NCBI GenBank assembly: GCA_038046605.1
Contig: JBBSVW010000062.1
Coordinates: forward strand, 1-10,016
Direction: 5' to 3'
Origin: Candidatus Micrarchaeota archaeon
GTDB taxonomy: Archaea; Micrarchaeota; Micrarchaeia; Norongarragalinales; SBBD01
Length of the DNA: 10,016 nucleotides
In this document: in pieces, positions 1 through 10,016 of the stretch
How the letters are laid out: every line of letters starts with the position of its first letter
Position numbering within the stretch: the stretch's first letter is position 1
Program-made: the position numbers and the translations under genes
The notes under the pieces: generated by a model
Seen by the model: only the letters and a program-made list of their open reading frames with translations
Database searches by the model: none
Told to the model about the DNA's origin: nothing

Positions 1-70
1 CGGTACTATGCATTTGTATTGTGAAAAAGTGTAACCCAATTATCGTGAACCGCAAATAATCACACCTATC

Positions 71-85
71 CAAAAACCTTATAAA
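71..85 (+). promoter_or_regulatory. Putative archaeal promoter (BRE + TATA box) for the tRNA-Ser/rps13 operon
   Basis: CAAAAACC-TTATAAA: an A-rich BRE-like stretch followed by TTATAAA (79-85), upstream of tRNA-Ser. Motif match by eye only. Confidence 0.55.
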
Positions 86-144
86 CCTGTTTTGCAACAA
101 ATGTAGCCTACGAACATATCGATTTTCTGATACGCAAGACAAAG

Positions 145-246
145 TGCCTTTCTTTTTTCCGAGGGGCTTTTATCTTCCTTGAAGAGCCGTAAAGCTCTTT
201 GAGGCCATGCAGAACTTTGTTCTGCTTGGTCGCGAAAGAAAAAAGG
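145..246 (-). repeat. Palindromic MITE/REP-like element, copy 1 (upstream of tRNA-Ser)
   Basis: Imperfect terminal inverted repeats (CCTTTCTTTTTTC 147-159 / GAAAGAAAAAAGG 234-246) enclose two hairpins: TTGAAGAGC-cgtaaa-GCTCTTTGA (179-202) and GGCCA-t-GCAGAAC-ttt-GTTCTGC-t-TGGTC (203-231). The reverse complement aligns with 3487-3567. Confidence 0.65.
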
Positions 247-286
247 TTGTGCCGGGATGGCTGAGCGGTCAAGGCGCCAGCCTGGA

Positions 287-325
287 AGCTTTCTTCCTAA
301 ATTGTTTAGGCAGAAAATACAGGGA
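287..325 (+). other. tRNA-Ser anticodon-loop intron, 39 nt (36/37 or 37/38; boundary can slide)
   Basis: Internal hairpin TTTCT-t-CCTAAA-ttg-TTTAGG-c-AGAAA. The best 4-bp central helix is CCTG(281-284)/CAGG(320-323) with GAA bulges, which gives 36/37. A GGAA direct repeat makes 288-326 (37/38) yield the same mature tRNA. Confidence 0.8.
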
Positions 326-358
326 AAGCTGGTTCTCGAAAGGGATCCTGGGTTCGAA

Positions 359-458
359 TTCCTCCGCACGGAGGTTGCCTAACGAACTTCTTTTGGAATG
401 TGTAGATTCCAGAAAATTTTTGTTGCATTCATTTTGGGCGCCGTGCAAGGGACGAATA
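359..458 (+). other. tRNA-Ser T-loop intron at 59/60, 100 nt
   Basis: Strict bulge-helix-bulge: T stem as outer helix, central helix TTCG(353-356)/CGAA(453-456), bulges AAT(357-359) and TAT(457-459), inner helix TCCT/GGGA followed by GCACGG/CCGTGC. Confidence 0.9.
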
Positions 459-497
459 TCCCAGTCCCGGCGCTTTTATTTACGTCAAGTGGATTTG

Positions 498-1292
498 ATG
501 ACAGAGCAAAATCAGCAAAATGCGCATGCAAAGCCCCCTGTAGCGAATGCTAATTCCCAGGGGCAGGCGTCAACCAATGCCCCAAAGCCTCATGTCCAGC
601 CAGCTAATCCCCAGCAGGGCTCGCCAGCACAAAAGCCGCAGGGCGCTCCACAGGGCGGAGCTCCAGCCCAGGGAGGGGCGCAGGCAAAACCATCTTCGGC
701 ACCGGTTCAAAAAGGCGCAATTCCAGCAGGAAAGCCCGGAGCCCCGGCAGCCTACAAGGTCGATGAAAACCCAAACTTCAGGGGAATTGTCCGAGTCGTT
801 GGCAAGGATCTGGACGGCCATTTCAATATTTACAAGGCGCTCCTTCGCGTAAAGGGCATAGGCGCAACGCTTGCAAGGACTCTTGAAAAAGTAATCATCA
901 GGGAGATGAAAATCACCAAATCTACGAGGGTCGGGGATCTAACTGAAGAGCAAATCGAGAAAATCGATGAGATTGCTAAGAACCCTTCAGCCCACGGCAT
1001 CAAGTCATTTTTACTAAACAGGCAAAAGGATAGGGAAACCGGGAAAAATTTGCACCTTCTCATGAACGATTTGATCTTTGCCCAAAGGCAGGATATCCAA
1101 ATCGAAAAGGACACCAAAACCTACAAGGGCTGGCGCATGACACTTGGGCAGCGTGTCCGCGGGCAGCACAGCAGGACAACTGGCAGGAGCGGATTCACAG
1201 TCGGGGTCATGAAAAAGGCAATCAAGGATCAGAAGGCGGCGGCGGCTACAAGTGCGCAGGACAAGAGCAAGCCATCTGAGAAGAAGAAATAA
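498..1292 (+). CDS. rps13: 30S ribosomal protein S13 (uS13) with long Q/P/A/G-rich N-terminal extension
   Basis: Archaeal uS13 motifs FRGIVRVVGKDLDG, ALLRVKGIG, FLLNRQKDRETG, TYKGWR..GQRVRGQHSRTTGR. The start was moved from 207 to ATG 498 because the longer ORF runs through tRNA-Ser. Confidence 0.93.
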   Translation: MTEQNQQNAHAKPPVANANSQGQASTNAPKPHVQPANPQQGSPAQKPQGAPQGGAPAQGGAQAKPSSAPVQKGAIPAGKPGAPAAYKVDENPNFRGIVRVVGKDLDGHFNIYKALLRVKGIGATLARTLEKVIIREMKITKSTRVGDLTEEQIEKIDEIAKNPSAHGIKSFLLNRQKDRETGKNLHLLMNDLIFAQRQDIQIEKDTKTYKGWRMTLGQRVRGQHSRTTGRSGFTVGVMKKAIKDQKAAAATSAQDKSKPSEKKK

Positions 1293-1307
1293 TAACTAGG
1301 GATCACG

Positions 1308-1895
1308 ATGGGAGCAAAAAGGCTAAGAAAAACCTACGAAAAGCCAAAGAAGCTGTGGGATAAGACAAGGATCGAAACCGAAAGGAAGCTCAAGGACGAG
1401 TACGGCCTAAAGAACGCAAGGGAAGTTTGGAAGATGCAAACCATCCTAAGGAAGATCCGGCGCGAGGCAAGGAGGCTATTGTCAGGCAAGGGAACCGACA
1501 TTGAAGAGAGGTCCAAGATGCTTATTGCAAGGATCCGGAAATTCCTAATCAAGAAAGAGCAAATCACGCTTGATGATGTTTTGACGCTTACAATCAGGGA
1601 CATTTTGGAGCGCAGGCTCCAGACAATTGTCTACAAGAAGCGCCTGGCAAAAAGCGTTAGGCAAGCAAGGCAGTTCATTGCGCATGGCCATATCGCAGTC
1701 AAGGGGATTAAAATCTCAGCGCCATCCTATTTAGTGAAATTCGACGAGGAGCAAATTGTGGAATGGTACGGGCATGCGCTTGAATCAAACCCCCACGTCG
1801 TGAAAACAAAGGAAAGCAAGGTTGAAGAGCCAATTGGAGCTGGCATTTCAGAACCATCCGAAATTAAGGAAGAACCAAAGGCAAGTGACAATTAA
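1308..1895 (+). CDS. rps4: 30S ribosomal protein S4 (uS4), archaeal type
   Basis: [53 protein letters not shown]; position in the S13-S4-S11-rpoD operon. Confidence 0.96.
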
Positions 1896-1897
1896 CC

Positions 1898-2479
1898 ATG
1901 TCAAACGAAATCAATTCAAAGGTTGCAGCAAAGGAAGGGGCAGCGCCAGTTTCAAGCCCAGCAGCTGCCCCTACAACAGCGCCAGTCGCATCATCTCCTG
2001 CTCCAGCAGCATCACCATCAACAAGTTCTTCACCCCAGCCAGAGCAAAGGAGGTTTGGGAGGGATGATAGGTACGAAAAGAAATACATTTTAAAGGAAGG
2101 CAAATGGGGGGTTGCGCACATCTACTCTTCAAAAAACGACACAATTATCACAATTACGGATTTATCCGGCGCCGAAACTATTTCAAAGGGAAGCGGCGGA
2201 ATGATCGTCAAGAATTCGAGGGAGGAAGGTTCACCCTACGCGGCAATGCAGGCGGCCTTCAAGGCGGCGGAAAAAGCCAAGGAGCGGGGGATTGTTGGAA
2301 TCAACATCCGCGTCAGGGCTCCTGGGGGCCACCACACAAAAACGCCAGGCTCGGGCGCGCAGGCGGCAATTAGGGCTCTAGCCAGATCGGGCCTTCGGAT
2401 TGGCAAAATAGAGGATGTGACGCCGGTGCCAACTGACACCACAAAGCGGCCGGGCGGAAAGAGGGGAAGGAGGGTTTGA
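1898..2479 (+). CDS. rps11: 30S ribosomal protein S11 (uS11) with A/P/S-rich N-terminal extension
   Basis: [72 protein letters not shown]. Confidence 0.96.
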
Positions 2480-2490
2480 GGCGTATAGAT

Positions 2491-3072
2491 ATGCAAATTG
2501 AAATTTTGAAAAACGAAGGGCCCAAATTGGAAGGAAAGGTAAAGGGCGCAAGCGTTGGGATCATGAACGCCCTTAGGAGGGCGGTTATCTCCGATCTTGA
2601 GTCATTTGCAATCGAGGAGGTGGACTTTTACGAAAACAACTCCGCGATGTTCAACGATTACCTTGCAAACAGGCTTGGAATGATCCCCCTCACATTCGAA
2701 AAAAGCGATACGGAAGGGGCGGATATCACACTTGCGCTCAATGCGGAAGGGCCGTGCATGGTTTATTCCCGCGACCTGAAAAGCTCGGATGAAAAGATCC
2801 GTGTTTACAATGACAACGTGCCAATCATCAAGCTTGCGGCAAACCAAAAGCTCCGGCTTGAGGCGCACGCCACAAGGGGTACAATGAAAAAGCATGCGAA
2901 ATTCCAATGCGCAATATTCTCGTACGAATATGATCTTGAAAAGAAAAACCCGGAGTTCGGGTTCTTTGTTGAAAGCTACAACAATTTGACGGGTGAAGAA
3001 CAGCTCATCCGCGCATTGAAATTACTTGGTGAAAAGGCGGAAATGCTATTGAAGGCAAAGGAGCTGAAGTAA
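2491..3072 (+). CDS. rpoD: DNA-directed RNA polymerase subunit D (Rpo3), short form
   Basis: NALRRAVI, FAIEEVDFYENNSAMFNDYLANRLGMIPL, GPCMVYSRDLKS, IIKLAANQKLRLEA..G..KKHAKFQ, FFVES. ATG 2491 was preferred over the TTG at 2476. Confidence 0.93.
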   Translation: MQIEILKNEGPKLEGKVKGASVGIMNALRRAVISDLESFAIEEVDFYENNSAMFNDYLANRLGMIPLTFEKSDTEGADITLALNAEGPCMVYSRDLKSSDEKIRVYNDNVPIIKLAANQKLRLEAHATRGTMKKHAKFQCAIFSYEYDLEKKNPEFGFFVESYNNLTGEEQLIRALKLLGEKAEMLLKAKELK

Positions 3073-3320
3073 TGTTAATACGTGTGATTCCGAACGCAAA
3101 AAAGTTCGGGATTGCCATCAGGGAAGGCAGGATCATTGTGCGGATAAAAGCCGCCGCAAGGGAAAATGCCGCAAACAAGGAATTGCTTACGGAGCTTAGG
3201 GAATTGACAGGGAAAAAAGTCCATCTGCAAAAAGGCGCAAGGGCCCGGAAAAAGGAAATTGTTTTCGAGGGTTTGGCCGATGAGGATGCAATGGTGCTTT
3301 TAAGGAAGGAGGCGGAATAG
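3072..3320 (+). CDS. DUF167 / UPF0235 (YggU-like) family protein
   Basis: IRVIPNAKK, VRIKAAARENAANKEL, GARARKKEI match the DUF167 pattern (V.P.A....V...P..G.AN.EL...G..SR.K). Start overlaps the rpoD stop (TAATG). Confidence 0.75.
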   Translation: MLIRVIPNAKKFGIAIREGRIIVRIKAAARENAANKELLTELRELTGKKVHLQKGARARKKEIVFEGLADEDAMVLLRKEAE

Positions 3321-3379
3321 GAGCCTACCTTCAATAAAGCCTGCAGACATTTATTGCAGGGGTGGCAGAGCCTGGTCAA

Positions 3380-3434
3380 AAAAAATGAAAAGCCGTCCTT
3401 TTAAGAACAGATCGGCTCGATCATTTTTGTCCAA
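3380..3434 (+). other. tRNA-Leu D-loop intron at ~21/22, 55 nt
   Basis: Relaxed BHB: central helix GGTC(3374-3377)/GTCC(3429-3432) with 3 of 4 pairs, AAA bulges, 8-bp inner helix AAAAATGA(3381-3388)/TCATTTTT(3421-3428), then AGCCG/CGGCT. Confidence 0.82.
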
Positions 3435-3480
3435 ATGCGCAGGGTTGAGGTCTCTGTTCCTTAGGGATGCCTGGGTTCAA

Positions 3481-3728
3481 AGGCCTTGCTTTTCTTTTTT
3501 CCGACCGTGCAGAAAAAAATTTCTGCGCGGCCCCAAAGAGCTTCGCTCTTTGCGGAAAAGAAAAGCGATGGCGCCGCAATGCGCTAGAATCGCGAGATTC
3601 TAGGCATGCGCAGAATCCAAAGATTCTGCCGCAAAGAAAAAAGGTTTTGATGCGCGCATCATATGTGTTTCTTTGGCGCGGTGCCGTCCGCACCTTTCTT
3701 TCAAAAGAAAGGGGCAAGGCGCGGATAG
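3481..3728 (+). other. tRNA-Leu T-loop intron at ~58/59, 248 nt, multi-branched
   Basis: Removal restores GGG-TTCAAAT-CCC. Central helix GTTC(3475-3478)/GGAT(3723-3726) with two G-U pairs, bulges AAA and AGA, closing helix GCCTTGC(3483-3489)/GCAAGGC(3714-3720). Confidence 0.78.
3487..3567 (+). repeat. Palindromic MITE/REP-like element, copy 2 (inside the tRNA-Leu intron)
   Basis: Terminal inverted repeats GCTTTTCTTTTttCCG / CGGAAAAGAAAAGC enclose CCGTGCAGAAA-aaaa-TTTCTGCGCGG (3505-3530) and CAAAGAGC-ttc-GCTCTTTG (3534-3552). Confidence 0.65.
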
Positions 3729-3770
3729 ATCCCAGCCCCTGCATAATTTTTGTAATTGGAGAGGATTTGC

Positions 3771-4130
3771 ATGAAACGAGGAAGTGAAATTGGAAGCTTA
3801 AGGAAGCTAATTGTTGATCTCGAGCGCACCGGGAGGAAGGGCAAGGCGCCAATTTGGACAAGGGTTGCATACATGCTCTCGAAGCCAACGCGCCAGCGCT
3901 GCGAAGTCAACCTGAACAAGATTAATTCCGTTACTAACGATGGTGACGTGATTGTCATTCCGGGAAAAGTCCTTGGAATTGGCAAAATAGAAAAGAAGGT
4001 GAAAGTGGCAGCATTCCGCTTCTCCAAATCCGCCATTTCAAAGATGGCTAAAGCTGGTATCGAACATGTTAGCATTGAAAAACTCCTGGCAACAAACGCA
4101 AAGGGCGCAAAAGTGAGGATCATAGTATGA
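3771..4130 (+). CDS. rpl18e: 50S ribosomal protein L18e (eL18)
   Basis: APIWTRVAYMLSKPTRQRCEVNLNKI, VIVIPGKVLGIG, VKVAAFRFSKSAISK. ATG 3771 follows a GGAGAGG ribosome-binding site. Confidence 0.94.
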   Translation: MKRGSEIGSLRKLIVDLERTGRKGKAPIWTRVAYMLSKPTRQRCEVNLNKINSVTNDGDVIVIPGKVLGIGKIEKKVKVAAFRFSKSAISKMAKAGIEHVSIEKLLATNAKGAKVRIIV

Positions 4131-4534
4131 TAGTAATAGACGCCGATGGGGCAATTGTAGGAAGGCTTGCAGCAATAGTTGCCAAGCGGTCACTCCAGGG
4201 GGAGGAAGTGGTCATTGTGAACGCGGAAAAAGCGGTCATCAGCGGGGATCCCCTCAAAACCAAGGAAAAATATTACAACAGGAGGCAGATGACAAACAAG
4301 GCAAATCCAGCTGAGGCGGCAAAGTGGCCGCGAAGGCCGGATTTATTGCTAAAGCGCATCATTACAGGCATGCTGCCAAAGCACTCGGGCAGGGGCAAGG
4401 CGGCGGGTTCCCGCATCAAGGCGTTCCTTGGGGTACCAAAGGAATATGCCGGAAAGGAAACAAAATTTGAGTTCACATCCGCAAGGCTTGCCAACAAATA
4501 CATGAATTTAAAGGAATTGACGCAAGGAATCTAA
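4127..4534 (+). CDS. rpl13: 50S ribosomal protein L13 (uL13)
   Basis: MIVIDADGAIVGRLAAIVAK..L.GEEVVIVNAEKAVISG, PRRPDLLLKRIITGMLP; ATGA overlap with rpl18e. Confidence 0.96.
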   Translation: MIVIDADGAIVGRLAAIVAKRSLQGEEVVIVNAEKAVISGDPLKTKEKYYNRRQMTNKANPAEAAKWPRRPDLLLKRIITGMLPKHSGRGKAAGSRIKAFLGVPKEYAGKETKFEFTSARLANKYMNLKELTQGI

Positions 4535-4542
4535 GTGATAAT

Positions 4543-5010
4543 ATGACGGAAATCGCTCAGGAAAAGGAGGCCCAAAAAGTTGCCGACGCATTGATTGGCG
4601 CTGACAAGAAGAAGAAAAGGAAGGCAATTGTCACAAGGGGCAAACGCAAGGAGGCAATTGCGCGCGCGACCATTGTCGAGGGATCCGGAAAAATTTACAT
4701 CAACGGCAAAATGCTTAGCTCATATGATTCACCCTTCCTTAACGAGGTTGTGGGCGAGCCGCTGAATTTTGTAACGGATCACAATTTCGATATCCGAATC
4801 AATGTTCGCGGCGGGGGCTTTTCGGGACAGGCGCAGGCAGCAAGGACCGCAATTGCCAGGGCGCTTGTAAAATTCACCAAGGATGACAAATTGAAAGCGG
4901 CATACGTTGCTTATGACCGCAGCCTTCTAGTGGAGGATCCAAGGCGCGTTGAACCGAAGAAATTCAAGGGCCCAAAGGCAAGGGCAAGGTTCACGAAATC
5001 ATACCGTTAA
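4543..5010 (+). CDS. rps9: 30S ribosomal protein S9 (uS9)
   Basis: GKRKEAIARA, VRGGGFSGQAQAARTAIARALV, YDRSLLVEDPRRVEPKKFKGPKARARFTKSYR. Confidence 0.96.
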   Translation: MTEIAQEKEAQKVADALIGADKKKKRKAIVTRGKRKEAIARATIVEGSGKIYINGKMLSSYDSPFLNEVVGEPLNFVTDHNFDIRINVRGGGFSGQAQAARTAIARALVKFTKDDKLKAAYVAYDRSLLVEDPRRVEPKKFKGPKARARFTKSYR

Positions 5011-5124
5011 CTTAATATTCTCCTCTCCAGTAGGCGATATGTCATATTGGGCATAGCATCGAACGGAAGTCAATTTTTTTCCGTAAAACATGCCCACCTA
5101 AATCATTGTAATTGGTAGATCATT

Positions 5125-5490
5125 GTGGCAAGAGGAAGGAAGCGAGTATTGAAAGTGTGCCCAGAATGCGGAAGCACGCAGGTCAAGCCCGCAAAGGAAA
5201 TTGACGAATGGGCATCCATTGAAGAGCAGATGAATTCGTCCGGCGGGGACAAGCACGAATGCCAGGAGTGCGGCTACAAGGGAGAGCTCATTGGGATTGC
5301 GGAAACCCCGGAGGAGGATGAAGCTTCAGAGGACAAGGAAGAGGATGAATTGGAGGCAAAACCGGCGCCCATAACAAAAGTGGAAGTGATAAAGCCGGAA
5401 AAAAGCACGGCGGTAAAATCGGGAAAAGCGCAAAAAGCAAAATCAAAAAAAGGCAAAAAAATAAAGCCGGGAAAGAAACTTAAAAAATAA
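5125..5490 (+). CDS. Hypothetical Zn-ribbon protein with acidic linker and Lys-rich tail
   Basis: CPECGS...CQECGY double CxxC knuckle, then EEDEASEDKEEDE, then a K-rich C-terminus. GTG start; same strand as the operon and fills the gap between rps9 and rpoN. Confidence 0.75.
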   Translation: MARGRKRVLKVCPECGSTQVKPAKEIDEWASIEEQMNSSGGDKHECQECGYKGELIGIAETPEEDEASEDKEEDELEAKPAPITKVEVIKPEKSTAVKSGKAQKAKSKKGKKIKPGKKLKK

Positions 5491-5587
5491 ATAATAAAAA
5501 TGAGCAAGTGGGATGGGACAATAAAAATCCAAATTTCTAAATCAATAATTCTTAAAATTAATCCAATAATAAAATGGTCGATGAAAT

Positions 5588-5803
5588 ATGATGATTCCCG
5601 TCCGGTGCTTTTCCTGTGGCAAGGTCGTTGCCGACAAGTACTATGAGTTCCGCGAGGAAATTGAGAAGACAAAGCACATGCATAAGGAAGGGGACGTTGG
5701 GAAGATCCTGGATAAGCTGGGGTATGAGCGCTACTGCTGCCGAAGGATGGTGCTTTCGCAGGAGGAGCTGATTGATGAAATATTGCCTTATTCCAGATAT
5801 TAG
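5588..5803 (+). CDS. rpoN: DNA-directed RNA polymerase subunit N (Rpo10)
   Basis: [14 protein letters not shown]...[15 protein letters not shown], the RPB10/RpoN signature. Confidence 0.97.
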
Positions 5804-5938
5804 GATTTCCGTCTGCTTATTTTTTGCAGCCCATCCCCACGCGGCTTTGCGCATGAATTGGTTGAAGACTACGGCCGCTTGAGGTTTGCTGCTCCCATAT
5901 CTACAGCCACTCGGATTTTTTATGCAGATCCTAACCAT

Positions 5939-5954
5939 GCAAAAAGTATATTAA
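5939..5954 (+). promoter_or_regulatory. Putative BRE/TATA promoter of the aro operon
   Basis: GCAAAAAG-TATATTAA ends ~25 nt upstream of the leader ATG (5979), the spacing expected for a near-leaderless archaeal transcript. Confidence 0.6.
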
Positions 5955-5978
5955 CCAGAACCCGCACAACGTATTCCT

Positions 5979-6053
5979 ATGGCTAGGGAAGTTCTTTCAA
6001 AATCTGTTTCTGCAGGTTTCTCTAGCTTCGGCTATTTCTATTTCTGGCAATAA
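5979..6053 (+). CDS. Putative aromatic amino acid-sensing leader peptide (24 aa, MAREVLSKSVSAGFSSFGYFYFWQ)
   Basis: ATG 5979 to TAA 6051-6053. Five consecutive aromatic codons TAT TTC TAT TTC TGG, plus two more Phe codons, directly upstream of the shikimate pathway genes. Confidence 0.8.
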   Translation: MAREVLSKSVSAGFSSFGYFYFWQ

Positions 6054-6133
6054 GCCCTCGGCAATCCGCTGATGGGCTTCTTTCCTGCGGGTCAGCAGCT
6101 CGCCAGGAAGGACGGGCATTTTTCTCTACTTTT
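6041..6133 (+). promoter_or_regulatory. Attenuator-like region: alternative hairpins followed by a U-rich tract
   Basis: Hairpin A AAGCCC-TCGGC/GCTGA-t-GGGCTT (6052-6079). Hairpin B TCTTTCCTG-CGGG/CTCG-c-CAGGAAGGA (6079-6112). Competing pairings GCTGAT(6068-6073)/GTCAGC(6091-6096) and TTTCTGGC(6041-6048)/GCCAGGAA(6102-6109). TTTTTCTCTACTTTT at 6119-6133. Confidence 0.62.
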
Positions 6134-6170
6134 AGCTTTACCCCTGTCAATCAACAAATAGGTGAATGAA

Positions 6171-7187
6171 ATGATCATAGTAATGAAGCCGGAGGCTACG
6201 AAGGAGGAAATAGAGCATGTGAAAAGCGTGGTGGAAAAGCACGGCCTTGGCATCCACAAGCTGAGCCGGGGCGTGAAGCAAACGGTCATTGGGCTGGTGG
6301 GAAACACCCGCGCGATCTCTGAGAAGCAGTTTGAGATTTTGGACGGTGTGGAGGAAGTCGTGCGCGTGCAGAAGGCATACAAGCTCGCGTCGCGCGAGTT
6401 CCAGAAGGAAAATACAATGGTGGAAGTGGACGGGGTAAAGATAGGCGGGGAAGAAATAGTTGTGATTGCGGGGCCGTGCGCAGTCGAGAGCAGGGACCAA
6501 TTTCTTGAGGCGGCGCTTGCGGTGAAAAAAAGTGGCGCAAAGATATTGCGGGGAAGCATATTCAAGCCGCGCACCTCGCCCTACGATTTCCAGGGAATCG
6601 GCACGGACGGCTTGAAGCTGCTGGAAGAGGCGCGGGATGCAACCGGCTTGCTGATTGAAACGGAGGTGATGCACCCAGAGCACGTGCGGATGGTTGCACC
6701 GTACGTAGACATGCTCAGGATCGGTGCCAGGAACATGCAGAACTTCGACCTGCTTAAGCAGGTGGGAAGAAGCGAAAAGCCCGCGATCCTGAAGAGGGGG
6801 CTTTCCGCAACCATACACGAATTCCTGATGGCGGCGGAATACATCCTAAGCGAAGGCAACCCCAACGTAATTTTGTGCGAGCGCGGCATAAGGACATTCG
6901 TTACGGAGACACGGAACACGCTGGATTTGAACGCGGTTCCGCTGGTAAAATCACTCACGCACCTGCCGATAATTGTGGACCCCTCGCATGGAACCGGAAA
7001 ATACGAACTGGTCGAGCCCATGAGCATGGCTTCGATTGCAGCCGGAGCAGACGGCCTGATGATAGAGGTGCACCCGCGGCCTGAGGAAGCACTGAGCGAC
7101 GGGCCGCAGCAATTGACGCCGAAGAGGTTCGGGGTGCTGATGCAGAATTGCCGGAAGGTCGCGGAAGCGGTTGGGAGGAGGATGTAA
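6171..7187 (+). CDS. aroF: 3-deoxy-7-phosphoheptulonate (DAHP) synthase, type I-beta with N-terminal regulatory (ACT/ferredoxin-like) domain
   Basis: MIIVMK N-terminal domain as in the Thermotoga-type enzyme; [57 protein letters not shown]...SDGPQ. ATG 6171 follows an AGGTGA ribosome-binding site. Confidence 0.95.
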
Positions 7188-7188
7188 A

Positions 7189-8262
7189 ATGGACGAAATT
7201 GCACTCGAAGTGAAGGGAGAAAGCAAGAAGTGCAGAATCCTAGTGGACGGCCGTGCGAAGGAAGCGATGGAAATTGCGGATGCACTGCACCCATCCAAAA
7301 TCGCGATAATCTGCTCCCCCAACACAAGGAGGATAGCAGAAGGCCTTGCGGATGAGGCAAAAAACGCAGCAATAATTCAGGTTTCCGACGGGGAGCGGGC
7401 GAAAAATTTGGGGTCTGTGGAAAGGCTGTATTCTTCGTTCCTGAAGGCGCGCTTGAACAGGAAATCCGTTGCGATAATCGTGGGGGGAGGCTCGCTCGGA
7501 GATACTGCCGCGTTCGCATGCTCGACTTTCATGCGCGGCATCCGGTTCATTCAGGTTCCGACAACCCTGCTGGCAATGGCCGACAGCAGCATCGGCGGCA
7601 AAAACGGCGTCAATTTCATGGGAAAGAACCTGGTAGGGACATTCGCGCAGCCATCAGCAGTGGTGATTGATTTTTCCCTCCTGAAAACGCTTCCGAGAGC
7701 GCAGATTCAAAACGGGATTGCCGAAATAGTGAAGTGCGGCTGCATCCGCGATGGGGCGCTTTTCAGTTTCATGGGCAAGAACGCTGGAAAAATTATTGGG
7801 CTGGAAGCGGAAGCGCTAGAATTCGCCGTCTCACGCGCAATAAAAATCAAAATGGGGATCGTTTCCAAGGATGAGACGGAAGAGCTGCACGGAAGCGGGA
7901 AGGGCCGCATGCTGCTTAATTTCGGCCATACGGTAGGGCATGCGCTGGAGAGAATAAGCAACTACGGGCTCCAGCACGGGGAAGCGGTTGCAATAGGAAT
8001 GGTAAAAGAAGCGGAAATTTGCGAACGGCTGGGAATTTGCGAAATCGGGACATCGGAAAAAATCGGCAAACTCCTGGAAAAATTCGGCCTGCCAACGCGG
8101 ATTGCTGGAAAAATCCCATTGCAAAAATTAGTTGCGCGGATGAGATTGGACAAGAAGAACATCTCGGGTAAAATCAGGCTTGCAGGGCTGCGGAAAATAG
8201 GGGAAGGGACAATTGTTGAAAATGTTGATGAACGCATGATTCGCGGGGTTTTGGGAAGATGA
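7189..8262 (+). CDS. aroB: 3-dehydroquinate synthase
   Basis: DGERAK, GGGSLGDTAAF, FMRGIRFIQVPTTLLAMADSSIGGKNGVN, KNLVGTFAQP, AEIVK, LNFGHTVGHALE, HGEAVAIGM, DKK. ATG 7189 lies just after the aroF stop. Confidence 0.95.
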   Translation: MDEIALEVKGESKKCRILVDGRAKEAMEIADALHPSKIAIICSPNTRRIAEGLADEAKNAAIIQVSDGERAKNLGSVERLYSSFLKARLNRKSVAIIVGGGSLGDTAAFACSTFMRGIRFIQVPTTLLAMADSSIGGKNGVNFMGKNLVGTFAQPSAVVIDFSLLKTLPRAQIQNGIAEIVKCGCIRDGALFSFMGKNAGKIIGLEAEALEFAVSRAIKIKMGIVSKDETEELHGSGKGRMLLNFGHTVGHALERISNYGLQHGEAVAIGMVKEAEICERLGICEIGTSEKIGKLLEKFGLPTRIAGKIPLQKLVARMRLDKKNISGKIRLAGLRKIGEGTIVENVDERMIRGVLGR

Positions 8263-9416
8263 ACATTGCATTGGTGGGATTGATGGGTGCCGGGAAGAGC
8301 AGCGTCGGAAGGGCAGTTGCACGCCGGCTGAAAATGAGATTCGCAGACACGGATGAGATGATTGAGATGGCGCAATGCGCAACAATTGCGCAAATTTTCG
8401 AGTCGCAGGGCGAGGAGGCATTCAGGCAAATGGAAAAACTGGCAATCCGGAGCGCCGCGTCGGAGGAAAATGCGGTGATCTCAACAGGCGGAGGCGCATT
8501 GCTATTGGCGGAAAATCTCCAGGCCCTAAGGGAGAATTCGGTGTTGTTCTACTTGAAGGCGAGGCCGGAGGTGCTTGCAGAGCGTATCAAGAATAACTTG
8601 GAGAGGCCGCTTCTCACGGGAATGGGCAAAACGGCCAAAATAACGCGTCTCCTGAAGCATCGGGAGGAAAAATACCTGCAGGCGGATTTCGTTATCGATG
8701 CGAATGGCCCGATCGAAAGCACTTCCGCAATAATTTTACATAAATTAAAATCGAAAGCGGCGCTGGTGGCAGTGATTGCGGAAGAGGATATTGGCGCACT
8801 TCTCAGGAAAATCAATGCCGCTAAAAAAAGGGGGGCCGAAATTGCGGAGTTGAGGCTCGACTTCATGAAATCGCCCACGCCAGAGAATGTGAAAAAGGCC
8901 GTTTCAAAATGCCGGAAAGCGGGATTGAAATGCATAATCACTTGCAGGGAAAAGCGAGAGGGCGGCAAGTGGAAAATTGCAAATAAAATGGAATTGCTGA
9001 AAAAGGCCTTGGAAGACGGAGCGGATTTTATCGATCTGGAATTTTCCCTCGGAAAAATTGCTGATTTTCCCAAATCTAAAGTGATCGTTTCGTACCATAA
9101 TCTCAGAAAAACACCACCATTGGGAATTCTTATTCGGCTTATGGAAAAAATGAGCAAGGCCGGTAAAATTGTGAAAATCGTGTGCAAAACGCCCAACTTT
9201 GAAGATCAAAAAGCGCTTATGCGGCTGCTGGAAACAGCAAAAAAAAGGCAAATAAGATTGATCGCATTTGGCGTGGGAAGGGGCTCGAAGAGGAGCCGAA
9301 TCGTTGCAAGCCTGACGGGCTCGCGTTTCGTGTATGGGCATCTAGGTTTTTCGGTAGCTGAAGGGCAGCCAAGCTTTTCCGAGTTGAAAGGGGTGTTCGA
9401 TGGATGGAAGGGATGA
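8259..9416 (+). CDS. Bifunctional shikimate kinase (AroK, P-loop type) / type I 3-dehydroquinate dehydratase (AroD) fusion
   Basis: N-terminal ~165 aa: GLMGAGKSSVGR, FADTD, IFESQGEEAFRQME, VISTGGG, RPLL. C-terminal part: AELRLD, ITCREKREGG, DFIDLE, IVSYHN, IVKIV, SRI, AEGQ. Confidence 0.9.
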   Translation: MNIALVGLMGAGKSSVGRAVARRLKMRFADTDEMIEMAQCATIAQIFESQGEEAFRQMEKLAIRSAASEENAVISTGGGALLLAENLQALRENSVLFYLKARPEVLAERIKNNLERPLLTGMGKTAKITRLLKHREEKYLQADFVIDANGPIESTSAIILHKLKSKAALVAVIAEEDIGALLRKINAAKKRGAEIAELRLDFMKSPTPENVKKAVSKCRKAGLKCIITCREKREGGKWKIANKMELLKKALEDGADFIDLEFSLGKIADFPKSKVIVSYHNLRKTPPLGILIRLMEKMSKAGKIVKIVCKTPNFEDQKALMRLLETAKKRQIRLIAFGVGRGSKRSRIVASLTGSRFVYGHLGFSVAEGQPSFSELKGVFDGWKG

Positions 9417-10016
9417 AGGTTTTCGGGGTGATGGGAGGCGAAGGGGTAGCGGAGCATTCTCTCAGCCCTAGAATCTGGAATGCAGTATTCAGGAAGAGAA
9501 AAATTAACGCGGTTTACGGTGCCTTTGAAGTAAGGGAGAAGGAGTTGGCGCGAGCGGTGGAGGGAATCCGAACTCTCGGCATATCCGGGGTGAACATCAC
9601 AACTCCGCACAAAATTAAGGCCGTGAAATTTATTGATGAAATCTCTCCCGAAGTTGGAAGAATCGGCGCAGTAAACACAATTTCCAATAAAAATGGAATT
9701 CTCAGGGGATTCAACACGGATGCGAGCGCGCTGAAAAGGTTATTGCGAAACGAAAAAAAAGGGAAGGTGGTGATACTCGGCGCAGGCGGTGCTGCACGTG
9801 CGGCAGCGTTTGCGGCAGCTACGGCGGGAGAAATAATTATGGCAAACCACACCCCCTCAAACGCGATAGAAATTATTCGAAAAATGGGGTTGTCGATGAA
9901 TGCCAGAGCGCATGTGCTGAATGGGCTGGAGGCCGGAATCACCGATACGGACATAGTCATCAATTGCACTCCGATAGGGATGTACGCATCCGGAACCCCG
10001 CTTGAAGCAAGATTGC
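9413..10016 (+). CDS. aroE: Shikimate dehydrogenase (3' end beyond the window; not in the ORF track)
   Basis: Manual translation gives MKVFGVMG..HSLSPRIWN, GVNITTPHK, IGAVNTI, GFNTD, VVILGAGGAARA, DIVINCTPIGM. ATGA overlap with the upstream stop; an alternative in-frame ATG is at 9404. The frame is open to the window end. Confidence 0.93.
   Translation, partial: MKVFGVMGGEGVAEHSLSPRIWNAVFRKRKINAVYGAFEVREKELARAVEGIRTLGISGVNITTPHKIKAVKFIDEISPEVGRIGAVNTISNKNGILRGFNTDASALKRLLRNEKKGKVVILGAGGAARAAAFAAATAGEIIMANHTPSNAIEIIRKMGLSMNARAHVLNGLEAGITDTDIVINCTPIGMYASGTPLEARL

What the first reader, a model, noticed from the sequence alone, without database searches (positions are those of the whole stretch)
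145..246. Same palindromic element upstream of tRNA-Ser and, inverted, inside the tRNA-Leu intron, with compensatory changes
Seen: the reverse complement of 179-231 reads GACCA-a-GCAGAAC-aaa-GTTCTGC-a-TGGCC-t-CAAAGAGC-tttacg-GCTCTT. Positions 3503-3552 read GACCG-t-GCAGAAA-aaaa-TTTCTGC-g-CGGCC-c-CAAAGAGC-ttc-GCTCTT. Two stem positions co-vary (A-T to G-C and C-G to A-T). Both copies are bounded by related inverted repeats (TGCCTTTCTTTTTTCCGA 145-162 vs TGCTTTTCTTTTTTCCGA 3487-3504, 17/18 identical). Inference: an undescribed MITE/REP-like family whose hairpin structure is conserved in either orientation, which points to DNA-level recognition. It sits in parts of tRNA precursors that are processed away, which would act as safe havens.
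Basis: partly seen in the sequence, partly recalled or inferred. Interest (0 to 1): 0.78.

Follow-up and report, generated by a model that had tools for sequence, protein, structure and literature searches.

The report
Mobile double-hairpin cassette in tRNA introns
A 52-base, two-hairpin piece of DNA has recently been copied into the tips of hairpin repeats that make up the leaders and introns of tRNA genes in a tiny groundwater archaeon, which shows directly how such introns grow.

Summary
Window 174-231 (minus strand) and 3502-3558 (plus strand) are two copies of one ~52-nt double-hairpin cassette. A profile built only from 9 copies in other genomes finds them at E=6e-9 and 1e-16.

This genome has 10 full copies. 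Six congeners have 0-5 each, and the family is almost absent from the rest of the order.

Empty-site orthologues exist at four loci: the tRNA-Ser leader and the tRNA-Leu, tRNA-Phe and tRNA-Pro T-loop introns.

The flanking "inverted repeats" are not the cassette's own ends. They are the arms of a host repeat: a polypyrimidine/polypurine hairpin plus a mirror-image third tract, the signature of an intrastrand triplex. This host repeat builds tRNA leaders, introns and trailers in this Micrarchaeota genus.

The cassette sits in the host's apical loop in either orientation. It has no target duplication, and no related transposase was found.

My best reading (confidence 0.55) is a non-autonomous small mobile repeat that targets hairpin loops at the DNA level. 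It is tolerated because these stretches are cut out of pre-tRNAs.

Earlier agents of this scan had already noted the triplex-type host repeats in other Micrarchaeota genomes. The cassette and its empty sites are new.

The parts
78..87 (+). TATA-like box (CTTATAAACC), the inferred promoter of pre-tRNA-Ser. It places 146-246 inside a ~140-nt transcribed 5' leader.
   Evidence: The motif is conserved upstream of tRNA-Ser in 6 of 6 genomes of the genus with sequence there. In the other three genera the A/T box lies ~35 nt from the tRNA and there is no leader repeat. Promoter function is inferred, not tested.
146..160 (+). Host repeat, third tract Y1 (polypyrimidine), the mirror image of the Y2 arm.
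   Evidence: The orthologue in G002 has Y1 as T3-C-T6, Y2 as T6-C-T3 and the purine arm as A3-G-A6. For the mirror rule across the family.
166..178 (+). Host repeat, polypyrimidine arm Y2 (partly decayed in this copy).
   Evidence: It aligns with the arm that pairs with the purine tract in the empty-site orthologues G002, G003, G004 and G006.
174..231 (-). Double-hairpin cassette, copy 1 (reverse with respect to tRNA-Ser). On the + strand, hairpin A is 181-199, the GGCC linker is 200-207 and hairpin B is 203-231.
   Evidence: HMM from other genomes, E=6.3e-9. Alignment A1. Both hairpins fold. Absent from the same loop in G002, G003, G004 and G006.
234..246 (+). Host repeat, polypurine arm R. 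It ends 4 nt before the tRNA-Ser 5' end.
251..472 (+). tRNA-Ser(GGA) gene, with a 39-nt intron at 37/38 (288-326) and a ~100-nt T-loop intron (~359-458).
   Evidence: Read by hand. The exons are conserved in 11 of 11 family genomes. ARAGORN and Rfam miss it.
3356..3743 (+). tRNA-Leu(GAG) gene, with a D-loop intron (~3380-3434) and a 248-nt T-loop intron (3482-3729).
   Evidence: Read by hand. The intron folds at -127 kcal/mol, z=-7.7.
3483..3503 (+). Intron-closing half-helix GCCTTGC (pairs with 3714-3720) plus the polypyrimidine arm of the 5' host unit.
3504..3555 (+). Double-hairpin cassette, copy 2 (forward). Hairpin B is 3504-3530 and hairpin A is 3531-3555.
   Evidence: HMM from other genomes, E=1.2e-16. 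Absent from the collinear intron of G005, where the loop is ATAAA, and from G002, G003, G004 and G006.
3553..3577 (+). Polypurine arm of the 5' host unit (3553-3566) and the GC-rich spacer (3567-3577).
3580..3629 (+). A second, unrelated double-hairpin cassette ('Y'), nested in the same intron.
   Evidence: Absent from the G005 orthologue. In the window it is flanked by the direct repeat GCCGCAA. Other copies at C60:701-752, C57:6749-6787 and C10:12796-12834 sit in the G5/C5 hairpin loop of another repeat.
3633..3644 (+). Third (purine) tract of the 5' host unit.
   Evidence: Mirror relation of the G005 orthologue (L002/L014).
3667..3720 (+). 3' host unit without a cassette: Y1 3667-3676, spacer 3677-3692, Y2 3693-3701, loop 3702-3704, R 3705-3714, closing GCAAGGC 3714-3720.
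   Evidence: The terminal 16-mer of this unit (window 3705-3720), or that 16-mer with one substitution, occurs at 15 places in the genome, and at 10 of them the tRNA 3' exon follows within 4-8 nt. Matches in 6 of 6 congeners.

Best explanation
The finding is a composite of two nested repeats.

HOST. The host is an A/T-rich repeat unit: a polypyrimidine/polypurine hairpin plus a third tract that is the mirror image of one arm. This is the sequence signature of an intrastrand triplex. The unit is the building block of tRNA 5' leaders, T-loop, D-loop and anticodon-loop introns, and 3' trailers in this Micrarchaeota genus.

GUEST. It is a ~52-nt non-coding cassette of two hairpins joined by a GGCC linker. 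Hairpin B has a stem that almost never varies and one obligatory non-Watson-Crick position. Hairpin A has a stem that covaries freely. The cassette is lodged exactly in the apical loop of the host hairpin, in either orientation.

MECHANISM. I read the cassette as a non-autonomous small mobile repeat that acts at the DNA level. It is inserted precisely into the single-stranded tip of an extruded host hairpin. It makes no target duplication and leaves the host arms intact. It has no terminal inverted repeats of its own.

It proliferated recently in this lineage. It survives because its niche is removed from pre-tRNAs by RNase P or the splicing endonuclease, and because it folds on itself and so does not disturb the splice-site structure.

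SHOWN: the family, its structure, its niche, presence/absence at orthologous sites, and both orientations.

INFERRED: the DNA-level insertion mechanism and the harmlessness of the cassette.

SUB-MECHANISMS (my odds). About 0.4 for an unidentified enzyme acting in trans on hairpin DNA, as for PATE or SMR-A elements. About 0.25 for template switching or ectopic conversion between host units at replication forks stalled by the triplex or hairpin.
For: (1) Family membership. An HMM built from 9 copies in other genomes finds 10 full copies in this genome (E 4e-17 to 1.5e-5) plus one partial copy.

(2) Structure. Both hairpins fold in 19 of 19 aligned copies. 97.5% of 285 pair cells are standard pairs. 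5 of 15 pairs show double-sided changes, and 0 of 500 shuffles reach the covariation score. One pair shows all four Watson-Crick types. In hairpin B, 6 of 8 pairs never vary, and position 10/29 is Watson-Crick in 0 of 19 copies.

(3) Gain at orthologous sites. The closest relative, G005, has collinear tRNA-Leu, tRNA-Phe and tRNA-Pro T-loop introns with the same host arms but a 2-5-nt loop in place of the cassette. The tRNA-Ser leader is empty in G002, G003, G004 and G006. In G005 it holds a different two-hairpin cassette in the opposite orientation. More distant congeners are also empty or lack the intron, so the empty state is ancestral.

(4) Burst. The cassette pattern gives 10 hits in G000, 5 in G006, 1 each in G001, G002, G004 and G005, and 0 in G003. 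It gives 2 hits in the other 61 genomes of the order. The reversed-pattern control gives 3 hits in 68 genomes.

(5) Orientation. The cassette is forward in 8 and reverse in 10 of 18 host units (my reading of the flanks). Relative to tRNA sense it is forward in 3 and reverse in 5 copies of this genome.

(6) Precision. The host arms are unchanged next to the new insertions, and no direct repeat flanks them.

(7) A second cassette family (Y) sits in the loop of another repeat's hairpin, so loop-targeted nesting is general in this genome.

(8) Stems hold 230 G-C, 127 A-T and only 8 G-T pairs. They are therefore equally good on both strands.
Against: - No enzyme was found. The single Y1 transposase gene (C9:24297-24650) has unrelated GC-rich flanking hairpins. 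No TnpB-like gene was found in this genome.
- None of 8 Y1/TnpB-like loci in the family has a cassette-like hairpin within ~1.5 kb at E<=10.
- Congeners that carry the cassette (G001, G002, G005, G006) show no Y1 gene, though these genomes are only 84-91% complete.
- Orthologous old copies are far better conserved than coding DNA. The tRNA-Val trailer copy is 49/50 identical between G000 and G006, whose ribosomal-protein DNA is 65-74% identical. A compensatory change is kept between G000 and G002 orthologues. This suggests selection on the element itself and fits a host function.
- The stem sequence of hairpin B recurs in an unrelated repeat at the 3' ends of genes, which could mean a shared host protein-binding site.
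- No excision or polymorphism was seen in metagenome contigs, though contigs hide rare variants.
- No RNA data exist.
Confidence: 0.55

Rival explanations
1. Host-selected functional module. The two hairpins are a binding or folding module that helps process, stabilise or terminate pre-tRNA transcripts, as RNA or as operator-like DNA palindromes. It is recruited repeatedly because it is useful, not because it is selfish.
For: - Orthologous copies are conserved at 98% (49/50) where coding DNA is 65-74% identical.
- A compensatory change is kept between orthologues.
- The stem of hairpin B is invariant and one position is always non-Watson-Crick, as expected for a protein recognition site.
- The same GCAGAC/GTCTGC hairpin occurs in the repeat found at the 3' ends of tRNA and protein genes.
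- All copies lie in or next to transcribed regions.
Against: - It is dispensable. The same tRNA genes in the closest relative lack it at three loci.
- It occurs in both orientations with respect to transcription (3 against 5), and even at one orthologous site (Ser leader, G000 against G005).
- Copy number ranges from 0 to 10 among congeners.
- There is no Rfam match at E<=1 in window 1-4000.
Confidence: 0.2
2. Passive copying without any dedicated enzyme. Triplex or hairpin host units stall replication. The nascent strand switches to another host unit that already holds a cassette, copies its loop and switches back (ectopic conversion). Recombination across the inverted host arms flips the orientation.
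For: - The cassette is found only in one structural niche, whose arms are similar between units.
- There is no target duplication, no terminal repeat and no transposase.
- Intrastrand triplex motifs block polymerases in vitro and are linked to genome instability (PMC4666352, passages read).
- The flanking inverted arms give a simple route to inversion.
Against: - The host arms next to new insertions are unchanged compared with the empty orthologue, even though potential donors have different arms.
- The arms are only 9-15 nt long.
- The cassette ends are the same in unrelated hosts, which looks like a defined element boundary.
Confidence: 0.2
3. Chance resemblance of two hairpin-rich, low-complexity stretches.
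For: Polypyrimidine/polypurine tracts are common in this genome's tRNA introns. Short palindromes match easily. An earlier agent judged a hairpin shared by two other introns of this genome to be a low-complexity match (note e1-938050).
Against: - The independent profile gives E-values of 1e-16 and 6e-9.
- 19 distinct copies share 21 invariant columns.
- The control pattern gives 3 hits in 68 genomes, against 10 hits in this genome alone.
Confidence: 0.01

Closest known systems
PATEs (terminal-only IS605-type derivatives, some only 52 bp) and SMR-A small mobile repeats of Haloquadratum walsbyi (Dyall-Smith et al. 2011, PMC3119063; passages read)
   Same: Transposase-free. Tens to ~110 bp long. 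Made of near-terminal palindromes. No target duplication. Strain-specific insertions. SMR-A elements insert inside the palindromes of other repeats by an unknown mechanism. This is the same nesting logic as the cassette in a host hairpin loop.
   Different: PATE palindromes resemble the ends of IS605-type transposons in the same or related genomes. No such transposon was found here. SMR-A elements have terminal inverted repeats; the cassette has none of its own. The host here is a triplex-type repeat in tRNA genes, not another transposon.
Intrastrand triplex DNA repeats of bacteria: BoxC / PIT / TMECO (Holder et al. 2015, PMC4666352; abstract and passages read)
   Same: The host unit has the three-tract layout. 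It is class II (pyrimidine, purine, reverse-Hoogsteen purine) on one strand and class IV on the other. It is multi-copy, and its loci are rearranged between close relatives.
   Different: The bacterial motif studied is G/C-rich and intergenic. The units here are A/T-rich with one C/G position, archaeal, and concentrated in tRNA leaders, introns and trailers. Triplex formation was not tested here. This comparison applies to the host, not to the cassette.
Transposed tRNA intron families of Thermoproteales (Fujishima et al. [quoted passage not shown]
   Same: Related intron sequences occur in different tRNA genes and at different positions, with gain and loss between relatives.
   Different: There the whole BHB intron is the unit that moves. 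Here a sub-element moves into loops inside introns, leaders and trailers, and also next to protein genes.
ARMAN-2 (Candidatus Micrarchaeum) T-loop 59/60 introns cut by the broad-specificity epsilon-2 splicing endonuclease (PMC3239211; passages read)
   Same: Same phylum-level group, and the same non-canonical T-loop intron position with relaxed bulge-helix-bulge motifs. This explains why large insertions there can be tolerated.
   Different: The published examples are 13-25 nt introns without repeat content. The introns here are 100-250 nt and are built from repeats.
Mobile-element integration model of tRNA gene disruption (Sugahara et al. 2012, PMC3293823; abstract read)
   Same: Duplicated tRNA fragments beside inserted DNA lead to intron gain. 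My tRNA-Lys(TTT) series and three genes with duplicated 3' exons fit this logic.
   Different: That case involves a 1.8-kb element that encodes a recombinase. Here the inserted DNA is 115-200 nt of non-coding repeats.

Membership tests
MITE | Terminal inverted repeats that belong to the element and match an autonomous transposon | tested here: not met
   The apparent inverted repeats are host arms that are present without the cassette in orthologues. No transposon with these ends was found.
MITE | Target-site duplication | tested here: not met
   Filled and empty junctions at the Leu, Phe, Pro and Ser loci show loop replacement and no flanking direct repeat.
REP / RAYT system | A Y1 (RAYT-type) transposase gene flanked by the same palindromes | tested here: not met
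   There is one Y1_Tnp gene in the genome, with unrelated flanking hairpins. 6 Y1 loci in the family show no cassette-like hairpin at E<=10.
PATE (IS200/IS605-derived) | No terminal inverted repeats, near-terminal palindromes, no target duplication, too short to code | tested here: met
   The definition is taken from PMC3119063.
PATE (IS200/IS605-derived) | Palindromes similar to the ends of an IS605-type transposon in the same or related genomes | tested here: not met
   nhmmer with four cassette profiles against 8 Y1/TnpB-like loci gave no hit at E<=10. The genomes are 68-97% complete and many insertion sequences are unassembled, so absence is not proven.
PATE (IS200/IS605-derived) | A conserved 4-6-nt target oligonucleotide 5' of the element | tested here: inconclusive
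   The left flanks are T-rich and often end in RA before ACCG, but they are not a fixed word. The exact boundary is uncertain.
Intrastrand triplex repeat (host unit only) | Hairpin of homopurine/homopyrimidine arms plus a third tract with mirror symmetry | tested here: met
   Among 311 hairpins with an asymmetric core, 39 had an exact mirror third tract only and 4 had an exact direct repeat only (all 4 lie outside the family). 14 distinct cores were mirrored. Permuted flanks gave a mean of 9 and a maximum of 19 in 1000 trials. Many copies are related, so the count overstates independence.
Intrastrand triplex repeat (host unit only) | Physical triplex formation | not testable with these tools
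   This needs CD or UV melting, NMR or footprinting, as in PMC4666352.
Archaeal BHB tRNA intron (context) | An intervening sequence whose removal restores a canonical tRNA | tested here: met
   Exon joins restore the T-loop and D-loop. Uninterrupted orthologues exist: tRNA-Leu in G008 and G010, tRNA-Phe in G001, G003 and G006, and tRNA-Pro in G001 and G002.
Archaeal BHB tRNA intron (context) | Canonical bulge-helix-bulge at the splice sites, and actual splicing | tested here: inconclusive
   The predicted fold shows a closing helix with a 3 x 5-nt internal loop next to the T stem. That is a relaxed motif, not the strict one. No RNA data exist.
Transposed tRNA intron family (Thermoproteales type) | A homologous intron sequence in different tRNAs and at different positions | tested here: met
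   This holds for the host unit. It is found in T-loop introns of at least 10 tRNAs, in a D-loop intron (tRNA-Gly, C106) and in an anticodon-loop intron (C23). The cassette itself is a sub-element, not an intron.

The most novel reading that the evidence does not exclude
A new class of structure-homing mini-elements. These are 50-nt double-hairpin cassettes that insert, without target duplication and without any known transposase, into the single-stranded apical loops of triplex-forming hairpin repeats. Together with those host repeats they form a working system for the birth and growth of archaeal tRNA introns. This includes T-loop intron birth by duplication of the 3' exon downstream of the gene, followed by loss of the proximal copy, so that the old 3' trailer becomes intron. 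A bolder side branch: in the sense orientation of the tRNA-Ser leader the three tracts could form a U.A-U RNA triple helix ending 4 nt before the RNase P site. That would be analogous to the MALAT1 3'-end triple helix upstream of its tRNA-like mascRNA (recalled, not tested).
Probability: 0.3. Interest if true: 0.85.

Novelty: new variant of a known kind. Interest (0 to 1): 0.72.

Why it matters
How archaeal tRNA introns arrive and grow is an open question. A 2026 census of Asgard tRNA introns concludes that 'how they arrive remains open' (bioRxiv 10.64898/2026.10.13.758758, abstract read).

Here a single genus offers dated, site-by-site snapshots:
- Introns absent, present, and then enlarged by a defined 52-nt cassette in the closest relatives.
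- One tRNA gene caught in three states: an intact gene with trailer, a gene with a duplicated 3' exon, and a T-loop intron that contains the former trailer.

This makes intron growth by nested non-coding repeats directly testable.

It also links non-B DNA motifs (intrastrand triplex signatures) to tRNA gene architecture in archaea. I found no paper on this in six searches.

It further shows that standard tRNA finders miss such genes altogether.

Tried and rejected
- ARAGORN in default mode and Rfam at gathering and at E<=1 found no tRNA or other RNA family in the region. The genes were read by hand and checked against orthologues.
- A 17-letter cassette pattern (CTGCNCGGCCCCRAAGA) scanned over genome contigs gave 119+ stretches, of which I read only two. 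One, from a MAG titled Candidatus Micrarchaeota archaeon, holds a true copy; the other is a chance hit. Going by their bacterial titles, I take the rest to be chance hits. That was a poor use of the scan.
- Sequencing runs: no RNA holder is listed. Contigs of four DNA runs were laid on 1-4000. A second sample of the same study carries the same sequence over 26-1327 and 3527-3734, and one run of another study over 3529-3753. No joint skips either cassette. The only joint near tRNA-Leu (3383-3426) belongs to a paralogous tRNA-Leu gene. Contigs cannot show rare variants, so this says nothing about mobility.
- IS200/IS605 link: rejected for the genomes searched.
- Target duplication: looked for at four filled/empty pairs and not found.
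- K-turn or C/D-box reading of the hairpins: considered by eye and dropped. Hairpin B has a 1x1 mismatch, not a 3-nt bulge with tandem G.A pairs (the motif definition is recalled).
- RNA triple helix as the general reading of the host units: rejected as general. Units next to 5' splice sites read pyrimidine-purine-purine in the tRNA sense, and purine-motif triplexes are said not to form in RNA (PMC4666352). It remains possible for units that read Y1-Y2-R in sense.
- Gene conversion as the sole mechanism: weakened by the unchanged host arms.
- Earlier-findings look-ups with the cassette sequence and with the words 'insertion loop empty site' returned nothing.
Full report
CONTEXT. The window is the start of contig C62 of a 1.64-Mb, 106-contig genome that is 90.7% complete. 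It carries an archaeal ribosomal-protein and RNA-polymerase-subunit cluster, which I named by reading the translations and did not test. Two tRNA genes are present that ARAGORN and Rfam miss.

Read by hand and checked against orthologues:
- tRNA-Ser(GGA) is 251-472, with introns at 288-326 and about 359-458 (T-loop).
- tRNA-Leu(GAG) is 3356-3743, with introns at about 3380-3434 (D-loop) and 3482-3729 (T-loop, 248 nt).

Earlier notes of this scan call the genome Micrarchaeota. A public MAG titled Candidatus Micrarchaeota archaeon carries the same repeat. T-loop (59/60) introns with relaxed splice motifs are documented for ARMAN-2 and its broad-specificity endonuclease (PMC3239211, passages).

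THE OBSERVATION. The pair is the top inverted repeat of the window. The strong evidence is independent of the window: a profile built from 9 copies in other genomes hits 3502-3558(+) at E=1.2e-16 and 174-231(-) at E=6.3e-9.

THE CASSETTE. Nineteen distinct copies from seven genomes and one MAG align over ~52 nt with 21 invariant columns. The layout is hairpin B, a GGCC linker, then hairpin A.
- Both hairpins fold in 19 of 19 copies.
- 97.5% of 285 pair cells are standard pairs. 5 of 15 pairs have double-sided changes, and 0 of 500 shuffles reach the covariation score. Slid controls give 34-52% paired.
- The two hairpins behave differently. In hairpin B, 6 of 8 pairs never vary and one internal position is Watson-Crick in 0 of 19 copies (7 A.G, 4 T.G, 3 A.A, 3 G.G, 2 G.A; my count).
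- In hairpin A, 4 of 7 pairs covary, and one of them shows all four Watson-Crick types.
- G-T pairs are rare (8 of 365), so the stems are equally good on both strands.
- The loop of hairpin B (AAA against TTT) shows that the orientation difference is a true inversion and not a swap of the two hairpins.

COPIES AND CONTEXT IN THIS GENOME. There are ten full copies:
- Five in T-loop introns: Leu-GAG in the window, Lys-TTT on C79, Pro-GGG on C106, Phe-GAA on C30, and an unnamed tRNA on C27.
- One in the Ser leader.
- Two in trailers just after tRNA genes: Val-GAC on C89 and Lys-CTT on C57.
- Two beside protein genes: C16 and C79:7874.
- Degenerate relatives lie at C93 and C70.

With respect to tRNA sense, the cassette is forward in 3 and reverse in 5.

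THE HOST REPEAT. The polypyrimidine/polypurine 'inverted repeats' that bound both window copies are not the cassette's ends. They are the arms of a repeat unit that exists without the cassette. Examples are window 3667-3720 and the orthologous loops described below.

The unit is a hairpin of a pyrimidine arm and a purine arm, plus a third tract 7-19 nt away. I noticed that the third tract is the mirror image of the adjacent arm, not a direct or inverted copy.

Test. I examined 311 de-duplicated hairpins with an asymmetric core, taken from this genome and 96 loci of relatives.
- 39 had an exact mirror tract only.
- 4 had a direct copy only. All four lie outside the family and have long loops.
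- 8 had both.
- 14 different cores were mirrored.
- Permuting the flanks gave a mean of 9.0 and a maximum of 19 in 1000 trials.

Many of these copies are related, so the count overstates independence. The 14 distinct variants are the fairer figure.

This layout corresponds to the class II / class IV intrastrand triplex motif of Holder et al. 2015 (PMC4666352). Units next to 5' splice sites read pyrimidine-purine-purine in the tRNA sense. Units next to 3' splice sites read pyrimidine-pyrimidine-purine. According to that paper purine-motif triplexes do not form in RNA, so a DNA-level property is the more economical reading. No triplex was demonstrated here.

Other agents of this scan reported the same triplex-type repeats in tRNA introns of other Micrarchaeota genomes. 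I saw those notes after my own test, and they gave me the Holder paper.

The host family is found in 6 of 6 congeners, 9 of 10 genomes of the family, and 3 of 30 genomes from the ten other families sampled in the order.

EMPTY SITES. G005 gave the best matches to the window and is the closest relative recovered.
- tRNA-Leu. G005 has a T-loop intron collinear with the window's. Its host hairpin ends in a 5-nt loop where the window has the cassette, and it also lacks the second nested cassette (window 3580-3629). G002, G003, G004 and G006 also have an empty hairpin there. G008 and G010 have no T-loop intron.
- tRNA-Phe. G005 has the same T-loop intron with a 2-nt loop in place of the cassette. 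G001, G003 and G006 have no T-loop intron.
- tRNA-Pro. G005 has the same T-loop intron with a 3-nt loop. G001 and G002 have none. G003, G004 and G006 carry a different intron elsewhere.
- tRNA-Ser leader. G002 matches the window apart from the missing hairpins and a few substitutions in Y2. G003, G004 and G006 are empty as well. G005 holds a different two-hairpin cassette, with the same GCGGCC linker and the same A-type hairpin, in the opposite orientation.

In all four filled/empty pairs the host arms are essentially unchanged and no direct repeat flanks the insert.

Copy numbers agree with a recent burst. The cassette pattern gives 10 hits in G000, 5 in G006, 1 each in four congeners and 0 in G003. 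It gives 2 hits in the other 61 genomes of the order. The reversed control pattern gives 3 hits in 68 genomes.

EVIDENCE AGAINST A PURELY SELFISH READING.
- Old, orthologous copies are very well kept. The tRNA-Val trailer unit with its cassette is 49/50 identical between G000 and G006, while their ribosomal-protein DNA is 65-74% identical.
- The C27 / G002 pair keeps a compensatory change.
- The invariant stem of hairpin B recurs in an unrelated repeat at the 3' ends of tRNA and protein genes.

These facts fit a factor that reads this hairpin. That factor could be a mobilising enzyme or a host protein.

SEARCH FOR AN ENZYME.
- One Y1 transposase gene is present (C9:24297-24650), flanked by unrelated GC-rich hairpins.
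- No TnpB-like gene was found in this genome.
- In the family, 5 of 11 genomes have a Y1 gene and 2 of 11 have a TnpB-like match. None of these 8 loci has a cassette-like hairpin at E<=10.
- The assembly is broken by at least eight families of multi-copy ends. One of them is window 1-54, with depth 52 against 5.4. Unassembled insertion sequences therefore cannot be excluded.

COMPARISON WITH KNOWN ELEMENTS. The nearest described things are the transposase-free PATE and SMR-A repeats of Haloquadratum (PMC3119063).
- PATEs have near-terminal palindromes, no inverted terminal repeats and no target duplication. They can be as short as 52 bp.
- SMR-A elements insert into the palindromes of other repeats by an unknown route.

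The cassette shares these properties. It fails the one feature that ties PATEs to IS605-type transposons.

WHAT IT MOST LIKELY IS. It is a non-autonomous small mobile repeat that is placed into the single-stranded tip of an extruded host hairpin. It is tolerated because the host units lie in parts of pre-tRNAs that are removed, and because the cassette folds on itself. The Leu intron is predicted to fold as a closed multi-branch structure (z=-7.7) and the Ser leader has z=-4.8.

The mechanism is inferred. The gains, the niche, the structure and the orientations are shown.

A WIDER OBSERVATION. The host units appear to create introns. For tRNA-Lys(TTT):
- G001, G004 and G006 have an intact gene followed by its trailer.
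- G002 has the intact gene, the trailer, a host unit and then a second copy of the last 16 nt of the tRNA.
- G000 has a T-loop intron that begins with the trailer repeat and ends with a host unit (holding a cassette) just before the 3' exon.

Three genes of this genome (Val, Lys-CTT, Ile) are in the duplicated-3'-exon state. This fits the integration model of Sugahara et al. 2012 (PMC3293823, abstract) in outline. The inserted DNA here is only 115-200 nt and non-coding.

LITERATURE. Six searches gave no paper on repeat cassettes or triplex-type repeats in archaeal tRNA introns. For the largest result sets I saw only the listed titles and abstract starts (the top 12 of 43 and the top 15 of 23). 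Subscription journals are not covered.

Noticed in passing
window 1-54: This is the end of a multi-copy repeat. It is identical at five contig ends (C62, C64, C9, C75, C2) and has depth 52 against 5.4 in a second sample, so it is probably an insertion sequence that abuts the tRNA-Ser promoter region. At least eight such families of repeated contig ends break this assembly.
   Followed up: partly
window 3580-3629; also G000 C10:12796-12834, C57:6749-6787, C60:701-752: A second double-hairpin cassette family ('Y'). In the Leu intron it is absent from the G005 orthologue and is flanked by the direct repeat GCCGCAA. Elsewhere it sits in the loop of the G5/C5 hairpin of another repeat.
   Followed up: partly
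G000 C4:17740-17860, C56:230-330, C57:6740-6880, C65:4760-4860 and others: A ~120-nt repeat found directly after the 3' ends of tRNA genes and after the stop codons of protein genes. It contains TGACACC, a G5-loop-C5 hairpin, CACGTGCCAC, a GCAGAC/GTCTGC hairpin and a further hairpin. It may be a terminator or 3'-processing element, or another mobile repeat.
   Followed up: partly
G000 C89:36700-36915, C57:10070-10245, C9:22985-23190; G002 locus L237: Complete tRNA genes (Val-GAC, Lys-CTT, Ile-GAT; Lys-TTT in G002) are followed by a trailer, a host unit and a second copy of the last 16-18 nt of the tRNA. With the tRNA-Lys(TTT) series, this suggests T-loop intron birth by 3'-exon duplication followed by loss of the proximal copy.
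   Followed up: partly
G000 C16:6140-6290 and C93:9300-9480: Host unit plus cassette lie between two copies of the ribosome-binding region, start codon and first 7-10 codons of a protein gene. The two copies differ only at synonymous sites (6 of 10 codons on C93, 1 of 7 on C16, none non-synonymous).
   Followed up: partly
window ~359-458: The ~100-nt T-loop intron of tRNA-Ser is present and partly conserved in all 10 genomes, from the four genera of the family, for which this gene was recovered in full. This includes an internal GGAATG...ATTCC hairpin. It is much older than the repeat-built introns, and its function is unknown.
   Followed up: no
window ~3380-3434: The D-loop intron of tRNA-Leu is conserved in genus g1 and in g3, and is absent in G007 (g2). 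G008 and G010 have an extra intron in the variable-arm region instead of the T-loop intron.
   Followed up: no
G000 C9:23330-24100 (minus strand): An ORF with LAGLIDADG-like motifs (by eye; the motif is recalled) lies directly upstream of tRNA-Ile and next to the only Y1 transposase gene of the genome.
   Followed up: no
window ~496-1292: The S13-like gene appears to carry a long Gln/Ala/Pro/Gly-rich N-terminal extension. This was read from the sequence and not tested.
   Followed up: no
genome-wide: Polypyrimidine/polypurine hairpins with a mirror tract also fill anticodon-loop (mostly 37/38) and D-loop introns: Arg on C4, Leu-TAA on C23, Leu-CAA on C43, Arg-CCT on C55, Glu-CTC on C73 and Lys-CTT on C57. 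Nearly the whole intron load of this genome is therefore built from one kind of repeat.
   Followed up: partly

Follow-up and report, generated by a model that had tools for sequence, protein, structure and literature searches.

A tRNA-Leu(GAG) gene of a Micrarchaeota archaeon with a 248-nt T-loop intron, probably enlarged by nested palindromic repeats

Results

Structure of the tRNA-Leu(GAG) gene

The window, that is the whole stretch of 10,016 nt that was analysed, belongs to the genome of a Micrarchaeota (DPANN) archaeon from groundwater (G000, 90.7% complete). Its forward strand encodes a tRNA-Leu(GAG) at 3356-3743, with a precursor of 388 nt; the gene lies between rpoD/DUF167 and L18e, within the conserved operon S13-S4-S11-RpoD-(tRNA)-L18e-L13-S9. 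The gene consists of three exons on this strand. Exon 1 (3356-3379) contains the 5' strand of the acceptor stem, the 5' strand of the D stem and a part of the D-loop. Exon 2 (3435-3480) contains the 3' strand of the D stem, the anticodon arm with GAG, the variable arm, the 5' strand of the T stem and the T-loop nucleotides 54-58, and exon 3 (3729-3743) the T-loop nucleotides 59-60, the 3' strands of the T stem and the acceptor stem and the discriminator A. Exons 2 and 3 are separated by a T-loop insert of 248 nt (3481-3728, + strand, for a cut at 58/59), which was delimited by the predicted fold, by excision in ARAGORN and by scoring of the splice motif.

The first-pass annotation had described the T-loop insert accurately from the sequence. 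The gene has a second insert, unmentioned there, which interrupts the D-loop over 55 nt (3380-3434, + strand) and was delimited by ARAGORN excision and by comparison with the orthologs. It measures 53-55 nt throughout the genus, has a related form in the genus g3 and is missing from G007, a genome of the sister genus. The comparison with G007 and the ARAGORN trials place the 3' boundary of exon 1 within a run of A residues at about 3377-3380, where its exact position is ambiguous.

The gene assignment was examined with ARAGORN. The raw window gave no tRNA, and Rfam likewise gave no match at the gathering score, as expected from the earlier prediction that standard finders would miss the gene. 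When only the T-loop insert was removed, no gene was called, and when only the D-loop insert was removed, a poor alternative with a mismatched acceptor stem was obtained. When both were excised, ARAGORN returned a cloverleaf of 87 nt whose acceptor stem has 7 bp and whose T stem has 5 bp, with the loop TTCAAAT. With the T-loop insert deleted and the D-loop boundaries varied, tRNA-Leu(gag) was called in 52 of 80 combinations. Exon 2 occurs a single time in the genome, and the search for another tRNA-Leu(GAG), which had been suggested as a check, found no second copy in the assembly. The gene is probably essential.

Insert length among orthologs

Seven genomes of the genus have the same exon sequences, with T-loop inserts of 80, 86, 103, 103, 142, 144 and 248 nt. 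The sister-genus genome G007 has an insert of 33 nt at the same site, together with a compensatory change in the T stem. In G005, the closest ortholog has 142 nt inserted at this position, and the 248-nt insert corresponds to this sequence plus two additional blocks of about 52 nt (insA) and 54 nt (insB). Whole arms have been gained and lost between orthologous introns inside one genus. The insert had been called very long, which is fair against the reviews that put archaeal tRNA introns below 100 nt (as excerpted from PMC4033280); within this genome, however, inserts of 140-255 nt are common.

Fold and composition of the T-loop insert

The 248-nt insert has a predicted minimum free energy of -118.6 kcal/mol, compared to -80.1 +/- 4.7 in shuffled sequences (z = -8.27), and none of 200 shuffles folded as stably. 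The fold recovered all helices that had been listed before: the closing helix, the hairpins of the first domain, the long stem with its contents and the hairpin at 3693-3712. All features described here lie on the + strand. The inner closing helix has 7 bp (3483-3489 pairing with 3714-3720), and the long stem around 3567-3577/3678-3688 is predicted to enclose two AGAATC hairpins and the AAAGAAA/TTTCTTT arm. As all U-rich and A-rich tracts, three of each, are already paired in ordinary hairpins, an intramolecular triple helix of these tracts was dropped. Inspection of the intron by eye revealed no convincing boxes of a C/D-box or H/ACA guide RNA.

The insert is composed of a few modules. At its 3' end lies a terminal module of about 54 nt, termed M3 (3668-3721; 63.6 bits with the model R1), with a GC-rich strand, the hairpin 3693-3712 and a closing strand. 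The 5' arm (3483-3578) resembles M3 in inverted orientation, with a U-rich/A-rich hairpin and a GC-rich junction strand, and is split by insA. This copy of the arm matches the module model weakly; the inverted arm of the G005 ortholog is scored by the model. The block insA (3501-3557, boundaries approximate) consists of two hairpins placed inside the loop of the first hairpin and is missing from the G005 ortholog. The block insB (3579-3632) contains the two AGAATC hairpins in 54 nt and is missing from the G005 and the Trp-CCA inserts. The predicted fold and the ortholog alignment define the AAAGAAA...TTTCTTT arm (3633-3675), whose tip bears a small GC hairpin.

Splice motif and processing enzymes

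Excision at 3481-3728 (58/59) or at 3482-3729 (59/60) leads to an identical mature tRNA. For this copy the motif scoring prefers the cut at 58/59 (9/13) over that at 59/60 (7/13), in favour of the boundaries originally proposed. The central helix is GTTC/GGAT, with its 5' strand at 3475-3478 (G53-C56, + strand) and its 3' strand at 3723-3726. The bulges are AAA on the 5' side (3479-3481) and AGA on the 3' side (3727-3729, so that helix strand and bulge occupy 3723-3729, + strand), and the inner helix is the 7-bp helix 3483-3489/3714-3720. The partner strand of the central helix differs among the orthologs (GGAT, GGAC, GAAT and GAAC), with the pairing maintained.

The strict hBHBh' motif comprises a 3-nt bulge, a 4-bp helix and a second 3-nt bulge with helices flanking, whereas the relaxed form, which is accepted by the (alpha-beta)2 and epsilon2 enzymes, comprises at least one 3-nt bulge beside a 4-bp central helix plus a flanking helix. 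The outer side of the motif is irregular in this copy, which has the relaxed and not the strict form. Strict or near-strict 3-4-3 motifs at 59/60 were found in the paralogs Gln-TTG (13/13) and Leu-CAG (12/13) and in the orthologs of G004 and G007 (both 12/13) and of G006 (11/13). The designation as a BHB intron was thus right in kind, but the motif is only relaxed here (9/13).

The tRNA splicing endonuclease EndA is encoded by one ORF of 388 aa (G000:C20:292-1458) that matches the ARMAN-2 epsilon2 enzyme (PDB 4fz2) from end to end with E = 3.5e-126, and the genome also encodes an RtcB ligase. The precursor would carry two protein-spliced introns, one in the D-loop and one in the T-loop. The epsilon2-type EndA would cut both bulges and RtcB would join the exons and probably also circularise the intron. 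According to the excerpted text of PMC3239211, the ARMAN-2 epsilon2 EndA was shown in vitro to cut an intron of 13 nt at 59/60 whose motif is relaxed, and that the EndA of this genome cleaves the present motif is extrapolated from that enzyme.

Some part of the stretch was present in 15 sequencing runs, one of them an RNA run (share 0.10). This run yielded two contigs of depth 2 that covered 3332-3482 and continued into an insert like that of G003; they were rejected as evidence for splicing, since they come from an unspliced relative or from DNA carry-over and are uninformative on this point. A DNA joint in X5, which skips 247 letters with 103 letters between, represents a relative with a 103-nt insert and not a spliced form. 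Similarly, a contig without the T-loop insert (X1/X2) was assigned to a relative because its acceptor stem differs and its D-loop insert is 79 nt long.

The modules in the genome and in the order

The scaffold of the insert, two M3-type arms in inverted orientation and an A/U-rich arm, is common to many tRNA introns of the genome and of the order, and in the alignment the Leu-GAG and Trp-CCA inserts are nearly identical across it. The insA block has 7 hits in G000, itself counted, and is found reversed at the equivalent place of the Trp-CCA insert. For insB, 3 hits were counted including itself, with copies reported at C60, C10 and C57:6749; there, the block is nested within the loop at the apex of a different hairpin element. 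A further element, E2, is a G-run/C-run hairpin.

M3 was found in 43 of the 68 genomes of the order. All 7 genomes of this genus have it, in 15-34 copies each, and it is conserved at 60-77 bits across families. The distribution is patchy: none of the 7 genomes of family f2 has it, and G007 shows a single weak match. Many tRNAs have M3, in one orientation or the other, within their T-loop or canonical introns; in G024, a genome of a different family, M3 occurs in canonical 37/38 introns as well as in T-loop inserts. Relative to the tRNA, both M3 and insA occur in both orientations. The blocks GCGG.GCC and GCAAGGC of M3 are invariant in the alignment of 17 copies. In the M3 hairpin 96.2% of the cells are paired and 11 of 13 pairs are changed on both sides, which none of 500 shuffles reached; these values lean toward structure because the alignment was fitted to the model.

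When T-loop inserts of 11-255 nt were deleted from G000, the listed loci with an ARAGORN tRNA call numbered 24 (23 genes), and M3 lay inside the insert at 15 of these 24. About half of the other tRNA genes of this genome carry introns filled with these hairpin repeats. A single-insert scan of the M3 neighbourhoods in other genomes gave no tRNA call at 6 of 20 loci (L119, L120, L122, L124, L131 and L132). Elements of the M3, insA and E2/insB types also occur outside introns, beside tRNA 3' ends and at the starts of protein genes. The many copies, the inverted-repeat ends and the two orientations are those of MITE- or REPIN-type elements.

Direct repeats of 19-38 nt flank the elements at 7 of the 14 loci that were scanned, although a direct copy is not distinguishable there from a pairing partner because the T-loop is nearly palindromic. 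At 4 tRNA loci the segment from T54 to the 3' end is duplicated around the element. A second copy of the 3' exon stands behind the element at C9, C57, C89 and C68, and likewise in G003 and G008, and the protein genes at C60, C93 and C16 have duplicated starts. The tRNA-Leu(GAG) locus itself has no flanking duplication. The 7-nt repeat GCCGCAA on both sides of insB was considered as a target duplication and is ambiguous, since the copy on the right runs into the bases that, as other copies show, close the second hairpin of the element itself.

Discussion

Origin of the insert length

We conclude that the locus is likely to be a genuine tRNA-Leu(GAG) gene with two protein-spliced introns, of which the T-loop intron with its relaxed BHB motif has been inflated by nested repeats and is not a dedicated functional RNA. 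The unusual length results from the nested accumulation of small palindromic modules within an older, shorter intron, with insA and insB as additions confined to this lineage. Of the two options offered in the first-pass annotation, an intron inflated by repeat insertions or a functional circular RNA of stable structure, the former is borne out by the 142-nt ortholog insert, by the two blocks that have copies elsewhere in the genome and by the scaffold common to other introns. For the whole 248 nt, an own function is unsupported because the insert measures 80-248 nt in congeners with identical exons and because the modules occur in both orientations. tRNA introns would be safe sites for repeats, as any sequence that lands there would be spliced out, and the extra 106 nt of insA and insB would need no function of their own.

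A functional role of the excised intron, or at least of its conserved core (the M3 arms together with the A/U-rich arm), as a stable, structured circular RNA for which the tRNA genes serve as an expression platform is rather unlikely. Such an RNA could, for example, bind proteins as a scaffold or aid the folding and so unite the distant splice sites. The very stable fold (z = -8.3), the M3 pairing preserved through two-sided changes, the invariant blocks in 17 copies, the strong M3 matches in several families of the order and the one architecture in both canonical and T-loop introns all speak for it. The circularisation of BHB introns in other archaea, as reported in the excerpt of PMC7714728, points in the same direction. 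However, M3 and insA are found in both orientations, and the resulting RNAs are therefore complementary to each other and not the same molecule. The patchy occurrence of M3, the loss and gain of whole arms in orthologous introns of one genus and the presence of M3-, insA- and E2/insB-type elements outside introns also argue against this reading. For the core, a selected function as an RNA or in protein binding would be compatible with the M3 pairing and with the conservation of M3 between families (60-77 bits).

Mobilisation of the modules by a single HUH Y1 protein of the transposase family acting in trans on non-autonomous, MITE- or REPIN-like DNA transposons, comparable to the bacterial REP/RAYT systems, is improbable. 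The scaffold of two arms in inverted orientation, the nested insertions independent of orientation and the long direct repeats at 7 loci are consistent with it, and the genome has a single Y1_Tnp gene (G000:C9:24297-24650) at about 1.3 kb from an M3 element. Neither TnpB nor a tyrosine integrase nor a reverse transcriptase was found in the G000 assembly. But across the order only 18 of the 68 genomes have Y1_Tnp, and within the genus 2 of the 7, despite the numerous M3 copies in all 7, and the M3-rich genomes G003 (7 contigs) and G024 (9 contigs) are without it. Since the occurrence of M3 does not follow that of the Y1 gene, a REP/RAYT-like mobilisation was rejected as a general explanation. 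In addition, elements of the IS200/IS605 type are not known to make target duplications or to have inverted-repeat ends, and at the tRNA-Leu(GAG) locus a flanking duplication is lacking.

A decaying pseudogene, or an assembly chimera that created the 248-nt insert via a 30-nt repeat, is still less probable. The failure of the tRNA finders on the raw sequence and the irregular outer splice motif would be explained in this way, and the contigs of the source sample break only at the 30-nt repeat 3522-3551, which is also present at C89. Against this, the exons have remained identical in 7 genomes while the introns diverged, and another Leu-GAG copy was not found in the assembly. Contigs from two independent samples match the sequence exactly (3527-3734 and 3529-3753), both flanks of insA and the 30-nt repeat are contiguous in one G005 intron, and the hairpin that spans the repeat has complementary strands.

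Bacterial tRNA-Leu genes carry group I introns of about 250 nt. That the insert is such a self-splicing intron can be practically dismissed: the size, the host tRNA type and the heavy structure are similar, but Rfam gave no match at the gathering score and, with E up to 10, four chance-level matches to unrelated families, so that group I and any other Rfam family were rejected; moreover, the insert interrupts the T-loop and not the anticodon loop, and its body consists of simple repeated hairpins that are common to short introns.

Comparison with known systems

T-loop introns of Micrarchaeota that are handled by an epsilon2 EndA are already known. In ARMAN-2 (Candidatus Micrarchaeum acidiphilum), non-canonical 59/60 tRNA introns are cut by a three-unit epsilon2 EndA (Fujishima et al. 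2011, excerpted from PMC3239211). The present case shares with it the phylum, the enzyme architecture (4fz2 over the full length), the T-loop site, the relaxed BHB and the disruption of many tRNA genes. It differs in that the introns quoted there are 13 and 25 nt long compared to 248 nt here, and in that this intron is built of modules repeated across the tRNA genes and the order.

In the Thermoproteales, intron families common to different tRNA types have been termed intron transposition (Fujishima et al. 2010, as cited in the excerpts of PMC4033280 and bioRxiv 10.64898/2026.10.13.758758). Here too, a single genome has closely similar introns in tRNAs of different type, namely Leu-GAG and Trp-CCA. 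In contrast to the families cited there, the present introns belong to another phylum with another type of endonuclease, and the unit is a palindromic module of about 54 nt that is placed in either orientation and at either intron end, carries nested sub-modules and builds inserts of up to about 250 nt.

For Caldiarchaeum subterraneum, the excerpted text of PMC3293823 describes a tRNA gene disrupted by an integrating mobile element (Sugahara et al. 2012), with duplicated tRNA fragments around the inserted DNA, as here, and a model that ties integration to the gain of introns. The insert in that case has 1.8 kb with a recombinase, whereas the elements studied here are non-coding, 90-200 nt long, and a tyrosine integrase was not found in G000.

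Short palindromic units, often arranged as inverted doublets that form long hairpins, with many copies and nested insertions, are also known from the bacterial REP/REPIN elements with their RAYT transposases and from MITEs. The modules of this order share the inverted doublets, the copy number and the nesting. They differ from REP/REPIN in that the Y1 enzyme does not co-occur with the repeats and in that the elements cluster within tRNA introns and at gene ends and not in general intergenic DNA. In comparison with REP/REPIN and MITEs, the flanking repeats, where present, are unusually long (19-38 nt).

Implications for tRNA introns in the order

We did not find a description in the open literature of an order of Micrarchaeota in which about half of the tRNA genes have T-loop inserts of about 50-250 nt. 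The same holds for the assembly of these inserts from a small set of conserved palindromic modules, which occur in both orientations and inside one another, and for the marking of duplicated tRNA 3' ends and duplicated gene starts by the same modules. In the main text of two genomic papers on this order, the word intron does not occur. ARAGORN found 21 tRNA genes in G000 even with canonical introns allowed, and as about half of the tRNA genes have T-loop inserts, the numbers of tRNA genes counted in these genomes are probably underestimates. The series of inserts at one site, with 33, 80, 86, 103, 142, 144 and 248 nt, can be used to study to what extent a relaxed motif tolerates the growth of an intron and how protein-spliced introns are gained.

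Finally, we put forward tentatively, as a possibility that we hold at less than even confidence, that M3, insA, insB and E2 belong to one family of mobile palindromic elements, specific to this order and not described before, through which protein-spliced introns arise and grow. An element that arrives at the near-palindromic T-loop would bring the inner helix in the form of its inverted arms, and the duplicated or complementary copy of the T-loop would supply the central helix, so that a splice-competent BHB would arise in one step. The tRNA genes with a second 3' exon (C9, C57, C89 and C68, and those of G003 and G008) would then be fresh intermediates, as would the protein genes with duplicated starts (C60, C93 and C16). 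The origin of tRNA introns is termed an open question in the excerpt of a 2026 preprint on Asgard tRNA introns. If the proposal is true, this lineage shows how archaeal tRNA introns arrive.

The tRNA-Leu(GAG) gene is interrupted in the D-loop and in the T-loop

The sequence at 3356-3743 on the plus strand was read as a doubly interrupted tRNA-Leu(GAG) gene, with an insert of 248 nt in the T-loop (3481-3728) and one of 55 nt in the D-loop (3380-3434), the latter absent from the first-pass annotation. As had been predicted there for standard finders, the gene was missed in the raw window, where ARAGORN detected zero tRNAs and Rfam gave no match at the gathering score. When the T-loop insert was deleted by script and the D-loop boundaries were varied in 80 combinations, ARAGORN called tRNA-Leu(gag) in 52 of them. 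Deletion of both 3380-3434 and 3482-3729 yielded an 87-nt type II cloverleaf with an acceptor stem of 7 bp, the anticodon GAG, a variable arm and a T stem of 5 bp with the loop TTCAAAT. With only the T-loop insert removed, ARAGORN found no tRNA gene; with only the D-loop insert removed, it made a poor alternative tRNA call with a mismatched acceptor stem.

The coordinates and helices that had been assigned to the T-loop insert were correct: the closing helix, the two domains and the last hairpin all appear in its predicted fold. The minimum free energy was -118.6 kcal/mol compared to -80.1 +/- 4.7 kcal/mol for shuffled sequences (z = -8.27), and none of 200 dinucleotide shuffles folded as stably. 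The D-loop insert forms its own A-rich/T-rich helix, and similar short words border it, GGTCAAA in front and TGTCCAAA at its end.

At the orthologous loci of six other congeners the exons are identical and the D-loop insert is kept at 53-55 nt, whereas the T-loop inserts at the same site measure 80, 86, 103, 103, 142 and 144 nt, as compared to 248 nt in the window. In the sister genus (G007) the D-loop insert is missing, the T-loop insert has 33 nt and the T stem shows a compensatory change across the insert. Another genus, g3 (G008 and G010), keeps the D-loop insert; there the T-loop is intact and an insert is found in the variable arm instead. Elsewhere in the assembly of the window's genome, G000, no second copy of the Leu(GAG) anticodon-arm exon was found.

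The gene sits in a conserved archaeal cluster (S13, S4, S11, RpoD, DUF167 protein, tRNA, L18e, L13, S9) on contig C62 of this assembly, which has 1.64 Mb in 106 contigs, 90.7% completeness and 46.8% G+C. The nearest named records of the S11 protein are Micrarchaeota MAGs, the best being titled Norongarragalinales. A second interrupted tRNA of the window, tRNA-Ser(GGA) at 251-473 (+), has a canonical intron of 39 nt and a T-loop insert of 100 nt (359-458). As a mechanical call for the S13 gene, ORF 207-1292 is therefore too long; the S13 Pfam domain begins at residue 196. At 8259-9416 (+), a shikimate kinase (SKI) domain and a 3-dehydroquinase domain of type I are fused in a single ORF, whose neighbours also belong to the shikimate pathway (DAHP synthase, DHQ synthase, shikimate dehydrogenase).

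Splice motif and splicing machinery

A strict 3-4-3 bulge-helix-bulge (BHB) motif was scored, with a maximum of 13, in each cut register that gives the same mature loop. The tRNA-Gln(TTG) of G000 has a complete motif at 59/60 (13/13), and near-complete motifs were found in Leu(CAG) (12/13) and in the Leu(GAG) orthologs of G004 and G007 (both 12/13) and G006 (11/13). For the window copy the best register was the 58/59 cut, as had been proposed from the sequence: G53-C56 forms the central helix with 3723-3726, the two bulges read AAA and AGA, and the inner helix has 7 bp. It scores only 9/13 because the outer side is out of register. The same 58/59 register is used in G005, the nearest ortholog, and in G002 and G003, where the partner strands are GGAC, GAAT and GAAC, respectively; thus, the central helix is kept while its sequence changes. 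We infer that the window motif is a relaxed BHB of the kind accepted by epsilon2 endonucleases, the three-unit type of ARMAN-2.

G000 encodes a single tRNA splicing endonuclease (EndA) of 388 aa with two catalytic-type domains, which aligns along its full length with the epsilon2 enzyme of ARMAN-2 (PDB 4fz2; E = 3.5e-126), and the tRNA ligase RtcB is encoded at full length. According to Fujishima et al. (PMC3239211), a 59/60 intron of 13 nt whose motif is relaxed is cut by epsilon2 EndA in vitro. Precedents within the phylum thus exist for the insertion site as well as for the machinery. Judged from its sequence, the T-loop insert is best read as a genuine intron, and its kind, its site and the phylum are all known ones.

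The insert is inflated by nested palindromic repeats

The insert was aligned with its closest ortholog in G005 and its closest paralog, the T-loop insert of the G000 tRNA-Trp(CCA). Two explanations had been offered for the insert, inflation by repeats or a structured circular RNA with its own function, and the alignment bore out the first: the 248 nt consist of the 142-nt G005 insert and two added blocks. The block insA (about 3501-3557, about 52 nt net) places two hairpins in the loop of the first hairpin, and insB is a clean 54-nt block at 3579-3632 that holds two AGAATC hairpins. The Trp(CCA) insert has a near-identical scaffold, lacks insB and carries an insA-type block in the opposite orientation in the same hairpin loop. 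In G000, insA has 7 matches including itself, and insB was matched three times by nhmmer and a fourth time by BLAST. At its three other loci insB is nested inside another kind of hairpin element, in its apical loop. The window insert is hence inflated by nested palindromic repeats. One of the insA matches, a two-hairpin module at 181-232 (-), lies outside any intron, just upstream of tRNA-Ser(GGA).

The terminal module M3 in the tRNAs of G000

The last ~54 nt of the insert (3668-3721), termed M3, recur on many G000 contigs. In 10 of the 24 fuller copies, the 3' strand of a T stem follows within 6-9 nt, together with an acceptor strand, and their pairing partners, a T stem with its TTCRA loop and an acceptor, lie upstream. 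About 5 further copies are inverted and lie immediately behind a T-loop 5' half. When the predicted insert was deleted, ARAGORN recognised the tRNA at 12 of the 16 loci inspected.

When the whole of G000 was searched for tRNAs split in the T-loop, 4540 candidates were obtained, and ARAGORN accepted 42 constructs, which fall on 24 loci and, since C73 was listed twice, 23 genes. The inserts range from 11 to 255 nt and contain M3 at 15 of the 24 loci. Some anticodon calls look wrong (aat, aaa), so the list serves for locus counts and not for identities; the window Leu(GAG) is missing from it because its D-loop insert also needs removal. With canonical introns allowed, ARAGORN called only 21 tRNAs in G000, 13 of them with introns of 12-233 nt. 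By these ranges, 248 nt is the longest unambiguous T-loop insert in G000, yet no outlier there. The canonical introns include one of 233 nt in tRNA-Arg(CCG) (C45:21065-21392) and, in the census, one of 226 nt in Thr(TGT) on the same contig.

M3 across the order: DNA repeat or functional RNA

Among 17 aligned M3 copies, the blocks GCGG.GCC and GCAAGGC are invariant and the U-rich/A-rich hairpin is variable; RNAalifold predicted 13 pairs, 6 of which changed on both sides. A covariance model built from these copies detected M3 in 43 of 68 genomes of the order, with 15-34 copies in each of the 7 genomes of the genus, up to 28 in several genera of family f11 and no match in the 7 genomes of family f2. 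Across the phylum, sampled with 151 genomes, just 13 matched at E <= 1e-5, and 4 of these lie outside the order with weak matches of ~30 bits. G084 and G144, from other families of the class, have 5-9 such weak matches each, which may represent a diverged sister repeat family outside the order.

M3 is not confined to one site. In G024, a genome of another family in 9 contigs, Ser(TGA), Gly(GCC) and Glu(CTC) carry it in a canonical 37/38 intron, and Glu(CTC) and Ala(GGC) in a T-loop insert. Copies in G003 and G008 were found in T-loop inserts, in a 61-nt canonical Leu(CAA) intron and behind intact tRNAs. At 6 of 20 M3 neighbourhoods fetched from other genomes, the insert scan called no tRNA.

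In 67 copies, taken from all the loci collected, 96.2% of the cells were paired and 11 of the 13 pairs changed on both sides; none of 500 shuffles reached this level and slid controls were far lower. As this alignment was fitted to the model, and short and long M3 variants differ by a register shift, it demonstrates only that the hairpin is retained, not that an RNA is the selected entity. An RNA-level role for the core of the insert appears rather improbable to us. M3 and insA occur facing either way relative to the tRNA that hosts them, with their DNA word conserved, so that the RNAs would be complementary, which argues for a DNA-level repeat or mutually pairing arms and against one functional RNA. 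Such an RNA is also disfavoured by the patchy distribution of M3 and by orthologs of a single genus having gained and lost whole arms. We consider it probable that the insert represents nested repeats in a safe site.

Footprints of the elements and a disfavoured candidate agent of movement

No direct repeat flanking the window T-loop insert was found in the flank scan. Related elements have direct repeats of 19-38 nt, spaced 91-201 nt, at 7 of 14 loci scanned. At C9:22964-23183, C57:10075-10248, C89:36681-36905 and C68:6014-6126, the tRNA is duplicated from T54 to just past its 3' end, and a hairpin-module element ending in M3 lies between the duplicated segments. The same duplication was observed at Arg(TCT) of G003 (L126) and Arg(CCG) of G008 (L133). 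At C60:647-876, C93:9290-9463 and C16:6119-6285, a hairpin-module element sits at the 5' end of a protein gene whose beginning is duplicated over 20-38 nt, start codon included, with the truncated copy on one side of the element and the intact gene on the other. In Glu(TTC), the 3' exon is preceded by an exact second copy of the T-loop; in other T-loop-split tRNAs the bases at this position now pair with the T-loop. A copy and a complementary strand are hard to distinguish here because the T-loop is nearly palindromic.

The lone Y1 transposase-family gene of G000 (IS200/IS605 TnpA / RAYT; C9:24297-24650, minus strand) is located ~1.3 kb away from an M3 element and tRNA; TnpB, tyrosine integrase and reverse transcriptase were all absent from this 90.7% complete assembly. 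The Y1 gene occurs in 18 of 68 genomes of the order and 2 of 7 of the genus, and is absent from the well-assembled, M3-rich G003 and G024. Since its distribution in the order does not follow that of M3, a REP/RAYT-like system was rejected as a general explanation.

Assembly and sequencing runs

Contigs of two other samples span 3527-3734 and 3529-3753 without difference; in the likely source sample, contigs covering 3250-3551 and 3522-4130 overlap in a 30-nt repeat also present at C89. A chimeric assembly of the insert is unlikely, judging from G005, which has both flanks of insA within one intron. In one run, a relative was found whose insert at the T-loop joint has 103 nt. On 3354-3481, runs X1 and X2 showed a relative's tRNA-Leu(GAG) that lacks a T-loop insert, carries one of 79 nt in the D-loop and differs slightly in the acceptor stem. 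Since this relative comes from the same groundwater samples, intron-bearing and intron-free forms share one habitat. The single RNA run gave depth-2 contigs only, from an unspliced relative.

Relation to known archaeal introns

A review (PMC4033280) describes archaeal tRNA introns as 'relatively short (less than 100 nt)', and the Haloferax introns, 31-103 nt long, occur as circles (PMC7714728). We do not claim 248 nt as a record; ARMAN tRNAs could include introns longer than the quoted examples of 13 and 25 nt. Intron families that span tRNA types are cited for Thermoproteales in PMC4033280 and in section 2.5 of bioRxiv 10.64898/2026.10.13.758758. In the literature searched on tRNA introns in connection with Micrarchaeota, DPANN or miniature inverted repeats, nothing described the phenomenon, and the word 'intron' is absent from the main text of two genomic papers on the order.

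The kind of intron, the T-loop site and the occurrence in Micrarchaeota are already known; the nested palindromic repeats are an order-wide family, undescribed in the literature searched. How introns arrive is called an open question in the same bioRxiv text, and Sugahara et al. 2012 (PMC3293823) proposed intron gain by integration of a 1.8-kb element. The footprints described here suggest that such hairpin-module elements may be able to found introns.

Follow-up and report, generated by a model that had tools for sequence, protein, structure and literature searches.

Can a ribosome that stalls on a leader peptide govern the transcription of a biosynthetic operon in an archaeon, as it does in bacteria? 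The question is raised by the DNA analysed here (the window, the whole 10,016-nt contig of a Candidatus Micrarchaeota archaeon), in which a short, aromatic-rich open reading frame precedes the genes of aromatic amino-acid synthesis. Bacterial leader-peptide attenuation is the classic proof that genes can be controlled by coupled transcription and translation: in the E. coli pheL-pheA and trpL-trpE systems a short leader ORF with a run of end-product codons is followed by alternative hairpins and a U tract before the first gene, and in trpL the anti-terminator arm is masked once the ribosome reaches the stop codon. Archaeal aromatic and tryptophan genes are under protein regulators such as TrpY (Methanothermobacter) and Tar (Thermococcus), which control the same pathway as the element described below but are DNA-binding proteins acting at the promoter, with neither a uORF nor an RNA switch. 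Leader-peptide attenuation of bacterial aromatic operons is described in an excerpt of PMC3082878; our full-text literature searches found no archaeal case, and neither 'attenuation' nor 'leader peptide' occurs in the text of a 2021 review of archaeal coupling. The aromatic uORF of this archaeon and about thirty of its relatives suggests that the bacterial attenuator switch also works in archaea, and we consider it rather probable that the 24-codon ORF in the window is a leader peptide gene and part of a ribosome-mediated attenuator of the aro-phe-tyr operon.

The uORF (leader ORF) occupies positions 5979-6053 of the forward strand, from an ATG at 5979 to a TAA at 6051-6053, and encodes MAREVLSKSVSAGFSSFGYFYFWQ. 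Seven of its last 11 residues, FSSFGYFYFWQ, are aromatic (F, F, Y, F, Y, F, W), so that the end products Phe, Tyr and Trp are all represented, and the putative control-codon cluster (F14-W23, 6018-6047) has 5 Phe, 2 Tyr and 1 Trp codons with Ser (TCT, AGC) and Gly (GGC) codons between them. Sequence and translation agree with the preliminary description of this ORF, as does the 117-nt spacer between its end (6053) and the ATG (6171) of a gene whose identity as DAHP synthase is confirmed by Pfam. A survey of 2925 short ORFs lying on the same strand ahead of crudely called genes in this genome gave just 10 with at least 7 aromatic residues in 10, most of them poly-F runs. With a short leader ORF bearing a cluster of end-product codons, upstream of the genes on the same strand and behind a putative promoter of its own (the window's own box being a weak match), the locus has the layout of a leader attenuator.

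The DAHP synthase (DAHPS; 6171-7187, forward strand) is of type I-beta with an N-terminal ferredoxin-like regulatory domain (PF00793, DAHP_synth_1, 9.3e-82; PF18152, 7.2e-22), and a Shine-Dalgarno-like AGGTGA (6160-6165) ends 5 nt before its ATG. We propose that it is the first gene of the controlled operon, which continues on the same strand (7171-10015) with 3-dehydroquinate synthase (7171-8262), a shikimate kinase of AroK type fused to a type I dehydroquinase (8259-9416) and, from 9404, a shikimate dehydrogenase cut by the contig end. The operon resumes on a second contig, C106, with the C-terminus of aroE, chorismate synthase, a CM-PDT-ACT gene and a prephenate dehydrogenase-like gene, and the ORF that follows (C106:3194-4450) is, on the strength of a sequence motif, a candidate aroA (EPSP synthase). 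This content, the common pathway together with the Phe and Tyr branches, matches a leader rich in F and Y. The host is archaeal, as the preliminary description had supposed: genes for S13, S4, S11, RpoD, L18e, L13, S9 and RpoN lie on the same contig of this Micrarchaeota (DPANN) genome, whose organism belongs to a groundwater community, with S4 77% identical to that of a Ca. Norongarragalinales MAG, and contigs from two runs, spanning 4500-6410/6695, join rpoN to the uORF and DAHPS with 0 differences.

Recurrence of the uORF in relatives, on which the preliminary description had staked its reading, is found. By eye, an aromatic-rich short ORF of 18-38 codons precedes DAHPS in 33 of 38 archaeal loci (15 of 19 in the order together with two other DPANN loci, 18 of 19 further loci of the class), counts that overstate the independent support since the compared sequences are kin. 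A strict automatic test asked for an ORF upstream of DAHPS with six or more aromatic residues, of two or more kinds, in a stretch of 11 near its C-terminus; 25 of the 38 loci passed it, whereas reverse complements did so in 2 of 38 cases and dinucleotide shuffles in 15 of 1900. This comparative control is decisive: the aromatic uORF before DAHPS is not a product of chance. Among the 32 uORFs with an ATG, 29 are of 18-27 codons and three of 33-38; aromatic residues make up a fraction of 0.51 over the final 12 positions and 0.10 over the rest, and in 24 uORFs just 0-2 codons separate the last aromatic codon from the stop. The uORF is carried by two separate archaeal DAHPS clades (SH-aLRT 96 and 100), which span many families and whose DAHPS have diverged to about 50% identity; its position and its cluster of aromatic codons, like the ORF itself, are conserved in both. 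Of 401 genomes sampled, roughly 69 have DAHPS. Where DAHPS follows tkt/tal, no clear leader was seen further upstream in the one genome that was read back (G016, about 1.4 kb). An ungapped codon comparison of close pairs, giving 11 synonymous and 67 non-synonymous differences, was dropped as confounded by indels. Ahead of the uORF start stands a conserved GTGGTTT with the potential to pair with the end of the uORF.

The claim that the leader senses all three aromatic amino acids together holds only in part. Phe, Tyr and Trp codons are indeed present in the window, F and Y occur together in 31 of the 32 uORFs and all three in 23; the reading of Trp is weak, because the window has a single Trp codon and 9 of the 32 uORFs have none. 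Genome-wide scans gave no convincing leader at other amino-acid operons of this genome, returning only poly-F noise and ORFs before non-biosynthetic genes. A candidate Trp leader before trpE (MVNGLIDPMVFEKFSWRA and stop, 27 nt after TTTATAAA) was rejected, as a W-rich uORF is not conserved there in 29 relatives.

It could be argued that what is conserved is an RNA element, for example a protein- or ligand-binding leader RNA whose U-rich codons are imposed by pairing, or a small hydrophobic peptide with a function of its own, the aromatic codons being a by-product. The Ser and Gly codons within the cluster are nearly fixed as AGC (16 of 19) and GGC (14 of 18), the last codons of the clade B leaders (YQENH) are also the 5' arm of a hairpin, and the apical sequence of a spacer hairpin (P2, below) is conserved, all of which would suit such an element. 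We nevertheless find it very improbable. The F-G-Y-F-Y-F block is kept in relatives with differing wobble bases (TTC/TTT, TAT/TAC, GGC/GGA), the Phe and Tyr residues staying constant, and start, frame and stop are conserved even though the N-terminal halves of the uORFs are not; the same peptide logic recurs in bacteria with entirely different downstream RNA; and there is no reason to expect that a peptide acting in trans would accompany DAHPS in two gene clades. Rfam gave no match at E <= 1 in the window and none in 13 related loci, for the Phe, Trp, His, Leu and Thr leader families as for any other, and no tRNA was found in the window.

This genome acquired the operon recently. The operon lies on an island of ~14.5 kb, with a GC content of 51.5% against 46.8%, inserted between rpoN and a conserved RNA-like element: homology with congeners ends at the rpoN stop, their next conserved element is on C106 beyond trpE, and the S13..RpoN synteny is kept in L099-L101 with no aro genes after it. 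The aroE gene is split, with one half on each of C62 and C106, and no DAHPS was found in the 6 congeners searched. Insertion, composition and content missing from congeners are thus all those of a horizontally acquired island. The nearest non-DPANN DAHPS are bacterial (about 55-60% identity), and in the DAHPS tree the window's clade adjoins Calditrichota, Brocadiaceae and one Woesearchaeota locus, which are also leader-bearing, with the Calditrichota locus L014 among the nearest bacterial neighbours. Calditrichota leaders read ..HFFGYFYFWFQ.. or ..FFGFYFGYYYWTQ and have canonical terminators before DAHPS. Pattern scans of metagenome and genome collections for FGYFYFW-coding DNA found DAHPS nearby in at least 3 of at least 238 loci; among the matches listed, the DAHPS-linked ones were L303, whose uORF peptide is the same as that of L182, and two Calditrichota, and the scans yielded no deeper alignment of the window's leader type because the remaining listed matches were unrelated. 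The element is of bacterial kind, probably shares ancestry with the bacterial leaders and probably entered archaea together with the DAHPS gene. The earlier assertion that it is not a bacterial relic, in so far as it denied a bacterial source, is not supported as it stands: the element is of bacterial type, similar leaders occur in Calditrichota and the operon sits on an inserted island.

A bacterial source leaves the further reading that this is a horizontally carried attenuator, non-functional or constitutively leaky in its archaeal host, a relic on an imported island. The GC-richer insertion, the DAHPS missing from the congeners searched, the bacterial features of the operon (such as the AroK-type kinase) and the likeness of the leaders next to the nearest bacterial DAHPS would all fit. 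Such a relic seems to us distinctly improbable, because uORF length, start, aromatic cluster and place are kept in two archaeal clades despite the divergence of DAHPS; while DAHPS diverged to about 50% identity across many families, a 75-nt ORF without a use should have been lost. The surroundings have also been refitted: the sigma-70-type promoters of the bacterial loci are replaced by TATA-like boxes, and their canonical terminator by a different, covarying hairpin, of which the bacterial loci have none beyond one chance match. It is this long retention across two archaeal DAHPS clades, and not the promoter alone, that argues for archaeal function.

The promoter region is bounded upstream by a T6 tract (5820-5825, forward strand), 17 nt after the rpoN stop (5801-5803) and at the left edge of the inserted island. 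It is likely the terminator of the ribosomal/RNAP gene cluster; T5 tracts accumulate right after stop codons genome-wide, and congener homology stops just past the rpoN stop. Between this tract and the uORF lies an A-rich stretch with a TATA-like box (AAAAAG TATATTAA, 5941-5954, forward strand; the box itself at 5947-5954), ending 24 nt before the uORF ATG, close to the ~25 nt first reported, and centred ~28 nt before it, a distance that implies a leaderless or near-leaderless uORF mRNA. In a scan of the region from -70 to -15 at 31 loci, relatives and window together, for the consensus TTTAWAWA, a box with at most 1 mismatch was found in 25, lying 25-60 nt upstream of the uORF, and in none of 31 control windows inside DAHPS. 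With 2 mismatches, the box of the window itself is a poor match and falls outside those 25. A promoter scan found no sigma-70-like site in 5500-6400.

We hypothesize that the uORF controls termination in the spacer, through two hairpins predicted on the forward strand. P1 (6053-6078) starts at the last base of the stop codon and appears in both minimum free energy (MFE) and masked folding; P2 (6079-6112), predicted by MFE folding and conserved in relatives, has the apical loop CAGCA (6093-6097), a loop that in relatives lies 36-56 nt after the uORF stop. The region holding both (6048-6124) is more stable than expected (z = -3.74; 0 of 200 shuffles as stable), and P2 shows covariation, with 84% of cells paired, compensatory changes in 4 of 7 pairs and a score of 0.495 against 0.297 in shuffles (1 of 500 as high). 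P2 is followed by a T-rich tract, TTTTTCTCTACTTTT (6119-6133, forward strand; T5 at 6119-6123, then T4), where the short RNA would be expected to end (~6120-6133); the corresponding position in relatives has GGG and a T4-T6 or TTCTTCC tract. In this genome 3' ends are usually signalled by oligo-T, and we propose that the tract is the attenuation (premature termination) site and that P1 would act as the anti-terminator. When P1 is blocked, and only then (fold of 6066-6118 as against 6054-6118), P2 is predicted to extend to 6076-6117, with GCU (6076-6078) pairing with GGC (6115-6117) and the helix ending 1 nt before the T tract.

Transcription would start about 25 nt past the TATA-like box, placing the uORF at or near the 5' end of the RNA, and a ribosome would translate it while RNA polymerase passes through the 117-nt spacer; transcription-translation coupling is known in archaea. 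With charged Phe- and Tyr- (and Trp-) tRNA the ribosome would reach the stop codon and cover the 5' arm of P1 (within 6053-6078), and the freed 3' part of P1 would, according to the folding, allow P2 to extend to the base adjoining T5 with the U tract single-stranded, so that transcription may stop at the T5 tract. When aromatic tRNA is uncharged, the ribosome would stall at 6018-6047, P1 would form in place of the helix next to the T tract, and polymerase would continue into DAHPS.

The window's switch is small, 3 extra base pairs. Pairing of the four bases before T5 is predicted at p = 0.65 for a ribosome at the stop, at p = 0.15 for one at the first aromatic codon and at 0.48 on average over all aromatic codons, and in longer RNA the accessibility of the U tract is nearly constant (0.95 vs 0.88-0.89). 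In masked folding of 10 clade-A leaders, formation of a helix abutting the T tract required a ribosome at the stop in four (L182, L003, L006 and L010); the effect was weak in the window, partial in L007 and L012, and absent from L004, L008 and L095. Moving the ribosome from a stalled position to the stop raised the predicted accessibility of the U tract in 15 of 29 leaders and lowered it in 4 of 29, and L010 changed in the wrong direction. In clade B the hairpin next to the U tract forms with a stalled ribosome and not with one at the stop, the U tracts lying inside a hairpin arm, and inspection by eye found no proper 3:4-type terminator. Bacterial rules would call for the reverse; the arrangement makes sense only if a paired U tract is hidden from the termination machinery.

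A consensus terminator scan found 0 sites at 5500-6400, and general bacterial-type terminators over the whole window numbered 14 against 13.7 expected. At ordinary 3' ends of this genome, hairpins precede T5 in 29% of cases and in 26% of shuffles, so hairpin-aided termination is not the organism's norm; archaeal RNA polymerase, moreover, is not known to require hairpins for termination. These last two points favour the reading that the uORF senses aromatic tRNA charging but acts on translation, the T tract being incidental: a stalled or terminating ribosome would remodel the spacer or gate re-initiation and so alter use of the DAHPS ribosome-binding site (AGGTGA). All the uORF conservation evidence fits such a device equally well, several class-level loci have a short spacer (28-118 nt) ending at a strong Shine-Dalgarno sequence, and in the full-length MFE structure, as we read it, the codon block 6027-6037 is base-paired to AAATAGGTGAA, immediately ahead of the DAHPS start. 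That pairing carries little, since 27% of all gene starts pair with the control-codon block as well or better and, over 32 loci, the cognate ribosome-binding site ranks no better than non-cognate ones overall; sequestration of the Shine-Dalgarno sequence by the control codons, in which 10 of 11 bases pair by eye, was rejected as neither special nor cognate-specific. A translational device would also leave unexplained the conserved GGG and T-rich tract directly after P2 in clade A and the arm U tracts of clade B, and we judge it unlikely.

Returning to attenuation of transcription, the best reading is that a leader-peptide attenuator has been kept and is used in archaea, by a mechanism that we infer. 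A broader claim stands, in our estimate, at about even odds: that leader-peptide attenuation, regarded so far as a device of bacteria alone, operates in Archaea, where two DAHPS lineages have kept it across the class Micrarchaeia and have fitted it to archaeal promoters, to leaderless-type initiation and to oligo-U termination. In a bolder form of the claim, the archaeal switch would work by hiding or exposing a U tract and not by a hairpin that displaces polymerase. In that form the U tract of clade B and of family f11 would pair with an A-rich arm, one that could be covered by a ribosome standing at the stop, and gating of the U tract would control access of the termination factor aCPSF1/FttA, making this a ribosome-controlled, factor-dependent attenuator. 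U-tract-dependent termination by aCPSF1/FttA is described in an excerpt of PMC8716108.

Compared with characterized systems, the element resembles pheL and trpL in its short leader ORF with a run of end-product codons near the end, followed by hairpins and a U tract, and the predicted logic of P1 is that of trpL, a ribosome at the stop masking an anti-terminator arm. It differs from both in its archaeal host, TATA-type promoter and leaderless-type start, in lacking a tight terminator hairpin directly before the U run, in mixing Phe, Tyr and Trp codons in one leader that would control the common pathway, and in matching no Rfam leader. Closer still are aromatic leaders before bacterial type I-beta DAHPS, seen in Calditrichota (L014, L443, L465), Syntrophaceae/Smithella (L025, L035, L075), Brocadiaceae (L054, L080) and Bacillota/Fusobacteriota (L039, L051, L073, L085, L090), of which we found no published description in open-access text. 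They share the downstream gene family and peptide motifs (FGYFYFW; YYYWTQ and stop, compared with FWQ and stop) but have TTGAC..TATAAT-type promoters and textbook terminators of a GC-rich hairpin and T5-T8, whereas the archaeal leaders have TATA-like boxes together with P2 in clade A and, in clade B, an A-tract/U-tract hairpin that overlaps the end of the uORF. Mycobacterial polycysteine ORFs, presented in an excerpt of bioRxiv 10.1101/834739 as leaderless short ORFs acting as cysteine-responsive attenuators, are likewise leaderless, bear control codons and form the first cistron of a biosynthetic operon; as presented there, they differ in their bacterial host and cysteine codons.

A leader present in some thirty Micrarchaeota genomes offers a mutable test object for regulation based on archaeal coupling. 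It addresses whether an archaeal ribosome communicates with archaeal RNA polymerase, whether RNA structure modulates oligo-U or aCPSF1-dependent termination, and how a bacterial cis-regulatory device is refitted after transfer between domains. DPANN archaea are usually regarded as auxotrophic symbionts; the locus suggests that some of them carry a full aromatic pathway and may regulate it, the pathway apparently moving between lineages as an island.

Within the gap between rpoN and the DAHP synthase gene (DAHPS) lies a 24-codon leader ORF (the uORF), which runs from an ATG at 5979 to a TAA ending at 6053 and encodes MAREVLSKSVSAGFSSFGYFYFWQ. Its principal features bear out the preliminary description, in that seven of the final 11 residues are aromatic, a promoter-like box (TATATTAA) ends 24 nt upstream of the ATG, and 117 nt separate the stop codon from the DAHPS ATG. 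The gap measures 367 nt, beginning after the end of rpoN at 5803, where a plus-strand archaeal ribosomal protein/RNA polymerase cluster terminates (S13, S4, S11, RpoD, a DUF167 protein, L18e, L13, S9 and RpoN). DAHPS itself (6171-7187, plus strand) has a ferredoxin-like N-domain and is followed on the same strand by genes for dehydroquinate synthase, a shikimate kinase-dehydroquinase fusion and shikimate dehydrogenase, the last truncated at the contig end. A search of 5500-6400 detected neither a sigma-70-like site nor a consensus terminator, and the window contained no tRNA or Rfam family at a threshold of E <= 1. In raw assemblies, the stretch from rpoN through the uORF into DAHPS is contiguous, since Logan contigs obtained independently from two groundwater runs cover 4507-6410 and 4500-6695 without any difference; another study contributes a 151-nt contig identical to 6025-6175. 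None of the runs containing the locus was an RNA run.

The genome (1.64 Mb, 91% complete, 46.8% GC), of which the window is one entire 10,016-bp contig, belongs to Archaea; Nanobdellati (DPANN); Microcaldota; Ca. Micrarchaeia. The S4 protein has its best match, at 77% identity, in a 'Candidatus Norongarragalinales archaeon' MAG, with subsequent matches in Micrarchaeota. Elsewhere in the ribosomal cluster, two plus-strand ORFs without Pfam match (3385-3603, 72 aa; 5125-5490, 121 aa and zinc-ribbon-like, CPECGSTQV..) have parts of ~27-58 residues that are 55-86% identical at the same cluster positions in congeners. The S13 and S11 ORFs (207-1292 and 1898-2479, both plus strand) carry long N-terminal extensions, their domains beginning at residue 196 of 361 and residue 71 of 193, and reflect either internal true starts or lineage-specific extensions; that of S13 aligns in part with L099 and L101 (L-numbers denote DAHPS or syntenic loci in other genomes).

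DAHPS was present in 13 of 41 close relatives; across the order the figure was 17 of 68 genomes, and in a sample of the phylum 69 of 401. Among 38 archaeal loci examined, a short F/Y/W-rich ORF precedes DAHPS in 15 of a first 19 (17 from the order and two other DPANN MAGs) and, among the class's other families, in 18 of 19 additional loci (e.g. MAIADENRSYWFGFFSFGYRYQENHE and MSNKAKVNNKVFYFFSFSFWY, each followed by a stop); in the four leader-less loci of the first set, DAHPS is immediately 3' of transketolase or transaldolase genes. A strict automatic criterion recovered 25/38 loci, vs 2/38 reverse complements and 15/1900 dinucleotide shuffles. The 32 uORFs with an ATG are 18-27 codons long in 29 cases and 33-38 in three, and aromatic residues make up 0.51 of their final 12 residues vs 0.10 before; 31 of 32 contain both F and Y, and 23 all three aromatic residues. 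Representative C-termini are ..WRFGYFYFYFA (L003, L004, L006), ..FSFGYFYWQN (L008), ..RFGYFYFK (L010), ..FSFGYFG (L012, L094) and, in a Woesearchaeota-labelled MAG (L017), ..AYSFYYFSY. TATA-like boxes, defined as at most one mismatch to the consensus TTTAWAWA, occur 15-70 nt upstream of the ATG in 25/31 loci vs 0/31 control windows within DAHPS; the window's own box has two mismatches to it.

In the F-G-Y-F-Y-F block the wobble bases drift while the residues stay: TTC GGC TAT TTC TAT TTC in the window, TTT GGA TAT TTC TAT TTC in L003, TTT GGC TAT TTC TAT TTT in L010 and, at the equivalent codons of L008, TTT GGC TAC TTT TAT. Ser and Gly codons within the aromatic cluster are AGC and GGC with few exceptions, suggestive of an additional RNA constraint. 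A function through the RNA only or the peptide only is unlikely. Start, frame, length, stop position and aromatic cluster have been kept while DAHPS diverged to ~50% identity, and the uORF has been retained in two DAHPS gene clades under archaeal-type promoters; on these grounds it is very probably a functional cis-regulatory leader ORF, and a dead relic of bacterial origin is unlikely.

The nearest DAHPS outside the phylum are bacterial (53-60% identity). Aromatic leaders precede at least 11 of 78 bacterial loci, and the seven that were folded all have textbook hairpin + T5-T8 terminators. At least two more Calditrichota loci are among the listed matches to an FGYFYFW pattern (leader ..HFFGYFYFWFQ..), with TTGAC/TATAAT-type promoters upstream and a terminator, then DAHPS, downstream. 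A quick maximum-likelihood tree built from 117 sequences, rooted by midpoint only and with bacteria selected by similarity, places the window's DAHPS within a clade of 18 archaeal sequences (clade A; SH-aLRT 96). This clade adjoins, inside an unresolved, weakly supported group (84), a clade (95) of Calditrichota L014, L017 and Brocadiaceae, all with leaders. A second archaeal clade (clade B; 100) comprises the other 18 class-level sequences and L013, amid Bacillota and others. Given the leader-bearing bacterial DAHPS and this placement, gene and leader probably moved together between domains, in one direction or the other. Tandem DAHPS genes occur in L017 and in L094/L098 (contig C14 of genome G048), where the leader precedes the first, a short form without regulatory domain, and a full-length copy follows immediately.

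The operon is an insertion within the window's genus. Three congeners retain S13 through RpoN and lack the aro genes, their homology to the window ending at the rpoN stop; their next conserved element (RNA-like, GGGGTCGTGGGGTAATCTGG.., directly 3' of rpoN there) is found past trpE on C106, the contig that continues the operon. C106 starts with the C-terminus of the truncated aroE, followed by genes for chorismate synthase, CM-PDT-ACT and a prephenate dehydrogenase-like protein, an ORF that we take to be a putative aroA from a sequence motif, and, on the opposite strand, trpE, trpG, trpD and further ORFs. The island (window 5804-10016 plus C106:1-~10290, ~14.5 kb) thus holds aroF-B-KD-E-C, pheA, a tyrA-like gene, the putative aroA and the opposite-strand trp genes, and has 51.5% GC vs 46.8% for the genome; a tRNA is located ~500 nt beyond it. 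Its 385-aa fusion protein (8259-9416, plus strand) joins a bacterial AroK-type shikimate kinase to a type I dehydroquinase; archaeal shikimate kinases are mostly of the GHMP type, and the AroK type thus lends the operon a further bacterial trait.

Downstream of the uORF, 6048-6124 is predicted to fold into hairpins P1 (6053-6078) and P2 (6079-6112) at -34.4 kcal/mol (z = -3.74; 0/200 shuffles as stable), followed by ACGGGCA and the T tract TTTTTCTCTACTTTT (6119-6133). P2 recurs in L182, L003, L004, L006, L007, L008, L010, L012 and L095, its loop 36-56 nt 3' of the uORF stop with apical consensus GGU-YNGCR-RCY, and is followed in relatives by GGG and then T4-T6 or TTCTTCC. Its inner stem is 84% paired with compensatory changes in 4/7 pairs, and its covariation score of 0.495 vs 0.297 in shuffles was equalled in 1/500 of these; in the 78 bacterial loci the motif was absent save one chance match. 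In the window's genome, 104 T5 tracts occur within the first 10 nt past stop codons vs 6-18 per intragenic 10-nt bin, with no hairpin excess upstream (29% vs 26% in shuffles). Oligo-T is therefore this genome's ordinary archaeal-type 3' signal, and the structured leader is atypical of the genome.

We mimicked the ribosome by forcing a 28-nt footprint single-stranded. In the window, a ribosome placed at the stop codon covers the P1 5' arm, the released GCU (6076-6078) is predicted to pair with GGC (6115-6117), and P2 ends one base short of T5; one placed on the first aromatic codon lets P1 form, and P2 ends 6 nt short. Pairing probability of the four bases preceding T5 is 0.65 at the stop vs 0.15 at the first aromatic codon (all-aromatic-codon mean 0.48). 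The predicted switching logic is that of the E. coli trp attenuator, with an effect in the window of just three base pairs. It is far clearer in L003 and L006, where a 6-7-bp helix (CCCGGAC/GUCCGGG) enclosing P2 and adjoining a U-rich tract forms only with P1 masked; L182 and L010 show the switch as well, L007 and L012 show it in part, and L004, L008 and L095 not at all. By another measure, the longest T run is more accessible to pairing-free contact when the ribosome stands at the stop than when it is stalled in 15/29 leaders and less so in 4/29, and accessibility exceeds partial shuffles in 19/29. Separately, TTTCTCTA occurs at 6017-6024, where the cluster's first Phe codon lies, and again at 6121-6128 within the T tract, and uORF codons 2-4 (UAGGGAA, 5983-5989) can pair with either copy (-14.5 vs -7.4 kcal/mol); a ribosome covering the first copy could leave the T tract hidden by this pairing, an 8-nt repeat in 200 nt being not rare by chance.

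In clade B, the final uORF codons (..YQENH) or the bases just 3' of the stop supply an A-rich arm that pairs with downstream GUGGUUUUCCUG, often with T5-T7 in the loop. In masked folding this hairpin forms with a stalled ribosome and is blocked with one at the stop, the wrong sign under bacterial attenuation rules; we offer the hypothesis that the paired U tract is concealed from the archaeal termination machinery, under which alone the sign would be correct. The class-level relatives L188-L200 have a conserved GTGGTTT 5-12 nt upstream of the ATG (L195 perhaps with a GTG start) that is also the 3' arm of a hairpin downstream of the uORF. Either copy could thus be the pairing partner of the final codons (GAGAACCAC), which may amount to a three-segment switch.

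Of the mechanisms by which the leader would act, premature termination at the T tract has the best support, and we favor it with some reserve, the folding predictions behind it being weak in the window and uneven among relatives. Its main rival is control of translation by the same leader, but masking of the SD by control codons, the translational version tested, fared no better than chance. No leader was detected at the genome's other amino-acid operons, so that the leader is a DAHPS-linked device and not evidence for general attenuation in the organism. On the C106 minus strand (~10104-10160), ~45-100 nt upstream of trpE, a short ORF (MVNGLIDPMVFEKFSWRA, then a stop) with a single Trp codon lies 27 nt 3' of a TTTATAAA box and precedes T-rich sequence; it had no counterpart before trpE in 29 relatives examined. 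Leader-peptide attenuation is classical in bacteria. We found no report of it from archaea in open-access text and preprints, and the words 'attenuation' and 'leader peptide' are absent from a review of archaeal transcription-translation coupling. We propose that the sensing principle familiar from bacteria has here been carried into a second domain and refitted to archaeal initiation and oligo-U termination.

Follow-up and report, generated by a model that had tools for sequence, protein, structure and literature searches.

A recurrent aromatic-codon leader ORF upstream of an archaeal aro operon: a probable ribosome-sensing leader and a tentative model of its output

Genomic setting of the leader

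The window, by which we mean the whole stretch of DNA that was analysed (10,016 bases), is a complete contig from a genome of 1.64 Mb that is 90.7% complete. All features described below lie on its forward strand. A look-up of sequencing runs recorded as RNA listed none that contains this DNA. The upstream part (207-5803) is occupied by archaeal ribosomal-protein and RNA-polymerase genes, encoding S13, S4, S11, an RpoD-like subunit, L18e, L13, S9 and RpoN. The downstream part (6171-10015) holds an aro operon, which was annotated on the basis of Pfam matches and comprises the genes for a DAHP synthase with a ferredoxin-like domain (6171-7187), dehydroquinate synthase (7171-8262), a shikimate kinase-dehydroquinase fusion (8259-9416) and shikimate dehydrogenase (9404 to the window end). 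A T6 run (5820-5825) comes after the rpoN stop codon, and the gap between rpoN and the DAHP synthase gene measures 367 nt. The leader element is found inside that gap, flanked immediately by the archaeal ribosomal-protein and RNA-polymerase genes on its upstream side and by the aro genes on its downstream side.

The central feature of the gap is a short ORF (5979-6053) that encodes MAREVLSKSVSAGFSSFGYFYFWQ and ends at a stop codon. Seven of its 24 codons are aromatic and all seven fall within the last 11. They make up most of a control block (6018-6047) in which 7 of 10 codons specify an aromatic amino acid, namely F6018, F6027, Y6033, F6036, Y6039, F6042 and W6045. A TATA-like box, TATATTAA (5947-5954), ends 24 nt upstream of the leader ATG at 5979 and therefore, judging from this spacing, transcription probably yields an mRNA that is leaderless or starts with a 5' UTR a few nt long. 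Indeed, in 46 loci A/T-rich 8-mers concentrate at -38 to -31 from the leader ATGs, with a second mode near -50. Downstream of the ORF lie two hairpins, A and B, followed by two U runs (T5 at 6119-6123 and T4 at 6130-6133) that are presumed to form a termination signal. A Shine-Dalgarno sequence, AGGTGA (6160-6165), serves the DAHP synthase ATG at 6171.

Recurrence of the leader ORF in related archaea

DAHP synthase was identified in 13 of the 41 close genomes; the counts are 17 of 68 for the genomes of the order and 78 of 401 for those sampled from the class, and with this query the enzyme was found in none of the six other genomes searched of the window's genus. An aromatic-rich short ORF precedes the enzyme gene in 11 of the 13 order-level loci and in 37 of the 60 class-level upstream regions that were fetched. 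Order and class combined, a leader ORF is thus present in 48 of 73 loci, distributed over many genera. At the two order-level loci that lack it, the enzyme gene stands directly behind another gene. The recurrence extends to the codons themselves: a block of 12 nt, AGCTTYRG[CA]TWY, occurs on the forward strand of 41 of the 73 upstream regions and on the reverse strand of none of the 73.

Among 26 loci with trpE-like genes none had a convincing Trp-rich or aromatic-rich upstream ORF (weak ORFs with a GTG start were seen in two), and a scan for other sensory ORFs in the window's genome, up to about contig 69 of 106, gave none that convinced among the ten matches examined. Scans of metagenome contigs and of enzyme-bearing genome contigs for further leaders of the window type returned mostly bacteria, and the relatives of genome G368 yielded no additional ones. 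The best Rfam match to positions 5400-6600 of the window had an E-value of 6.1, far below the gathering score, and there were no matches to the Rfam leader families (Phe_leader, Trp_leader and others) at 11 related loci.

RNA helices of the leader

The leader region has a predicted fold that is more stable than all of 200 shuffles (z -3.1). The start region of the ORF is joined to the first control codons by a helix of 10 bp, P1 (5981-5990 with 6018-6027), which encloses a small hairpin (6002-6007 with 6012-6017); the whole of 5979-6030 folds at -16.8 kcal/mol. In 25 class-level leaders P1 is 79% paired, with compensatory changes in 6 of 15 pairs, as compared to at most 52% pairing in slid controls. 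One of these pairs is AU in 7, GC in 6, CG in 5 and UA in 2 sequences. Moreover, a comparison within 14 order-level leaders showed that the ORF start pairs better with the control block of its own locus than with those of other loci (mean -13.7 versus -11.6, p=0.007), and in the window the own pair is better than all 13 other-locus pairs. RNAalifold recovered three pairs only from the 25-leader alignment, and P1 and the helices P2 and P0 described below were tested as specified by hand; the counts therefore lean towards structures read from the sequences, and it is the slid controls that favour the helices.

Hairpin A (6053-6062 with 6068-6078, 10 bp with 6073 bulged, -15.3 kcal/mol) begins at the last base of the leader stop codon. 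Its sequence is wholly different between loci. Despite these differing sequences, a post-stop hairpin beats shuffles (fraction at most 0.03) in 9 of 14 order-level leaders. Hairpin B (6079-6092 with 6098-6112) has 14 bp, a bulged C6103, a loop at 6093-6097 and a folding energy of -18.7 kcal/mol. Its apical motif GGGTCAGCAGCTC (6089-6101; consensus GGGTYRGCRRCTC) occurs once in the window's genome, and the loop plus upper stem, GGGUYRGCRRCUC, is the most conserved primary sequence downstream of the leader ORF. A comparison of 8 leaders revealed a compensatory change in 3 of the 7 pairs of the upper stem and conservation of the loop. Hairpin B is followed by the spacer CGGGCA (6113-6118), and most order-level leaders have a CGGG-like spacer before the U run; 9 of 15 order-level leaders show a T run of at least 4 that begins 60-73 nt downstream of the stop codon. 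The first-pass annotation had placed the U tract some 6 nt beyond hairpin B rather than at its base, and this is correct: hairpin B ends at 6112 and T5 begins at 6119.

The class-level leaders contain a helix, P2, in which GGAAAACCRC pairs with GYGGUUUUCC and which forms a covarying counterpart of the stop-codon hairpin. Within P2 an A run located at the leader stop, or just downstream of it, forms pairs with the U run GGUUUUCC. In 25 class-level leaders P2 is 78-81% paired, versus at most 52% in slid controls, and it contains compensatory changes. These relatives have no U run downstream of the post-stop hairpin. A further helix of the class-level leaders, P0 (GUGGUUU before the ATG with AAACCAC after the stop), is 73% paired and shows almost no covariation.

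The leader was then folded with ribosome footprints masked, the A site being placed at each of the 7 aromatic codons, at the Gln codon and at the stop. Hairpin B behaved as a single dominant fold, with a probability of 0.83-0.93 in all ribosome states, an outcome that the first-pass annotation had named as one that would refute its switch, whereas P1 and hairpin A change with the position of the ribosome. P1 is gone in every masked fold that has a ribosome over the control codons, and hairpin A disappears once the A site occupies W6045, Q6048 or the stop.

One further pairing, between the 5' end of the ORF and the 5' arm of hairpin B (5984-5991 with 6080-6087, -11.1 kcal/mol), reached a probability of 0.64-0.90, solely in stall states and with transcript ends between 6088 and 6104, and it is displaced once the 3' arm of hairpin B has been made. 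It was rejected as a general element: the pairing is specific to the window, and 12 leaders showed no own-locus complementarity of this kind (p=0.875).

Competing pairings proposed earlier

The first-pass annotation had described a switch built from three competing pairings. The sequences concerned are all in place: TTTCTGGC (6041-6048), at the end of the control codons, can pair with GCCAGGAA (6102-6109) in the 3' arm of hairpin B; GCTGAT (6068-6073) is complementary to GTCAGC (6091-6096); and GCCC (6054-6057) can pair with GGGC at either 6074-6077 or 6114-6117. The first of these consists of 7 Watson-Crick pairs and 1 G-U pair and has a duplex energy of -12.3 kcal/mol. The complementarity is real, but its probability does not exceed 0.08 under any of the masks and it is not conserved: in 11 related leaders pairings of this type had z values of -2.1 to +0.6, not above chance in 10 of them and borderline in one. 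When the control codons (6027-6050) were compared with the whole of 6054-6135, the best duplex was equalled by 72 of 1000 dinucleotide shuffles; the figure fell to 1 of 1000 (1 of 300 in a second test) once the target had been narrowed, post hoc, to the 3' arm of hairpin B and the U run. Likewise, control codons showed no significant preference for the post-stop region of their own locus over those of other loci (permutation p=0.13). The other two pairings do not act as competitors in the predictions. The GCUGAU/GUCAGC duplex (-9.1 kcal/mol), which had been thought to compete with both hairpins, and the switching of GCCC between the near GGGC (-9.6 kcal/mol) and the far one (-8.8 kcal/mol) all have probabilities of about 0 in the masked folds. 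The three pairings were rejected as a switch, being present as sequence, not predicted to form and not conserved.

Nevertheless, the more general claim that the wiring differs from the classical 1:2/2:3/3:4 scheme was borne out. It holds because the control codons pair upstream (in P1), because hairpin B is constant and because the toggle is confined to hairpin A versus the base of hairpin B, and not because of the competitors named. In addition, no conserved pairing of the control codons with downstream RNA, corresponding to a 1:2 helix, was found in the related leaders.

A predicted toggle between hairpin A and the base of hairpin B

When hairpin A is melted, G6076, C6077 and U6078 pair with C6117, G6116 and G6115, which extends hairpin B by 3 bp and brings it to 1 nt from the U run. 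The extended form (6064-6118) has an energy of -22.5 kcal/mol, versus -18.7 for hairpin B alone. A stem directly abuts T5 only after this extension, 6 nt lying between T5 and the core of hairpin B. When the fold was restricted to RNA lying 3' of the ribosome, a helix abutted the U run with a probability of 0.00 for ribosomes at F6036 and Y6039, versus 0.74 at F6042, 0.98 at W6045, 0.84 at the stop and 0.41-0.59 at the three earliest aromatic codons. Stalls at F6018, F6027 and often Y6033 gave intermediate values of about 0.3-0.6 (37 °C). The value of the stop state stayed within 0.68-0.98 over footprint edges of +9 to +16 and temperatures of 15, 37 and 55 °C.

The same comparison was made in relatives by deleting the 10 nt that follow the stop, which imitates a ribosome located there. 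In 14 order-level leaders the mean stop-minus-stall change was +0.29, as compared to -0.05 +/- 0.09 for shuffled post-stop regions, and none of 100 shuffle means was as high; the U-run anchors of this comparison were chosen by eye and three of the leaders come from one genus. The toggle is strong in five leaders from at least 4 genera (L001 +0.83, L003 +0.98, L006 +0.96, L015 +0.65 and L010 +0.44); four others show it weakly, and in five of the 14 it is missing or runs in reverse (L005, L016, L002, L013 and, weakly, L014). An objective list of T runs showed that relatives hold extra modules of a hairpin plus a T run, which form in both states; therefore such a module alone would not be an efficient terminator in those relatives. 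A simple terminator scan found none on the leader strand. The toggle, finally, concerns just 3 bp, and the core of hairpin B is never displaced in any ribosome state.

Considering the recurrence of the ORF and the helices around it, we are fairly confident that this is a regulatory leader that senses the position of the ribosome. How the position is converted into an output is a different matter. The model outlined here, a termination switch with non-classical attenuation wiring that works by extension of hairpin B at the expense of hairpin A, is tentative, and we place its probability somewhat below even. In this model, which is derived from the folds, the position of the first ribosome on the 24-codon ORF would report the supply of charged Phe and Tyr tRNA and, less so, of Trp tRNA, and hairpin A would be the reader of that position. 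A ribosome that reaches W6045 or the stop would cover 6053-6062 and melt hairpin A; the freed G6076-C6077-U6078 could then pair with G6115-G6116-C6117, hairpin B would reach to 1 nt from the U5 run, and the extended hairpin would assist termination upstream of the DAHP synthase gene. A ribosome held at F6036 or Y6039 (less cleanly at the earlier aromatic codons) would leave hairpin A folded and hairpin B 6 nt short of the U run, so that RNA polymerase would read on. The logic would be that of a bacterial attenuator, with hairpin A as antiterminator and the base of hairpin B as terminator. P1 would conceal the start codon once the control codons have been transcribed, so that only the first, co-transcriptional ribosome would decide. 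Because hairpin A can refold after the ribosome leaves the stop codon, the model implies that the polymerase must reach the U run with the ribosome still there. According to a review (PMC13675443), termination by an archaeal RNA polymerase took place at bacterial-like terminators, and a hairpin could enhance it without being required.

Alternative explanations

The alternative that survives best dispenses with a hairpin terminator. The position of the ribosome would set how single-stranded the U/C-rich tract is, and thereby whether it is open to the archaeal termination and cleavage factor aCPSF1/FttA. We consider this unlikely, yet several observations fit it. The genome encodes an ortholog of the factor (TIGR03675, 820.6 bits versus a cut-off of 580.2). 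Two papers state that aCPSF1 binds the U-tract RNA of terminators through its KH domains (PMC8716108) and that FttA has been proposed to police lapses in transcription-translation coupling (PMC11616081), both of which agree with an exposure model. The gene ends of the window's genome point the same way: a T5 run is present within 60 nt in 210 of 771 downstream regions, and hairpins are not enriched before these runs (mean z -0.18; a stable stem ends at the run in 5.7%), which also speaks against the A/B-extension model. Moreover, since P2 pairs the U run to the stop-adjacent A run in the 25 class-level leaders, a terminating ribosome would unmask a paired U run, and such exposure is possible in these relatives.

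In the window itself the case is less favourable. The first-pass annotation had suggested that ribosome position controls the exposure of the tract, and the outcome depends on how much RNA is folded. In whole-leader folds the exposure does change, from an unpaired probability of 0.93-0.98 in the stop state to 0.43-0.62 in the mid-stall states, whereas the U run is unpaired in all states when folding is confined to RNA downstream of the ribosome. The drop in the whole-leader folds rests on a long-range pairing with the 5' end of the ORF of -7.1 kcal/mol, and 52% of shuffles do as well. Masking of the U run by the ORF 5' end was rejected in relatives too: own-locus pairs were no better than other-locus pairs, with means of -6.5 for the own U run and -8.1 for those of other loci. 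Nor do the three pairings named earlier help, at probabilities of 0.08 or less. A broader version of the same idea, to which we also assign a low probability, is that the class as a whole runs an attenuator with an output by archaeal machinery, in which the first ribosome on a leaderless aromatic-codon ORF, read via P1 and the stop-adjacent hairpin, hands the U tract to aCPSF1/FttA.

It is quite unlikely that hairpin B and its apical motif (6089-6101) constitute a site for a trans-acting protein or RNA, with the leader ORF setting timing or coupling only. The conservation of the loop and upper stem, set against a hairpin A that differs completely between loci, would suit such a site, as would the constancy of hairpin B under all ribosome masks. 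However, a search of the 68 order genomes gave 28 matches to the motif versus about 27 for a reversed control, and therefore there is no regulon of such sites. No candidate factor was found, and this explanation leaves the run of aromatic codons and its conservation unaccounted for.

Very unlikely, in our estimate, is the proposal that the leader is a relic, a bacterial attenuator brought in with a transferred aro operon and now decaying or without function, or else a chance ORF. In line with a bacterial origin, the shikimate kinase matches a bacterial Pfam type and the query missed DAHP synthase in the six other searched genomes of the window's genus. In addition, bacterial relatives of the DAHP synthase bear aromatic leaders with classic terminators. 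These are enzymes of type I-beta, found at L112, L117 and L153 (near Rokubacteria records in the enzyme tree), L160 (Calditrichota), L137 and L190 (Erysipelotrichaceae), L113 and L150. In the tree (FastTree, 169 enzymes, root not set) one archaeal record, titled Woesearchaeota, pairs with a Calditrichota one. The order-level archaeal enzymes, however, form one clade in that tree (local support 97), which includes one Iainarchaeum-titled record and one metagenome contig. Against a relic stand also the presence of the ORF at two thirds of the archaeal loci (the 48 of 73, in many genera), TATA-like boxes at archaeal spacing and the compensatory changes in P1 and P2.

There is a very slim chance that the leader acts on translation or mRNA stability, a stalled ribosome altering the access to the ribosome-binding site of DAHP synthase in the manner of ermC or of the mycobacterial polycysteine leaders. 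The leader looks leaderless, as do the mycobacterial cases (bioRxiv 10.1101/834739). The minimum-energy folds of the whole leader pair 6028-6037 with the Shine-Dalgarno region, and in three relatives of the same genus a segment of the U run plus YACC pairs with GGUA(A/U)GG. Nevertheless, sequestration of the ribosome-binding site, or its pairing with the control codons, was rejected as not beyond chance: in 12 leaders the site was unpaired at a mean of 0.49, versus 0.44 with shuffled upstream sequence, and that of the window is more open than its shuffles (0.70 versus 0.40). Control codons paired with the site at a mean z of +0.14, own-locus and other-locus pairs being equal (p=0.50).

A hungry-codon -1 frameshift that would take the ribosome across both hairpins and the U run is hardly credible: although the -1 frame of the window is open from the control codons to a TGA at 6167-6169, thus spanning 117 nt past the leader stop and ending 1 nt before the DAHP synthase ATG, in 47 leaders this frame closes at a median of 12 nt past the stop (26% run for at least 60 nt) and the +1 frame at a median of 46 nt, and read-through in either frame was rejected as these frames are not conserved as open.

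Comparison with known systems

Leader-peptide attenuation is the textbook case of transcription-translation coupling being used for regulation, and the attenuators of amino-acid operons in bacteria, such as trpL, pheL and hisL of E. coli, are its best counterpart here. The archaeal leader shares with them a short ORF rich in codons for the products of the pathway upstream of a biosynthetic operon, hairpins and a U run between this ORF and the first gene, and a stop-adjacent hairpin that would lie under a terminating ribosome. The predicted response is the same as well, with termination in times of plenty and read-through upon starvation. In contrast to the E. coli leaders, the host is archaeal, the promoter is of the TATA type and translation is probably leaderless. 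Moreover, the upstream ORF start, not a downstream region 2, is the partner of the control codons (in P1); the large hairpin is constant, toggles in its 3 basal pairs alone and has its stem 6 nt away from the U run; and there is no match to an Rfam leader family.

A second comparison concerns the Rho-dependent leaders tnaC and mgtL, where the position of the ribosome by the stop codon gates the access of the termination factor. A ribosome near the stop that gates the access of a factor to the nascent RNA is what the possible FttA route would have in common with these systems. The factor would be different, however, as aCPSF1/FttA is a nuclease and not a helicase.

As to archaeal termination, the window has U4-U5 runs as the presumed signal and its genome has the gene for the factor and gene ends with T runs that lack hairpins, in agreement with published U-tract/aCPSF1-dependent termination (PMC8716108; PMC13675443). 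The difference is that the U run here belongs to a 5' leader and is preceded by a sensory ORF and two strong hairpins, an arrangement that goes unmentioned in two reviews that were searched (PMC8116511; PMC13675443). In these, a 2021 review of coupling in archaea (PMC8116511) and a 2026 review of termination signals (PMC13675443), the terms attenuation, attenuator and leader peptide appear zero times. A full-text literature search likewise returned no archaeal case of leader-peptide attenuation, which has so far been described for bacteria only. Should the reading with an aCPSF1/FttA output hold, the leader would represent the first termination switch in Archaea that responds to amino acids and is coupled to translation. 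The leader also indicates that uncultured archaea with small genomes control a costly pathway at the RNA level. In any case, an archaeal biosynthetic operon preceded by a conserved sensory ORF and covarying helices provides a concrete natural template for asking whether RNA polymerase is steered by archaeal ribosomes, whether hairpins are of importance at archaeal U-tract terminators and whether FttA reads the position of the ribosome.

The mycobacterial polycysteine ORF offers a leaderless sensory short ORF as first cistron, in which a ribosome stalled in a run of codons is the signal. There, according to that study (bioRxiv 10.1101/834739), the stalled ribosome blocks a structure that would hide the following gene's ribosome-binding site, and it is this hiding that is not supported for the archaeal leader.

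The bacterial type I-beta DAHP synthase leaders introduced above are close in another sense. Their enzymes are 51-61% identical to that of the window, and their peptides are rich in Phe and Tyr, ending for instance in a FYFWQ-like sequence or in YYYWTQ. As judged by eye, they differ from the archaeal leader in their long GC-rich terminator stems with T runs directly behind them and in classic overlapping alternatives.

Leaders of relatives and of bacteria

The distance between the leader stop codon and the DAHP synthase gene is 133-212 nt in seven relatives (loci L003, L006, L004, L008, L007, L014 and L015), whereas it is 117 nt in the window. In these longer leaders a third hairpin, followed by T5-T6, lies between the stop codon and DAHP synthase, and this hairpin is predicted irrespective of whether the ribosome is stalled at the control codons or has reached the leader stop. 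The shorter leader of the window is without this third hairpin and its T5-T6.

In the class-level leaders (L019-L061, alignment A1) the ATG of the leader ORF is immediately preceded by GTGGTTT, and the post-stop hairpin is followed by a conserved block, YCUGAUGC ... UUAGNGGUAUUGAU. Many of their peptides end C-terminally in RYQENH, and the codons for these residues make up the 5' arm of the post-stop hairpin. Leader ORFs rich in Phe/Tyr were also encountered upstream of bacterial DAHP synthase genes (L112, L117, L153, L160, L137, L190, L113 and L150); these bacterial leaders stem from several phyla and have classic terminators.

In the window, the -1 frame of the leader ORF stays open over 6038-6169 (+), spanning the control codons, both hairpins and the U run, and its stop codon (TGA, 6167-6169) lies 1 nt upstream of the DAHP synthase ATG. 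Conservation of this open frame in relatives was looked for and not found.

Genomic context

The distribution of the aro cluster looks patchy, because DAHP synthase gave no match with this query in the six other searched genomes of the window's genus. In the window the cluster includes a single ORF (8259-9416, +) in which a bacterial-type shikimate kinase (Pfam SKI) is fused to a type I dehydroquinase. In many class-level genomes (G208, G198, G300, G284, G260, G224, G228 and others) DAHP synthase has a trpE-like gene on its own strand at a distance of 5-7 kb, and therefore the leader-controlled gene comes after a trp cluster there; no convincing sensory ORF was seen at trpE itself.

The ribosomal-protein/RNA-polymerase cluster upstream of the leader contains two ORFs without a Pfam match, of 72 aa (3385-3603, +) and 121 aa (5125-5490, +), and a DUF167 gene (3072-3320) between the RpoD-like and L18e genes. 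A second T6 run (5916-5921, +) lies between the terminator-like T6 of rpoN (5820-5825) and the leader promoter.

The match to the termination and cleavage factor aCPSF1/FttA in the window's genome (G000:C13:11375-14752, +) consists of two separate parts, covering profile positions 2-353 and 343-630, with approximately 1.5 kb between them inside a single open frame of 1154 aa. The split match suggests a large insertion in this gene, perhaps an intein.
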